Source: an uncultured Chroococcidiopsis sp. (GTDB lineage Bacteria > Cyanobacteriota > Cyanobacteriia > Cyanobacteriales > Chroococcidiopsidaceae). From it: a stretch of DNA of 54,363 bases. How positions within the stretch are numbered: the stretch's first letter is position 1; every line of letters starts with the position of its first letter. The notes under the pieces were generated by a model that was given only the letters and a program-made list of their open reading frames with translations, did no database searches and had not been told where the DNA came from. Position numbers and translations under genes: made by a program. The DNA lies in the NCBI GenBank assembly GCA_964248365.1, contig CAXTYC010000014.1, forward strand, positions 1 through 54,363. The letters are read 5' to 3'. Positions 1 through 54,363 of the stretch are shown in pieces.

Positions 1-54
1 GATGGTGTCAAACCATCCTCTGCTACTGGGCGCGCGTCCTACTGCTATTGTCAT
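1..54 (-). CDS. psbD: Photosystem II D2 protein, N-terminal 18 codons (runs off the window)
   Basis: Reverse strand from ATG at 54 reads MTIAVGRAPSSRGWFDTI, the D2 N-terminus; GAGG RBS upstream; divergent from ycf4. Missing from the ORF track. Confidence 0.93.
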   Translation of the reverse strand, partial: MTIAVGRAPSSRGWFDTI

Positions 55-452
55 TTAACTAAAAATCCTCTTTTGTTTACTAAAAATTGCAACGTTTTGA
101 GGAATTAACTTTTTGACACTTCCAGCTGAACAACCGGAATTCGTGAGAAAATCACAGCTATGACGCTAAGTATTTCCTCACAGGGTACGCCAAATACCCC
201 GTGCCACCTTGCTGGTACTCCAGAGTGTGGCATTGCTTAATGTTTTTTAACTTATCACAGGATTCACGCTTTGGGCTTAATTCAGACGAGCTAAATTAAG
301 TCCTTAGCGCCAGGTTATTGATCTTAAAAATATCAGAAATTTTACAATTTGACACAACTTGCTCAGAAATTTCTTCAGCCTCGCGCTTAAACTTGCTATG
401 AATAATAATGAAATAGAAAACTGTCTTCAGATAGATTGAGCAGGGTAGTCAA

Positions 453-1052
453 ATGACGGCATCAACAACCACTAATCCAGGCGATTCCGAATTGAACGCC
501 AATAGCAATGCTTCAAGCATCCTGCATCTGCCAGTTTTAGGATCTCGTCGATTTAGCAATTACTGGTGGGCAACAGTTGTCTCGGTTGGAGCTACGGGTT
601 TTTTCCTATCTGCGCTTTCGAGTTATTTCAAAATCAATTTGATTCCTTTTGCCGATCCGACTGAACTTGCTTTCATTCCCCAAGGTATAGCGATAGGTTT
701 TTATGGCGTGGCAGGCTTGCTACTAGCTCTATACCTCTGGCTGATGATCATCTTGGATGTAGGCGGCGGTTACAACGAATTTAACAAACAGACTGGTCAA
801 GTTAGGATTTTTCGCTGGGGATTTCCAGGCAAAAATCGCCATATTGAACTTAACTTTCCCATCCAAGACGTGCAGGCTGTGCGATTAGACATTAAAGAAG
901 GCATAAATCCTCGTCGAGCGCTGTACTTACGTGCCAAAGGCAGGAGAAATGTGCCGCTAACGCGAGTCGGACAACCGATGTCTTTAACGCAATTGGAAAA
1001 CGAAGGAGCTAGTCTGGCTCGATTTTTGGGAGTGCCACTAGAAGGTTTATGA
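453..1052 (+). CDS. ycf4: Photosystem I assembly protein Ycf4
   Basis: GSRRFSNYWWA, FIPQG, VGGGYNEFNK, FRWGFPGKNR, PLTRVG and LARFLGVPLEG motifs; two TM helices. Confidence 0.97.
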   Translation: MTASTTTNPGDSELNANSNASSILHLPVLGSRRFSNYWWATVVSVGATGFFLSALSSYFKINLIPFADPTELAFIPQGIAIGFYGVAGLLLALYLWLMIILDVGGGYNEFNKQTGQVRIFRWGFPGKNRHIELNFPIQDVQAVRLDIKEGINPRRALYLRAKGRRNVPLTRVGQPMSLTQLENEGASLARFLGVPLEGL

Positions 1053-1124
1053 CTAGGGCTGTTGCAGTAGTAGAGTTGCCAATGAGATGATGGGAGACTC
1101 AAGTTTGAGGCGCGTAAAGATCCA

Positions 1125-1886
1125 ATGCAGCTAAAAATCCGACAATGGTTAGTCTTGATTTTTGTTATTGGTGGGTTACTTGTGGGAGGATGTACGCCTA
1201 ATTCTGCTGCCAGTACCTCTTCCTCTACAGCTTCAGCTACCCAAACCACATCTATAGCTACTACGGGGGCAAGTAGTCCAAACATGAAAAATTTACCAGT
1301 CCTAGAAGGCAAAGCAACAGTGGTAATGACGGTCAAAGGAAAACCGATTACCATCGAAGTAGATGGAACAGATGCACCGATTACAGCAGGCAATTTCGTG
1401 GATCTTGTCCAAAAAGGTGTTTACGATGGGCTAGTGTTTCATCGGGTTGTGCGACAGCCGCAGCCTTTTGTAGTGCAAGGTGGAGATCCGCAAAGTAAAG
1501 ACCCAAAAGTGCCACCACAGAGATTAGGAACTGGCGGTTATAAAGACCCTAAAACAGGGGTTGAGCGCTCAATTCCCTTGGAAATTAAGCCAGAAGGAGC
1601 AGAAACTCCGATTTACAGTCGGACATTTGAAAGTGCTGGAGTTAATGCACCACCAGTACTGAAGCATACTCGTGGTGCTGTAGCAATGGCGCGATCGCAA
1701 CAGCCGGATTCTGCTTCTTCTCAGTTTTACTTTGCTTTGGCTGATCTGGCTTTCCTTGATGGCAGCTATGCTGTATTTGGCAAAGTTACCGATGGGATGA
1801 ATGTGGTTGACTCTATTCAACAGGGCGATCGCATTGACTCAGCCAAGGTAACTCAAGGCTTGGAAAACCTCAAACATAATTCGTAA
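1125..1886 (+). CDS. Cyclophilin-type peptidyl-prolyl cis-trans isomerase, probable lipoprotein
   Basis: APITAGNF, FHRV, VVQGGDP, HTRGAVAMARS, SASSQFY, YAVFGKV; signal peptide with lipobox-like LVGGC. Confidence 0.93.
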   Translation: MQLKIRQWLVLIFVIGGLLVGGCTPNSAASTSSSTASATQTTSIATTGASSPNMKNLPVLEGKATVVMTVKGKPITIEVDGTDAPITAGNFVDLVQKGVYDGLVFHRVVRQPQPFVVQGGDPQSKDPKVPPQRLGTGGYKDPKTGVERSIPLEIKPEGAETPIYSRTFESAGVNAPPVLKHTRGAVAMARSQQPDSASSQFYFALADLAFLDGSYAVFGKVTDGMNVVDSIQQGDRIDSAKVTQGLENLKHNS

Positions 1887-1980
1887 TTCGTAATTCGTAA
1901 TTCGTGAGGAGTCAGTAGTCAGTAGTCACTAGTTCTCCCCCTCTCCCCATCTCCCCATTTCCCCCTCTCCCTAGCCCCTA
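1877..1980. repeat. Short tandem repeats (STRR): (TAATTCG)x4, AGTAGTC and C-rich repeats
   Basis: Read directly; a TAATTCG array recurs near 24752-24778. Confidence 0.85.
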
Positions 1981-1982
1981 AA

Positions 1983-3179
1983 GTGCAGGTTGTCGTAACT
2001 GGTATCGGTTTGATTTCTAGCTTGGGTAATAGCTTAGAAACAAGTTGGCAAAACTTAATATATGGCAAGTCTGGAATTAAGTTATGTCAACCCTTTTTAG
2101 AACATGAGGCGCATCGTTATGCGCCCCTACCACTACGACCGCTAGCACTAATTGACGAGTCACCAGCTTCGTTAACAAAACTGACAGAGCTGGTTGTTGC
2201 ATCTGCTTTACAAGATGCTGGGTTAACTCCTCCGTTACCAGATTGTGGCGTAGTGATTGGTTCTAGTCGCAGTCATCAGGCGGACTGGGAACAACTGGCA
2301 CGACAGATGTACCCAGGGGCGGGAAATGAGGAGGATTTGAGCAATAGGGAAGTGGGTTTAGAACTGTGGTTGGATACATTACCCCACATGAATGGGATCG
2401 CAGCTGCTCGTCAAATTGGGTCAAATGGTCAGGTATTAGCACCAATGAATGCTTGTGCGACGGGAATTTGGGCGATCGCAAATGCTGCGCTCTTGATAGA
2501 AACTGGGCAATGTCAGCGAGTCATTGCAGGAGCAGTGGAAACACCGATTACACCTTTAACCCTAGCTGGATTTAAGCAGATGGGAGCTTTGGCAACGTCG
2601 GGGGCTTATCCTTTCGATTGTCACAGGGAAGGATTAGTCTTAGGAGAGGGAGCAGCCCTTCTGGTGCTGGAATCAGCCTCCTTAGCAAAACAAAGAGCAG
2701 CAAAAGTATACGGTCAAGTTTTGGGTTTTGGCTTGACAAATGATGCATATCATGCTACAGCTTTAGAGCCGAGTGGGAGGAGTGCGATCGCTGCTGTAAA
2801 GCAATGTTTAGACCGAAGTAACCTGACACTGGCTGATATAGATTACATTCACGCTCATGGTACAGCCACCAGGCTAAACGACAAGCATGAGGCACAGCTA
2901 ATCGGGCATTTGTTTCCCCAAGGTGTTCCCGTCAGTTCTACAAAGGGAGCTACTGGACACACATTGGGAGCTTCTGGAGCTTTGGGAGCGGCTTTTTGTC
3001 TGATGGCATTGCAAGATCAAATTATGCCGCCTTGTGTGGGGTTGCAAACACCAGAATTTGATTTAGATTTGGTGAGTGCAGCACGGCGGGGCGAGATTAA
3101 GCAAGTGCTGTGTTTCAGTTTTGGTTTTGGTGGTCAAAATGCGGTGGTAGCTTTGGGTAAATCAGAGGGACTAGGCTAG
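1983..3179 (+). CDS. Beta-ketoacyl-ACP synthase (FabF-like paralog)
   Basis: VVVTGIG, catalytic Cys in NACATG, HAHGTAT, STKGATGH, SFGFGGQN; GTG start. Confidence 0.9.
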   Translation: MQVVVTGIGLISSLGNSLETSWQNLIYGKSGIKLCQPFLEHEAHRYAPLPLRPLALIDESPASLTKLTELVVASALQDAGLTPPLPDCGVVIGSSRSHQADWEQLARQMYPGAGNEEDLSNREVGLELWLDTLPHMNGIAAARQIGSNGQVLAPMNACATGIWAIANAALLIETGQCQRVIAGAVETPITPLTLAGFKQMGALATSGAYPFDCHREGLVLGEGAALLVLESASLAKQRAAKVYGQVLGFGLTNDAYHATALEPSGRSAIAAVKQCLDRSNLTLADIDYIHAHGTATRLNDKHEAQLIGHLFPQGVPVSSTKGATGHTLGASGALGAAFCLMALQDQIMPPCVGLQTPEFDLDLVSAARRGEIKQVLCFSFGFGGQNAVVALGKSEGLG

Positions 3180-3294
3180 ATAGAGGGCAGGGGGAGCATC
3201 GGGGAGAAATTACCTTTACCCTTTAGCCTTTGCCTTTACCCTTGTCCCTTGTCGGGTTGTCTCCTTCTTCCTATAGAAGAGGCTTAACCTATCA

Positions 3295-4064
3295 TCAAGT
3301 TGCTAGATAACCGCCATCCACGACTAGCGTCTGTCCTGTTATGTATGAAGCGGCTTCGGAACACAGAAACAGGACAGTTGAAGCGATTTCTTCAGGACTA
3401 CCCATGCGTCCCATCGGAATCATATTCGTTAACTGCTGGTTCGCTGCCTGTGCATCACCCATACCTTCTGCATAGCGAACAATCATATCAGTAGCGATTA
3501 CGCCAGGATTGACAGTGTTTATACGAATCCCCAATTTGGCATAATCAAGCGCGGCTGATTTGGTTAAGCCCATGACGGCGTGTTTGCTTGCGTTATAGGG
3601 ACTAATGTTGGGAAAGGCTATGAGTCCCCCATCGATGAGTTATTTACGATCGCACTGCCCCCCTGGCGTAGCATTTGGACGATTTCATACTTCATACACA
3701 GGAATACCCCGCGTACATTAATTGCCATGAGTTGATCGAACCGTTCTACTGATTGTTCATGCAGCGGTAAATTCTCGCCGTCAATCCCAGCATTATTGAA
3801 GGCGTAATCCAAGCGACCATAGGTTTCTACTGTTTTGTTGACCAAAGCTTCAACTTCTTCCGCCTGGGTAACATCTGTTTGCAAGAATAAGGCTTCACCG
3901 CCAGCTTCTTTGGCTAAGCGCACGGTTTCCTCACCTTCCTGGGTACGACGAGCAGCAACAACAACTTTTGCTCCCTCTTGGGCAACAGCGATCGCTGTTG
4001 CCCGACCAATTCCTGAACTACCGCCTGTTACAATTGCTACTTTACCATCTAATTTAGTTGCCAT
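3295..4064 (-). pseudogene. Short-chain dehydrogenase/reductase, frameshifted
   Basis: TGGSSGIG and NNAG are in the 3618-4064 ORF. Adding one G to the G5 run (C 3626-3630) restores [22 protein letters not shown] (YxxxK) and joins it to the 3295-3573 ORF. Confidence 0.85.
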
Positions 4065-4238
4065 GATTCATCGTTCCTTGAATTACTTGGGTTAGGTGTA
4101 AGTTGATTTGAAGCAAGATTGAAAAATCAGTTGCTTGAGCTAAATTTGCGCGTGGGGGCTGATAGGGTTGAGGTGCGTTGGCTTCGGTTGCAATAGTTTG
4201 GTATAATTTCAAGCGCGTCTGGTTCACACTATCTAGCT

Positions 4239-4351
4239 CTACTGGGCAAACAGAGATTCAAACCCCGTGTATGGCTTGAGGGGTAGTACCTCAATCTTCA
4301 ATACACCTGCTTTCACCATTGGGAATTGAGCAGCTATTTCTTGCATTGCAT
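4239..4351 (-). pseudogene. 35-aa C-terminal remnant of a small protein (possibly muconolactone-isomerase/YCII-like)
   Basis: MQEIAAQFPMVKAGVLKIEVLPLKPYTGFESLFAQ* from ATG 4346. An out-of-frame ATG at 4351 follows an AGGA RBS, which suggests internal deletion. Family is inferred. Confidence 0.45.
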
Positions 4352-4387
4352 AATTACTGTCCTAAATTGAGGATTAATTGCGCTCGC

Positions 4388-5018
4388 CTATCGTCTCAAC
4401 AGTGAAAATACATATTCCTGCCCAATGCCTGACTTGGCAACTTCAACCCAAAGTTGCTCCATCGGTTCAAGGAAGCGCGACGTTTGAATACCGCCTACAT
4501 CAAACGGTTCAAATCCGCTGTCGGCGATTAACGTGGCAACTACACTTTTAGACTGAGCATCGTCACCGCAAAAGAACAGTACCGGAGTAACATCTCCAAA
4601 TTTGCGAGATTCACTTTCTAGAATGTTTGCGCTAACAGTATTGTAGGCTTTAACAACCTTGGCTCCTTTTGCACGTCTGGCAACTTCTTCGCCACCAGAA
4701 TTTGACCTGCCAATTTCGAGTATGGTAGATTCAGGATTTAGGGGATTAGTGGCATCAATCAGAATTTTGCCTTCCAAGCGATCCAACCGATGCAATCGCA
4801 TCATCAACCTGATGCCAAGGCACTGCCAAAAGCACAACATCGCCAAACTCTGCTGCTTGCTTAGGACTACCAGAGGCAGCATTTGCACCAGCTTTTGTAG
4901 CTAGATCTGGCAATTTTTGCTCGTCACGGGAACCGCTGAACATGACTTGATGACCGCTAGCTGCCCAGATTTTCCCTAAGCCACCGATTCTACCTGAGCC
5001 AATAATGCCAATTTTCAT
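4388..5018 (-). pseudogene. NADPH-dependent F420 reductase-like oxidoreductase, frameshifted
   Basis: MKIGIIGSGRIG and DVVLLAVPW in one frame; GKILIDATNP, VVKAYNTV, CGDD and LEPM in another; one extra base near 4775-4779. Confidence 0.85.
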
Positions 5019-5083
5019 TAGTAATGCCTCGATCGCCTGCTTGTAATATTAATTAAGCTTAGCGATCGCACTGTGTCCACATC

Positions 5084-5115
5084 TTGCACGTTCTCGCTGT
5101 ACGATTGCACGTTCT
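5084..5115 (-). promoter_or_regulatory. Tandem direct repeat, putative AraC-family binding site
   Basis: TTGCACGTTCT at 5084-5094 and 5105-5115 (21-bp period), between the AraC gene and the oxidoreductase start. Confidence 0.6.
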
Positions 5116-5117
5116 TG

Positions 5118-5990
5118 CTATTTTTCCAGCAGTGTTTTGGGAGTTACCCATAGCTGGCGTTTAAAGTGGTGGTTAAGGTGGCTTTGATGGGCAAACCCAA
5201 CGGTATAGGCAACAGCGGCGATCGTAAGTTCTCCTTGAAGCAGCAACCGCTTTGCACGTTCGACTCGGCAACGAATTACATACTGATGGGGAGTAAATCC
5301 GGTTGACTGTTTAAATAACCGTGCAAAATGATGGGGACTCATTTGCACCAATGCTGCTAAATTAACCAAGCTTAAATCTTGGTCTAAGTAATCATGAATA
5401 TATTCAATCACCAGGCTTAGCTTATGTTTGGATAAACCACCCTGCCATTTTTGTAGCGACTTGTGCGAATCTGAGTAATGTTTTAGCAAATGGACTGCCA
5501 AGAAATTTGCCATTGACTCAACATATAATCGTTCAAGTTCACCGCGTTGCAACAGCGATCGCAGTGTCAGCCCTAGTTGCCTAATTAGGGGATCGTTGGC
5601 TGTCCAGTTTTCTACAATTTCAACCGTCGCGCCCCTAAATTCCTCGGTTGCATGAGCAACAAGATCAGTCGCTAGATAAATCGAAAGCAGTGAAGATTCT
5701 TTTTGCCAAACAATCTCACGCGGGAGGTGAGACGGAATAATTGATACCTGCTCTGAATAAATCGATTGCTGCTTTTGAATGCCGCTTGCTGTTTGCCATT
5801 TTACTTGAATTAACGAATTTTCAAGTGGTACAGCAATCTTAATTTGCGGATGACTATGTTCGGGAAAATGCGTCGGACAAAAGTGTGCATCAATAATGTG
5901 AATACCATTTAATTGCAGGGACTTTTCCCAAGTCAGTTGCTTGGGATCAACTTCTTCTACGAAAACCATAGGTTGATTCTTTGTAGGCAT
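5118..5990 (-). CDS. AraC-family transcriptional regulator
   Basis: C-terminal double HTH (LAALVQMSPHHFARLFKQSTG...VGFAHQSHLNHHFKR); cupin-like N-terminus (EHSH). Confidence 0.93.
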   Translation of the reverse strand: MPTKNQPMVFVEEVDPKQLTWEKSLQLNGIHIIDAHFCPTHFPEHSHPQIKIAVPLENSLIQVKWQTASGIQKQQSIYSEQVSIIPSHLPREIVWQKESSLLSIYLATDLVAHATEEFRGATVEIVENWTANDPLIRQLGLTLRSLLQRGELERLYVESMANFLAVHLLKHYSDSHKSLQKWQGGLSKHKLSLVIEYIHDYLDQDLSLVNLAALVQMSPHHFARLFKQSTGFTPHQYVIRCRVERAKRLLLQGELTIAAVAYTVGFAHQSHLNHHFKRQLWVTPKTLLEK

Positions 5991-6140
5991 TAGCTTCCCC
6001 TTTTCTCGTAGTTATGAAGTTTTGGTAGCCCCCCTGCCCCTGTTAGAATACCAGGAGTTCGAGTAGCAACGAAATAATAAAAGAGTTGAAGCACACAATG
6101 CTTGTTTAGTATAGTTTAGGTGTCTGGAGGTATAACCAGC

Positions 6141-7541
6141 ATGAATCGGGTTGATTTAGCATTTACTCCAGCTTTAGAACAGGCAAAGCTGATTCGTAAT
6201 AAGGAAGTGTCGCCTTACGAGTTGGTGCAGCTTTACCTAGAACGCATTGGGCGGTTAGATGGGCAGCTAGGTAGTTATTTTACCGTCATGGCAGAACAGG
6301 CGATCGCAGATGCTAAAGCAAAAACTGAGCAACTTACAACTAGTTCAGAACTACCTGCTTTTTTTGGTGTACCGATTTCAATTAAAGATCTTTACCTGGT
6401 TGCTGGTGTTCCCTGTACCTACGGAATTGCTGCTTTGAAAGAAAGAGTGGCTGAATATGATGTTGGTATAGTGACGCGGATACGTGAGGCAGGGTTTACA
6501 ATTCTGGGCAAAACAGCTACATCTGAATTAGGTTCATTTCCTTACACTGAACCTACGGGTTTTCCCCCAAGTCGTAATCCTTGGAATTTAGAATATACGT
6601 CGGGTGGTTCCAGTGGCGGTGCGGCGGCGGCTGTAGCAGGGGGATTATGTGCGATCGCGCAAGGTTCGGATGGTGGTGGTTCAATTCGTGGTCCCGCTTT
6701 TTGTTGTGGTTTAGTCGGAATTAAGCCAGCACGGGGAAGAGTTTCTTATGCACCAGTGGGCGATCGCTTGAGTGGAATTGCGGCAATTGGTTCATTAGCT
6801 CGTACTGTTGCAGATGCCGCAGCATTGCTAGATGTAATGTCTGGCTACACAACGGGCGATCCTTACTGGTTGCCCGATCCAAACGAGTCGTTTCTCGCTG
6901 CTACCACTCAACCACCAAATTCTTTGCGTATCGCTTTTACTACAACTGTGCCACCCATCGGCGAAGTGGATGTCGAGTGTCAGCAAGCCGTTTTACAGGT
7001 GGTGCAGCTGCTACAAGAATTGGGACATCAAGTTGAACCCAGCTGCCCCGATTTCAATAATTTAACTGAACCGTTTACTACAGTTTGGCAAACAGGAGTA
7101 GCATCAGCTGGAATTCCGAAAGAATTACTACAGCCAGTGAATCAATGGTTACTAGAACGAACGAGTTCTGCGGGTGAATACCTACAAGCTGTGACGCAAA
7201 TGCAAATCATTGCCCGACGAATTGTAGCATTCTTTGAGCGCTTCGATGTGCTGATACTACCGACTTATCTACATCCGACAATTCGTGTTGGTGAATGGGC
7301 GAATCTTAGTCCAGAAGAGACATTTCAAAAGATTATTGATTGGGTTGCGCCTTGTGCGCCGTTTAATGCTAGTGGACAACCTGCGATCGCCCTACCTACT
7401 GGTTTTGACTCCAACGGTTTACCACTTGGAATTCAAATCGTTGGTCGTCCAGCCGCTGAAGCTACCATTATCGCCCTAGCTGCTCAGCTAGAAGACGCTC
7501 TTGCTTGGAATCACCAGCGCCCAGCCTTTGCCAACTGCTAA
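6141..7541 (+). CDS. Amidase signature family protein
   Basis: GVPISIKD, GGSSGGAAAAVA, GSDGGGSIRGPA; ATG 6141 follows GGAGG. Confidence 0.93.
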   Translation: MNRVDLAFTPALEQAKLIRNKEVSPYELVQLYLERIGRLDGQLGSYFTVMAEQAIADAKAKTEQLTTSSELPAFFGVPISIKDLYLVAGVPCTYGIAALKERVAEYDVGIVTRIREAGFTILGKTATSELGSFPYTEPTGFPPSRNPWNLEYTSGGSSGGAAAAVAGGLCAIAQGSDGGGSIRGPAFCCGLVGIKPARGRVSYAPVGDRLSGIAAIGSLARTVADAAALLDVMSGYTTGDPYWLPDPNESFLAATTQPPNSLRIAFTTTVPPIGEVDVECQQAVLQVVQLLQELGHQVEPSCPDFNNLTEPFTTVWQTGVASAGIPKELLQPVNQWLLERTSSAGEYLQAVTQMQIIARRIVAFFERFDVLILPTYLHPTIRVGEWANLSPEETFQKIIDWVAPCAPFNASGQPAIALPTGFDSNGLPLGIQIVGRPAAEATIIALAAQLEDALAWNHQRPAFANC

Positions 7542-7608
7542 TAATTAGGGCATTTAATGAACATTGATAATTGACTGGGTTTTAGGGTAAGATTAAAAGT
7601 TTGCATAA

Positions 7609-8634
<1,026 letters not shown>

Positions 8635-9138
8635 GATTTGCCTTTGCATCCTGCCAAAAACATCTCTATGGCAAAGATTGCTTGTTTAAATGCCCAAATA
8701 TTATAGTGTAGGTAATACCATCGGCGTTTTTGCTGGAGATTGGTGTTACCTAGCTATATCTAATTCTGATTTCAACGCCAGTTCTAGACAACGGAAACGT
8801 TCGTATCTACCCTCGTTCCCTCGTTCCGAAAAAATAGAGATACCCGCCTGATTTAAATATTGGTGCAAGATGCGATCGCGCTCATAACTCCACCCATCAT
8901 GATAAAAATCTAATTGGACGGACGAAAGATGCGATCGCCCTTTGATAGTAAGCTAATGTTCACTACCGTTGCACAAAAGATAGTCGTTTTAGGAGTCAGT
9001 TGTCAGGAGTTGTGGAGTCAGTAGGAAATTCTGTCTTCTGTCTTTTGTCGTGGGTCGAGCTTCGTGGCTCTCCCTCACATTACAGATATGCAAGCTTTGA
9101 TGACGATTAGCTTAACAGTGGGAGTCGTGGATATACCC

Positions 9139-9568
9139 TTACACCATTCTTCTAGTGTCGATTTCCTCTGTTTTTTCTGGTGCTATAAACCCAAAGTACG
9201 CACAAATCGCTGCTGTCACTGCATGGAGCCAGACATTATTACCAAAGATTGGATATTAAGTCGAACGTTGTGTTAGTGGCTGGAATCAAACCCATAACTG
9301 CTAGCGCTCCCTAGAAAATTGCCAATCCCTGGGCATATAATCGCGCATTAAAGCTCCAATAGGCAGCAATCCCCAACGCTCCAACTGTCAGATGTACGAT
9401 GTTATGCAAAACATTGATTGGAAACAAACCTAATAGGTAGCCATATCCAAAATCAACTGTGATATCAGGTGCATTGCTAGGTAGTGAACGCAGACTTGGT
9501 ACAAATCCCATTATGCCGACAAGCAGAAAGGCAATTCCAACGATCAAAGCTAAGTAGCGCGTCCTCAT
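9139..9568 (-). pseudogene. DUF4383-type small membrane protein with nonsense codon and frameshift
   Basis: LLGLFPINVLHNIVHL motif. Past TAG (9311-9313) the frame continues GALAVMGLIPATNTTF, and a shifted frame gives PIFGNNVWLHAVTAAICAYFGF...* ending at 9139. Confidence 0.8.
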
Positions 9569-9888
9569 AACTCATGCTCTCTTCTCTACAAGCTTGATTT
9601 TTTTCTACAGATAATTCTGTTGCCTTGCCTAGTTCATCTGTCGAAAAAATGGGCTAATTTTTAATTTTGTCTGTATCTTAGAATACAAAAAACCGTTGTG
9701 CAACCATTCAAAACTCTGTATGGTACGGTTTACTACAAATATTACTTTTGCCTTGGGTTAGCGATCTTGCATTACGGCTTCCCGATCTGCCATAGAAAGA
9801 CTAGCACTAATTCTATTGTCTGCCATTTCTATCACTTTTGTTGGGATACATAAGTAGAGTGTTCCCAAACTGATCCCAAACGAGTGCT

Positions 9889-10563
9889 ATGCATTGGAAG
9901 CGAAATCTTAAGGGCATATTAAATTTATTTCTGCAATCTAATTGCCCACTGTGTCAACGCCCAACAGAAGAAGAATTTTGTCAAGATTGTACTAGACAGT
10001 TGCAACGTTGTCAAAGGCAAAATCCTAGTTATCTATGGCAAGGAGAACTACCAGTATTTGTTTGGGGAGTGTATGGAGGAACGCTAAAAAGAGCGATCGC
10101 GGCGCTAAAATACGAAAACCAACCCCAAATAGCCCAACCTCTAGGCATAAGGTTGGCACAGACTTGGTTAAATGCAAAATTTGCTTCCCAAGTCATTGTT
10201 GTACCTATTCCACTCCACGCCGATAGGTTACATAAGCGAGGTTACAACCAAGCAACACTGCTAGCACAAAGTTTTTGCCAGATGACTGGATTACCTTTGC
10301 AACAAAATGGTTTAGAAAGGGTGCATAATACAGCAGCACAATTTGAGCTATCTGCAAGAGAACGAGAAAAAAACTTAACAAATGCATTTGGGCTAGGTTC
10401 AGCTTTTCGTCGTCACCGCCCAACAACGCCAATATTAATATTAGATGATATTTGTACTACTGGGGCAACAGTTTATTGGGCTGCTCAGACACTGCGCGAT
10501 GCAGGTATGAGAGTCTACGGAGTAGTGGCGATCGCCTCGTCTAGAAGAGAGCAGGAGAGATAG
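9889..10563 (+). CDS. comF: ComF family protein (zinc ribbon plus phosphoribosyltransferase-like domain)
   Basis: CPLC/CQDC, VPIPLH, RGYNQA, ILILDDICTTGAT. Confidence 0.9.
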   Translation: MHWKRNLKGILNLFLQSNCPLCQRPTEEEFCQDCTRQLQRCQRQNPSYLWQGELPVFVWGVYGGTLKRAIAALKYENQPQIAQPLGIRLAQTWLNAKFASQVIVVPIPLHADRLHKRGYNQATLLAQSFCQMTGLPLQQNGLERVHNTAAQFELSAREREKNLTNAFGLGSAFRRHRPTTPILILDDICTTGATVYWAAQTLRDAGMRVYGVVAIASSRREQER

Positions 10564-10729
10564 GGAGATGGGGCGAAATCCCCCCATTACAAGAGCCATC
10601 CCATCGGGTCATCCTCTTCTTCCTCTAGCCCCTAGCCTCCAGCCTCCAGCCCCTAACTCCTGACTTCTGACTTCTGACTCCTTTATAATGGACGGGTTTA
10701 GGCTATGAATGCAAAGAATACTGTGCTGA

Positions 10730-11197
10730 ATGTTTATTAAGGCTTTTACATCTGGGTTAAGCCAATTGCTCGTACCTGCCACATTGCTAGCAATTAGCAT
10801 CTGGGCAAACTCAGCGGTAGCTCAATGTAGCCGATGTAAGGTATACAACCCACTTGCTTTACCCGCCAGTCATGAAGTTAATGATACGCTATCAGAAAAA
10901 GATATTCCCACAGGTCAAGGCGGATTTGCGCGTGATTACGTAGTGCAATTGAATGCAGGTGACAATGTAGCAATTGATTTATCTTCTGACAGCTTTGATA
11001 CCATCGTTACCTTACTAGCAGAGGATGGCTCAACCGTATCAGAAAATGATGATGGTCCCGATGGTAGTACAAATTCCTTGCTGTTCACTCGGATCGCAAA
11101 AACAGGTAAGTATATTGTGCGCGTCCGAGCATTTGGTGCAACAGGATTTGGTAACTTTAAACTTAGGGTGACACGGCTGCAACCAGTTGGAGGATAG
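10730..11197 (+). CDS. Secreted PPC (pre-peptidase C-terminal) domain protein
   Basis: Signal peptide; DIPTGQGGFARDY, SDSFDT, ENDDGPDGSTNS, GKYIVRV. Confidence 0.8.
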   Translation: MFIKAFTSGLSQLLVPATLLAISIWANSAVAQCSRCKVYNPLALPASHEVNDTLSEKDIPTGQGGFARDYVVQLNAGDNVAIDLSSDSFDTIVTLLAEDGSTVSENDDGPDGSTNSLLFTRIAKTGKYIVRVRAFGATGFGNFKLRVTRLQPVGG

Positions 11198-11468
11198 ATT
11201 ATCAAATTAATTAGGTAATGGGTAGTAGAAAAAGGTGACATTTTAGGTCAAGTAGAATTCGTGTCTCTAATTTTCCGGCGTTGCTGCATAACCGCAAGCT
11301 GATTAATAGGAAAACTCTGTCCTGAAAAAGTTTTTGCAACACAACCGTAAGATTTTCTCGTAAAGGTGGGCATCTTAACTATAGTGCGCGAGTAGGTTGT
11401 GGAGCGATCGCATCACTGCTTACCTGGCTCTAAGTTACATCCCTCAGCCCAAAAAACAACTGACATCT

Positions 11469-12803
11469 ATGTTCACCAGCGAAGATACGCTGCAAGCCCT
11501 ACGTGCAGCTGTTCTAATTTCCCCCGATAACCTACCCCTCCGCCAGCACCTAGCAGATACTCTTTTAGGACTAGGGCTATTTGAGGAAGCGGAGAGTGAG
11601 TATCGACTTGCTTTATCATTAATGCCTGAAAATCAACTTCTTCAGCTAGGTCTTGCCCGTGCTTTTTATCAACAAGGCAAGAACACTCAAGCTATGGTAG
11701 TGGTCGAAAATCTCCTCAAGAATTCGCTTGCTCCTGCTTGTGCCTATTTGCTCTATGCTCGGCTCCTCCTGCACACTGGTGACGCACAACAAGCTGTCAA
11801 TTATTACCGTCAGGCTGTTGAACTTGACCCAGATGTGAATGATTCTATTTTAGCTGACAGGCTTGGGATGGCGGATGTAGAAACACATAGAACTCCTATT
11901 ACAAGTTACGACGTAGGCGTAGACATTGAGTTTGAGACATCGCTAGAACGACCCACAATTTCTTTTCAAGATGTGGGTGGGATGGAAGCGCTCAAAGAAG
12001 AAATCCGGCTGAAAATTGTCCATCCGCTCACACATCCAGAAATTTACCAAGCTTATGGTAAGCGAATCGGGGGAGGAGTTTTGATGTACGGTCCTCCTGG
12101 CTGTGGCAAAACTTATCTGGCTAGAGCAACGGCAGGAGAGATTAACGCTAAATTTATATCGGTTGGCATCAATGATGTGCTTGATATGTGGCTTGGTAGC
12201 AGTGAGAAGAATTTGCATGAATTCTTTGAGCAAGCACGATGCAACGCGCCTTGTGTACTTTTTTTTGATGAAGTAGATGCACTTGCTGCCAAACGCAGTG
12301 ATATGCGACATAGTGGCGGTCGGCAAATTATTAATCAGTTTTTAGCAGAACTAGACGGTGTACAAGCCTCTAATGATGGGGTTTTAGTTCTTGCTGCTAC
12401 TAATGCTCCTTGGCATTTAGATTCAGCCTTTCGTAGACCTGGGCGTTTTGACCGAATTATGTTTGTCCCACCGCCTGATCTTGAAGCACGCGCTGCTATT
12501 CTACGTATCCTCTGCCGCAATAAACCGATTGAAGATATTGACTACGAACATTTGACCAAGAAGAGTGCAAATTTTTCTGGAGCAGATTTACAGGCGATCG
12601 TAGATTTGGCTGTGGAGAGAAAGTTACAAGAAGCAATCAAGCAAGGAAGACCCAAACCGCTGACGACTAAAGACCTGCTAGCGGCTGCGAGCAAGATCAA
12701 ACCCTCGGTCACAGAGTGGTTTTCCACCGCCCGTAACTATGCTGTGTACTCAAATGAAAGCGGCATCTACGACGATATCCTCAATTACCTGAAAATCAAA
12801 TGA
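11469..12803 (+). CDS. AAA+ ATPase with N-terminal TPR region
   Basis: DVGG, Walker A GPPGCGKT, pore loop DMWLG, Walker B FFDEVD, SRH ATNAPWHLDSAFRRPGRFD. ATG 11469 preferred over TTG 11397. Confidence 0.92.
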   Translation: MFTSEDTLQALRAAVLISPDNLPLRQHLADTLLGLGLFEEAESEYRLALSLMPENQLLQLGLARAFYQQGKNTQAMVVVENLLKNSLAPACAYLLYARLLLHTGDAQQAVNYYRQAVELDPDVNDSILADRLGMADVETHRTPITSYDVGVDIEFETSLERPTISFQDVGGMEALKEEIRLKIVHPLTHPEIYQAYGKRIGGGVLMYGPPGCGKTYLARATAGEINAKFISVGINDVLDMWLGSSEKNLHEFFEQARCNAPCVLFFDEVDALAAKRSDMRHSGGRQIINQFLAELDGVQASNDGVLVLAATNAPWHLDSAFRRPGRFDRIMFVPPPDLEARAAILRILCRNKPIEDIDYEHLTKKSANFSGADLQAIVDLAVERKLQEAIKQGRPKPLTTKDLLAAASKIKPSVTEWFSTARNYAVYSNESGIYDDILNYLKIK

Positions 12804-13831
12804 GTGCAAGTGTGGAACGAGCAATAATTTTAATTGAACAATTTCGCTATGAATTAGCAGAACAAGAATTGCGGCATCAGCTTGTGATTGATCCAAACAA
12901 TCCCTATGCTCATGCCCTCTTAAGTATATGTTTGATTGAACTTGGGCAGGATCGAGAAGCAATTAAGGAGGCGCAATTAGGAGTTTATTTGGCTCCTGCA
13001 CAAGCTGATACACACTATACTTTAGCAAAAGTTCTTTATATTCAAAGTCAATTCGACAAAGCCAAAATCGCAATTAAAGAGGCAATTCGACTTGATTGGG
13101 AAATAGCAGAATATTTTGCTTTGTTATCAGCTATCGAGTTGGCTTGTGGCGATCGCACTAAAGCTTTATTGGATGCCCAACGTGGTTTGAGCATCGATCC
13201 TGAACATTTATATTGTCTCAATCTTCATGCGATGGCTTTGTCACAGCTAAATCGTTACCAGGAAGCACAAAATACCCTAGAAATTGCTATTGCTAAAGAG
13301 CCAGAAAATGGTATCACCTATAATACTCAAGGCTGGGCATTTTTATATAGTGGCGATTTTAACAATGCTTTGAAATGTTTTCGTGAAGCGCTGCGACTTA
13401 ACCCTGAACAGGAGCGGGCAAGAAAAGGAATGCTTGAGGCTCTTCGAGCTAGATATTCGCTCTATCGTCTTATTTTTAAGTTTGAACTATGGTTATATAG
13501 ATTGAATTGGTCAAGCCGCTTATTTATTATTTTTAGCATCTTTTTTCTTAGCATATTTAAGGTGTTTTTTTTAATATTATTACTATCTATTTTGTTGCTA
13601 GGAATTGCCAAACCTGTATTTACTCTCATACTACGGTTTGACTTTTACGGACGATTAACACTCTCTCAGTCAGAAATAGCTGCCTCTAATTGGTCAGGGT
13701 TGGCACTTTTGTTAGCTGTTACTGCCTTCGTTGGATGGATAATAACAAATAACTCTGGTACAGTCCTGGCTGCTGTTATGTGTTTATTCCTAGTTAAATT
13801 TGTCGCCCAGTTAGCTGAAGGGGGCGGATAG
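12800..13831 (+). CDS. TPR-repeat protein with C-terminal transmembrane helices (possibly truncated)
   Basis: Several TPR motifs (e.g. ALKCFREALRLNPE); hydrophobic C-terminus; ATGA overlap with the ATPase. Confidence 0.85.
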   Translation: MSASVERAIILIEQFRYELAEQELRHQLVIDPNNPYAHALLSICLIELGQDREAIKEAQLGVYLAPAQADTHYTLAKVLYIQSQFDKAKIAIKEAIRLDWEIAEYFALLSAIELACGDRTKALLDAQRGLSIDPEHLYCLNLHAMALSQLNRYQEAQNTLEIAIAKEPENGITYNTQGWAFLYSGDFNNALKCFREALRLNPEQERARKGMLEALRARYSLYRLIFKFELWLYRLNWSSRLFIIFSIFFLSIFKVFFLILLLSILLLGIAKPVFTLILRFDFYGRLTLSQSEIAASNWSGLALLLAVTAFVGWIITNNSGTVLAAVMCLFLVKFVAQLAEGGG

Positions 13832-14182
13832 GAACACCTAGCTATAATTACTTTTATTGTATCGGTATCTATATTAAGGGTTTTGTTATCAACTGGACTA
13901 TTATTTATAAATCAATCAACATCACAAACGGAAATTGGCGTTTTTATTCGGCTACTCTTATAGTTTTATTAAAATTTTTTATGAGTTTCAAGCAAAGCTA
14001 TATATAGCTATATATAAGGATATCAGAATTCGATTAAAGAGCATTGTCTAAAGCTCTACGTTAACAGTATGGGCTGGTGTAGCGATAGAAAAAGAATCAG
14101 TCTTATTATTTCTACGGCTAAGCTTCTTGCCCCTTGCAAAAGTAAAAATTAGACACCTTGAAAGGGCAGGTTCATGGGATAT

Positions 14183-14214
14183 AAAAAAAGGGGGTTCTTG
14201 TCAGAACCCCTTTT
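14183..14214 (-). terminator. Intrinsic terminator of tkt (possibly bidirectional)
   Basis: GGGGTTCT-TGTC-AGAACCCC stem flanked by A7 and T4 runs. Confidence 0.8.
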
Positions 14215-14270
14215 ACTTGACTATTAAAGCTATTTACAAAGGCAACCTTCGAGAGGCGATATATCGCTTA

Positions 14271-16301
14271 TTAGCCCAACAAAGTTTTTGCCTTGGCTAC
14301 TACGTTATCTACAGTGAAGCCAAACTTCTCCATAACGACATTACCAGGAGCTGAAGAACCATATTGATCGATACCAATAGCAATACCTTCATCGCCAACA
14401 TAACGACACCAACCAAAGGTAACGCCTGCTTCCACCGACACCCGCTTCTTCACAGCTTTAGGCAATACGGATTCACGATACTGCTCATCCTGCTCTTGGA
14501 ACAGTTCCCAACTAGGCATTGAAACTACCCGAACTTTCTTGCCTTCGCCGCGCAACACATCAGCTGCCTTGACACAAAGTTGAGTTTCGCTACCTGTCCC
14601 GATCAAAATCAGATCAGGTGTGCCATCGCTATCAGATAGGATGTAAGCACCCTTGGTAACACCATCAATCGAGCTACCAGCCAGGTTTGGTACGGCTTGA
14701 CGAGTTAGGGCGAGTAGGGTAGGACGTACCTTGTTACCAGCTCTCTTTCCTTTAGCGGCTTTAATCGCAACTTTGTAAGCCCCAGATGTTTCATTTCCAT
14801 CAGCAGGGCGGATGACATACAAGTCGGGAATCGCCCGTAAGGAAGCTACGTGTTCAACTGGTTGGTGAGTAGGACCATCTTCACCCAAAGCGATCGAGTC
14901 GTGAGTCATAACATAGATTACACCAGCTTCCGACAAAGCAGACAAGCGAATTGCCGCCCGCATATAGTCAGTGAAGACTAGGAATGTGGCACAATAGGGA
15001 ATTAGCCCCGATCCATCAAGGGCAAGTCCATTACAGATCGAACCCATACCATGTTCGCGTACACCAAAGCGGAAGTAGCGGTTTTGGTATTGTCCTTTTT
15101 GGAAGTCTCCCGAATTCTTCAGCTGGGTATTGTTAGAAGGAGCTAAGTCAGCAGAACCACCAACTAGTTCTGGAAGAACTTCAGCCAAAGCGTTGAGGCA
15201 ATTACCGGAGTGAACGCGGGTAGCTATTGCCTTGTCTTCGGGCTTGTAGGTAGGTAGAACACTATCCCATCCCTCTGGCAGTTCAGCTTCATGCATCCGG
15301 TCTAATGTTGCGGCTTCTTGGGGATATTGCTCTTTGTAGCGAGCAAACAGTTGATTCCACTCTTCTTCAAGTTTTGCCCCTTTAGGAATCGCCTGTCGCC
15401 AGTGGTTGAGCGCGTCTTCTGGCACTTCAAACGGAGGATAATTCCAACCTAGGTGTTCGCGGGTGGCTTGAACTTCATCCGCACCCAAAGCTTCACCGTG
15501 AGCGTGACGGGTATTGGCTTTTTTGGGTGAACCATAACCGATGGTTGTCCGCACCTTAATCATAGAAGGCTTATCGGTTACGGCTTTAGCTTCTTCAATT
15601 GCTTTTTGAATGGCATCAAGATCGGTGTTACCATCTTCTACAACCTGGACGTGCCAGCCGTAAGCCTCAAACCGCTTACCAACATCTTCTGTAAAAGCTA
15701 GGTCGGTGGAACCGTCGATAGAAATATGATTGTCGTCGTATAGAGCAATTAGCTTGCCAAGTCCCAGGTGTCCAGCCAAAGAACAAGCTTCGCTCGACAC
15801 GCCTTCCATGTTGCAACCATCACCTAGAATAACGTAGGTGTAGTGGTCAATGATGGGGAAATCTGGTTTGTTGAAAGTGGCTGCCATGTGAGCTTCAGCC
15901 ATTGCAATTCCCACACCATTGGCGATACCTTGCCCCAAAGGTCCAGTGGTAATCTCGACCCCAGGATTCATAAAGTTTTCTGGGTGTCCGGGAGTTTTAG
16001 ATTCCCATTGACGGAATTGCTTGAGGTCTTCAAGGGTGAGATCTTCGTATCCGGTTAGGTACAGTAGGGCATACAGCAACATACTGCCATGACCCGCCGA
16101 AAGCAAGAAGCGATCGCGATTTAGCCAAGCCGGATTTTTCGGATTAAACCGCAAAAAGCGGTCCCATAGCACAAATGCCATTGGCGCAGCGCCCATCGGC
16201 AATCCTGGGTGACCAGACTTTGCCTTTTCTACGGCATCAATTGCGAGAAAGCGGATTGAATTAATACAAAGCTCTTCGAGGGATTGGGTTGCAACAGCCA
16301 T
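14271..16301 (-). CDS. tkt: Transketolase
   Basis: [44 protein letters not shown]. Confidence 0.98.
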
Positions 16302-16505
16302 ATTTTCTCTAGTTGTTAACGACAGTTAAGCACAGCCATTGGCGGGGCAAAATCTGAATGCTTGGAATCGCCCTAGGGACGTATTACCGATCATCCCATT
16401 CTTATGGATTGAACAGCAAGCATCTCTCTAGTGATTAGTGACTAGTGGCTAGTGACTAGAGAAAAACCAAACACTAGCCACTGGTTCCACCGGTTCCACC
16501 AGCCA

Positions 16506-17759
16506 CTAATCAACGTACTTCTTGAATGCTAATGTAACGTTGTGACCACCAAAGCCAAAAGAATTTGATAGTGCTACCTCCACTAATTGATTGCGGCTTG
16601 TGTGAGGGACATAATCGAGATCGCATTCTGGATCGGGATTGTCTAAATTGATCGTGGGTGGAATTGAGTCGTTAGCGATCGCCAAGACGGTTGCAACTGC
16701 CTCAATTCCACCACTACCGCCCAACAGATGACCAGTCATCGACTTAGTTGAGCTAATTGGTATTTTGTAGGCACAATCACCCAAAGCTTTTTTGATTGCT
16801 GCGGTTTCAGTTACGTCATTTGCGGTTGTGCTAGTTCCGTGAGCGTTAATGTAGCTTACCTGCCTGGGGCTGATCTTGGCATCTTTCATTGCCAGCATGA
16901 TAGCTCTTGTTGCTCCATCTCCACCTGGTACTGGTGATGTCATGTGGTAAGCATCACACGTCATGCCATAGCCGACAATTTCAGCATATATTTTTGCGCC
17001 GCGACTTTTGGCGTGTTCTAGTTCCTCCAGTAGTAAAATACCAGAGCCTTCGCCCATGACAAAGCCATTGCGATCGCGGTCAAACGGGCGGCTAGCATGG
17101 GCAGGATCGTTATTGCGCGTCGAAAGCGCGCGGGCAGATGCAAACCCTGCTACTGACAAAGGTGTAACGGCTGCTTCCGCACCACCACACAGCATTGCCT
17201 GGGCATAACCGCCTTGAATTAGCCGGAAAGCGTCACCCACTGCGTTAGAACCCGCAGCACAGGCTGTTACTGGGCAGGAGTTAGGTCCTTTTGCTCCAGT
17301 ATGAATTGCCGCTAAACCCGCTGCCATATTAGAGATCATCATCGGCACCATGAAGGGGCTACAACGGTCGGGACCTTTGGTCAGGTAGACCGTTTGCTGG
17401 TCTTCCAAAACTTTGATTCCACCTACCCCTGAGCCAATAATTACACCTACTTGTTCTGCGTTCAGTTCATTGATGACAAAAGAGGCATCGGCGATCGCTT
17501 GCAAACTGGCTGCTACTGCAAATTGAGCAAATCGATCCATCCGCTTGGCATCTTTGCTGTCCAAGTATTGCTCTGGATCGAATCCTTTTACTTCTCCTGC
17601 AATGCGGCATTTATGTTGCGAAGCATCAAATAATGTGATTGAACCAATGCCATTGCGACCGCTCAATAATCCTTCCCAGTACTCGGCGATCGTATTGCCA
17701 ATCGGCGTAACAGCGCCGACACCCGTCACAACAACTCGTTTCACATCAAAATCTGTCAT
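16506..17759 (-). CDS. fabF: 3-oxoacyl-ACP synthase II
   Basis: TACAAG, NAHGTST, KSMTGHLLG, SNSFGFGGHN; downstream of acpP. Confidence 0.97.
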   Translation of the reverse strand: MTDFDVKRVVVTGVGAVTPIGNTIAEYWEGLLSGRNGIGSITLFDASQHKCRIAGEVKGFDPEQYLDSKDAKRMDRFAQFAVAASLQAIADASFVINELNAEQVGVIIGSGVGGIKVLEDQQTVYLTKGPDRCSPFMVPMMISNMAAGLAAIHTGAKGPNSCPVTACAAGSNAVGDAFRLIQGGYAQAMLCGGAEAAVTPLSVAGFASARALSTRNNDPAHASRPFDRDRNGFVMGEGSGILLLEELEHAKSRGAKIYAEIVGYGMTCDAYHMTSPVPGGDGATRAIMLAMKDAKISPRQVSYINAHGTSTTANDVTETAAIKKALGDCAYKIPISSTKSMTGHLLGGSGGIEAVATVLAIANDSIPPTINLDNPDPECDLDYVPHTSRNQLVEVALSNSFGFGGHNVTLAFKKYVD

Positions 17760-17797
17760 AACTCAAGTCAAAGCCTGCTTCCCACCCGTCAAATAAG

Positions 17798-17950
17798 TAT
17801 GAAGTGTGAAGGATGAAGGCGCGAAGTGTGAAGGAGACAGGAGACAGGAGACAGGAGATAGAACACAGAAAACAGAATATTTAATTCTTTCCCTTTTACC
17901 TTTACCCTTTTACCTTTACCCTTTACCCTTTTTGCCTTTATCCTTTAATC
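17798..17950. repeat. STRR cluster (GAAGTGT-like, GGAGACA, CCTTTTA/CCTTTAC) between acpP and fabF
   Basis: Heptamer tandem units read directly. Confidence 0.8.
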
Positions 17951-17960
17951 TTCACAATTT

Positions 17961-18212
17961 CTAAGCGGATGTGGCTACTTTATTGCTGATATAATCTACT
18001 GCTTGTTGTACTGTCGTAATCTGTTCGGCTGCCTCATCGGGAATTTCTATATCAAATTCTTCTTCTAAAGCCATCACCAATTCGACTGTATCTAGAGAGT
18101 CAGCCCCTAGATCGTTAGCAAAGTTAGATTGGGGTGTAACTTTGCTAGCTTCGACACTCAGTTGGTCGGTGACGATTTTCTTGACTTTCTCGAAAATTTC
18201 TGCTTCGCTCAT
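17961..18212 (-). CDS. acpP: Acyl carrier protein
   Basis: [20 protein letters not shown]. Confidence 0.98.
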
Positions 18213-18542
18213 AAAAAAATCCTTAACCAGTTGCTAGAACCACCAAATTCGGGTGATATGGTTTTAAGCATATTTATCTTATCGGAAAGAGCGATCGCAT
18301 TTATCCGTACATGGTCTGTTTTCTGATTGTCACTAAATGAGGGGCTAGGGGCTAGGGAGAGAGCAGGGGGAGCAAAGGGTAGCGCAGGCAAGATGCCTGC
18401 AAAGGAGCTGGGGGGAAATTACCCTTTTACCTTTTACCTTTCCCTTTTCCCCTTCAAGCCCCTAGCACTAGTCCCTTTTTTAAAGTTAGTCTAGATTTAT
18501 CCTACCCTAGTCCCTAGCAAGAGCGCCCCTAGCCCTATTTTT

Positions 18543-19445
18543 ATGTCATCCCATTTAAAATATGCTTACTTCCCTGGCTGTGTTGCTCAAGGAGCTTGTC
18601 GGGAACTTTACCAATCAACTCAAGCTTTAACCGAAGCTTTAGGCATTGAACTGATTGAATTAAAAAAAGCTGCCTGTTGCGGCTCTGGTACTTTTAAAGA
18701 GGATTCCCAGCTACTGGAAGATACAGTAAATGCCCGCAATATTGCTTTGGCTGAAGAATTAAATCTGCCACTGCTTACCCATTGCAGCACTTGTCAAGGA
18801 GTTATTGGTCATGTAGATGAACGGCTGAAGCAATGTCAGAAAAATGACCCCACTTATATGCAGCAGGTTAACGGTTTACTACAAAAAGAAGGCTGTTTGC
18901 CTTATCGCGGCAGTACAGAAGTGAAACATTTGCTGTATGCTCTAGTGGCTGATTATGGTCTAGAAGAAATTCGGCAAAGAGTAACCCGTGGGCTAAGTGG
19001 GTTGAAGTGTGCATCATTTTATGGCTGTTATTTACTTCGCGCTCAAAAATCGATGCCCTATGACGATCCTTTCAATCCGCAAGCAATGGAAAATGTATTT
19101 CGGGCAGTAGGAGCAACACCGATATATTATCGAGGACGGACTCAGTGCTGTGGATGGCCTCTTTCTAGCTATGCTACCGATCAAGCCTTCAAAATGGCTG
19201 GGATGCATATTCAGGATGCGATCGCTAGTGGTGCTGATTGTATGATTACGCCGTGTCCTCTATGTCACCTCAATCTAGATTCTCGTCAACCAGAAGTAGA
19301 AAAGGTAATTGGTAAAAAACTCGGCTTGCCCGTGCTACATTTACCCCAATTGATCGCTTTGGCATTGGGAGTTAAGCCTAAACAGCTAGGCTTAGAGCGT
19401 CACATTGTTTCTACTCGTCCCGTCTTGGAAAAATTGGGATTTTAG
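18543..19445 (+). CDS. Heterodisulfide reductase subunit B-like protein (CCG domains)
   Basis: YFPGC, CCG..CSTC, FYGC, CCG..CPLC; divergent from acpP. Confidence 0.9.
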   Translation: MSSHLKYAYFPGCVAQGACRELYQSTQALTEALGIELIELKKAACCGSGTFKEDSQLLEDTVNARNIALAEELNLPLLTHCSTCQGVIGHVDERLKQCQKNDPTYMQQVNGLLQKEGCLPYRGSTEVKHLLYALVADYGLEEIRQRVTRGLSGLKCASFYGCYLLRAQKSMPYDDPFNPQAMENVFRAVGATPIYYRGRTQCCGWPLSSYATDQAFKMAGMHIQDAIASGADCMITPCPLCHLNLDSRQPEVEKVIGKKLGLPVLHLPQLIALALGVKPKQLGLERHIVSTRPVLEKLGF

Positions 19446-19451
19446 CATAAC

Positions 19452-19513
19452 TAGGGGCAAGTTTAACAGACATATTTGTTAGTAGCAGATATGTTAGAAA
19501 AACTCGCCCCTAC
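19452..19513. repeat. REP-like inverted repeat
   Basis: TAGGGGCAAGTTT...AAACTCGCCCCTAC arms just after the HdrB-like stop. Confidence 0.65.
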
Positions 19514-19540
19514 AAAGGTTAAATCAGGAACGCTCCGGTA

Positions 19541-19810
19541 TACCCAGACATATCGCTGCACTTAGGAGACATTATTGGTTTATTAGGTTTAAGTTCAGTT
19601 ACTATTGGTTTTGCTTTCCGAGATATTTTTAAGAATTTTTTAGCAGGAGTACTGCTGTTACTAAACGAACCATTTCGTTACTGGACATTACCACAAAAAG
19701 TACAGGTGCGCTCTTCCAGCACCCCTGCGATCGCAGCCATCAAACAAGACTTGCGATCGCAAGGGTATTTCCATTTCCCACCCAATTCGCACATACCACT
19801 ACAACCCCCC
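19541..19810 (+). pseudogene. MscS-family mechanosensitive channel remnant
   Basis: LGDIIGLLGLSSVTIGFAFRDIFKNFLAGVLLLLNEPFR (TM2-TM3 signature) joined directly to C-terminal-like YWTLPQKVQVR...AIAAIKQ; no start codon. Missing from the ORF track. Confidence 0.8.
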
Positions 19811-20071
19811 TTCAGGAAACTGAAGAAATCTAGTGCCTGCTTTGATTTAGTGTCTGCTTTGATGAAAATAGTATAAATTATTTACTTCCTTTCTAGTAGT
19901 ATTTACTATATTGTAGTAAGCATAAATTAATACGTACTTAAATTACGAATGCTTAAATTATGTGTGCTACAATCAGCCCAAACTTAAATAATGTGTGCAT
20001 CACCAGGTAGCGGTAATACCGTTACTTAAGTAAAAATTTACTCTAATGTATTAAATTCTATTGCCGCCTAA

Positions 20072-23070
20072 ATGGAAGCGGTGGATTTTGGTATGTCTAC
20101 ATTTACACCTCAAGAAACCCAGGCACACAAACGGTATCAGTGCTATTGCCTCAATCGAGCTTGTTTGTATCCAGAAAATCTATATGATGCCCAGGTTTGC
20201 CAAAGTTGCGGTTCTAATTTATTGCTACAAGGACGCTTCCGAGCGATTAAACTGATTGGTCAAGGGGGATTTGGTAAAACCTTTCTAGCAGTAGATGCCC
20301 AGCAATTCCAACCGTCGTACTGCGTGATTAAGCAGTTTTTTCCTCAACAAGGTATTAACAATACCGAAAAAGCGGCAGAATTATTTCATCAAGAAGCCGA
20401 ACGCCTAGAGTTGCTGGGCGAACATCCTCAGATTCCCAAACTAATAGCATATTTTGAGCAACAGTGCCAGTATCTGATACAAGAATTTATAGATGGTCGC
20501 AATCTAGCCCAAGAATTAGCACAAGAGGGAGCATTCAACGAAACCAAGATTCGGCAACTGCTTGGGGAGTTGTTACCAATACTGCAATTTGTCCATGAAC
20601 AAAAAGTGATTCATCGGGACATCAAACCGGAAAACATCATTCGCCGCAAAAGTGATGGTAGTCTGGTTTTAGTCGTTGGTGCTACCAAACACACTTGTGA
20701 GACGACGCTGGGCAGAACTGGCACAATAATTGGCTCTGCTGCCTATGCTGCACCAGAACAAGTCAGAGGTAAAGCTGTTTTTGCTAGCGATATCTATAGC
20801 TTGGGTGTCACCTGCATTCATCTACTCACACTCGTACCGCCGTTTGATTTATTTGATGGTAGCGAGGATACTTGGGCATGGCGACATTACCTATCTCGAA
20901 AAACACGCATTAGTAATGAATTGGGTAAAGTACTGGACAAAATGCTGCAAAGCGCTACTAAGCAGCGTTATCAGTCAGCCGATGATGTTTTCAAAGACTT
21001 AAATAAAACATTGTTTCCAACTGCGTCTACTAAGTCTAGAAAACCATTGTACATGGTAGGTGGCGCTACCCTACTGTTGGCATTGGTAGCAGGAGCATTG
21101 TACCACCAACCTCTACCCCAGCAACTGGTAAGCAGCCCTGTTGAAGAGTCTACCTCTCAACCGCGTTTGTTCCCCACTTTGACGCAACCAGGATTACACG
21201 TTTTGTCTCCAGACGGACAGCAGCAGGAATTTCCGTTGCAACATACCGAAGTGATGGCAAAAATTGCTGGGAATGTGTCGCGGGTGGAAGTAACACAGAC
21301 ATTTACCAATCCTTTTGAGAAACCCTTAGAAGCTGTCTATGTTTTTCCACTACCTGACTCGTCGGCGGTGGATGATATGGAAATCAAAATAGGCGATCGC
21401 GTAATCCAAGGTACGATTAAAAAACGCGAAGATGCCCAAATCTACCAGCCAGCGAAGCAGTCAGGTAAAACTGCTGGTCTTTTAGAACAACAGCGAGATA
21501 ATATTTTCACTCAGTCCCTTGCTAACATCAAGCCTGGGGAAAAAATTGATGTGACAATTCGCTATACACAAAGCCTAAAATTTGTCAAGAATGACTACGA
21601 ATTCGTTTTTCCCTCAGTTGTAGCACAACGCTACACAGGGGGAACTGACCAGGTGAGCGATGCAGGTTCGATTACTCCGCCCACCTACAGCGAGCAAATC
21701 CTTTCTGGACACGATATGGGTGTAACGGTGGAAATCGAAGCGGGTGTGCCAGTGCAAAACGTGTATTCTCCCTCTCATCAAATCCACACTCAACAAGACG
21801 GGCGCATCTTACGGGTACAACTCGACCAAAAAGATACGATTCCTAATAAAGATCTAATTCTACGCTATCAAGTTGCTGGCAAAGACACTTAAACAACGAC
21901 TTTAGCACAAGCGGATGAAAGAGGCGGTCACTTTGCTACTTATCTAATTCCAGCGGTTGCGTATCAAAACGATGAGATTGTGCCAAAGGATGTGGTATTT
22001 CTCATCGATACTTCGGGATCGCAATCAGGCGCACCGCTAGAGGAATAGATCTCACTAATGCGTCGATTTGTCAATGAGTTGAATGCCAATGATACGTTTA
22101 CAATCATTGACTTTGCTAATACGGCGAGGGCGCTATCACCGACACCTTTACAGAATACAGCCGAAAATCGCGCCAAAGCGATCGCTTACATCAATCGTCT
22201 AGAAGCCGATGGTGGTACTGAATTACTCAATGGTATCAACACAGTGCTGAATTTCCCTCCAGCCCAAGCGGGGCGCTTGCGTAGCGTTGTCTTACTTACA
22301 GACGGCTTGATTGAAGATGATAATGCAGTATATTTCCCTTGTACAAAGCAAGCTCAAGCCTGGAAATCGGCTTTATAGTTTTGGGGTAGGTAGTTCAGTT
22401 AATCGTTTCCTAATTGATCGCTTGGCAGAAGTGGGACGAGGAACCGCCTCTGTTGTCCGTCATGATGAACCCACCGATAAAGTGGTGGAAAAGTTCTTTG
22501 AGCAAATCAATAATCCCGTATTGACTAATATTGAGGTGCAATGGGAAGGTTCGGGGACACCACCAGAAATTTACCCCCTCAAGCCACCAGATTTATTTGC
22601 TAATCAGCCATTGGTGTTATTTGGTCGAAAACCAGATCGCAGCAGTGGTAATTTGAGAATTACTGGTATCGCGGCGGGTGGTAAACGCTACGAGAAGACG
22701 ATTCCGGTTGAGTTTGAGCCTGGTGGTAATGAAGCGATCGCACAACTTTGGGGAAGAGCGAAAATTAAAGATTTGATGGATCGGATGTTTAATACTGAAA
22801 CACCAGATAAAGTTAAACAGGTGAGCGAAGTAGCGATCGCAAGCTCGGTTATTGTCTAAATACACTGCATTTGTCGCCGTCACCCAAGACGTGCGAGTTG
22901 ATCCTAACGACAACAAACTACAAAATCTTGTGCCAGTATTAACCCCAAACGGTATGCTTCCCCAAGCCCCCACCCCAAACGCTACAGTACCAGAACCCAG
23001 CCAAGTACTGGGTAACTTGCTAGCAGTCATCTCTCTAGGGATATACTTTGCCTGGAAACGGTTAAAGTAG
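20072..23070 (+). pseudogene. Ser/Thr kinase-TM-VIT-vWA-PEP-CTERM fusion with multiple lesions
   Basis: 4-Cys prefix, GQGGFGKT and HRDIKPEN present, DFG lost (LVVGA). VIT (EAVYVFPLP), vWA MIDAS (DTSGS, LLTDG), VPEP-TM-KRLK tail. Stops at 21890 and ~22046; frameshifts near 22330 and 22850. Confidence 0.85.
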
Positions 23071-23087
23071 GGTGGGCATTGCCCACC
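23067..23087. repeat. GTAG-type REP-like palindrome
   Basis: GTAGGGTGGGCATTGCCCACC; near-identical copy at 32416-32440; another GTAG hairpin at 18379-18400. Confidence 0.75.
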
Positions 23088-23107
23088 GTTGTATATAGTT
23101 GGTAAAA

Positions 23108-24304
23108 TCACACACCCTTGAGAGCAAAAATCCTCTCTACTACATCCGCCACAACTTTATCAGGTGTAGAGGCTCCAGAGGTAATCCCTACCGTAATTTT
23201 ACCTTCTGGCAACCAATTTTCTGTCACTTGTAAATTACCATCGAGCTGGCGATGTTCTACCCGATTTCCTGAACCAATTCGAGCAGCACTGTCAATATGA
23301 TAGGAAGGAATACGTCGTTCAACCGCGATTTCTTGTAAGTGGGTAGTATTGGAAGAATTGAAGCCACCAATTACCACCATTAGATCCAGCTTTTCCTCTA
23401 CTAGTTGGAACATTGCATCTTGGCGTTCTTGGGTAGCGTCGCAGATGGTATTAAAGCTTTGGAAATGCTGATTTAAGTTTTCGGGACCATACTTTCGCAT
23501 CATTGTACGCTCAAACAGCTTGCCAATCTGCTCGGTTTCACTCTTGAGCATGGTAGTTTGGTTAGCAATGCCAATCTGTTCTAAGTCTCGATCAGGATCA
23601 AATCCAGCCGAACAAGCACGACTAAATTTTGCCATGAATTCGTTGCGCTCGCCGCCATTGAGTATATAATTTGCAACATACTCCGCCTGTGCCATATTCA
23701 GCACTACCAGATATTTACCAGCAAAAGAACTTGTAGCGATCGTTTCTTCGTGGTTATACTTGCCGTGAATAATTGAGGTATATTCGCCTTTTTTGTGCTT
23801 TTCTACAGTATTCCAGACTTTAGACACCCAAGGGCAAGTTGTGTCTACAATCGTACACCCTTTATCTTTGAGTAGCTGCATTTCCTGCACACTAGCACCA
23901 AAGGCGGGTAAAATTACCACATCCCCAGATTCGACAACCGAAAAGTCTTTTTTACCAGCATCAACAGAGATAAAACCGACTTCCATCTCTTGTAAACGCT
24001 GGTTTACAGAGGGGTTGTGAATAATTTCATTGGTGATCCAGATTTGTTGGGTGGGGAAATGCTGTCGAGTTTCATAAGCCATTGCTACGGCTCTTTCTAC
24101 TCCCCAGCAAAAGCCAAAAGCCTGTGCTAGACGAATAGTAACATTACCCGATTGCAGCGTGTAGTTGTTGTCTCGGATTTGCTGAACGAGGTTACTTTGA
24201 TACTCCGACTGCAACATATTAGAGATTTCGGCTTCTCGACCAAATCCCTTACGATGGTAGTTGTCCGAATGTTGAAGCGATCGCTTAAAAGCTTTTGTAT
24301 CCAT
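23108..24304 (-). CDS. ispH: 4-hydroxy-3-methylbut-2-enyl diphosphate reductase
   Basis: [43 protein letters not shown]. Confidence 0.97.
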
Positions 24305-24998
24305 GGCAGCCGTTCCCTTGTGTGTTCGCGTCTCTTTGGTAGATCATAGAATGCCTGGACGCTCTGTGTGAAACCTTGCTGCTCGTGTGTTTATTGTTGG
24401 GTGCGATCGTATATTAGCTGTCAATAGTTGATTTTAACACCTTTTAAATTATTTTGAATTTATTTTGAATTACAAAAAACAAAACCAAGACGGGTGTAAA
24501 ATCCAACTTTACCACTAGCAGCTGTTAGATATAGCCTCTTCCAGGCTGAGCCAGGAAACTAGGAGCATACAAAAAATTATAATTATTCTTTACTCCAAAT
24601 ACGTCTGTTAAGGTTTAATTCTTCCACCACTCCAATCATTAGCTGTAGGATTTCAAAATATTCTTGAATTGGAGCAAAGCTCAATATAGTTTTGAACAAC
24701 CAAGGCTCAAATAAATCTTCTGCATACAAAGGCAGCAATAAAGACACATAGTAATTCGTAATTCGTAATTCGTAATTAATCATTCTCCCCTGGAGTCCCT
24801 CTGCCCCCCTACTCTCTACTCCCTACTCCCTACTCTCTGCTATAGGTGGGCATGGGTGGCTACTCGAATTAATTTATTTTTAAAGTAAAAAAAGTTTTCG
24901 CAGAAAAGTAATCTTGCAAGTTAATCAATTTAGTAGCAAGACTAGCTTTTTTGGAAAACTTAAATTCTTAACTTCTTTCTACGCGGTAAACCAATAAG

Positions 24999-25031
24999 AA
25001 ATTGCCTGAGTTACAAGAACTCAGGCGATTT
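24999..25031 (-). terminator. Probable amt terminator hairpin
   Basis: AAATTGCCTGAGTT/AACTCAGGCGATTT stem followed by TTTCTTATT on the minus strand. Confidence 0.6.
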
Positions 25032-25169
25032 ATAACCTGGTCCACTTATTAAGGCTACTGCACGTTAATTTAGATTAGGAACAGTAAATTCCCCTAAAAG
25101 TGAATTGGGAAGTTAAAACAACATCAGTGGAAATAGGGTGTTAAAAAATTCGCGCCCCTGCGCCCCTGG

Positions 25170-26624
25170 TTACTCGCCAGGAACAGTTAGGCGTTCTCCT
25201 CCAAACTCCTCGTTATAACCTTCTTCACCGTGTTCGTTAATATCCATACCTTGGATTTCGGCATCTGGCTTGAGCCGCAAACCAACGGTAGCTTCTAGGA
25301 TCTTCATTAAGATAAATGTACCAACCGCAGCGACGATATAGGCAACGATCACTGCTATTATTTGGGTGACAACTTGGGATGGATTTCCCCGCAGCAAACC
25401 ATCTTTACCTGCTGCATTGACTTCGGTTGTCGCAAAGACTCCTGTGAGGATAGCACCCACTGTTCCCCCAACACCATGTACAGGGAAGGTATCTAAGGAG
25501 TCATCAAACTGTAATTTCGCCTTCAAAGTAACTGCGTAGAAGCAGGCAAAGGCAGTAATGCTACCAATTAAGATCGCGGCTAGGGGTGTGACAAATCCTG
25601 CTGCTGGTGTGATTCCCACCAAACCAGCCACAGCACCCGTAGCAGCACCAACTGCGGTTGGTTTACCCCGCAACACTTTTTCTAAAATCAGCCAGGTTAG
25701 CGCTGCTGCGGCTGCACCTGTATTGGTAGCAACAAATGCCACTGTTGCCAAGCTACCAGAAGCCAAGGCACTACCAGCGTTAAATCCGAACCAGCCAAAC
25801 CACAGCAAACCTGCACCCAGTAAGATAAAAGGTACGTTGTGGGGTGGGGCTAAGCGATCGGGATAGGTTTTGCGAGGTCCTAAAATGTATGCTGCTACTA
25901 AGGCGGAAACACCAGAACTAATATGTACGACTGTGCCACCTGCAAAGTCAAGCGCGCCAAGTCCACCTGCTAAGCCTAAGAAGCCGCCCTTAGCCCATAC
26001 CATATGTGCCAGTGGTGAATAAATTAAAGTTGACCACAGCAACACAAACAAGGAGTAGGCAGTAAAGCTAATTCGTTCGACAATTGCCCCTGAAATCAAA
26101 GCGGGGGTGATGATGGCAAACATGGCTTGATAGATCATGAATGCCTGATGGGGAATTGTCGGGGCATAGCTAGTTAGAACTTTGTCATTTGCCAGTCCAG
26201 TTTCATAAGCCAGACGAGGCAGATAGTTAGCTGTATCTGCTGGACTTACGCCATTCAAACCAAACCACTGCAAGCCACCAATAAACGGTAAGCCTGGTGC
26301 AAAGGCGAGACTATAGCCCCAAAGTATCCAGGTGACTCCGACGATCGCCATCAGCACAAAGCTCATCATCAGCGTATTGAGGATGTTGCGCGATCGCACA
26401 AATCCCCCATAGAAAAACGCTAGCCCTGGTGTCATCAGCAGTACCAACGCTGCTGCCATTAGCATAAATGCTGTATCTGCTGATGTTTGAGCATTAGTAA
26501 TCGCTGCATTTGCATCAGCGGGGGCGGCGATCGCCTGTCCCATTAGGGGAATCAGCAGCCCTAGAGCGATCGCACTCGTGATCAAAATTTTCTTTAACAC
26601 TTGTTTTGTTTCCTCTAACATCAA
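25170..26624 (-). CDS. amt: Ammonium transporter
   Basis: MTPGLAFFYGG, FAIIT, DFAGGTVVH, WFGWFGFN, FDDSLDTFPVH, EHGEEGY; TTG start uncertain. Confidence 0.96.
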   Translation of the reverse strand: MMLEETKQVLKKILITSAIALGLLIPLMGQAIAAPADANAAITNAQTSADTAFMLMAAALVLLMTPGLAFFYGGFVRSRNILNTLMMSFVLMAIVGVTWILWGYSLAFAPGLPFIGGLQWFGLNGVSPADTANYLPRLAYETGLANDKVLTSYAPTIPHQAFMIYQAMFAIITPALISGAIVERISFTAYSLFVLLWSTLIYSPLAHMVWAKGGFLGLAGGLGALDFAGGTVVHISSGVSALVAAYILGPRKTYPDRLAPPHNVPFILLGAGLLWFGWFGFNAGSALASGSLATVAFVATNTGAAAAALTWLILEKVLRGKPTAVGAATGAVAGLVGITPAAGFVTPLAAILIGSITAFACFYAVTLKAKLQFDDSLDTFPVHGVGGTVGAILTGVFATTEVNAAGKDGLLRGNPSQVVTQIIAVIVAYIVAAVGTFILMKILEATVGLRLKPDAEIQGMDINEHGEEGYNEEFGGERLTVPGE

Positions 26625-26676
26625 ACCATTAGTCGTTAGGTGAATCTCATTGCATCAATATCAAAAACAGGAATTC

Positions 26677-26692
26677 TGTATTAGGAAATACA
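26677..26692 (-). promoter_or_regulatory. NtcA binding site upstream of amt
   Basis: TGTA-TTAGGAAA-TACA, a perfect GTA-N8-TAC, about 50 bp upstream of amt. Confidence 0.8.
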
Positions 26693-27094
26693 TTTTACTC
26701 CTGGCTATCTCATTTCAACTGCCAGTTAAGAAATTGAAAGAAGAAATGGGGCAGGTTTCCTCTACTCAACTAGCGCTCCAGACAAATTTAAAAATAGCTC
26801 AGTCCAAATTGTAATGATTACAAGTGAGCAGCAGTTTGGCTTGCTGATGCCCCCTCTAAAACAGCAAGGCAAACTCTTTTGCATCTGTTTTTTAAACAAA
26901 TCCATAGTGATGTTTTATTGATCGTTAGGCTAATTACCTGATAATTCTGAGTTGCTCATAGCTGTTGGGTTAATGTACAAAAAATCTGCCTATGGTAATA
27001 TAACAGCACTCAAGTTACCAACTGCGCCGAGGAAAGCTTTGATTGATTATGCCGTCTTAGAAAGATGATTTTGTATTTTTTTCCGATTTAATTC

Positions 27095-27110
27095 TGTATA
27101 ATAAGTAACA
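27095..27110 (-). promoter_or_regulatory. Second, distal NtcA-like site
   Basis: TGTA-TAATAAGT-AACA (GT-N10-AC); CAAAAT lies 22 nt downstream on the minus strand. Confidence 0.5.
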
Positions 27111-27304
27111 TTTAATTAAATTTTACCAAACAACAGGACTAAATCAAGAGCGATTAAGCCAACGTACACTGATAATCGTAGAAAACGCAAACTGACTGCC
27201 ATGATAGAAAAATCAGGCTTATTGCCCTGCTTTGGCGCTAAAAATCTGCCCTATGTGGCTATAAGTAATTGGCAGCTCGGTTTGAAAATAGGTAGTATAT
27301 TTTA

Positions 27305-27823
27305 CTACGGTTGATTTAAGTAATTTTGAGTACCCAATTGTTCTAACTTTGCCTGTTTATCAATCACAGATTGTGCTAAATTTTGGCGATACTGTTGCAC
27401 ACGTTCTAACAATTGTGGTTGGTGAGTAGCGAGGATTTGCACGGCAAGTAAGCCAGCGTTTTTGGCATTACCGATCGCCACAGTAGCAACAGGAATACCA
27501 GCAGGCATCTGTACAATCGAATAAAGAGAATCCAACCCTTGTAAGTGACGACTAGGTACAGGAACACCGATTACAGGTAGAGGTGTCAGGGAAGCAACCA
27601 TACCAGGTAAATGGGCAGCACCGCCAGCACCAGCGATAATCACCTTGATGCCGCGTTGGTGGGCAGACTTGGCATATTCCACCATGCGTTCGGGAGTACG
27701 GTGGGCGCTAACGATCGCTACTTCAGTTTCTATACCAAATTCTGCACAAACAGCGATCGCATCAGTCATGGTAGGCAGATCAGAATCACTGCCCATGATA
27801 ATACCAATTAGCAGGTGAGTCAT
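27305..27823 (-). CDS. purE: N5-CAIR mutase
   Basis: [33 protein letters not shown]. Start placed at 27823 because the upstream extension is STRR-derived. Confidence 0.97.
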
Positions 27824-27912
27824 AGGAGGGGCGAGGGGTGAGGGGCTAGGGGCTAGAATGAGCAACAGGGAGATCAGAAAGATCAGGACAATTACGAATT
27901 ATGAATTATTGA

Positions 27913-29097
27913 ATGATGGGTAAATCAATTAGTGTCCCAGTGGATATTATTAATGCTCGTGTGCCTGGTTATGCAGGTTTGCAGCGAATTTGTATTGATT
28001 CACAAGGTAGAATTAACTGGATTCTACCAACAATGGCAATATTTAAACGTGTTCCACCCCCAGATTTACAAGTTTTGGATGTAGCAGGAGATTGGATTTC
28101 CTTGGGTGGAGTTGATCTACAGATTAATGGGGCGCTGGGTTTAGCATTTACAGATTTACAATCCCTAGATGTTGTTAAGTTACAAGAAATATGTGAATTA
28201 TTATGGCAACAGGGAGTAGATGCATTTTTACCGACGTTGGTGACAACTAGGATTGAGAACATTGAGACTTCGCTATCGGTAATTGCCCACTTTGTGCAGA
28301 AGCAAACATCATTCCCCCAACCAACCGCCTCTGTTTTGGGAGTGCATTTAGAAGGACCATTTTTGAATCCGCAAAAGCGCGGCGCACATCCTGCCGAGTA
28401 TATATCACCACTCACAATCGAGCAAATTAAACGAGTTTTAGGCGACTACGCCGAGCTAGTAAAAGTAATTACCCTAGCACCAGAGTTAGATACAACACAA
28501 CAAGCAATTCCCTACCTACGTTCTCTTGGCATCACAGTTAGTCTAGGTCATACACTCGCCACAGCGAACCAGGCAGAACGTGCCTTTAAAGAGGGCGCAA
28601 CAATGGTAACTCATGCCTTCAATGCCATGCCTGGATTACATCACCGAGAACCAGGACCCTTAGGAGCTGCCCTTGTTCATTCTGATGTCAAATGTGGATT
28701 AATTGCCGATGGTCAGCACATTTGTCCTACAATGGTTCAACTGCTATTAAGAGCCGCCTGTTATGACCAAGGACTATTTTTAGTCAGCGATGCCTTAGCA
28801 CCACTGGGACTACCAGATGGTTTTTATCCTTGGGACACTAGACAAATTGAAGTGAAAAATGGTACAGCACGACTACCCGACGGGACATTAGCTGGAACCA
28901 CATTACCCTTATTAGTTGGAGTACAGAACTTAGTATATTGGGGATGTGAAGTAGAAAAAGCGATCGCCCTAGCAACTATAGCACCCCGACAAGCACTCAA
29001 TCTATCAGCAGAACTTCTTAGCACTTGCTCTACCCAACTATTACGCTGGCATTTAGACGAAACTACTAAAAAGTTGACTTGGCACAGATTAACTTAG
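27913..29097 (+). CDS. nagA: N-acetylglucosamine-6-phosphate deacetylase
   Basis: DLQING, HLEGPFLN, GAH, TLAPE, THAFNAM, IADG.H, VSDA, LAGT. Confidence 0.94.
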   Translation: MMGKSISVPVDIINARVPGYAGLQRICIDSQGRINWILPTMAIFKRVPPPDLQVLDVAGDWISLGGVDLQINGALGLAFTDLQSLDVVKLQEICELLWQQGVDAFLPTLVTTRIENIETSLSVIAHFVQKQTSFPQPTASVLGVHLEGPFLNPQKRGAHPAEYISPLTIEQIKRVLGDYAELVKVITLAPELDTTQQAIPYLRSLGITVSLGHTLATANQAERAFKEGATMVTHAFNAMPGLHHREPGPLGAALVHSDVKCGLIADGQHICPTMVQLLLRAACYDQGLFLVSDALAPLGLPDGFYPWDTRQIEVKNGTARLPDGTLAGTTLPLLVGVQNLVYWGCEVEKAIALATIAPRQALNLSAELLSTCSTQLLRWHLDETTKKLTWHRLT

Positions 29098-29346
29098 TAA
29101 AAGCGCGTGGAACCAGTGGAACTAGTGGAACCAGAAAAAAGGGTAAAGAGGTATTGCGGTAAAGGGTAAGGGTAAAGAGGTATTGCGGAAACAATTATCA
29201 ATGAACAATGAACAATTATCAATGAATGCGGTTGGCTTCTTACGGGCTTTTACCTACTTATTTCTACTAATCTCTTTTTTATTTGCTTATTTTTACTGAA
29301 GACTTACTTATGGCTGATAGCTAAAGTTAACTGTAAACAATTTAAG

Positions 29347-29429
29347 AATTGAGCGGCTCACCAATACGCTCAATTAAAGTGCTGTGGGCGTTCGGATAGA
29401 AATTTCTAACAAAGAACCCACACTCTTTT
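29347..29429 (+). promoter_or_regulatory. Two-hairpin structured leader upstream of the MHYT gene
   Basis: AATTGAGCG/CGCTCAATT stem, then TGTGG(GC)GTTC/GAACCCACA enclosing TAGAAATTTCTA, then CTCTTTT. Confidence 0.4.
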
Positions 29430-29467
29430 GTAGATTCGCAACATCAAAAGATGGAGTTTAAACAATT

Positions 29468-30208
29468 ATGGCTGTCACCTATAATTTTTACCTTGTGGTA
29501 CTTTCAGCTTTGATTGCTATGCTTGCTTCTTACGTTACGCTTGAGATTGCTGGTCAGGTAGGAGCAGCACAAGGCTTTGAGCGCAAGTTCTGGCTAACAG
29601 TGGGTGCAATTGACATGGGGGTAGGCATCTGGTCAATGCACTTCATCGCAATGCTAGCCTTCTCGATACCAATATACATTCACTACAATTTGCTAATAGT
29701 GCTGGTTTCACTGCTAGCAGCAGTTTTAGCATCTGGACAGGCATTGTTCATCGTTAGCCGCCCGATTATTAATCTTCCTACTTTGCTAATTGGTAGCACC
29801 TGTATGGGTATTGCTATTGCGGGAATGCACTACATTGGCATGGCAGCAATGGAAATGCGGGCAGATATTAATTATAATCCTAACCTATTTGCGCTTTCTA
29901 TAGCAATTGCGATTGTTGTGTCGCTAGTAGCTCTAAAGCTTTCGTTTAAATTTCGTAACACCACTGGATTTGAAGGCAAAGGGGGGAAGATAGTCAGTGC
30001 TATTATTATGGGTGCTGCTGTGCTTTCAATGCACTATACGGGAATGGCAGCAGCTATGTTCAAACCAGCTGATAATAAGGTGGTTGAAGTGTCTAGCATC
30101 GACTTGTCTACGATTGGTTATATAGTCAGCATAGTTACCTTTGTAATCTTGGGTTTAACCTTGATAATTGTGTATGCTAATTCTGAGCCTAGGGAGTTCC
30201 AGAAATAG
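29468..30208 (+). CDS. Stand-alone MHYT-domain membrane protein
   Basis: Three motifs (MHFI, MHYI, MHYT); about seven TM helices; no output domain. Confidence 0.9.
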   Translation: MAVTYNFYLVVLSALIAMLASYVTLEIAGQVGAAQGFERKFWLTVGAIDMGVGIWSMHFIAMLAFSIPIYIHYNLLIVLVSLLAAVLASGQALFIVSRPIINLPTLLIGSTCMGIAIAGMHYIGMAAMEMRADINYNPNLFALSIAIAIVVSLVALKLSFKFRNTTGFEGKGGKIVSAIIMGAAVLSMHYTGMAAAMFKPADNKVVEVSSIDLSTIGYIVSIVTFVILGLTLIIVYANSEPREFQK

Positions 30209-30351
30209 GCACTATGACACAACACACTTAACACAGGTGTAAATTAACCACTATCTTTAAGCCTGACATCAGAATTTGAGTTTTGAGATCGCGGATTCCA
30301 AATCCTCCACGAGGCGATCGCGTGGCTCTCTTCTACGCGGTTCGTAACAAT

Positions 30352-30508
30352 AGACCTCTTACAAAAGTGTCTTAGCGATCAAATATAATATTTGGGAAAA
30401 TCAGCATACTACTCTGAACAATTTTTAGCATTAGGAGATACATCTCTCTAGCAGGGAGAAATTAGTAAATGCTTAATTCTACTGCAAAATGACTTTTGCA
30501 AGCGGTCT
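30352..30508. mobile_element. MITE (~157 bp) with terminal inverted repeats and AAT target duplication
   Basis: AGACCTCTTACAAAAGT ... ACTTTTGCAAGCGGTCT (15/17 match); AAT on both flanks. Confidence 0.8.
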
Positions 30509-30551
30509 AATGGTAAATTTAACATTTGTGAAACAAAAATAATCCATTTTT

Positions 30552-31235
30552 ATGACCGCAACAGACGATAAAACAATTGTTCGAGAATACTTCAATTCCA
30601 CAGGCTTTGATCGCTGGCGGCGCATCTATGGAGATGGCGAAGTCAATAAAGTTCAGTTAGATATCCGCAATGGACACCAGCAGACAGTAGATACCGTTTT
30701 AGGCTGGCTAAAAGCAGACGGTAACTTGCAAGACTTATCAATCTGTGATGCTGGGTGTGGTGTAGGTAGTCTTAGTATTCCTCTAGCGCAAGCAGGTGCT
30801 AAAGTTCACGCTAGTGATATCTCCGATCAAATGGTCAAAGAAGCCCTCGACAGAGCAGCACAATTAGGTAATGATGTTCATCTTACCTTTGCTGTACAGG
30901 ACTTGGAGACATTAAGCGGTCGCTATCACACAGTTATTTGCCTAGATGTCTTAATCCATTATCCCCAAGAGCAGGCAGATAAGATGATTTCTCATTTGTG
31001 TTCGATGGCACACTCACGCCTAATTCTCAGCTTTGCACCAAAAACCTTTGCTTTTAGTTTACTTAAGAAAATCGGTAGTTTCTTTCCTGGAGCTAGTAAA
31101 GCAACCCGTGCTTATTTACACCGCGCCGATGATGTAATCAAGATTTTGGAAAGTAATGGTTTTTCCATCGAGCGACAGTCAATGACACAAACGCGCTTTT
31201 ACTTTTCACGTTTGATAGAAGCAACGAGGGAATAA
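30552..31235 (+). CDS. chlM: Mg-protoporphyrin IX methyltransferase
   Basis: YFNSTGFDRWRRIYG, DAGCGVG, CLDVLIHYP, KATRAY, FYFSRL. Confidence 0.96.
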   Translation: MTATDDKTIVREYFNSTGFDRWRRIYGDGEVNKVQLDIRNGHQQTVDTVLGWLKADGNLQDLSICDAGCGVGSLSIPLAQAGAKVHASDISDQMVKEALDRAAQLGNDVHLTFAVQDLETLSGRYHTVICLDVLIHYPQEQADKMISHLCSMAHSRLILSFAPKTFAFSLLKKIGSFFPGASKATRAYLHRADDVIKILESNGFSIERQSMTQTRFYFSRLIEATRE

Positions 31236-31314
31236 TTCGGAATTTAGAATTAAGTACGAATTATAGTAAGCAAAGGAGTGAGAATAGTTAAGTAGTTTAG
31301 AAGGGTGTAAATTG

Positions 31315-31692
31315 ATGAGTCAAATTTTTCTAGCGATCGCTGCTATCTTTGGCGCTTTATCTGTTGGTGCTGGTGCTTTTGCAACTCATGCTTTAAGAGA
31401 TAGATTAAGTGAAAGATCGCTAGAAATATTTGAAACTGCTGCTCGTTATCAAATGTATCATGCCCTAGCGCTTCTTTTGGTGGCTTTGTTACTCCTACAA
31501 GACAAAATCCCTCAGCCTACACTCAGCGTCGCTGGATGGGCTTTTATTATCGGTATATTGTTTTTTTCAGGTAGTTTATACGTCTTGAGTTTAAGTAATA
31601 TTAAAATATTGGGCGCGATCGCTCCAATCGGGGGAGCCGCTTTTATTGCTGGTTGGGCAGTTGTTGCGATCGCTGCTTTTAGTTTAAAGTAA
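31315..31692 (+). CDS. DUF423 family membrane protein
   Basis: GAFATH, FETAARYQMYH, FSGSLY, APIGG..GW. Confidence 0.9.
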   Translation: MSQIFLAIAAIFGALSVGAGAFATHALRDRLSERSLEIFETAARYQMYHALALLLVALLLLQDKIPQPTLSVAGWAFIIGILFFSGSLYVLSLSNIKILGAIAPIGGAAFIAGWAVVAIAAFSLK

Positions 31693-31946
31693 TACAATTT
31701 TACTAAGACAGTCTTCAAATTTATTGTTCTGTGGGCATCGGTAGCAAACGGTTGCTCTAATTATTTTATTTAAAGGATTGAAAATAAAAACATATACATT
31801 CATCTGTCTAAGGTTGAAATTTATTTATCTATCTTTAGCGGGGTTAAATCACAGCGATCGGCTTATTAAATCAGGTTAGAGGGGTTAAACACATTAACCT
31901 GACGCAAATATCAAAACGACCTGGACTTATTCAATCGGAGGGTTTA

Positions 31947-32405
31947 ATGACTTTCGCTACTGATGAGAATACAAAAAAATCCTTAGAAACCTTTAAAGGT
32001 TTTGATGTAGATACTCAGCTTGGTTTACTGTGGTTTGGTTATTTGGATCTCAAAGACAAACTGAACCCTGGAAACTCAGCTTCTGCACAAGATGCTGCTG
32101 GAGCGGTATACGATCAAATCAAGGCAATGTCTAAAGAAGAACAGTTGCAAGCTCAGCGCGACATTGTTAGTGGAGCAAATTCTGATATTAGTCATACCTA
32201 TAGCTCATTGAGTTCTAGTGGCAAACTAGACGTATGGTTGCGGCTATCACAAGGTATGGAAGAAGGTGTTATTATTCAAGTGCCGTCTGACTATCAACTG
32301 CCTTCGGAAACCAACGAGTTTGTAGAGCAAATCAAGCAACTTGATTTCGAGCAGCGGATTAATTTCATGCGTAGCTTAGTAATTGAAATGGGTGCTAAGT
32401 CATAA
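31947..32405 (+). CDS. Helical carotenoid protein (OCP N-terminal domain homolog)
   Basis: QLGLLW, EEQLQAQRD, KL..W.RL..GM, VPSDYQL, LDFEQRINFMR..V..MG. Confidence 0.85.
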   Translation: MTFATDENTKKSLETFKGFDVDTQLGLLWFGYLDLKDKLNPGNSASAQDAAGAVYDQIKAMSKEEQLQAQRDIVSGANSDISHTYSSLSSSGKLDVWLRLSQGMEEGVIIQVPSDYQLPSETNEFVEQIKQLDFEQRINFMRSLVIEMGAKS

Positions 32406-32415
32406 TCTTCTGTCT

Positions 32416-32440
32416 GTAGGGTGGGCAATGCCCGCCTTAC
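32416..32440. repeat. GTAG-type REP-like palindrome
   Basis: GTAGGGTGGGCAATGCCCGCCTTAC after the HCP stop. Confidence 0.7.
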
Positions 32441-32791
32441 TTAATAATACAAGCTAACCTCAACCTCACCAATAAATTATTTCCTCGCTTGATAAGAACG
32501 ATTTTTAGCTAGCTTGCTATTTTGATAAGCTTGCTCTAATTCACTCAGTAAGCGCTTATATTCTTGTCGGCAGAATTATTAAAATTCTAGCTCAGCATCT
32601 TCTAAAATAGATTTTTTCACTCCTGATAGTTTGCGCGGGACTAAATTTAAAATTAATGGTAATTTAAATTCTTCATTTAATTGTACTAGATTTGCTTCTA
32701 CTTTGCCTGTTTGCATTAGGTAGATACCAGTTAACAACACCCTATAGACATAAAGTAACGGTTTGATTCGGTGTGGATTTTCTTTAATCAA
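32440..32791 (-). pseudogene. C-terminal remnant of a predicted nucleotidyltransferase (YcgL/RlaP-like)
   Basis: KPLLYVYRVLLTGIYLMQTGKVEANL motif; after stops, EYKRLLSELEQAYQNS and NLLVRLRL; catalytic N-terminus absent. Confidence 0.7.
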
Positions 32792-33000
32792 TTAACAATT
32801 ATCCCATTGGCTAATTGTGAAGCAGAACAATTAATAATTAACAATGAGGAATTATCAACGAACAAAACCAGTAATTGATAATTGATAATTGAACTGCCAT
32901 GCTTACTGATGAAAGATAAATAATTAAATAAGTAGGTAGACATAATTAAATGTAAGATGCGCGTGGGCTGAAAATCTGGCAGTAAAAGTCCTTTTCCCTT

Positions 33001-33339
33001 CTACTTATAAAGACTTTCTGCTTTACAATAAATTTTTTTTGGTGTTTCACTGAAATATTTAAATAAAGCTGGGCATAGCCATCCTTCCAGATTTTTTTGC
33101 TGCCAACAATACCAGCTACCGCCGTGTTCTTCTTTTAGCCAAATTAGCTCTACTTGATATCCTGGAAAAGGAAGAGCAGAAAATAGTAATCTAAAACCTT
33201 CATCAACATTGAGAATATCTCTCGTTAGCAAATCAATCATTTCAGGTACACCACTAATAAATGGTTCCTTGCATAATCCGACTTGTTCATCATCAAATAC
33301 CCATGTTTGTTGGCATTTATAAGGAAAAATAACCATCAT
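33001..33339 (-). CDS. Conserved hypothetical protein (DUF6717-like)
   Basis: PY....WVFDD, EPF, LLFS..PFPGY, GWLCPALFKYF. Confidence 0.75.
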   Translation of the reverse strand: MMVIFPYKCQQTWVFDDEQVGLCKEPFISGVPEMIDLLTRDILNVDEGFRLLFSALPFPGYQVELIWLKEEHGGSWYCWQQKNLEGWLCPALFKYFSETPKKIYCKAESLYK

Positions 33340-33706
33340 TGCATTAGCCCTTGCCTTTACCCTGATAAAAGTAAATAAAATTGTATTTAACTTTGTAAAT
33401 CAGTTATATAAAAACCGTAACTATACTGTATATTATTGTATAAAATAACACTATTTTTTGGTAGCACTTAGAAAAAAAAGTACTTATTATTAGAGTCTAG
33501 TAGTCTAAATATAACCAGAAAAATATTAAGTTATATAAATTTTTGTTAAGGTAATTGGAGCTAAAGTTACTAATGTGAGAAATTCAATTGTCAATTAACG
33601 TGGGCAATTCGCAATTATTCTCTTCTTTTATTGCGATTCATCTGGTTTAATTGCAAACGGCTAAATAGTATTAGGATCAATTGGTAATGTAGGGAATATC
33701 TGCCGA

Positions 33707-34495
33707 ATGTGCCGTTTGCTTGGCTATCTTGGTTCACCGATTGCTTTAGATAAATTGTTGTACAAACCAGAACACTCACTGATTGTCCAAAGTTATCAAC
33801 CTCGTGAGATGACTTCGGGAGTGGTGAACGCTGATGGTTGTGGTGTTGGCTGGTATCACTCACAGAAAGATACCAACCCTTTTAGCTACAAAAGCGTTCT
33901 GCCGATTTGGAACGACACCAACCTCGCCAGTTTGAGCCGTTATGTTGAGTCGGGGTGTGTACTTGCCTATGTTCGTAGTGCTACGGCGGGACAAGTAGTG
34001 GATTTAAGTAACTGTCAACCTTTTGAGTACGATCACTTATTGTGCATTCACAATGGTCGAATTGAAAACTTCCGACAGACATTATACAGACCGATGCGCG
34101 ATCGCCTGGGGGATATCGCATACCAATCTATCGAAGGCAATACCGATTCTGAACACATTTTCGCCCTAGTACTCGATGAATTGCAAACCAATCAATCTGC
34201 TACGCTAGATCTGGCTTTGCACACAGCATTGCTTCAGATAGAGCAACTGGCAAAGTCGCACCAGGTAGCAGCTTCTGCCAACATGATTGTTAGTGACGGA
34301 AAACGCCTAGTGGCATCTCGTTTTGCCAGCGATAAAAATGCTCCCTCGCTTTATTGGCTACGAGACGATCCGGCATTCCCAGAGGCGGTAATTATTGCTT
34401 CGGAACCCTTATTTGAAGGTAATTGGAATTCTTTTCCCCAACAGAGCATCGTTAGTGTAGGACAAGACCTTGAAATCGAGATTTATCAAGTTTAA
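33707..34495 (+). CDS. egtC: Ergothioneine biosynthesis amidohydrolase EgtC
   Basis: N-terminal Cys (MCRLLGY), NADG.G.GWY, VRSAT, HNG, TDSE, ASEP. Confidence 0.92.
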   Translation: MCRLLGYLGSPIALDKLLYKPEHSLIVQSYQPREMTSGVVNADGCGVGWYHSQKDTNPFSYKSVLPIWNDTNLASLSRYVESGCVLAYVRSATAGQVVDLSNCQPFEYDHLLCIHNGRIENFRQTLYRPMRDRLGDIAYQSIEGNTDSEHIFALVLDELQTNQSATLDLALHTALLQIEQLAKSHQVAASANMIVSDGKRLVASRFASDKNAPSLYWLRDDPAFPEAVIIASEPLFEGNWNSFPQQSIVSVGQDLEIEIYQV

Positions 34496-35843
34496 ACCAG
34501 TAGGTTGTCAAGACGTAAATCCTGATACAAACATCCTGCAACTTTCTAGGCGACAACAACTGAAACAGTGGCTAAACTCGTGCCGTCGGGGAACTTTAGC
34601 TTTGTTCGACTGGGTAGATGAGGCGACATTCTGCTGTCAGGCGCATTCAGACTTTAGCCCAGTTGGTTGGCATTTGGGGCATATTGCATATACTGAATCT
34701 TTATGGCTACTAGAACGCAGTGCCGGACTACCTCCAATGTTCCCAGAATACCGTCGCCTGTTTGTGGCTGATGGCTTACCTAAGTCAGAGCGTGTCAATA
34801 TAGCCACATTTGAAGTAATTTGTCAATACCTAGATGCAGTTAGAGAGCAAGTTTTGTCTGTTTTGGAAACAGTTGATTTAGATCAACAAGAACGCCTTTG
34901 GCGGTGGATAATTCAGCATGAAAGTCAACACAGCGAAACGATCGCCTTTGTGTTGCAATTACAACGCTGGCCCAAAGAAGGCAGAGGTGCAGAGGGGCAG
35001 AGGTGCACAGGAGAAATTCTAATCCAAAATCCAAAATCCAAAATTCAAAATTCCCTTCACCCCTCACCCCTCACCCCTCATCCCTCGCCCCTCGCCCCTC
35101 AACTTGATGAAATGATAAAAATTCCTGCTGGGTACTTTGAGCAGGGGAATGATTCAATTGATGCCCTAGATAACGAGCAACCAGTGCATCAAGTCTACCT
35201 GGACACTTACTGGATCGATCGCTATCCAGTAACTTGTGGGCAGTATCGCGTATTCATAGAGGCAAAAGGCTATCAAAACCCTCACTGGTGGTCAAAGGAT
35301 GGTTGGAAATGGCGAGCTAGCAAGCAGATTAATCAACCGCTCTACTGGTCAGATAATACTCAATGGGATAATCATCCTGTCTGTGGTGTTAGCTGGTATG
35401 AAGCACAAGCTTATGCCAGATTTGTGGGTAAAAGATTGCCTACAGAAGCCGAATGGGAAAAAGCAGCCAGTTGGGATGTTGCTAGGGGCGATCGCAAACC
35501 CTATCCTTGGGGAGAAGCAACGCCGGATACCGACTCGTGTAATCACAACAACGCGATCGGGCAAACAACGCCAGTTAACGCATACCCAAAAGGACAAAGT
35601 GCCTATGGTTGCTACGATTTGCTGGGCAATGTTTGGGAATGGACGGGTTGTGTCTTCGACGGCTATGAAGGTTTTGTCAGTTACCCTTACGTTGGTTATT
35701 CCAAGGTTTATTTTGATGGACAACACCAAGTACTAAAAGGGGGCAGCTGGGCGACACCTCCTTGGGCGCTACGCTCTAGTTTTCGCAACTGGTATCACCC
35801 TGGCATCCGTCAGATTCTAGCTGGGTTTCGCTGTGCTTATTAG
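34470..35843 (+). CDS. egtB: Ergothioneine sulfoxide synthase EgtB (DinB plus FGE domains)
   Basis: SPVGWHLGH, QHESQHSE, RLPTEAEWE, GNVWEW, GGSW, FRNWY, GFRCA. Confidence 0.9.
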   Translation: MKSRFIKFKPVGCQDVNPDTNILQLSRRQQLKQWLNSCRRGTLALFDWVDEATFCCQAHSDFSPVGWHLGHIAYTESLWLLERSAGLPPMFPEYRRLFVADGLPKSERVNIATFEVICQYLDAVREQVLSVLETVDLDQQERLWRWIIQHESQHSETIAFVLQLQRWPKEGRGAEGQRCTGEILIQNPKSKIQNSLHPSPLTPHPSPLAPQLDEMIKIPAGYFEQGNDSIDALDNEQPVHQVYLDTYWIDRYPVTCGQYRVFIEAKGYQNPHWWSKDGWKWRASKQINQPLYWSDNTQWDNHPVCGVSWYEAQAYARFVGKRLPTEAEWEKAASWDVARGDRKPYPWGEATPDTDSCNHNNAIGQTTPVNAYPKGQSAYGCYDLLGNVWEWTGCVFDGYEGFVSYPYVGYSKVYFDGQHQVLKGGSWATPPWALRSSFRNWYHPGIRQILAGFRCAY

Positions 35844-36044
35844 CTGGCGCGCTGTTAGCTGGCGCGCTGTTAGCTAAGCACGGTTAGCTAAAAACGCTTA
35901 GTGTAGCAAGATAGTTTTTAATAGTTTCTAGCTATAAAGTAAGTTTCTAATACTCATGAGTTAATGAGTGTTGCTACTCGCTAAAAGCTAATCGCTAACA
36001 GCTAAAAGCTAATTGCTGACACGTTGTTTAGAAAGGCAGGTTGA

Positions 36045-37082
36045 ATGTCAATATCTAAGGCTGCAAGCAGCAAATATCCCCAATCCACAATTGAGCAACG
36101 CTTGCAGGTAGAACATCTCCAGAACCCAAATGTAATAATATCTAACCAGCTTGCTGACGGTAGCGATGTGGTTAAAGGATTAACTCAAACTCCCAAATCT
36201 CTACCTGCTCGTTACTTTTATGATGACCGAGGTTCCCAGTTATTCGAGCAAATTTGTGAATTGCCTGAGTATTATTTAACACGTACGGAAACAGCCATTT
36301 TACGTAATTACGCGGTTGAAATTGCCCAGATGACTGGCGCGTGTGAGCTGGTGGAACTGGGCAGCGGTAGCTCAACTAAAACACGAATTTTACTGGATGC
36401 CTACAACCAACTAGGATACCCTCTGCGCTACCTGCCAATTGATGTGAGTGCGGGAATTTTGGAAAGCAGTGCTAGGCAGCTACTAGCTGATTATCCCTCG
36501 CTGAATGTTCACGCGATCGCAGGTACATACGAAGGAGCGCTGGAGAAACTCGCACCAAGGCAGTTGCCTAGTCGAATGATTTGTTTTATAGGTAGCACTT
36601 TGGGTAATCTGACCCCAGCCGATTGTGATGTGTTCTTTTCCCAGATTACAGATGCTCTACATTGGGGTGAGTATTTCTTATTGGGAGTAGATCTGCAAAA
36701 GCCAAAACAAGTGCTGGAAAAAGCTTATAACGATCGCTCCAAAGTCACAGCAGCATTTAACCTGAATATGCTACAACATCTCAACTGGCGCTTTGATGGT
36801 GATTTTGACCTGCAAATGTTTGAACACTGGGCGTTTTATAACGAAACTGAGCATCAAATTGAAATGCATTTACGCAGTTTGCGATCGCAAACTGTTCAAT
36901 TACGCGCTCTAGATTTGACAGTTGAATTTACTCCAGGCGAGACAATTCATACCGAAATTTCCCGTAAGTTCAACCTCGTTTCATTGCAGCAACAACTACA
37001 AACACGGGGTTTAGTACCTCTTCATACCTGGAGTGATCCACAACAGTGGTTTGGTTTAATACTTTGTCAACTACAACGATGA
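36045..37082 (+). CDS. egtD: L-histidine N-alpha-methyltransferase
   Basis: YFYDDRGSQLFEQICELPEYY, ELGSGS, GSTLGN, AYND, TEISRKF. Confidence 0.95.
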   Translation: MSISKAASSKYPQSTIEQRLQVEHLQNPNVIISNQLADGSDVVKGLTQTPKSLPARYFYDDRGSQLFEQICELPEYYLTRTETAILRNYAVEIAQMTGACELVELGSGSSTKTRILLDAYNQLGYPLRYLPIDVSAGILESSARQLLADYPSLNVHAIAGTYEGALEKLAPRQLPSRMICFIGSTLGNLTPADCDVFFSQITDALHWGEYFLLGVDLQKPKQVLEKAYNDRSKVTAAFNLNMLQHLNWRFDGDFDLQMFEHWAFYNETEHQIEMHLRSLRSQTVQLRALDLTVEFTPGETIHTEISRKFNLVSLQQQLQTRGLVPLHTWSDPQQWFGLILCQLQR

Positions 37083-37282
37083 TTTGGTAATTGGTAAAAG
37101 GGGAAATGGGATTGCACACAAAAGGAAAAAGGTAGGGTGATCAAAGGGTGGACGCGCTTCTTTTGAATGAAACTATGAAGCTACAAACCAGAGCGCGACT
37201 ATTCCATACCTATCACCCTTGCTCCTTATTTCTTATTCCTTTTCCCCTTCCCCTTTTCCCTTTTCCCTTCTTTATTTACCAA

Positions 37283-38800
37283 TTACCCATAACTAGTTTC
37301 CAACTTCATCAGAATCTGGGGTTTAAGCTTTTCATACTCCTGCTTGAGCAGATTTTTAGCAAATTGGGGGTCAGCAGATGTAAATATAGTTCGGCTGAGC
37401 ATAACCCATTCTTGTAGTAGTTGTCGTTGGGTAGGAGCAATGTTAAGCAACAAAGACGTACTGGCAGTATGGGGGGATTCGCGCCCAAACAATAACACTC
37501 GGTAGTAACCTTTTTCTGCCATCAGTTGTGTAATTTCTTGACCCTTGTTAGTTTTTAAATCCAGATAATATGGCAACCACTTAGCACCATAAGTTTGGTG
37601 GTAAAGGACAGTTAGCCATAGCATCATTGGGTAGGGAGTGGTAATAAATAGGAATTGGTTATAGGTTCTGCTTTGTAGACGCTGAAAAATTACCGCTTGC
37701 GGTAACATCACCCATAAAGCTGCTATCTTCTGCTCGTTAATTTGGATGGGATAGGGAAAGACAATATCAGCAATCGGTTTATTTTTGGGCCAAGAAATTA
37801 GCCGACAAATTGCATCTGTTGAGATTGATGGCTTAGTCGAGTTATCATCAGTCTGTGCGATCGCCTTGTTTGATGCCGAATTGAAATTCTGATTGGCTAA
37901 TGGTCGAGTAGCAATTCGCTGCTCTAGAGCGATTAAAATTTGTATGATTTCACCAATACTTTGAGGGCGATCGCTTGGTGACTTTGCCAGACAACTCATC
38001 ACCAAATCCTTGACTTGGGGCAAAACAGTGAACTTAGTTTCCACCGCCTCAAAAGAACGTGGCGATTGAAAGTGATGCGCTTTGTACCAACCCCCAAAAG
38101 ATTGAGTATTTGCTTGAACGGGTATAATTCCTGTAATCATCTCAAACAGCATTACACCCAAGCTATAAATATCAGAGCGATTATCGAGTTCGCTACCCTC
38201 CATTTGTTCTGGAGAAGAATAAGCAAAAGTCCCCATGTAATATTTGGTTTGATTACTATCAGCCTGGAGTAACTTAGCGATCCCAAAGTCCAAAATTTTT
38301 GCCAACTCACCCAAACTTGGATCTTGAATAAGCAAGACATTGCTTGGTTTAATATCCCGATGGACAATTGAGTAGTTTTTGCCGTCAATAGGAATGCCTT
38401 GGTGAGCGCATTGTAGACCAAGGCAGATTTGACGCGCTAAACTCAAAAATCTAGCGTTGGAAAGAGTACGACGGCGAATGACATCGGTGAAGCTATTTCC
38501 TTGTAAGTATTCCATCACATAGAAAGGAGAGCCTTTTTCGTTCACTCCGTAATCCATTACGCGGACGATGTGAATACTTTTTTGACCCAATAGGGCGCAG
38601 GTTTTCGCTTCTTGTTCAAAGCGTTCCTGTAACTGATTTTTTTGATTGTGAGTAGAAAGGCTTAATAACTTAACCGCAACGGGTACGCCTCCCAACAAAA
38701 GATCTTTGGCAAGATAAACTTGCCCCATTGCTCCTGCTCCAATTAATTCTTTGAGCTGATAGCGCTTGGCAAGTATATCGTCTATGTTTTGATCTTTCAT
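37283..38800 (-). CDS. Ser/Thr protein kinase with a C-terminal domain of unknown function
   Basis: GAGAMG, VAVK, HRDIKPSN, DFG, SPE, DIYSLG all intact. Confidence 0.93.
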   Translation of the reverse strand: MKDQNIDDILAKRYQLKELIGAGAMGQVYLAKDLLLGGVPVAVKLLSLSTHNQKNQLQERFEQEAKTCALLGQKSIHIVRVMDYGVNEKGSPFYVMEYLQGNSFTDVIRRRTLSNARFLSLARQICLGLQCAHQGIPIDGKNYSIVHRDIKPSNVLLIQDPSLGELAKILDFGIAKLLQADSNQTKYYMGTFAYSSPEQMEGSELDNRSDIYSLGVMLFEMITGIIPVQANTQSFGGWYKAHHFQSPRSFEAVETKFTVLPQVKDLVMSCLAKSPSDRPQSIGEIIQILIALEQRIATRPLANQNFNSASNKAIAQTDDNSTKPSISTDAICRLISWPKNKPIADIVFPYPIQINEQKIAALWVMLPQAVIFQRLQSRTYNQFLFITTPYPMMLWLTVLYHQTYGAKWLPYYLDLKTNKGQEITQLMAEKGYYRVLLFGRESPHTASTSLLLNIAPTQRQLLQEWVMLSRTIFTSADPQFAKNLLKQEYEKLKPQILMKLETSYG

Positions 38801-38977
38801 GGAGAATCAGGCTATATAGCTAGCTAGGGCGCGTTTGTATTATCTACCTTTACCCATATTCTTCCCCTAGATAGGCATTTAGTGATCTAAGAGTGGGAAA
38901 AAAGTGAGGCATTAGGGGCTAGGGGCTAGGAGAGCTGGGGGAGCAAGAGGGGATGGGGAGGCTGAGGAGGCAATATT

Positions 38978-40186
38978 TCAATTTATTTCTGTAGATAGAT
39001 GTATTTCTCCGAGTAGCACTGGTTGTTTTGCGCCAGTAACTGAAGGAAGATTGCCAGGAATTCTTATTTGTCGCCAGTAGGCAAGGATAGCAAAGGCGAT
39101 CGCTTCTTTAAAATCTGCACTCAATCCTACTTCATCTGTAGTCAAGACTGGCACTTGTTCGAGCAATATCTGTAATCGATGTTTTAAGTACAGATTTCTA
39201 CTCCCACCGCCACACAATAGCACTTGTTGGGGTAGCTGAGGTAAAAAAGTGCGGTAACTATGAACAATCGAAGCAGCTGTTAATTCTGTCAAAGTCGCCA
39301 ACAAGTCGGCTGGACTAAGCTCGTATGCTGTTGCGTCTATTAAACACTGCTGTAGGTATTCCGAACCAAATAATTCCCTACCTGTAGATTTGGGTGGTGG
39401 TTGTTGAAAGAAATCGCCGCCCAGCCATTTTTCTACCAATGGATAACAAGGAGTACCACTTGCTGCCCAATTACCATCTTCATCGTAGGTTTTAGCGCCA
39501 TCGGTTAAATGCTGCACTGCCAGATCTAGTAGTGTATTACCAGGTCCAGTATCCCAACCTCTGATTTTTTCTTCCCAATTGATTTGATTACGAGCAGGTA
39601 GATACGTTAAATTACCAATTCCACCGATATTTTGAATACAACGAGACTTTTGGGGATGACCGAGTAGATAGGCATCTACTTTAGGCACTAGGGGCGCTCC
39701 TTGACCTCCTAGAGCGATATCCGCAGCCCGAAAATTACTTACAGTTGTAATTTCAGTTAGCTGAGCGATCGCCGCTCCTCTTCCCAACTGTAGACTATAC
39801 CCAATTTTGGATAAGGGATAAGGGATAAGGGATTTTGAATTCTCTTCATCTCCCCCAGCTCCCCCAGCTCTTACAAAGGGTGGGCGATGATAAACCGTCT
39901 GCCCATGAGAGCCAATTAACTCGGCAGTGGGATGACTTTTTTGAATATTTTGGGCAGCTTGAGCAAAACAAAAGGCGATCGCGTCATCTAATTGGGCTAA
40001 TTGGGCGAGTGTTAGAGCTGCACCCCCACAACAGGCTAAGATTTGCGATCGCAAGTCTGCCGGATAGGGATAAGTAGCCCCAGCCAACAGATCAACTTTT
40101 AAATCTTCATTCCCACTAATGTTAACTAAGGCAGCATCAATGCCATCCACTGAAGTGCCGCTCATCAAACCTATTACAACAACCAT
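38978..40186 (-). CDS. anmK: Anhydro-N-acetylmuramic acid kinase
   Basis: [47 protein letters not shown]. Confidence 0.96.
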
Positions 40187-40229
40187 TCGATTTTAGATTT
40201 TAGATTTTAGATTTTAGATTAATCTAAAA

Positions 40230-40330
40230 CGCAAAGGCGCAAAGGCTCTCTTGTATCTTTTGCGTCTTTGCACGGACACTTTGCCTCCTGTCGGGAAACC
40301 CGCCCACCTGGGTGTCCTTGGCTTTGCGTG
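40230..40330. repeat. Nested dispersed repeat: CGCAAAGGCGCAAAG/CTTTGCG inverted unit with an inserted GGACAC...GTGTCC hairpin
   Basis: Arms read directly; the insert carries TCGGGAAACCCG; adjacent to (ATTTTAG)n at 40190-40220. Confidence 0.6.
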
Positions 40331-40344
40331 AAACAAATTTAAAA

Positions 40345-41556
40345 TCAGTTTGGTACTTCTTCAGTTGCTAGACGATTAGATGAGTCTTTCCCAGTTGCAA
40401 TGATGTGTAAATCGACGTGTCTGAGCAATCGCACTAACTTTTGAGTCAAAGAGCCTTCAAATAGTATTTTCCAGCGTGATCGCTGGCTTTCACCGATCAC
40501 AATTTGGGTAATACGATATTCGCAAGCCACATCGGCGATCGCTTTACCTATCTCATTACTTTTAACACGAATGAATGTACCGCCAAATTCCTTACACAGC
40601 TTCTCACAAGTTTCAATATGTAAACTTTCCTCTCTAGTGAGAAATCGGTCAGGATTTTTCACAAACAATACATATAGCGGGGCATTCATGTAACCTGCAA
40701 TCCTAGCTCCCCGACGCAACAACTGTACTGAGTTGGGATAAGTGGAAACACATACTAAAACCCGCTCGTGAATATTACAAATTTCTCCATCTAGCGTCTT
40801 GGTGTTAGCACGTTCATTTAATGCGATCGCATCTTCCTCAACATTATCTGCTACTTCCCTTAGCGCCAATTCTCGCAAGGCGATTAAATTGCGGCGTTGG
40901 AAAAAGTTTTGCAGACATTGATCGATTTTAGTGGGAGCGTAGATTTTGCCTTCTTTTAATCGTTCTTGCAGTGTTTCTGGAGTGACATCAATCACCACGA
41001 CTTCCAAAGCTTCTTCTAGCAAGCGATCGGGAATGCGTTCTCGCACGACTATACCCGTAATCCGCGCCACCAAATCATTTAGGCTTTCCAGATGCTGAAT
41101 ATTGACAGTCGAGTAAACATCAATTCCCGTTGCCAAAATTACTTCTACATCCTGATAGCGCTTTTCTCGCTCAGAACCTGGAACATTAGTATGTGCCAGT
41201 TCATCCACTAACACTAACTGAGGCGATCGCTCTATAATAGCGTCGGTATCCATCTCGGTTAACGTTAGTCCACCACGCGGAATTTCCTTGCGAGGTACTG
41301 TCTCTAACCCACCTGCTTTTTCTGCTGTTTCCTTGCGTCCGTGAGTTTCCAACAGCCCGATTACGACATCAATACCTTCCCGTTTGAGCGCATGGGCTTC
41401 CTCCAACATTCGGTAGGTTTTTCCCACCCCAGGAGCCATACCGATAAATATCTTGTGTTTACCGCGTCGGGCTGGACGAATAGTGGAATTACCATTAGGC
41501 ATTGACACGCTTGTTCTTTGGTTGTTTTCTCCAAGTATTTCACCCTTATTAATCAT
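40345..41556 (-). CDS. kdpD: KdpD N-terminal domain plus Usp domain (truncated cyanobacterial type)
   Basis: GMAPGVGKT, ETHGR, VDELAH, NIQHLES, LRELALR, Usp-like C-terminus; no TM or kinase domain. Confidence 0.92.
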   Translation of the reverse strand: MINKGEILGENNQRTSVSMPNGNSTIRPARRGKHKIFIGMAPGVGKTYRMLEEAHALKREGIDVVIGLLETHGRKETAEKAGGLETVPRKEIPRGGLTLTEMDTDAIIERSPQLVLVDELAHTNVPGSEREKRYQDVEVILATGIDVYSTVNIQHLESLNDLVARITGIVVRERIPDRLLEEALEVVVIDVTPETLQERLKEGKIYAPTKIDQCLQNFFQRRNLIALRELALREVADNVEEDAIALNERANTKTLDGEICNIHERVLVCVSTYPNSVQLLRRGARIAGYMNAPLYVLFVKNPDRFLTREESLHIETCEKLCKEFGGTFIRVKSNEIGKAIADVACEYRITQIVIGESQRSRWKILFEGSLTQKLVRLLRHVDLHIIATGKDSSNRLATEEVPN

Positions 41557-41631
41557 GGGTGCATCCTACTTAACAAAACTACATTTTTTCTCTATTATTT
41601 TATTACTTTTGTAAAGCTGTTAGCCAAGCGC

Positions 41632-41745
41632 AGTTACCAGTTAACAGTTACCAGTTACCAGTTACCAACTACCAACTACCAACTACCAGTTACAGCTAAA
41701 AGCTAATTGCTAAAAGCGCGCCAGCTAATAACTAATAGCTAATCG
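41632..41745. repeat. STRR arrays (CAGTTAC, ACCAACT, AGCTAAT-like)
   Basis: Tandem heptamers; CAGCTAAAAGCTAATTGCT also occurs near 35999-36017. Confidence 0.75.
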
Positions 41746-41750
41746 TTTTC

Positions 41751-42347
41751 TTATTGTTTGGCTGTTTGCAAAACATCAAGCTCCCGATTCAAATTCAACA
41801 CATTCACCGCTGGTTCCCCAAAAATTCCCAAAAATCTGCCTTGCGTATGCTTATTAATCAAAGGAATTATTTTATCAGTAGATAAGTTTCGCGCCTTAGC
41901 AACTCTATCTAGCTGAGCTTGGGCTGCTTCTAGTGTAATATGAGGGTCTAAACCAGAACCAGACGTATAAACCAGATCGGCGATGGGTTGGATACCGACC
42001 TTTTGTAATTGTCCGGCTTGCGCTTCAATACGTTTAAGCAAATCTGGATTACTCGGAGCAAGATTACTAGCACCAGAAACACCAGTTTTTCCTGCCTTCT
42101 CTCCTTGAGAATAATCAACAGTACTAGAACGACTTTGAAAATATCTATCAGAAGTAAAAACTTGACCAATCAAAGCCGAACCCACGAGTTGTCCATTGAG
42201 ATTTTGCACCAGACTACCATTAGCCCCAGCTTGCAGGAACGGCAACTGACCCACCAACAGAATTAACAAAGGATAAATCACCGCCGTCAACACCCACAGC
42301 ACCAGAGATAGACGAATCGCCCTAGAAACTTCTCGAAGAACTGACAT
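41751..42347 (-). CDS. kdpC: K+-transporting ATPase subunit C
   Basis: GSALIGQ, YFQSR, SGASNL, SGSGLDPHI, VNVL.LN. Confidence 0.95.
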   Translation of the reverse strand: MSVLREVSRAIRLSLVLWVLTAVIYPLLILLVGQLPFLQAGANGSLVQNLNGQLVGSALIGQVFTSDRYFQSRSSTVDYSQGEKAGKTGVSGASNLAPSNPDLLKRIEAQAGQLQKVGIQPIADLVYTSGSGLDPHITLEAAQAQLDRVAKARNLSTDKIIPLINKHTQGRFLGIFGEPAVNVLNLNRELDVLQTAKQ

Positions 42348-42655
42348 TAGAATCGCTCCGGCTGAAAAACGACGACAAACAAATAAACCACCAATCCTAG
42401 AGTTACCAAACCGAGTAAAGCGATCGCATAAGCAGATTTCCGCTCCAAAGTACCATCAGCCGCTGCATAAACAACTGGGGCAAGCAATAAGTTGAAGCAC
42501 AAAACAACAAAAATTGCAAGCGGTATTCTCTGCCTACGCCATTCAATAATTGGTAATTGGGAGTGAGTAGTGAGTAGTGAGTAGTAAGTAGTTATTCTTC
42601 CCCTGCTCCTGTGCACCATAACCCCCTTGCTCTCCTGCTTTGTTGTGTGCCTCAT
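42347..42655 (-). CDS. KdpG/KdpF-like small membrane subunit
   Basis: Two TM helices ending YLFVVVFQPERF; lies between kdpB and kdpC; N-terminus repeat-derived and start uncertain. Confidence 0.75.
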   Translation of the reverse strand: MRHTTKQESKGVMVHRSRGRITTYYSLLTTHSQLPIIEWRRQRIPLAIFVVLCFNLLLAPVVYAAADGTLERKSAYAIALLGLVTLGLVVYLFVVVFQPERF

Positions 42656-42685
42656 CTTCCTCCTCCTTTCTTACCTTTGCGTTTC

Positions 42686-42705
42686 CCTGGGGTTTAAACC
42701 CCAGG
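42686..42705. repeat. Perfect 20-bp palindrome within the kdp operon
   Basis: CCTGGGGTTTAAACCCCAGG. Confidence 0.7.
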
Positions 42706-42730
42706 CTTGCGTACGAGCGCGGTTCGTTTC

Positions 42731-44824
42731 TCAAGCCAAACCCACCGCCGTCACCAAAACATCAATCAACTTAATTGCAATAAACGGCGCAATCACCCCA
42801 CCCAACCCATAAATCAAAATATTCTGCTGCAACAACTGATTAGCCGTCAGAGGTCTAAACTTCACCCCCCTCAACGCCAAAGGAATCAAAGCCGGAATAA
42901 TCAAAGCATTGTAAATCAGCGCCGCCAGTACAGCAGAATTCGTACTAGTCAAACCCATAATATTCAAACTTTGCAGCCTAGCCCCAGCAAAAATCACCGG
43001 AATAATTGCAAAATACTTAGCAATATCATTTGCAATTGAAAAAGTAGTCAGCGCCCCTCTGGTAATCAACAACTGCTTACCAATAGACACAATATCAATT
43101 AATTTTGTGGGGTCAGAGTCCAAATCCACCATATTAGCTGCTTCTTTCGCCGCCTGAGTGCCAGTATTCATCGCTACTCCGACATTTGCCTGTGCCAAAG
43201 CTGGGGCATCATTCGTACCATCCCCCGTCATCGCCACTAGCTTACCTTGTGCTTGTTCCTGTTGAATTACTTCGATTTTGTCTTCTGGCGTAGCCTCGGC
43301 GATAAAGTCATCTACCCCAGCTTCCCCAGCAATTACCGAAGCAGTAATCCGGTTATCCCCAGTTAACATGACTGTCCGCACTCCCATGCGTCGCAGCTGG
43401 TCAAAACGTTCTCGGATACCAGGTTTCACAATGTCTTTGAGGTAAATCACGCCGTAAATCTCGCTATTTCGGGCGACAGCTAGGGGTGTACCTCCTAGTT
43501 CAGAAACTCGTTGATATGCAGCATCGAGTTGGGGCGAGTCTTGTCCATTACGCGAACGCACAAATCCCTTAATCGCACCCACCGCCCCCTTACGCACCTC
43601 AGTCCCATCGGGCAAATTCGTCCCACTCATACGCGTTTTCGCGGAAAATTCAATCCCTTCAGCGCGGCTGCGGTCAAAATCCACTGTCTGACCCAGTTTT
43701 TCAGCCAAGCGAACAATTGACTTACCTTCTGGTGTCTCATCAAATATACTTGCTGCCAAAGCCACTGAGGCAATTTCATCCATCGAGTGACCGTTGACAG
43801 GAATAAACTCTTCTGCTAAACGATTGCCCAGTGTAATCGTGCCTGTTTTATCCAATACCAGGGTATTCACATCACCACAAGCCTCTACCGCCCGTCCAGA
43901 GGTAGCGATTACGTTAAACTGAGCGACACGATCCATACCAGCAATGCCGATCGCGCTGAGCAAACCCCCGATTGTAGTGGGAATCAATGCTACCAACAGG
44001 GCAATTAAAACAGCTACACTAACGGGACTATTAACAAAGTTGGCTAAGGAGGGAAGCGTCGCTACCACGAACAGAAACACCAGCGTCAAAACCGCCAGTA
44101 ATACCGTCAGAGCAATTTCATTTGGTGTTTTACTGCGTTCTGCACCTTCTACTAGGGCAATCATCCGGTCAATAAATCCTTTACCTGGATCGGATGTGAT
44201 GCGGATAGTAAGTTCATCCGAGAGAATCCTGGTTCCGCCAGTCACCGAACTTGCAACATCTGATCCTGGTTCTTTTAATACTGGGGCTGATTCACCTGTA
44301 ATTGCAGATTCATCGACCGAAGCGACACCAGCAATAACTTCCCCATCCGCAGGGATGATATCTCCAGCAATTACTTTTACCACGTCGCCCCGATGCAGTT
44401 GGGTGGAAGATATTTCTTGAATTGAGCCATCAGGGAGAAGTTTACGAGCGATCGTATCAGACTTGGTTGAACGCAGGGCATCAGCTTGCGCTTTTCCTCG
44501 TCCTTCTGCTACAGCTTCAGCAAAGTTGGCAAACACGACGGTGAAAAACAATATCAACGTAATCAAACCGTTGAATAATTGCGGGTTCTTACCTTGGGTT
44601 GGACCAAACAAGTTTGGATCGATTGTCACCAAGGCGGTAACGATTGTCCCGACATATACTATGAACATGACGGGGTTTTTGAGCATTACTCGCGGGTTAA
44701 GTTTGGCAAAGGCATCTTTGATTGCTCTTTGATAAAGTCCTTGAGTGCTTGCTTTGGGGGTATGTTTGCGGGAACCGCGAGGACCGCTTGGTGTTGGGCG
44801 AGTGGAAGGATTTGCAGAATCCAT
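42731..44824 (-). CDS. kdpB: K+-transporting ATPase subunit B
   Basis: [33 protein letters not shown]. Confidence 0.98.
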
Positions 44825-45029
44825 ATAAATGAGGGGCTAGGGGCTAGAGGCTAGGGGCTAGGATAAAGGGTGAAGAGGTGTTGCGGTAAAGGGAAAAGGA
44901 AAAGGTTGAAGGATGTTCCCTTAGTTGCCGTCGGCGCGCAGTTGTTGGCTAAAGGCAAAAAGATTAAATTTCATACTTCATACTTCACACTTTATACTTC
45001 CAACGAAATACTTTATACTTCATACTTAT

Positions 45030-46727
45030 CTAGCCCCCAGCCCCTATTTGAAAGGCTTCGGCGATTGGTCCTAGTGCTAGGACGGGGAAGAAGGTTAGTA
45101 CTCCTAAGATGAGAATTACTCCGGCTGTGACAGATGTAAATAGCAGTGTGTCTGTTCTGAGAGTTCCTACGGTTTCGGGTACTGGTTGTTTGCGTGCCAT
45201 GCCATCTGCTAATAGTAGTAGGGCAACTATTGGTAGATAGCGTCCTGCTAAAAGTGGGACAAGACAGCTCAGATTCCACCACAAGGCTGTTGGTGCGGGT
45301 TGAACGTTGCCTAAGCCAGCTAAACCAGACCCATTATTGGCGGCAGCTGAGGTATACTCGTAGACTACTTGGGAAATACCGTGAAAACCAGGATTGCTAA
45401 TTCCCGCTAGGAAGTTGGGAAAACCTAACGCGATCGCGCTGGGAATCAAAATTACAATTGGATGGACGAGCAGGATAACGCTAGCTAAAACAATTTCCCG
45501 CTTCTCGATTTTGCGCCCCAAAAACTCTGGGGTACGTCCCACCATCAAACCAGTTAGAAATACGCTCAAAATCAGATAAATAAATAAGTAAGCTGTCCCA
45601 GTTCCCTGACCGCCCCAAACCATCTGCACGAACATATTGAATAGAGCCGAAAAAAGTCCTGGTGGCATCAGGGAATCATGCATTCCGTTGACTGCACCGC
45701 ACATTGTCCCCGTAGTTAAAACTGCCCATAGTGCTGTTTGAGCCCAACCAAATCGAACTTCTTTACCTTCTAAATTGGGTTGGTCGCCAATTAAATTGTT
45801 AACTTGCGGGTTGCCTTGATATTCACCGGAGGCAGTTATAACCACTAGCACCACAAAGATGATAAATACCATCCAAAATAATAACCATCCCTGTTTTTTG
45901 TTTCTAGCAAAGATGCTATAGGTAAAAATTAGGGCGGCTGGGATAGCAACCATTCCAATAGTTTCTAGCAAATTAGTAAAAGCATTGGGATTTTCAAATG
46001 GGTGAGCGGAGTTGACGCCAAAAAAGCCGCCGCCATTTTCTCCTAGTTGTTTGATACTTTCAAAATGAGCAACTGGGCCTCTGGCTATAACTTGAGTTGC
46101 TCCTTCTAATGTTGTGGCTGTGGCTGGACCTGCTAAGGTTTCTGGTACACCTGCAATCAGCAACAACAAAGCACCTACTATTGAAAATGGTAGTAAAATT
46201 CTGGTAATTGAGCGAACTAAGTCAACATAAAAGTGGCCTATTGGTCTACCCGTTAAACCTCGAATAAAAGCAATTCCTACTGCTAAACCAGTTGCTGCTG
46301 AGGTAAACATATGATAACCAAGAGCTAGCATTTGACTGCCATAACTTAGGGTTGTCTCACCTGAATAATGCTGCTGGTCAGTATTAGTAATGAATGAAAT
46401 AGTAGTGTGCAGCGCTGTATCCCAAGTAGGCGCACCTAATTTTGTTGGATTCAAGGGTAGCCATTGCTGATTCATAATAATGAAAAAGACTAAAATACCC
46501 ATGAAAAGGTTGCTGTATAGTATAGCCCCGATATACTGCCAACCTGTCATGTTATCTTTGGCACGGACACCACCCAAAGCATAGATAATTCGCTCGATAG
46601 AGTTGATTATCGGGTCAAGTAGCGTCTTTTCTCCCAAGAAAACACGCGCTATGTATCTTCCAAAAAAAGGAGCGATCGCTACTAAAATAACCAATGTTAA
46701 TGCAATCTGAAAAAATTCTTGCCACAT
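45030..46727 (-). CDS. kdpA: K+-transporting ATPase subunit A
   Basis: [48 protein letters not shown]. Confidence 0.97.
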
Positions 46728-47132
46728 ACATCATTAGCTTTTGCAAAGTATTACGCTTCAAGTTTTAGCCCTACGCCGATACACTTGATTCTACCTGGTA
46801 GTTTTAATGAGTTTAACTGCTTTGCCATCCGGCATTCTAGAATACTATACCTATTTGAATGCTGAGGAGCAACATAGCTCAAAATACTTGCTCCTGATTA
46901 AATATTCTAATTTTTTCCCCAGTTTTGCAACCCGTAAAAGTTATAAATTTGTATTGAATGTTGAGATTTGATTATATAACTTACCATATAAACAAAAAAC
47001 ATCACGCTTAAACAAATGACAGCAAGATATATATATGAAGATATATTTTTGTTCTAAACGCTAATTGAATGTTTATTTTTCTGAAAAGTGAAGATAGGCT
47101 AATAGTAATCTTTTGTCTTACATCAAAAGACT

Positions 47133-47254
47133 AGACTTCTGGCATGAAGTCTTTTATACGTACCACAAGAAGGGTTAATTATACCATAAATATTTATTTT
47201 TGCACAAATATCTTAATTAAACCCTTGCTACCAATATACTCGTGCAAGAGGTCT
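47133..47254. mobile_element. Degenerate MITE with the same end family as 30352-30508
   Basis: TAGACTTCTGGCATGA ... TCGTGCAAGAGGTCTA (13/16 match); flanks ACT/AGT. Confidence 0.6.
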
Positions 47255-47289
47255 AGTGATTTTGTAGCAAGTCCAGATAATATATCTAG

Positions 47290-48402
47290 ATGTGGCTTAC
47301 CGTCTTGAAGCGCCAGAATATTTCAGTAACTAAAAATTTGGCTGGGCGATCGCTATGGCTAATCATTAGCCTGTTTACCTTCGTCGTGGTGCTGGAGTTT
47401 TTCACTCCTGTAAATTGCGTATTTGGTTATCTCTACACTGGACCAATTTTACTAGCAACATCCCGTCAAGGTCGAGCAGCAACATTTTATACCACTTTAG
47501 TAGCAGTGGTATTAACGATTGTAAACTTATGGATACCAGGGGGTGAGGCGATTTCACCCTCAACCGTAGCTAATAGATTGATTGCAGCGATGGCGTTGAT
47601 CGTAACAGGAATTTTAAGCGATCGCAATTCTGGCTATGAACAGGCGATCGCCCAACAGCAAGCAAAATTGCAAGCGCAAGACAAGATCGCTCTTGTGAGA
47701 GAAGATTTCGCCTCTACATTAACCCACGATCTCAAAACACCCCTACTAGGTGCAATTGAGACACTCAAGGCTTTCGAGCAAGAAAAATTTGGTGCAATTA
47801 CACCAACCCATCATAAAGTATTGGCAACAATGATCCGCTCTCATCAATCTACCCTGCAACTGGTAGAAACTCTGTTGGATGTCTACCGCAATGATATAGA
47901 AGGATTAAAATTACACTTAGAACCAGTTAATTTAGTTGGTATTGCCAACGAAGCGATCGCGTTGCTGACAGATTTAGCCTCATCTCGTTCGGTATATATT
48001 AGTTTAGGTTTTGGCGAATCTGACTTTCGTCGTGCTTTATGGGTAAGCGGTGATGCGCTACAACTCCAGCGTGTTTTTATTAACTTACTAACCAATGGCA
48101 TTAATCATTCTCTACGCGGTGGTAGAGTTGAAGTCGTGTTTGAGTCCAATGGCAAATATCATCTGGTGAAGGTGTTGGACAATGGGTTAGGAATTACAGC
48201 CGAACAATTACCGCACTTATTTGAGCGATTTTACCAAGGACACGATCGCTCGGCTAAAGGTTCTGGTTTAGGTTTATATTTAACTCGTCAAATTATCGCA
48301 GCGCATGGCGGTACAATTTGGGCAGAGAATCGTTCGCCACAGGGCGCACTATTCGGATTTCGATTACCAGTCAAGCCGTTTCAATTGTTTTCGTCTGCTT
48401 AA
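47290..48402 (+). CDS. Membrane-bound sensor histidine kinase, divergent from kdpA
   Basis: Four TM helices, H-box THDLKTPL, NLLTNG, DNGLG, GSGLGL. Confidence 0.93.
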   Translation: MWLTVLKRQNISVTKNLAGRSLWLIISLFTFVVVLEFFTPVNCVFGYLYTGPILLATSRQGRAATFYTTLVAVVLTIVNLWIPGGEAISPSTVANRLIAAMALIVTGILSDRNSGYEQAIAQQQAKLQAQDKIALVREDFASTLTHDLKTPLLGAIETLKAFEQEKFGAITPTHHKVLATMIRSHQSTLQLVETLLDVYRNDIEGLKLHLEPVNLVGIANEAIALLTDLASSRSVYISLGFGESDFRRALWVSGDALQLQRVFINLLTNGINHSLRGGRVEVVFESNGKYHLVKVLDNGLGITAEQLPHLFERFYQGHDRSAKGSGLGLYLTRQIIAAHGGTIWAENRSPQGALFGFRLPVKPFQLFSSA

Positions 48403-48403
48403 A

Positions 48404-49090
48404 ATGTCCCCTGTTTCCTTGCGACTTTTACTTGTTGAAGATGATGAACTTTTTCGCCTTGGTTTGCACGTAAAATTGCAACAACAGCCAGATTTAGAAA
48501 TTGTCGCTGAGGCTGAGGATGGTGAGGAAGCAGTAGAAATAGTAAAGCGCTATCGGTTGGATGTTGTGATTTTAGATATAGGGCTACCTGGAATTGGTGG
48601 AATTGAGGCTTGTCGTCAGATCAAGCAGCAAAATCCCAAATTACCAGTTTTAGTGTTAACTTCCCATTCCCAAAAGTCTTTAATTACCAAATTAATTGAA
48701 GTGGGAGCAAGTGGCTACTGCTTGAAAGGTATTCCCGCAGAAACTTTGATATTAGCAATTCGCTCAGTTGCGGCTGGTGCTTCCTGGTGGGATCAAACTG
48801 CAACTACCCAGATTCGCGCTACGTTTGAGAATTCCGTTGCTAGTGATACAGCAGTCGATGAGTCAAATTTACCACTGACACGGCGCGAACAAGAAATTCT
48901 TGCTTTAATCGCAGCAGGTAAGTCAAATCAAGAGATTGCAGAAATTTTGTACATTACCCCAGGTACAGTTAGGGTACACGTTCATACAATTATACAAAAG
49001 CTAGGGGTACGCGATCGCACTCAAGCTGCCCTTTTGGCGATTCAAAAAAAGTGGGTAGCGGCGGAATTGTTATCTAATCGGGATGATTAA
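48404..49090 (+). CDS. NarL/LuxR-family response regulator
   Basis: LLVEDD, LDIGLPG, HTH LTRREQEIL..GKSNQEIA; ATG 48404 follows the kinase stop. Confidence 0.93.
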   Translation: MSPVSLRLLLVEDDELFRLGLHVKLQQQPDLEIVAEAEDGEEAVEIVKRYRLDVVILDIGLPGIGGIEACRQIKQQNPKLPVLVLTSHSQKSLITKLIEVGASGYCLKGIPAETLILAIRSVAAGASWWDQTATTQIRATFENSVASDTAVDESNLPLTRREQEILALIAAGKSNQEIAEILYITPGTVRVHVHTIIQKLGVRDRTQAALLAIQKKWVAAELLSNRDD

Positions 49091-49384
49091 ATTTATCTTG
49101 CCCTCATTGGTTTACTTCTATCGTTGGCATCCACGTTACTAATGCTCTCAAACTCTGCCCCCCTACGATCTCCCATCCATCGCTCATGAAAACTGGCAGC
49201 GATCGCCTATATACAGCATCTTGTTATCTACCATAGCAAAATATACAGCTGGGCATTTATGATCACGGCAATGCAAATGGATTTATCGCCTAGTGTGCTT
49301 GTTGCCAGCGATCTATTTGCCATTTATCATAAAAGTGATTGACGTATTGATGCTCGGACAACTAGTTGACGGTTTTATAAAGAT

Positions 49385-49603
49385 ATGGCAGGCAGGAAAA
49401 AGCTCGATCGCAAACAAATGCAAGCTCGCGTGGCAGAAGAAACACCTAACAAATTACACGAAATAGCTGCTGCTCTGGGGTATCTTTATGGCTCTGGCGC
49501 TTCTATCGGTACTTTCCTTGACGCAATAGCTGATAGAAAGCTCGTAGTAATTCCAGAGGAAGTTTGGAAGAAATTAGTTAATAAATCTTCTAAAAGTGGT
49601 TGA
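49385..49603 (+). CDS. Small basic protein, putative ribbon-helix-helix (CopG/Arc-like) DNA binder
   Basis: MAGRKK, strand-like QMQARV, two helical segments; fold inferred. Confidence 0.6.
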   Translation: MAGRKKLDRKQMQARVAEETPNKLHEIAAALGYLYGSGASIGTFLDAIADRKLVVIPEEVWKKLVNKSSKSG

Positions 49604-49628
49604 TATTTGCTATCACCTGCGGTAAAAT
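49600..49628 (+). promoter_or_regulatory. Sigma70-type sense promoter
   Basis: TTGATA-N17-TAAAAT. Confidence 0.55.
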
Positions 49629-49637
49629 ATAGACATC

Positions 49638-49704
49638 AAAAAGCACTTGGTTTCGTGCCTGAGAAACATCAAACCAAGTGCTGTGTCGCTTATAGGATTG
49701 ACAC
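49638..49704 (-). ncRNA. Predicted cis-antisense small RNA
   Basis: Minus-strand promoter at 49711-49740; stem AGCACTTGGTTT/AAACCAAGTGCT ending in a 5-T run on the minus strand. Confidence 0.5.
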
Positions 49705-50417
49705 ACATCAATTCTACCCAACACTCAACCTCGATTGCAACTAACTGGGCTAATTGCAAGGAAGATATTGCTAACCGGATACACGAGCGTAACCGCCGCC
49801 GCATTAAGGATGCTTTAGCAGATGGATGTGATTACCTGCGCCTGTCGAAGATCTTGCGCGGTGACACCTTTAAGAAAGAGTTAGAATCGATTGGCAAGAG
49901 TGCAGCCGAAGCAATGAAATACGCCAAGCTGTATCAGGTATTTGCTGGTTTTTCAATTGAATCTCTCGCAAGAGTTTCCCTCCCTACCTTGTTCGCTCTG
50001 TGTCAGAAACGATATCAACAGCTGGTGGTAAAGCTGCGATCGCTTCCTCCTCAAACCGAAGTGCAAATACAACAGCTGATGGCACAAAAGCGGGAACAGC
50101 AAAAAGCCGACAAGCCAAAGCGCGAGCGTAGCGGATTGATAAATCTTCCTTCCGGTGGTCGCGCTTTTCAATTTCCCCTGCTGCACGACGACGAAGTGAT
50201 TGCAAAGGTGTTGCGCTTGTTGGAGTACAGGGAAGATCTCACCCCAGTTCAATTATTAGGGGAAGCGATCGCGTTGTTATTCGAGCAAGAAGATCGGGTG
50301 CAGCGTCGTAAGCAACACCTGTATAAAGACTACCATCAGGGCGCTCAGCGCCTAAAAGACTGGCAGCATAACGCTAGGGTGTTGCAACGAGCAAAAGACG
50401 AAGGGATGATAACGTGA
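49698..50417 (+). CDS. Hypothetical helical protein (~237-240 aa), start uncertain
   Basis: Long open frame. Candidate starts are TTG 49698 or ATC 49707 (9 nt after AGGA); the ORF-track start at 49647 lies inside the hairpin. Confidence 0.7.
   Translation: MTHINSTQHSTSIATNWANCKEDIANRIHERNRRRIKDALADGCDYLRLSKILRGDTFKKELESIGKSAAEAMKYAKLYQVFAGFSIESLARVSLPTLFALCQKRYQQLVVKLRSLPPQTEVQIQQLMAQKREQQKADKPKRERSGLINLPSGGRAFQFPLLHDDEVIAKVLRLLEYREDLTPVQLLGEAIALLFEQEDRVQRRKQHLYKDYHQGAQRLKDWQHNARVLQRAKDEGMIT
49711..49740 (-). promoter_or_regulatory. Antisense sigma70-type promoter inside the 5' coding region
   Basis: Minus strand reads TTGCAA-N18-TAGAAT. Confidence 0.55.
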
Positions 50418-50497
50418 ATACAAAACAGTTTTATAAGAATGCCTAATCACGTACAGGCGATTCGAGAATTTAAGCTTTTAATGGGTACTAGCTTCCA

Positions 50498-50681
50498 ATG
50501 AGTTTATACGAGCAAGACTTTGACCAATGGACGCAACAAACCGCTTACTTTCTCAAGCACGCCAAAGAAGGAGGAACTCGACTCGGATGCGTTGATTGAG
50601 GAGATAGAAACATTGGAAAGAAGTGAGAAAAGATGCGTAAGCGCCCAAGTGAAGCGTAGTTATCGCGCACAGAACCGTTAA
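50498..50681 (+). pseudogene. DUF29 family N-terminal remnant
   Basis: MSLYEQDFDQWTQQTAYFLK, then frameshifted EELDSDALIEEIETLERSEKR; truncated. Confidence 0.8.
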
Positions 50682-50873
50682 CTTAGGACGATCCTTTCCA
50701 ACACCAGGAACAATGAAGGGGCATTTCCACCCCTAGACGAGCCATTTTTGTAAGAACTCTTTTGTAACTGTTCATAAAAATATTCAATTGATTTCACCTA
50801 CCTGATCCAAGTGCAGCTAAGCTTACTCTCGTGATTCACGTAAACAACACTGCTGCAAAAGAGGTATTGACAA

Positions 50874-51812
50874 ATGGCATATGTAATTGCAAGTGCCAAT
50901 ATGAAAGGAGGCGTTGGCAAAACAACCCTCAGTGTTAACCTAGCTACTTGTTTAGCCAAAGAGCATGGTAAACGAGTTCTCATTTTTGATTTGGATACTC
51001 AAATCAGTGCCACTCTTAGCTTGATGGCTCCTACTGAATTTGCTAACTATAGAAAAAGGAAACGGACTTTAAAGCATTTAATCAACCAAGTTATTCAACC
51101 AAATCCTCATTCCAAGATTACTATTCACGATGCAATTTATCCCTCGGTATGTAAAATAAACAATTTGGATTTATTGCCAGGAGATATTGAGCTTTATGAT
51201 GAATTTGTTGTAGCCCAAATGCTTCATGAAAAAGCCTTTGAAGTAGATAGGTTAGACTTTGAAGTTGTGTGGAATCGGTTTGAAAGAACCTTAATCAGGC
51301 AAATCTTACAGCCGATTATGCACAACTATGATTGCATTATTTTGGATTGCGCCCCTGGGTATAATCTCATGACTCGTAGCGCTCTGGCAGCCAGCGATTT
51401 TTATATCCTGCCTGCCAAGCCTGAACCATTATCAATTGTGGGAATTCAGCTATTAGAAAGACGCATTGCTGACTTGAAAAAAAGCCATGAAGCTGAGGAA
51501 AAAATCGGTATTCAATTAATAGGAATTGTCTTTACTATGGCTGGCAACTTGTTTACAGGTAGATACCAGCGGCAAGTTATGCAGCGAATTAATCAAGATT
51601 TTGTTGCTGACAAAATTTTTAAAACTCAAATACCAATGGATGTGAACGTAGCAAAAGCAGTTGATGGTTTTATGCCTGTTGTTTTGAGTAATCCTCAGTC
51701 AGCTGGGGCGAAATCATTCTCACAGTTAACTCTTGAGTTTTTACAAAAGTTGAATACTGCTGCTGAAAATAAACCCCAACAAGCTAACCAAAACTTTGCC
51801 ACAATCAGTTAG
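50874..51812 (+). CDS. ParA/Soj family ATPase (orphan)
   Basis: Deviant Walker A KGGVGKTT, DLDTQ, ILDCAPG. Confidence 0.92.
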   Translation: MAYVIASANMKGGVGKTTLSVNLATCLAKEHGKRVLIFDLDTQISATLSLMAPTEFANYRKRKRTLKHLINQVIQPNPHSKITIHDAIYPSVCKINNLDLLPGDIELYDEFVVAQMLHEKAFEVDRLDFEVVWNRFERTLIRQILQPIMHNYDCIILDCAPGYNLMTRSALAASDFYILPAKPEPLSIVGIQLLERRIADLKKSHEAEEKIGIQLIGIVFTMAGNLFTGRYQRQVMQRINQDFVADKIFKTQIPMDVNVAKAVDGFMPVVLSNPQSAGAKSFSQLTLEFLQKLNTAAENKPQQANQNFATIS

Positions 51813-51896
51813 TCAACTCTCTTCTTAGGGGAATTAAGAAGGTAAGCTAATCCTCATTCCCTTTGCGAATGTGTAGGGTGTTCGCGGCGAAGCCTA

Positions 51897-51996
51897 ATAC
51901 CATTTGTCCATATTGCACTTTTTACAATCCCCCAACCCCCGAAATTCGGAGGCTAGGGGGATCGCTTTTTGTGGCATCATCTAGGAAAATTGGTAT
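51897..51996. mobile_element. ~100-bp MITE-like element with internal GC hairpin
   Basis: ATACCATTTGTCC ... GGAAAATTGGTAT (11/13 match); internal ATCCCCC..GGGGGAT stem. Confidence 0.55.
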
Positions 51997-52069
51997 AACG
52001 CACCTGGTGGTTCGTTTTCGGTGCATTAGTGTTTGGAAAATCTTGATTTTAAGTCGGATGTAACAAGGA

Positions 52070-52639
52070 TTACTTTATATTAGTGCCGTGAATGTGATGA
52101 TTTAGTAGTGTTTGAAGGCGATCGCCATCGAGAATTGCTATCCCATCGGGATCATTGTTGAAGTAAACGTATACATCAATACCCAGACCCAAAAACGAAG
52201 AGATATGAGTTGCCCAGGTAGACAATTCTGATTCACTATAGCCAGTCCCAAACTGACGAGTGTGCATACGAATGTAAGTCCAAGGAGCAGTTAGACGAAT
52301 ATCCAACGGCACATCTGGGCGTGGGGTCAAGCACAAGGCTACGCCTGCACGTTATAGTAGGTTGTATACTTGAGCAATTAGCCAACTGGGGTGAAGCTAG
52401 CGACTACCTTTGACCGCGAAAACAAAACCGAATGGGGTTTGCGATCGGCAATTTTCAAATACAGCCCTCTGGGGCAGACGGTAGAAGGAAAAGTTGACTT
52501 CTAGGGTGGTAAAATGCTGGGCATAAAAGGGCAATTGCTGGTTATGAGGCAGTTGTGCTGGATAGAAAAGATTCATCCAGTGCTTGTAAACCCATCCACT
52601 TGTACCAAACCACAACTGGGGAGATAAGCTGTTATGCAT
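52070..52639 (-). pseudogene. DUF72 family protein with two in-frame stops and an internal deletion
   Basis: GTSGW, EVNFSFYRLP and FAVKGSR* run directly into HPSW, then YIRMH and YVYFNND, all in one frame. Confidence 0.85.
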
Positions 52640-52668
52640 TCCCCTGGGATATCTAGCTAAAGGGGTGG

Positions 52669-53685
52669 CTAAATTAGTCTGTCCTTGAATGCCCCAGCTG
52701 CAAACGCTCCTAATGCTACAACTCCAAGGGCGATCGCTCCCCACTTGGCACTCGGATGAGTCTCCAACCAAGTAGAAACGCTTGGCTGTGTTTTTTGGCT
52801 AAAATCTCCCTCAACTTTGTCAAAGCCTGCGATCGGTGCAAATAAGTTATCTGGGGCATCTTCCGGCTTCGGCTGACTAGTTTTCTGCCCGTTAAAGCCC
52901 GTAAACAACATAAAAGCATCCATCAGCGCAGGTGAAAGCCGCTGAGTGAAATACATGAATTGTCCTGCTTCACCAACTACGATGTCACGCAGAGGATGTT
53001 CAGCAACGTAGAGAATTGCTTCTGCTACAGCTCGTGGCGAATAGATAGGCGGAAGTCCCTGCGGTTTCACACCCAATTTGGTGCGAGATTTATTAAACAG
53101 AGGTGTGTTAATCGAGGCTGGCATCACATTGGTGACGCTAATGGGCAATTTCTCATGCATCAACTCAACCCGTAAGGCTTCCAGAAAGCCATCAATTCCA
53201 TGCTTACCTGCTGCGTAGGCACTGTGATATGGAAGACTTCGCTTAGCCTCGACCGAGGAGACATGAATCAGCGCTCCCCGTCCTTCTCGTTTGAGATGAG
53301 GTAAAGCTGCCATTGCCCCATGTACTTGTCCGATCAAATTTACATCGACGACGCGCTTAAACTCCTCTGGCGTTGTCTGCTCAAACGTAGCGTAGAGGTT
53401 GACAGCGGCACAGTGTACCCAAGTATCGAGCCGTCCATATATCTCGATTGCCTTGTCTGCGATCGCTCTGACCTGCTCAAACTCTGACACATCGGCGGTT
53501 ATAGCGGTTGCCTCACCTCCAAAGCCTTTGATCTCATCTTCTAAGGATTTTAGCCCAGGCTCACTGCGAGCAGAAACTACTACCTTTGTTCCCCGCTTGG
53601 CAAAATCAAGAGCAGTTTCTCGTCCGATGCCACTGGAAGCTCCTACGACTGCAACAACTTGCTGGTTTATTGGCTTGAGTCGCAT
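52669..53685 (-). CDS. SDR family oxidoreductase with C-terminal hydrophobic tail
   Basis: GASSGIG, YAAGK, PASINTP, DNLFAP. Confidence 0.93.
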   Translation of the reverse strand: MRLKPINQQVVAVVGASSGIGRETALDFAKRGTKVVVSARSEPGLKSLEDEIKGFGGEATAITADVSEFEQVRAIADKAIEIYGRLDTWVHCAAVNLYATFEQTTPEEFKRVVDVNLIGQVHGAMAALPHLKREGRGALIHVSSVEAKRSLPYHSAYAAGKHGIDGFLEALRVELMHEKLPISVTNVMPASINTPLFNKSRTKLGVKPQGLPPIYSPRAVAEAILYVAEHPLRDIVVGEAGQFMYFTQRLSPALMDAFMLFTGFNGQKTSQPKPEDAPDNLFAPIAGFDKVEGDFSQKTQPSVSTWLETHPSAKWGAIALGVVALGAFAAGAFKDRLI

Positions 53686-53758
53686 TTCTACTACTCCTTA
53701 GAAATGTGCAAAAACTAAATCATTCGTCACTGGTTCCACTAACTGTATAGATATGATT

Positions 53759-53789
53759 TCTCGTTACCAAGCTCAGCCTGGTAACGAGA
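53759..53789. repeat. REP-like hairpin
   Basis: TCTCGTTACCA-AGCTCAGCC-TGGTAACGAGA; related core CCAGGCTGAGCCAGG near 24541. Confidence 0.65.
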
Positions 53790-53830
53790 GGAAATTTTTC
53801 AGTTTTTCTCTAACAAGAGCTTGCTAGTTT

Positions 53831-54363
53831 TTAATATCTACTGCCAGTACGAGTTGTCTCATTTGGGTCTCGGTAAAGCTGGGGTTCTTCGCGCTTACGT
53901 AGACCTGCTAGACCCGCTAGACCAAGCAAGCCTAGCCAGCCCCAATTAAAACCGCGATCGCGTTCTGTATTATTAGTTCCTTGAGAAGTATTGGTCGTGG
54001 TGTCTGTACCTGTTGTTCCAGTGCCTGTTGTTCCAGTGCCTGTTGTTCCAGTGCCTGTTGTTCCAGTACCTGTTGTTCCAGTGCTTGTGGTGTCTGTACC
54101 TGTTGTTCCAGTGCCTGTTGTTCCAGTACCTGTGGTATCTGTACCTGTTGTTCCAGTGCCTGTCGTGCCTGTACCTGTACCTGTTCCAATGCCACCAGTG
54201 CCTGTTGTGCCTGTACCTGTTCCAATGCCACCAGTGCCTGTGCCTGTTGTGCCTGTTGTGCCTGTACCCGTTCCAATGCCACCAGTGCCTGTGCCTGTTG
54301 TGCCTGTACCTGTTGTGCCTGTACCTGTTCCAATGCCACCAGTGCCTGTGCCTGTTGTGCCTG
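53831..54363 (-). CDS. Gly/Thr-repeat protein with WGxxGxxG-type C-terminal sorting motif (5' end outside window)
   Basis: Frame reads (GTTGT)n...RDRGFNWGWLGLLGLAGLAGLRKREEPQLYRDPNETTRTGSRY*; missing from the ORF track. Confidence 0.85.
   Translation of the reverse strand, partial: GTTGTGTGGIGTGTGTTGTGTTGTGTGGIGTGTGTTGTTGTGTGGIGTGTGTTGTGGIGTGTGTGTTGTGTTGTDTTGTGTTGTGTTGTDTTSTGTTGTGTTGTGTTGTGTTGTGTTGTDTTTNTSQGTNNTERDRGFNWGWLGLLGLAGLAGLRKREEPQLYRDPNETTRTGSRY

Follow-up and report, generated by a model that had tools for sequence, protein, structure and literature searches.

The combination of an RHH repressor with an antisense RNA made in cis over a ribosome-binding site is textbook logic. In phage P22, the sar RNA is positioned over ant, and the Arc and Mnt repressors have the RHH fold. 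Plasmid pMV158 keeps an RHH-type gene, an antisense RNA and a controlled rep gene together in one compact unit, copG-rnaII-repB. The antisense promoter of IS10 RNA-OUT/RNA-IN lies inside the first codons, and the RNA covers the ribosome-binding site. In the R1 CopA/CopT pair, CopA is a hairpin with a U-tail and a recognition loop.

Several related arrangements are found on mobile DNA, described here as far as the accessible text of the sources goes. The P22 immI region (mnt, arc, sar, ant) is an exchangeable insert, or 'moron' (PMC2629481). In the Reg576 establishment regulon of p576, and EGeRS2 of pLS20-family plasmids, an RHH repressor controls itself as well as variable genes that have a common upstream sequence, anti-restriction genes included (PMC6294495, PMC8708921). 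In cyanobacteria, the ssr7036/asRNA1/slr7037 locus on pSYSA of Synechocystis 6803 makes an abundant cis-antisense RNA for which loop pairing has been proposed. This asRNA1, of 153 nt, begins at the small gene's stop codon, spans that gene's coding sequence and governs the copy number of the plasmid (PMC9978351). A 2026 screen of cyanobacterial RNA structures excludes, by its available text, RNAs that overlap genes, for example antisense RNAs (PMC12873609).

The window analysed here is a 54,363-nt stretch of an uncultured Chroococcidiopsis sp. (contig CAXTYC010000014.1, assembly GCA_964248365.1), and is the source of a locus that consists of a small gene, a leader and a larger gene, the cargo. 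The leader is a member of a real, conserved and apparently undescribed regulatory family: no description of these cyanobacterial leaders was found in Rfam or in the literature searched, which lay outside the subscription journals. Our main reading, to which we give a probability of about 0.6, is that this is a portable control leader that likely silences the gene downstream of it, through a short antisense RNA and a small repressor. Its mode of action is likely that of P22 arc-sar-ant or copG-rnaII, yet it belongs to neither.

The small gene (49385..49603, plus strand) encodes a 72-aa basic protein, a candidate RHH-type repressor from an unnamed cyanobacterial family with 16 homologues. The promoter scan puts a promoter before it, TTGCCA-N17-TATCAT (49302..49330, plus strand); loci L014 and L016 have a similar -35 and -10 in the same place. 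The TGA stop codon of the small gene is inside the -35 of a second predicted sense promoter, TTGATA-N17-TAAAAT (49600..49628, plus strand; -35 at 49600-49605, -10 at 49623-49628), with a start near 49635. At the matching place, L014 has TTGACA-N17-TAGAAT.

This is followed by an A-run and a perfect hairpin (49638..49682, core CCTGAGAAAC), with 12-bp arms at 49642-49653 and 49671-49682 and a 17-nt loop. The A-run, 49638-49642, is a U-tail on the minus strand only, where its first U is also the last stem pair, and the element is a predicted intrinsic terminator for that strand alone. A Shine-Dalgarno sequence, AGGA (49694..49697, plus strand), sits 9 nt before the cargo start at 49707 and is predicted to be paired in the mRNA fold. 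Inside cargo codons 2-12 there is a predicted antisense promoter (49711..49740, minus strand), made up of TTGCAA (49740-49735), an 18-nt spacer and TAGAAT (49716-49711).

From the positions of this promoter and the terminator, an antisense RNA of ~67 nt is predicted (49638..49704, minus strand). It would cover the Shine-Dalgarno sequence, the spacer and the hairpin, but not the start codon. The initial annotation had described the small ORF, both promoters, the hairpin and the AGGA at these positions, and a re-reading of the sequence bears out each of them; its length of ~67 nt for the predicted RNA also holds, given a start at 49704.

Folding of the 70-nt leader stretch gives z -5.44 for the minus strand, against z -3.76 for the plus strand. 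Taken alone, the window locus does not have promoters above chance level (4 sites in the scan, versus 3.0 +/- 1.8 in shuffles), and terminator-like sites number 3 versus 2.0 +/- 1.2. The support for the promoters comes from the comparison among loci. Rfam has no match at E<=5 in 49000-50900, the sar RNA family included, and 14 related loci give no match at gathering score either.

Like P22 arc-sar-ant, the locus has a small candidate repressor gene in line with its target and a predicted antisense RNA over the ribosome-binding site of that target, and it is exchangeable. Unlike P22, there is no Rfam sar match, the cargo in the window is not Ant, and no phage genes are nearby. The leader also has its own promoter between the small gene and the cargo, and in most relatives the RHH gene is divergent. 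With copG-rnaII-repB, the locus has in common that a candidate RHH-type gene, a predicted antisense RNA and a controlled gene form one compact unit. It differs in that the cargo is not a replication initiator, in having no plasmid match and a chromosomal site, and in that the main conserved promoter is downstream of the small gene, and not only upstream of it.

The likeness to Reg576 is that the main RHH family beside these leaders adjoins ardA on Nostoc plasmids. The Reg576 descriptions, within their accessible text, have no antisense RNA or leader hairpin, whereas here most leaders come with their own RHH gene, singly and on chromosomes. The window unit is not on a conjugative element, being a 1.7-kb chromosomal insert; a location on conjugative plasmids holds only for the related ardA leaders. 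Like asRNA1 of pSYSA, going by the available part of that report, this is a cyanobacterial mobile-DNA locus with a cis-antisense RNA (predicted here) for which loop pairing is proposed, but the RNA predicted in the window would start at the cargo start codon and cover the 5' leader. The predicted antisense promoter in the first codons and the RNA over the ribosome-binding site are as in IS10, and the hairpin, U-tail and loop are as in CopA. Unlike in IS10 and R1, there is no transposase or Rep and no Rfam match, and the leader is common to unrelated cargos.

This last point rests on a comparison of 47 non-duplicate loci, all from the source's own family and gathered by searches with the different cargos. 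They comprise 11 with an Alr2735_N cargo, like the window, 18 with a cargo that has a Cys/His end, which we take to be SWIM-like (that cargo has no Pfam match), and 18 whose cargo is of the L018 type. The set excludes duplicates, three loci with no readable start (L098, L107, L116) and 14 distant cargo homologues from other families (L079-L086, L091-L096). By eye, these 14 do not have the codon 2-4 hexamer discussed below, and several do have a hairpin leader. Starts were picked by eye; in 40/47 loci the start is the first in-frame ATG. The leader precedes at least three unrelated gene families, and it is the leader, not the pair of small and large gene, that is the conserved part.

Over codons 2-4, a minus-strand TAnnAT is present in 41/47 loci, which come from one family with a common ancestral start peptide and so are not independent trials, versus 22/2763 background ORFs (0.8%). 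If the frame-shifted form ATG-xTA is counted too (codons 1-2, four more loci), this becomes 45/47 versus 183/2763. Codon 2 encodes N, H, Y or D and codon 3 eleven different residues, yet the T, A, A and T of the hexamer are constant. These are exactly T1, A2, A5 and T6 of a -10, and the two middle bases vary over 11 hexamers.

The same bases are kept at synonymous sites. There are 25 distinct start tripeptides of the form N/H/Y/D-x-x, and 24 of them retain each of the three hexamer bases that depend on codon choice, where N-terminal codon usage leads to an expected 5.7. Serine at codon 4 is AGC in 7/7 cases. Third-position T in codons 4-8 is not enriched, at 28/99 versus 43.7 expected. The -35 is another matter: TTGC(G/A)A at 18 nt is found in 13/47 loci, and a canonical -35 is absent from the other 34/47.

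A hairpin behind a sense -10 occurs in 40/47 loci versus 20/300 background ORFs, under a rule that includes a -10 located 4-30 nt before the hairpin. At L018 this rule chose an upstream hairpin, and the true one was identified by direct stem count. At least four A's precede the stem in 29/40, and at least four T's follow it in 3/40, which means that a terminator tail exists in the antisense direction only. The 26 distinct stems differ in sequence and are almost purely Watson-Crick, with no G-T and one A-C in the stems walked, so that they fold on either strand. Stems were counted directly, the 26 hairpins being too divergent for an in-register MAFFT alignment. Between the window and L016, one stem pair changes from T-A to C-G, a compensatory change. 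The conservation test proposed for the antisense leader therefore came out in its favour, with the -10 kept at synonymous sites, stems that still pair and a U-tail on the antisense side.

The loops can be inverted. Compared with L014, the window hairpin is identical at 36/41 positions when inverted and at 29/41 directly, while the flanks have the same orientation. Inverted loops are also seen between L099 and L105, L072 and L012, and L108 and L110. The loop core CCTGAGAAA is common to the window, L016, L108 and L114, and others have a core like GCTACCAAC. A loop with a conserved sequence and no fixed orientation is more in keeping with sense-antisense pairing than with recognition of the mRNA loop. 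The spacer between hairpin and start runs from ~20 to 120 nt, often through tandem repeats.

Put together, the sense -10, the A-run, the hairpin, the Shine-Dalgarno sequence and a start region with a constrained minus-strand -10 travel with changing cargo. In the proposed mechanism, the minus-strand promoter would give an RNA of 60-170 nt (67 nt in the window, about 60-165 nt in relatives), ending at the hairpin and U-run. The loops of antisense RNA and mRNA would pair first, after which the duplex would cover the Shine-Dalgarno sequence and block translation. Loop inversions would be tolerated because both loops stay complementary.

It could also be that the antisense promoter is real and acts in cis, by collision or occlusion. 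The RNA would then be a by-product, and the hairpin would stop this RNA and protect the 5' end of the mRNA. The two predicted starts face each other only ~70 nt apart, and interference of this kind would tolerate the variable spacer of ~20 to 120 nt. What speaks against it is that the same loop cores turn up with different stems and cargos and are preserved even where exactly inverted, suggesting that the loop sequence matters, as it would in loop-loop pairing. On balance this reading is unlikely.

Somewhat less probable still is that there is no antisense RNA, and that the conserved ATnnTA and the palindrome are sites at the DNA level (an operator, a cruciform, a recombination site) or features of translation initiation. 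A cruciform in the DNA would also be consistent with the perfect Watson-Crick pairing of the palindromes and with the inverted loops. In many copies the HIP1 octamer GCGATCGC coincides in part with the supposed -35, and A-rich start regions favour translation. Against this stand the kept bases, exactly T1, A2, A5 and T6 of a -10 next to third positions without a T bias, and an A-run that is one-sided, as a minus-strand terminator requires.

The cargo gene of the window (49707..50417, plus strand) encodes 236 aa with an N-terminal helical domain, Alr2735_N (Pfam 38, PF27301). The initial annotation had correctly seen an ORF behind the hairpin and AGGA, which it called unassignable and gave a length of ~240 aa, implying a TTG start at 49698. 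Cargo homologues start with Met at the column of ATC 49707-49709, 9 nt behind AGGA, and the conserved start yields 236 aa. In a near-identical strain (run X1, one contig with a depth of 2.6), 49707 reads ATG (49709 C>G). That contig has 3 differences from the window in 160 bases, and its antisense -35 reads TTGCGA. TTG 49698, directly behind AGGA, and GTG 49683 were rejected as starts on the strength of the homologue Met column and the run X1 ATG.

The window allele thus has a non-ATG start where relatives have ATG. Judged by this one low-depth contig and the homologue starts, the window copy is likely dampened further, or decaying. Other cargos are also broken or have lost their start: L014 is reduced to 70 aa and L128 to 35 aa, the second unit of L075 has AAG, and second units in L103 and L130 belong here too. 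Several such cases fit a dispensable, decaying mobile cargo.

The PF27301 assignment is precomputed on the window protein and on 20/21 homologues; a local Pfam search gave no such match. For 'alr2735' no paper turned up in the literature searched. A profile search with the cargo has matches in 8/61 genomes, all within the source's own family. Metagenome scans gave no cargo relatives, and plasmid searches none for a cargo of any of the three families.

The AF2 model of this soluble helical protein (pLDDT 77.7) has a confident helical domain. Residues 43-138 weakly match KorB (8qa8, Z 6.2, rmsd 2.8, 92 aligned; 1r71, Z 5.9), ParB (6s6h, Z 5.1) and SopB (3mkw, Z 5.0), all below Z 8 and, at Z 5.0-6.2, below the level that excludes a mere common arrangement. 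Foldseek found no match to the model at E<=0.001. The C-terminal part has a weak Antitox_RHH match in 4/22 members, and one distant homologue matches DUF3102 below cut-off. On this modelling, the cargo may have a DNA-binding role.

The cargo is neither a Rep, nor an antirepressor, nor a known toxin. Pfam and NCBIfam have no Rep family for it, there is no plasmid match, and its best PHROG match is weak and of unknown function (E 0.023). Searches of Pfam and NCBIfam with all three cargo families, and of PHROGs with Alr2735_N, gave no match to a toxin family. Nothing marks the cargo as toxic, as had initially been thought possible, and its start codon is mutated here.

The whole unit is an insertion of ~1.7 kb (49055..50758, ends approximate) between the genes for a NarL-type response regulator and a ParA-family protein. 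In 5/5 congeners the site is empty, with flanking matches 21-163 bp apart and these two genes adjacent, and one contig of run X1 joins 49054 directly to 50759, an empty-site junction. It is on these grounds that the ~1.7-kb insertion is taken to be the unit. Its flanks contain kdp genes, a sensor/response-regulator pair and parA. A functional link to parA or the response regulator was considered and rejected, both being conserved neighbours of the empty site.

Within 49055..50758 no terminal repeats or recombinase gene were seen, and the ~1.7-kb insertion has no integrase, transposase or transfer gene. It does hold the remnant of a DUF29 gene (50520..50681, plus strand; Pfam DUF29 at 22.1 bits, cut-off 22.5, over 29 residues). 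This overlaps a short repeat at ~50630-50670 that is also present on contigs C33, C11 and C41 of the same genome.

Double repression, solitary chromosomal insertions and several cargos without start or frame would suit a toxin-antitoxin or addiction unit of a type I-like kind, with a toxic cargo and the antisense RNA as antitoxin. Such an interpretation is very unlikely: the cargos of the three families are soluble basic proteins of 140-370 aa (236 aa and helical in the window), unlike the small hydrophobic peptides of type I systems, no toxin family is matched, and the unit is absent from its site in all five congeners. As for antisense-triggered transcription attenuation, as on pT181 and Inc18 plasmids, a 5' leader hairpin and a fully overlapping predicted antisense RNA are indeed in place, but with a sense-strand U-tail in 3/40 stems only, no plus-strand terminator-like site in the window scan and leaders as short as 60 nt, with no room for alternative folds, it is hardly credible.

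The second brake in the main reading, silencing by antisense RNA with the help of a small repressor, would be the neighbouring small protein. That the 72-aa protein has the RHH fold is likely but unproven. It has no match in Pfam, NCBIfam or PDB searches, and its AF2 monomer is a poor model (pLDDT 52). Among named Atlas clusters, those closest to it are of RHH type (0.90-0.91). A profile alignment with the A4 family is weak and in register (E 0.04-0.07), and profile comparison with neighbouring small-gene families is weak as well. The family is present in 34/401 genomes of the order, and metagenome scans with the small protein had unrelated matches only.

Small RHH-type genes are common beside the leaders. 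One of 45-90 aa adjoins 39/45 assessable leader loci, and 34/40 among loci found by cargo alone. Five are in line (the window's small-gene family, four found through it) and 34 are divergent. The main divergent family (28 loci) matches the CopG-family structure 6IYA at E 1.5e-5, and two other adjoining families reach the Pfam RHH_9 cut-off.

In L014 and L016, the small gene and a near-identical hairpin stand before another cargo, and in L018 and L019 before one of a third family; downstream of members of the small-gene family, the genes vary widely. Conversely, none of the nine other assessable Alr2735_N loci has the window's small-gene family upstream. Any small RHH-like gene at all is present in 3/9, and 6/9 have no small gene. 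A fixed pair of small and large gene is rejected on both counts, 0/9 and the other cargos. The three-part cassette proposed in the initial annotation therefore survives as a leader usually accompanied by a small RHH-type gene, and not as a set combination with this large ORF.

There are two candidate operators on the plus strand. Copy 1, AAAAGTGATTGA (49331..49342), sits where transcription from the small-gene promoter is predicted to start. Copy 2, AAAAGTGGTTGA (49592..49603), overlaps both the stop codon of the small gene and the cargo promoter's -35. The 12-mer AAAAGTGRTTGA has 7 copies in the 5.58-Mb genome, 2 of which are at the window's two predicted sense promoters. Across the family, shared upstream and downstream sites are a weak signal: at least 10/11 bases agree in 3/30 loci versus 1.7% in shuffles, and at least 9 in 17/30 versus 31%. 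TTGA(C/T) is at or near the stop codon in 15/37 small-gene loci. These sites hint that the adjacent RHH-type protein might repress both its own promoter and that of the cargo.

The main RHH family is also divergent from ardA on conjugative plasmids of Nostoc and Calothrix. There, an A-run hairpin and a minus-strand TAGAAT come just before the ardA start. This RHH/ardA arrangement was seen in 3/6 plasmid matches opened. In the transcription-unit table for Nostoc PCC 7120 (PMC10287535 supplement, 16 plasmid gamma rows), no unit covers either strand of ardA or its leader, and the coverage filters of the table can lose short RNAs. Three short antisense or non-coding units on plasmid gamma (starts 53781, 56244 and 56656; PMC10287535) all lack the layout of the leader.

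In a newly entered cell both brakes would be absent, and there could be a short burst of cargo expression followed by shut-off, as for plasmid establishment genes. Among the known cargos, only the ardA case points to such a role. A wider proposal, which we regard as doubtful, is that these are plug-in cassettes of Chroococcidiopsis-like cyanobacteria, in which unrelated cargos are captured by an RHH gene together with an antisense-braked leader whose N-terminal peptide is shared. They would originate from ardA-type establishment genes and have spread singly through chromosomes without a recombinase of their own. Loop inversion would switch specificity groups, which either silence each other or do not, and the cargos would be anti-defence or establishment proteins not yet recognised as such.

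If silencing by antisense RNA is indeed how the leader works, the family would provide natural antisense/target pairs, dozens of them, that differ in stem and loop, and the natural inversions would test kissing-loop specificity directly. It would also offer a way to find, by sequence, mobile genes of unknown function that are tightly silenced (a related leader sits on ardA), and would supply cyanobacterial engineering with compact repression parts that might be orthogonal. The copy in the window, probably a decaying allele, would be a poor test subject.

A strict first scan of the source genome returned the window copy only, and a relaxed scan brought 5 further cassettes among 9 matches. The genome thus has six cassettes, at five unrelated places. 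Named cargo homologues come from Chroococcidiopsis, Scytonema millei and other cyanobacteria. Two more cassettes were checked for an empty site: L152 is located at a synteny break, and the third one lies among insertion-sequence fragments.

The loop of the leader hairpin is found in either orientation among leaders that are otherwise co-linear. Sequence comparison gives one such pair between the window (49642-49682) and L014 (1746-1804), a related locus with a window-type small gene and another cargo downstream of its leader. Further inverted pairs are L099/L105, L072/L012 and L108/L110, all among the related loci from cyanobacterial genomes and plasmids to which the L-numbers refer. The loop has thus been inverted between its own arms, apparently more than once.

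Short tandem repeats have often lengthened the ribosome-binding stretch that separates the hairpin from the start codon (L009, L011, L013, L073, L074, L076, L100, L103). This expansion makes the predicted antisense RNA longer at these loci, at 110-165 nt. In the window, the predicted mRNA fold at 49690-49717 has the SD base-paired to the opening codons. The mutated start, ATC, contributes its C to this pairing, which would lower translation of the window cargo further.

Many cargos carry the HIP1 octamer GCGATCGC at codons 9-12. There it overlaps the predicted antisense -35, and it codes for the 'AIA' peptide common to cargos. The window has a variant at 49731-49740, at the same codons of its own cargo. 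The octamer at this position is possibly an exchange point for cargo.

The RHH gene and leader are also stacked in tandem, at L103, L075, L087 and L130; the three RHH copies in L103 are spaced about 460 bp. In the outer units of these stacks the cargo is reduced to a stub, and in one outer unit the ATG has become AAG. L157 has a full leader and the start ATG AAT TCT A, and only a few codons later unrelated sequence interrupts the gene.

In loci other than the closest relatives, members of the small-gene family frequently have two linked neighbours: a short acidic ORF, and a conserved gene of ~110 aa whose product ends in YYCG...LGIGR.DP. The linkage is downstream at L017, L025, L040-L043, L049 and L055, and upstream at L020-L022 and L051. 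Proteins of ~290 aa in L027, L028 and L029 show a weak N-terminal match to the profile of the small protein, and two of them, judged by eye, resemble WYL-type regulators.

On conjugative plasmids of Nostoc and Calothrix, ardA is divergent from the main RHH family of the leader loci (L137:1380-2635, which is NC_003267.1 28436-29691; L138; L142; L149). At these loci the promoter region contains an inverted repeat, the 5' leader is long, and there is a hairpin with an A-run. Plasmid gamma of Nostoc 7120 also contains L162 (NC_003267.1 55755-57470), where the gene for a 'copy number control protein' and a large gene downstream of it are separated by 1.4 kb, a spacer in which two antisense transcripts have been mapped. 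The layout is literally that of copG and its antisense RNA, but the structure of L162 is different.

Inside the DUF29 remnant of the window there is a short repeat (50630-50670), with further copies on contigs C33, C11 and C41 of the same genome.
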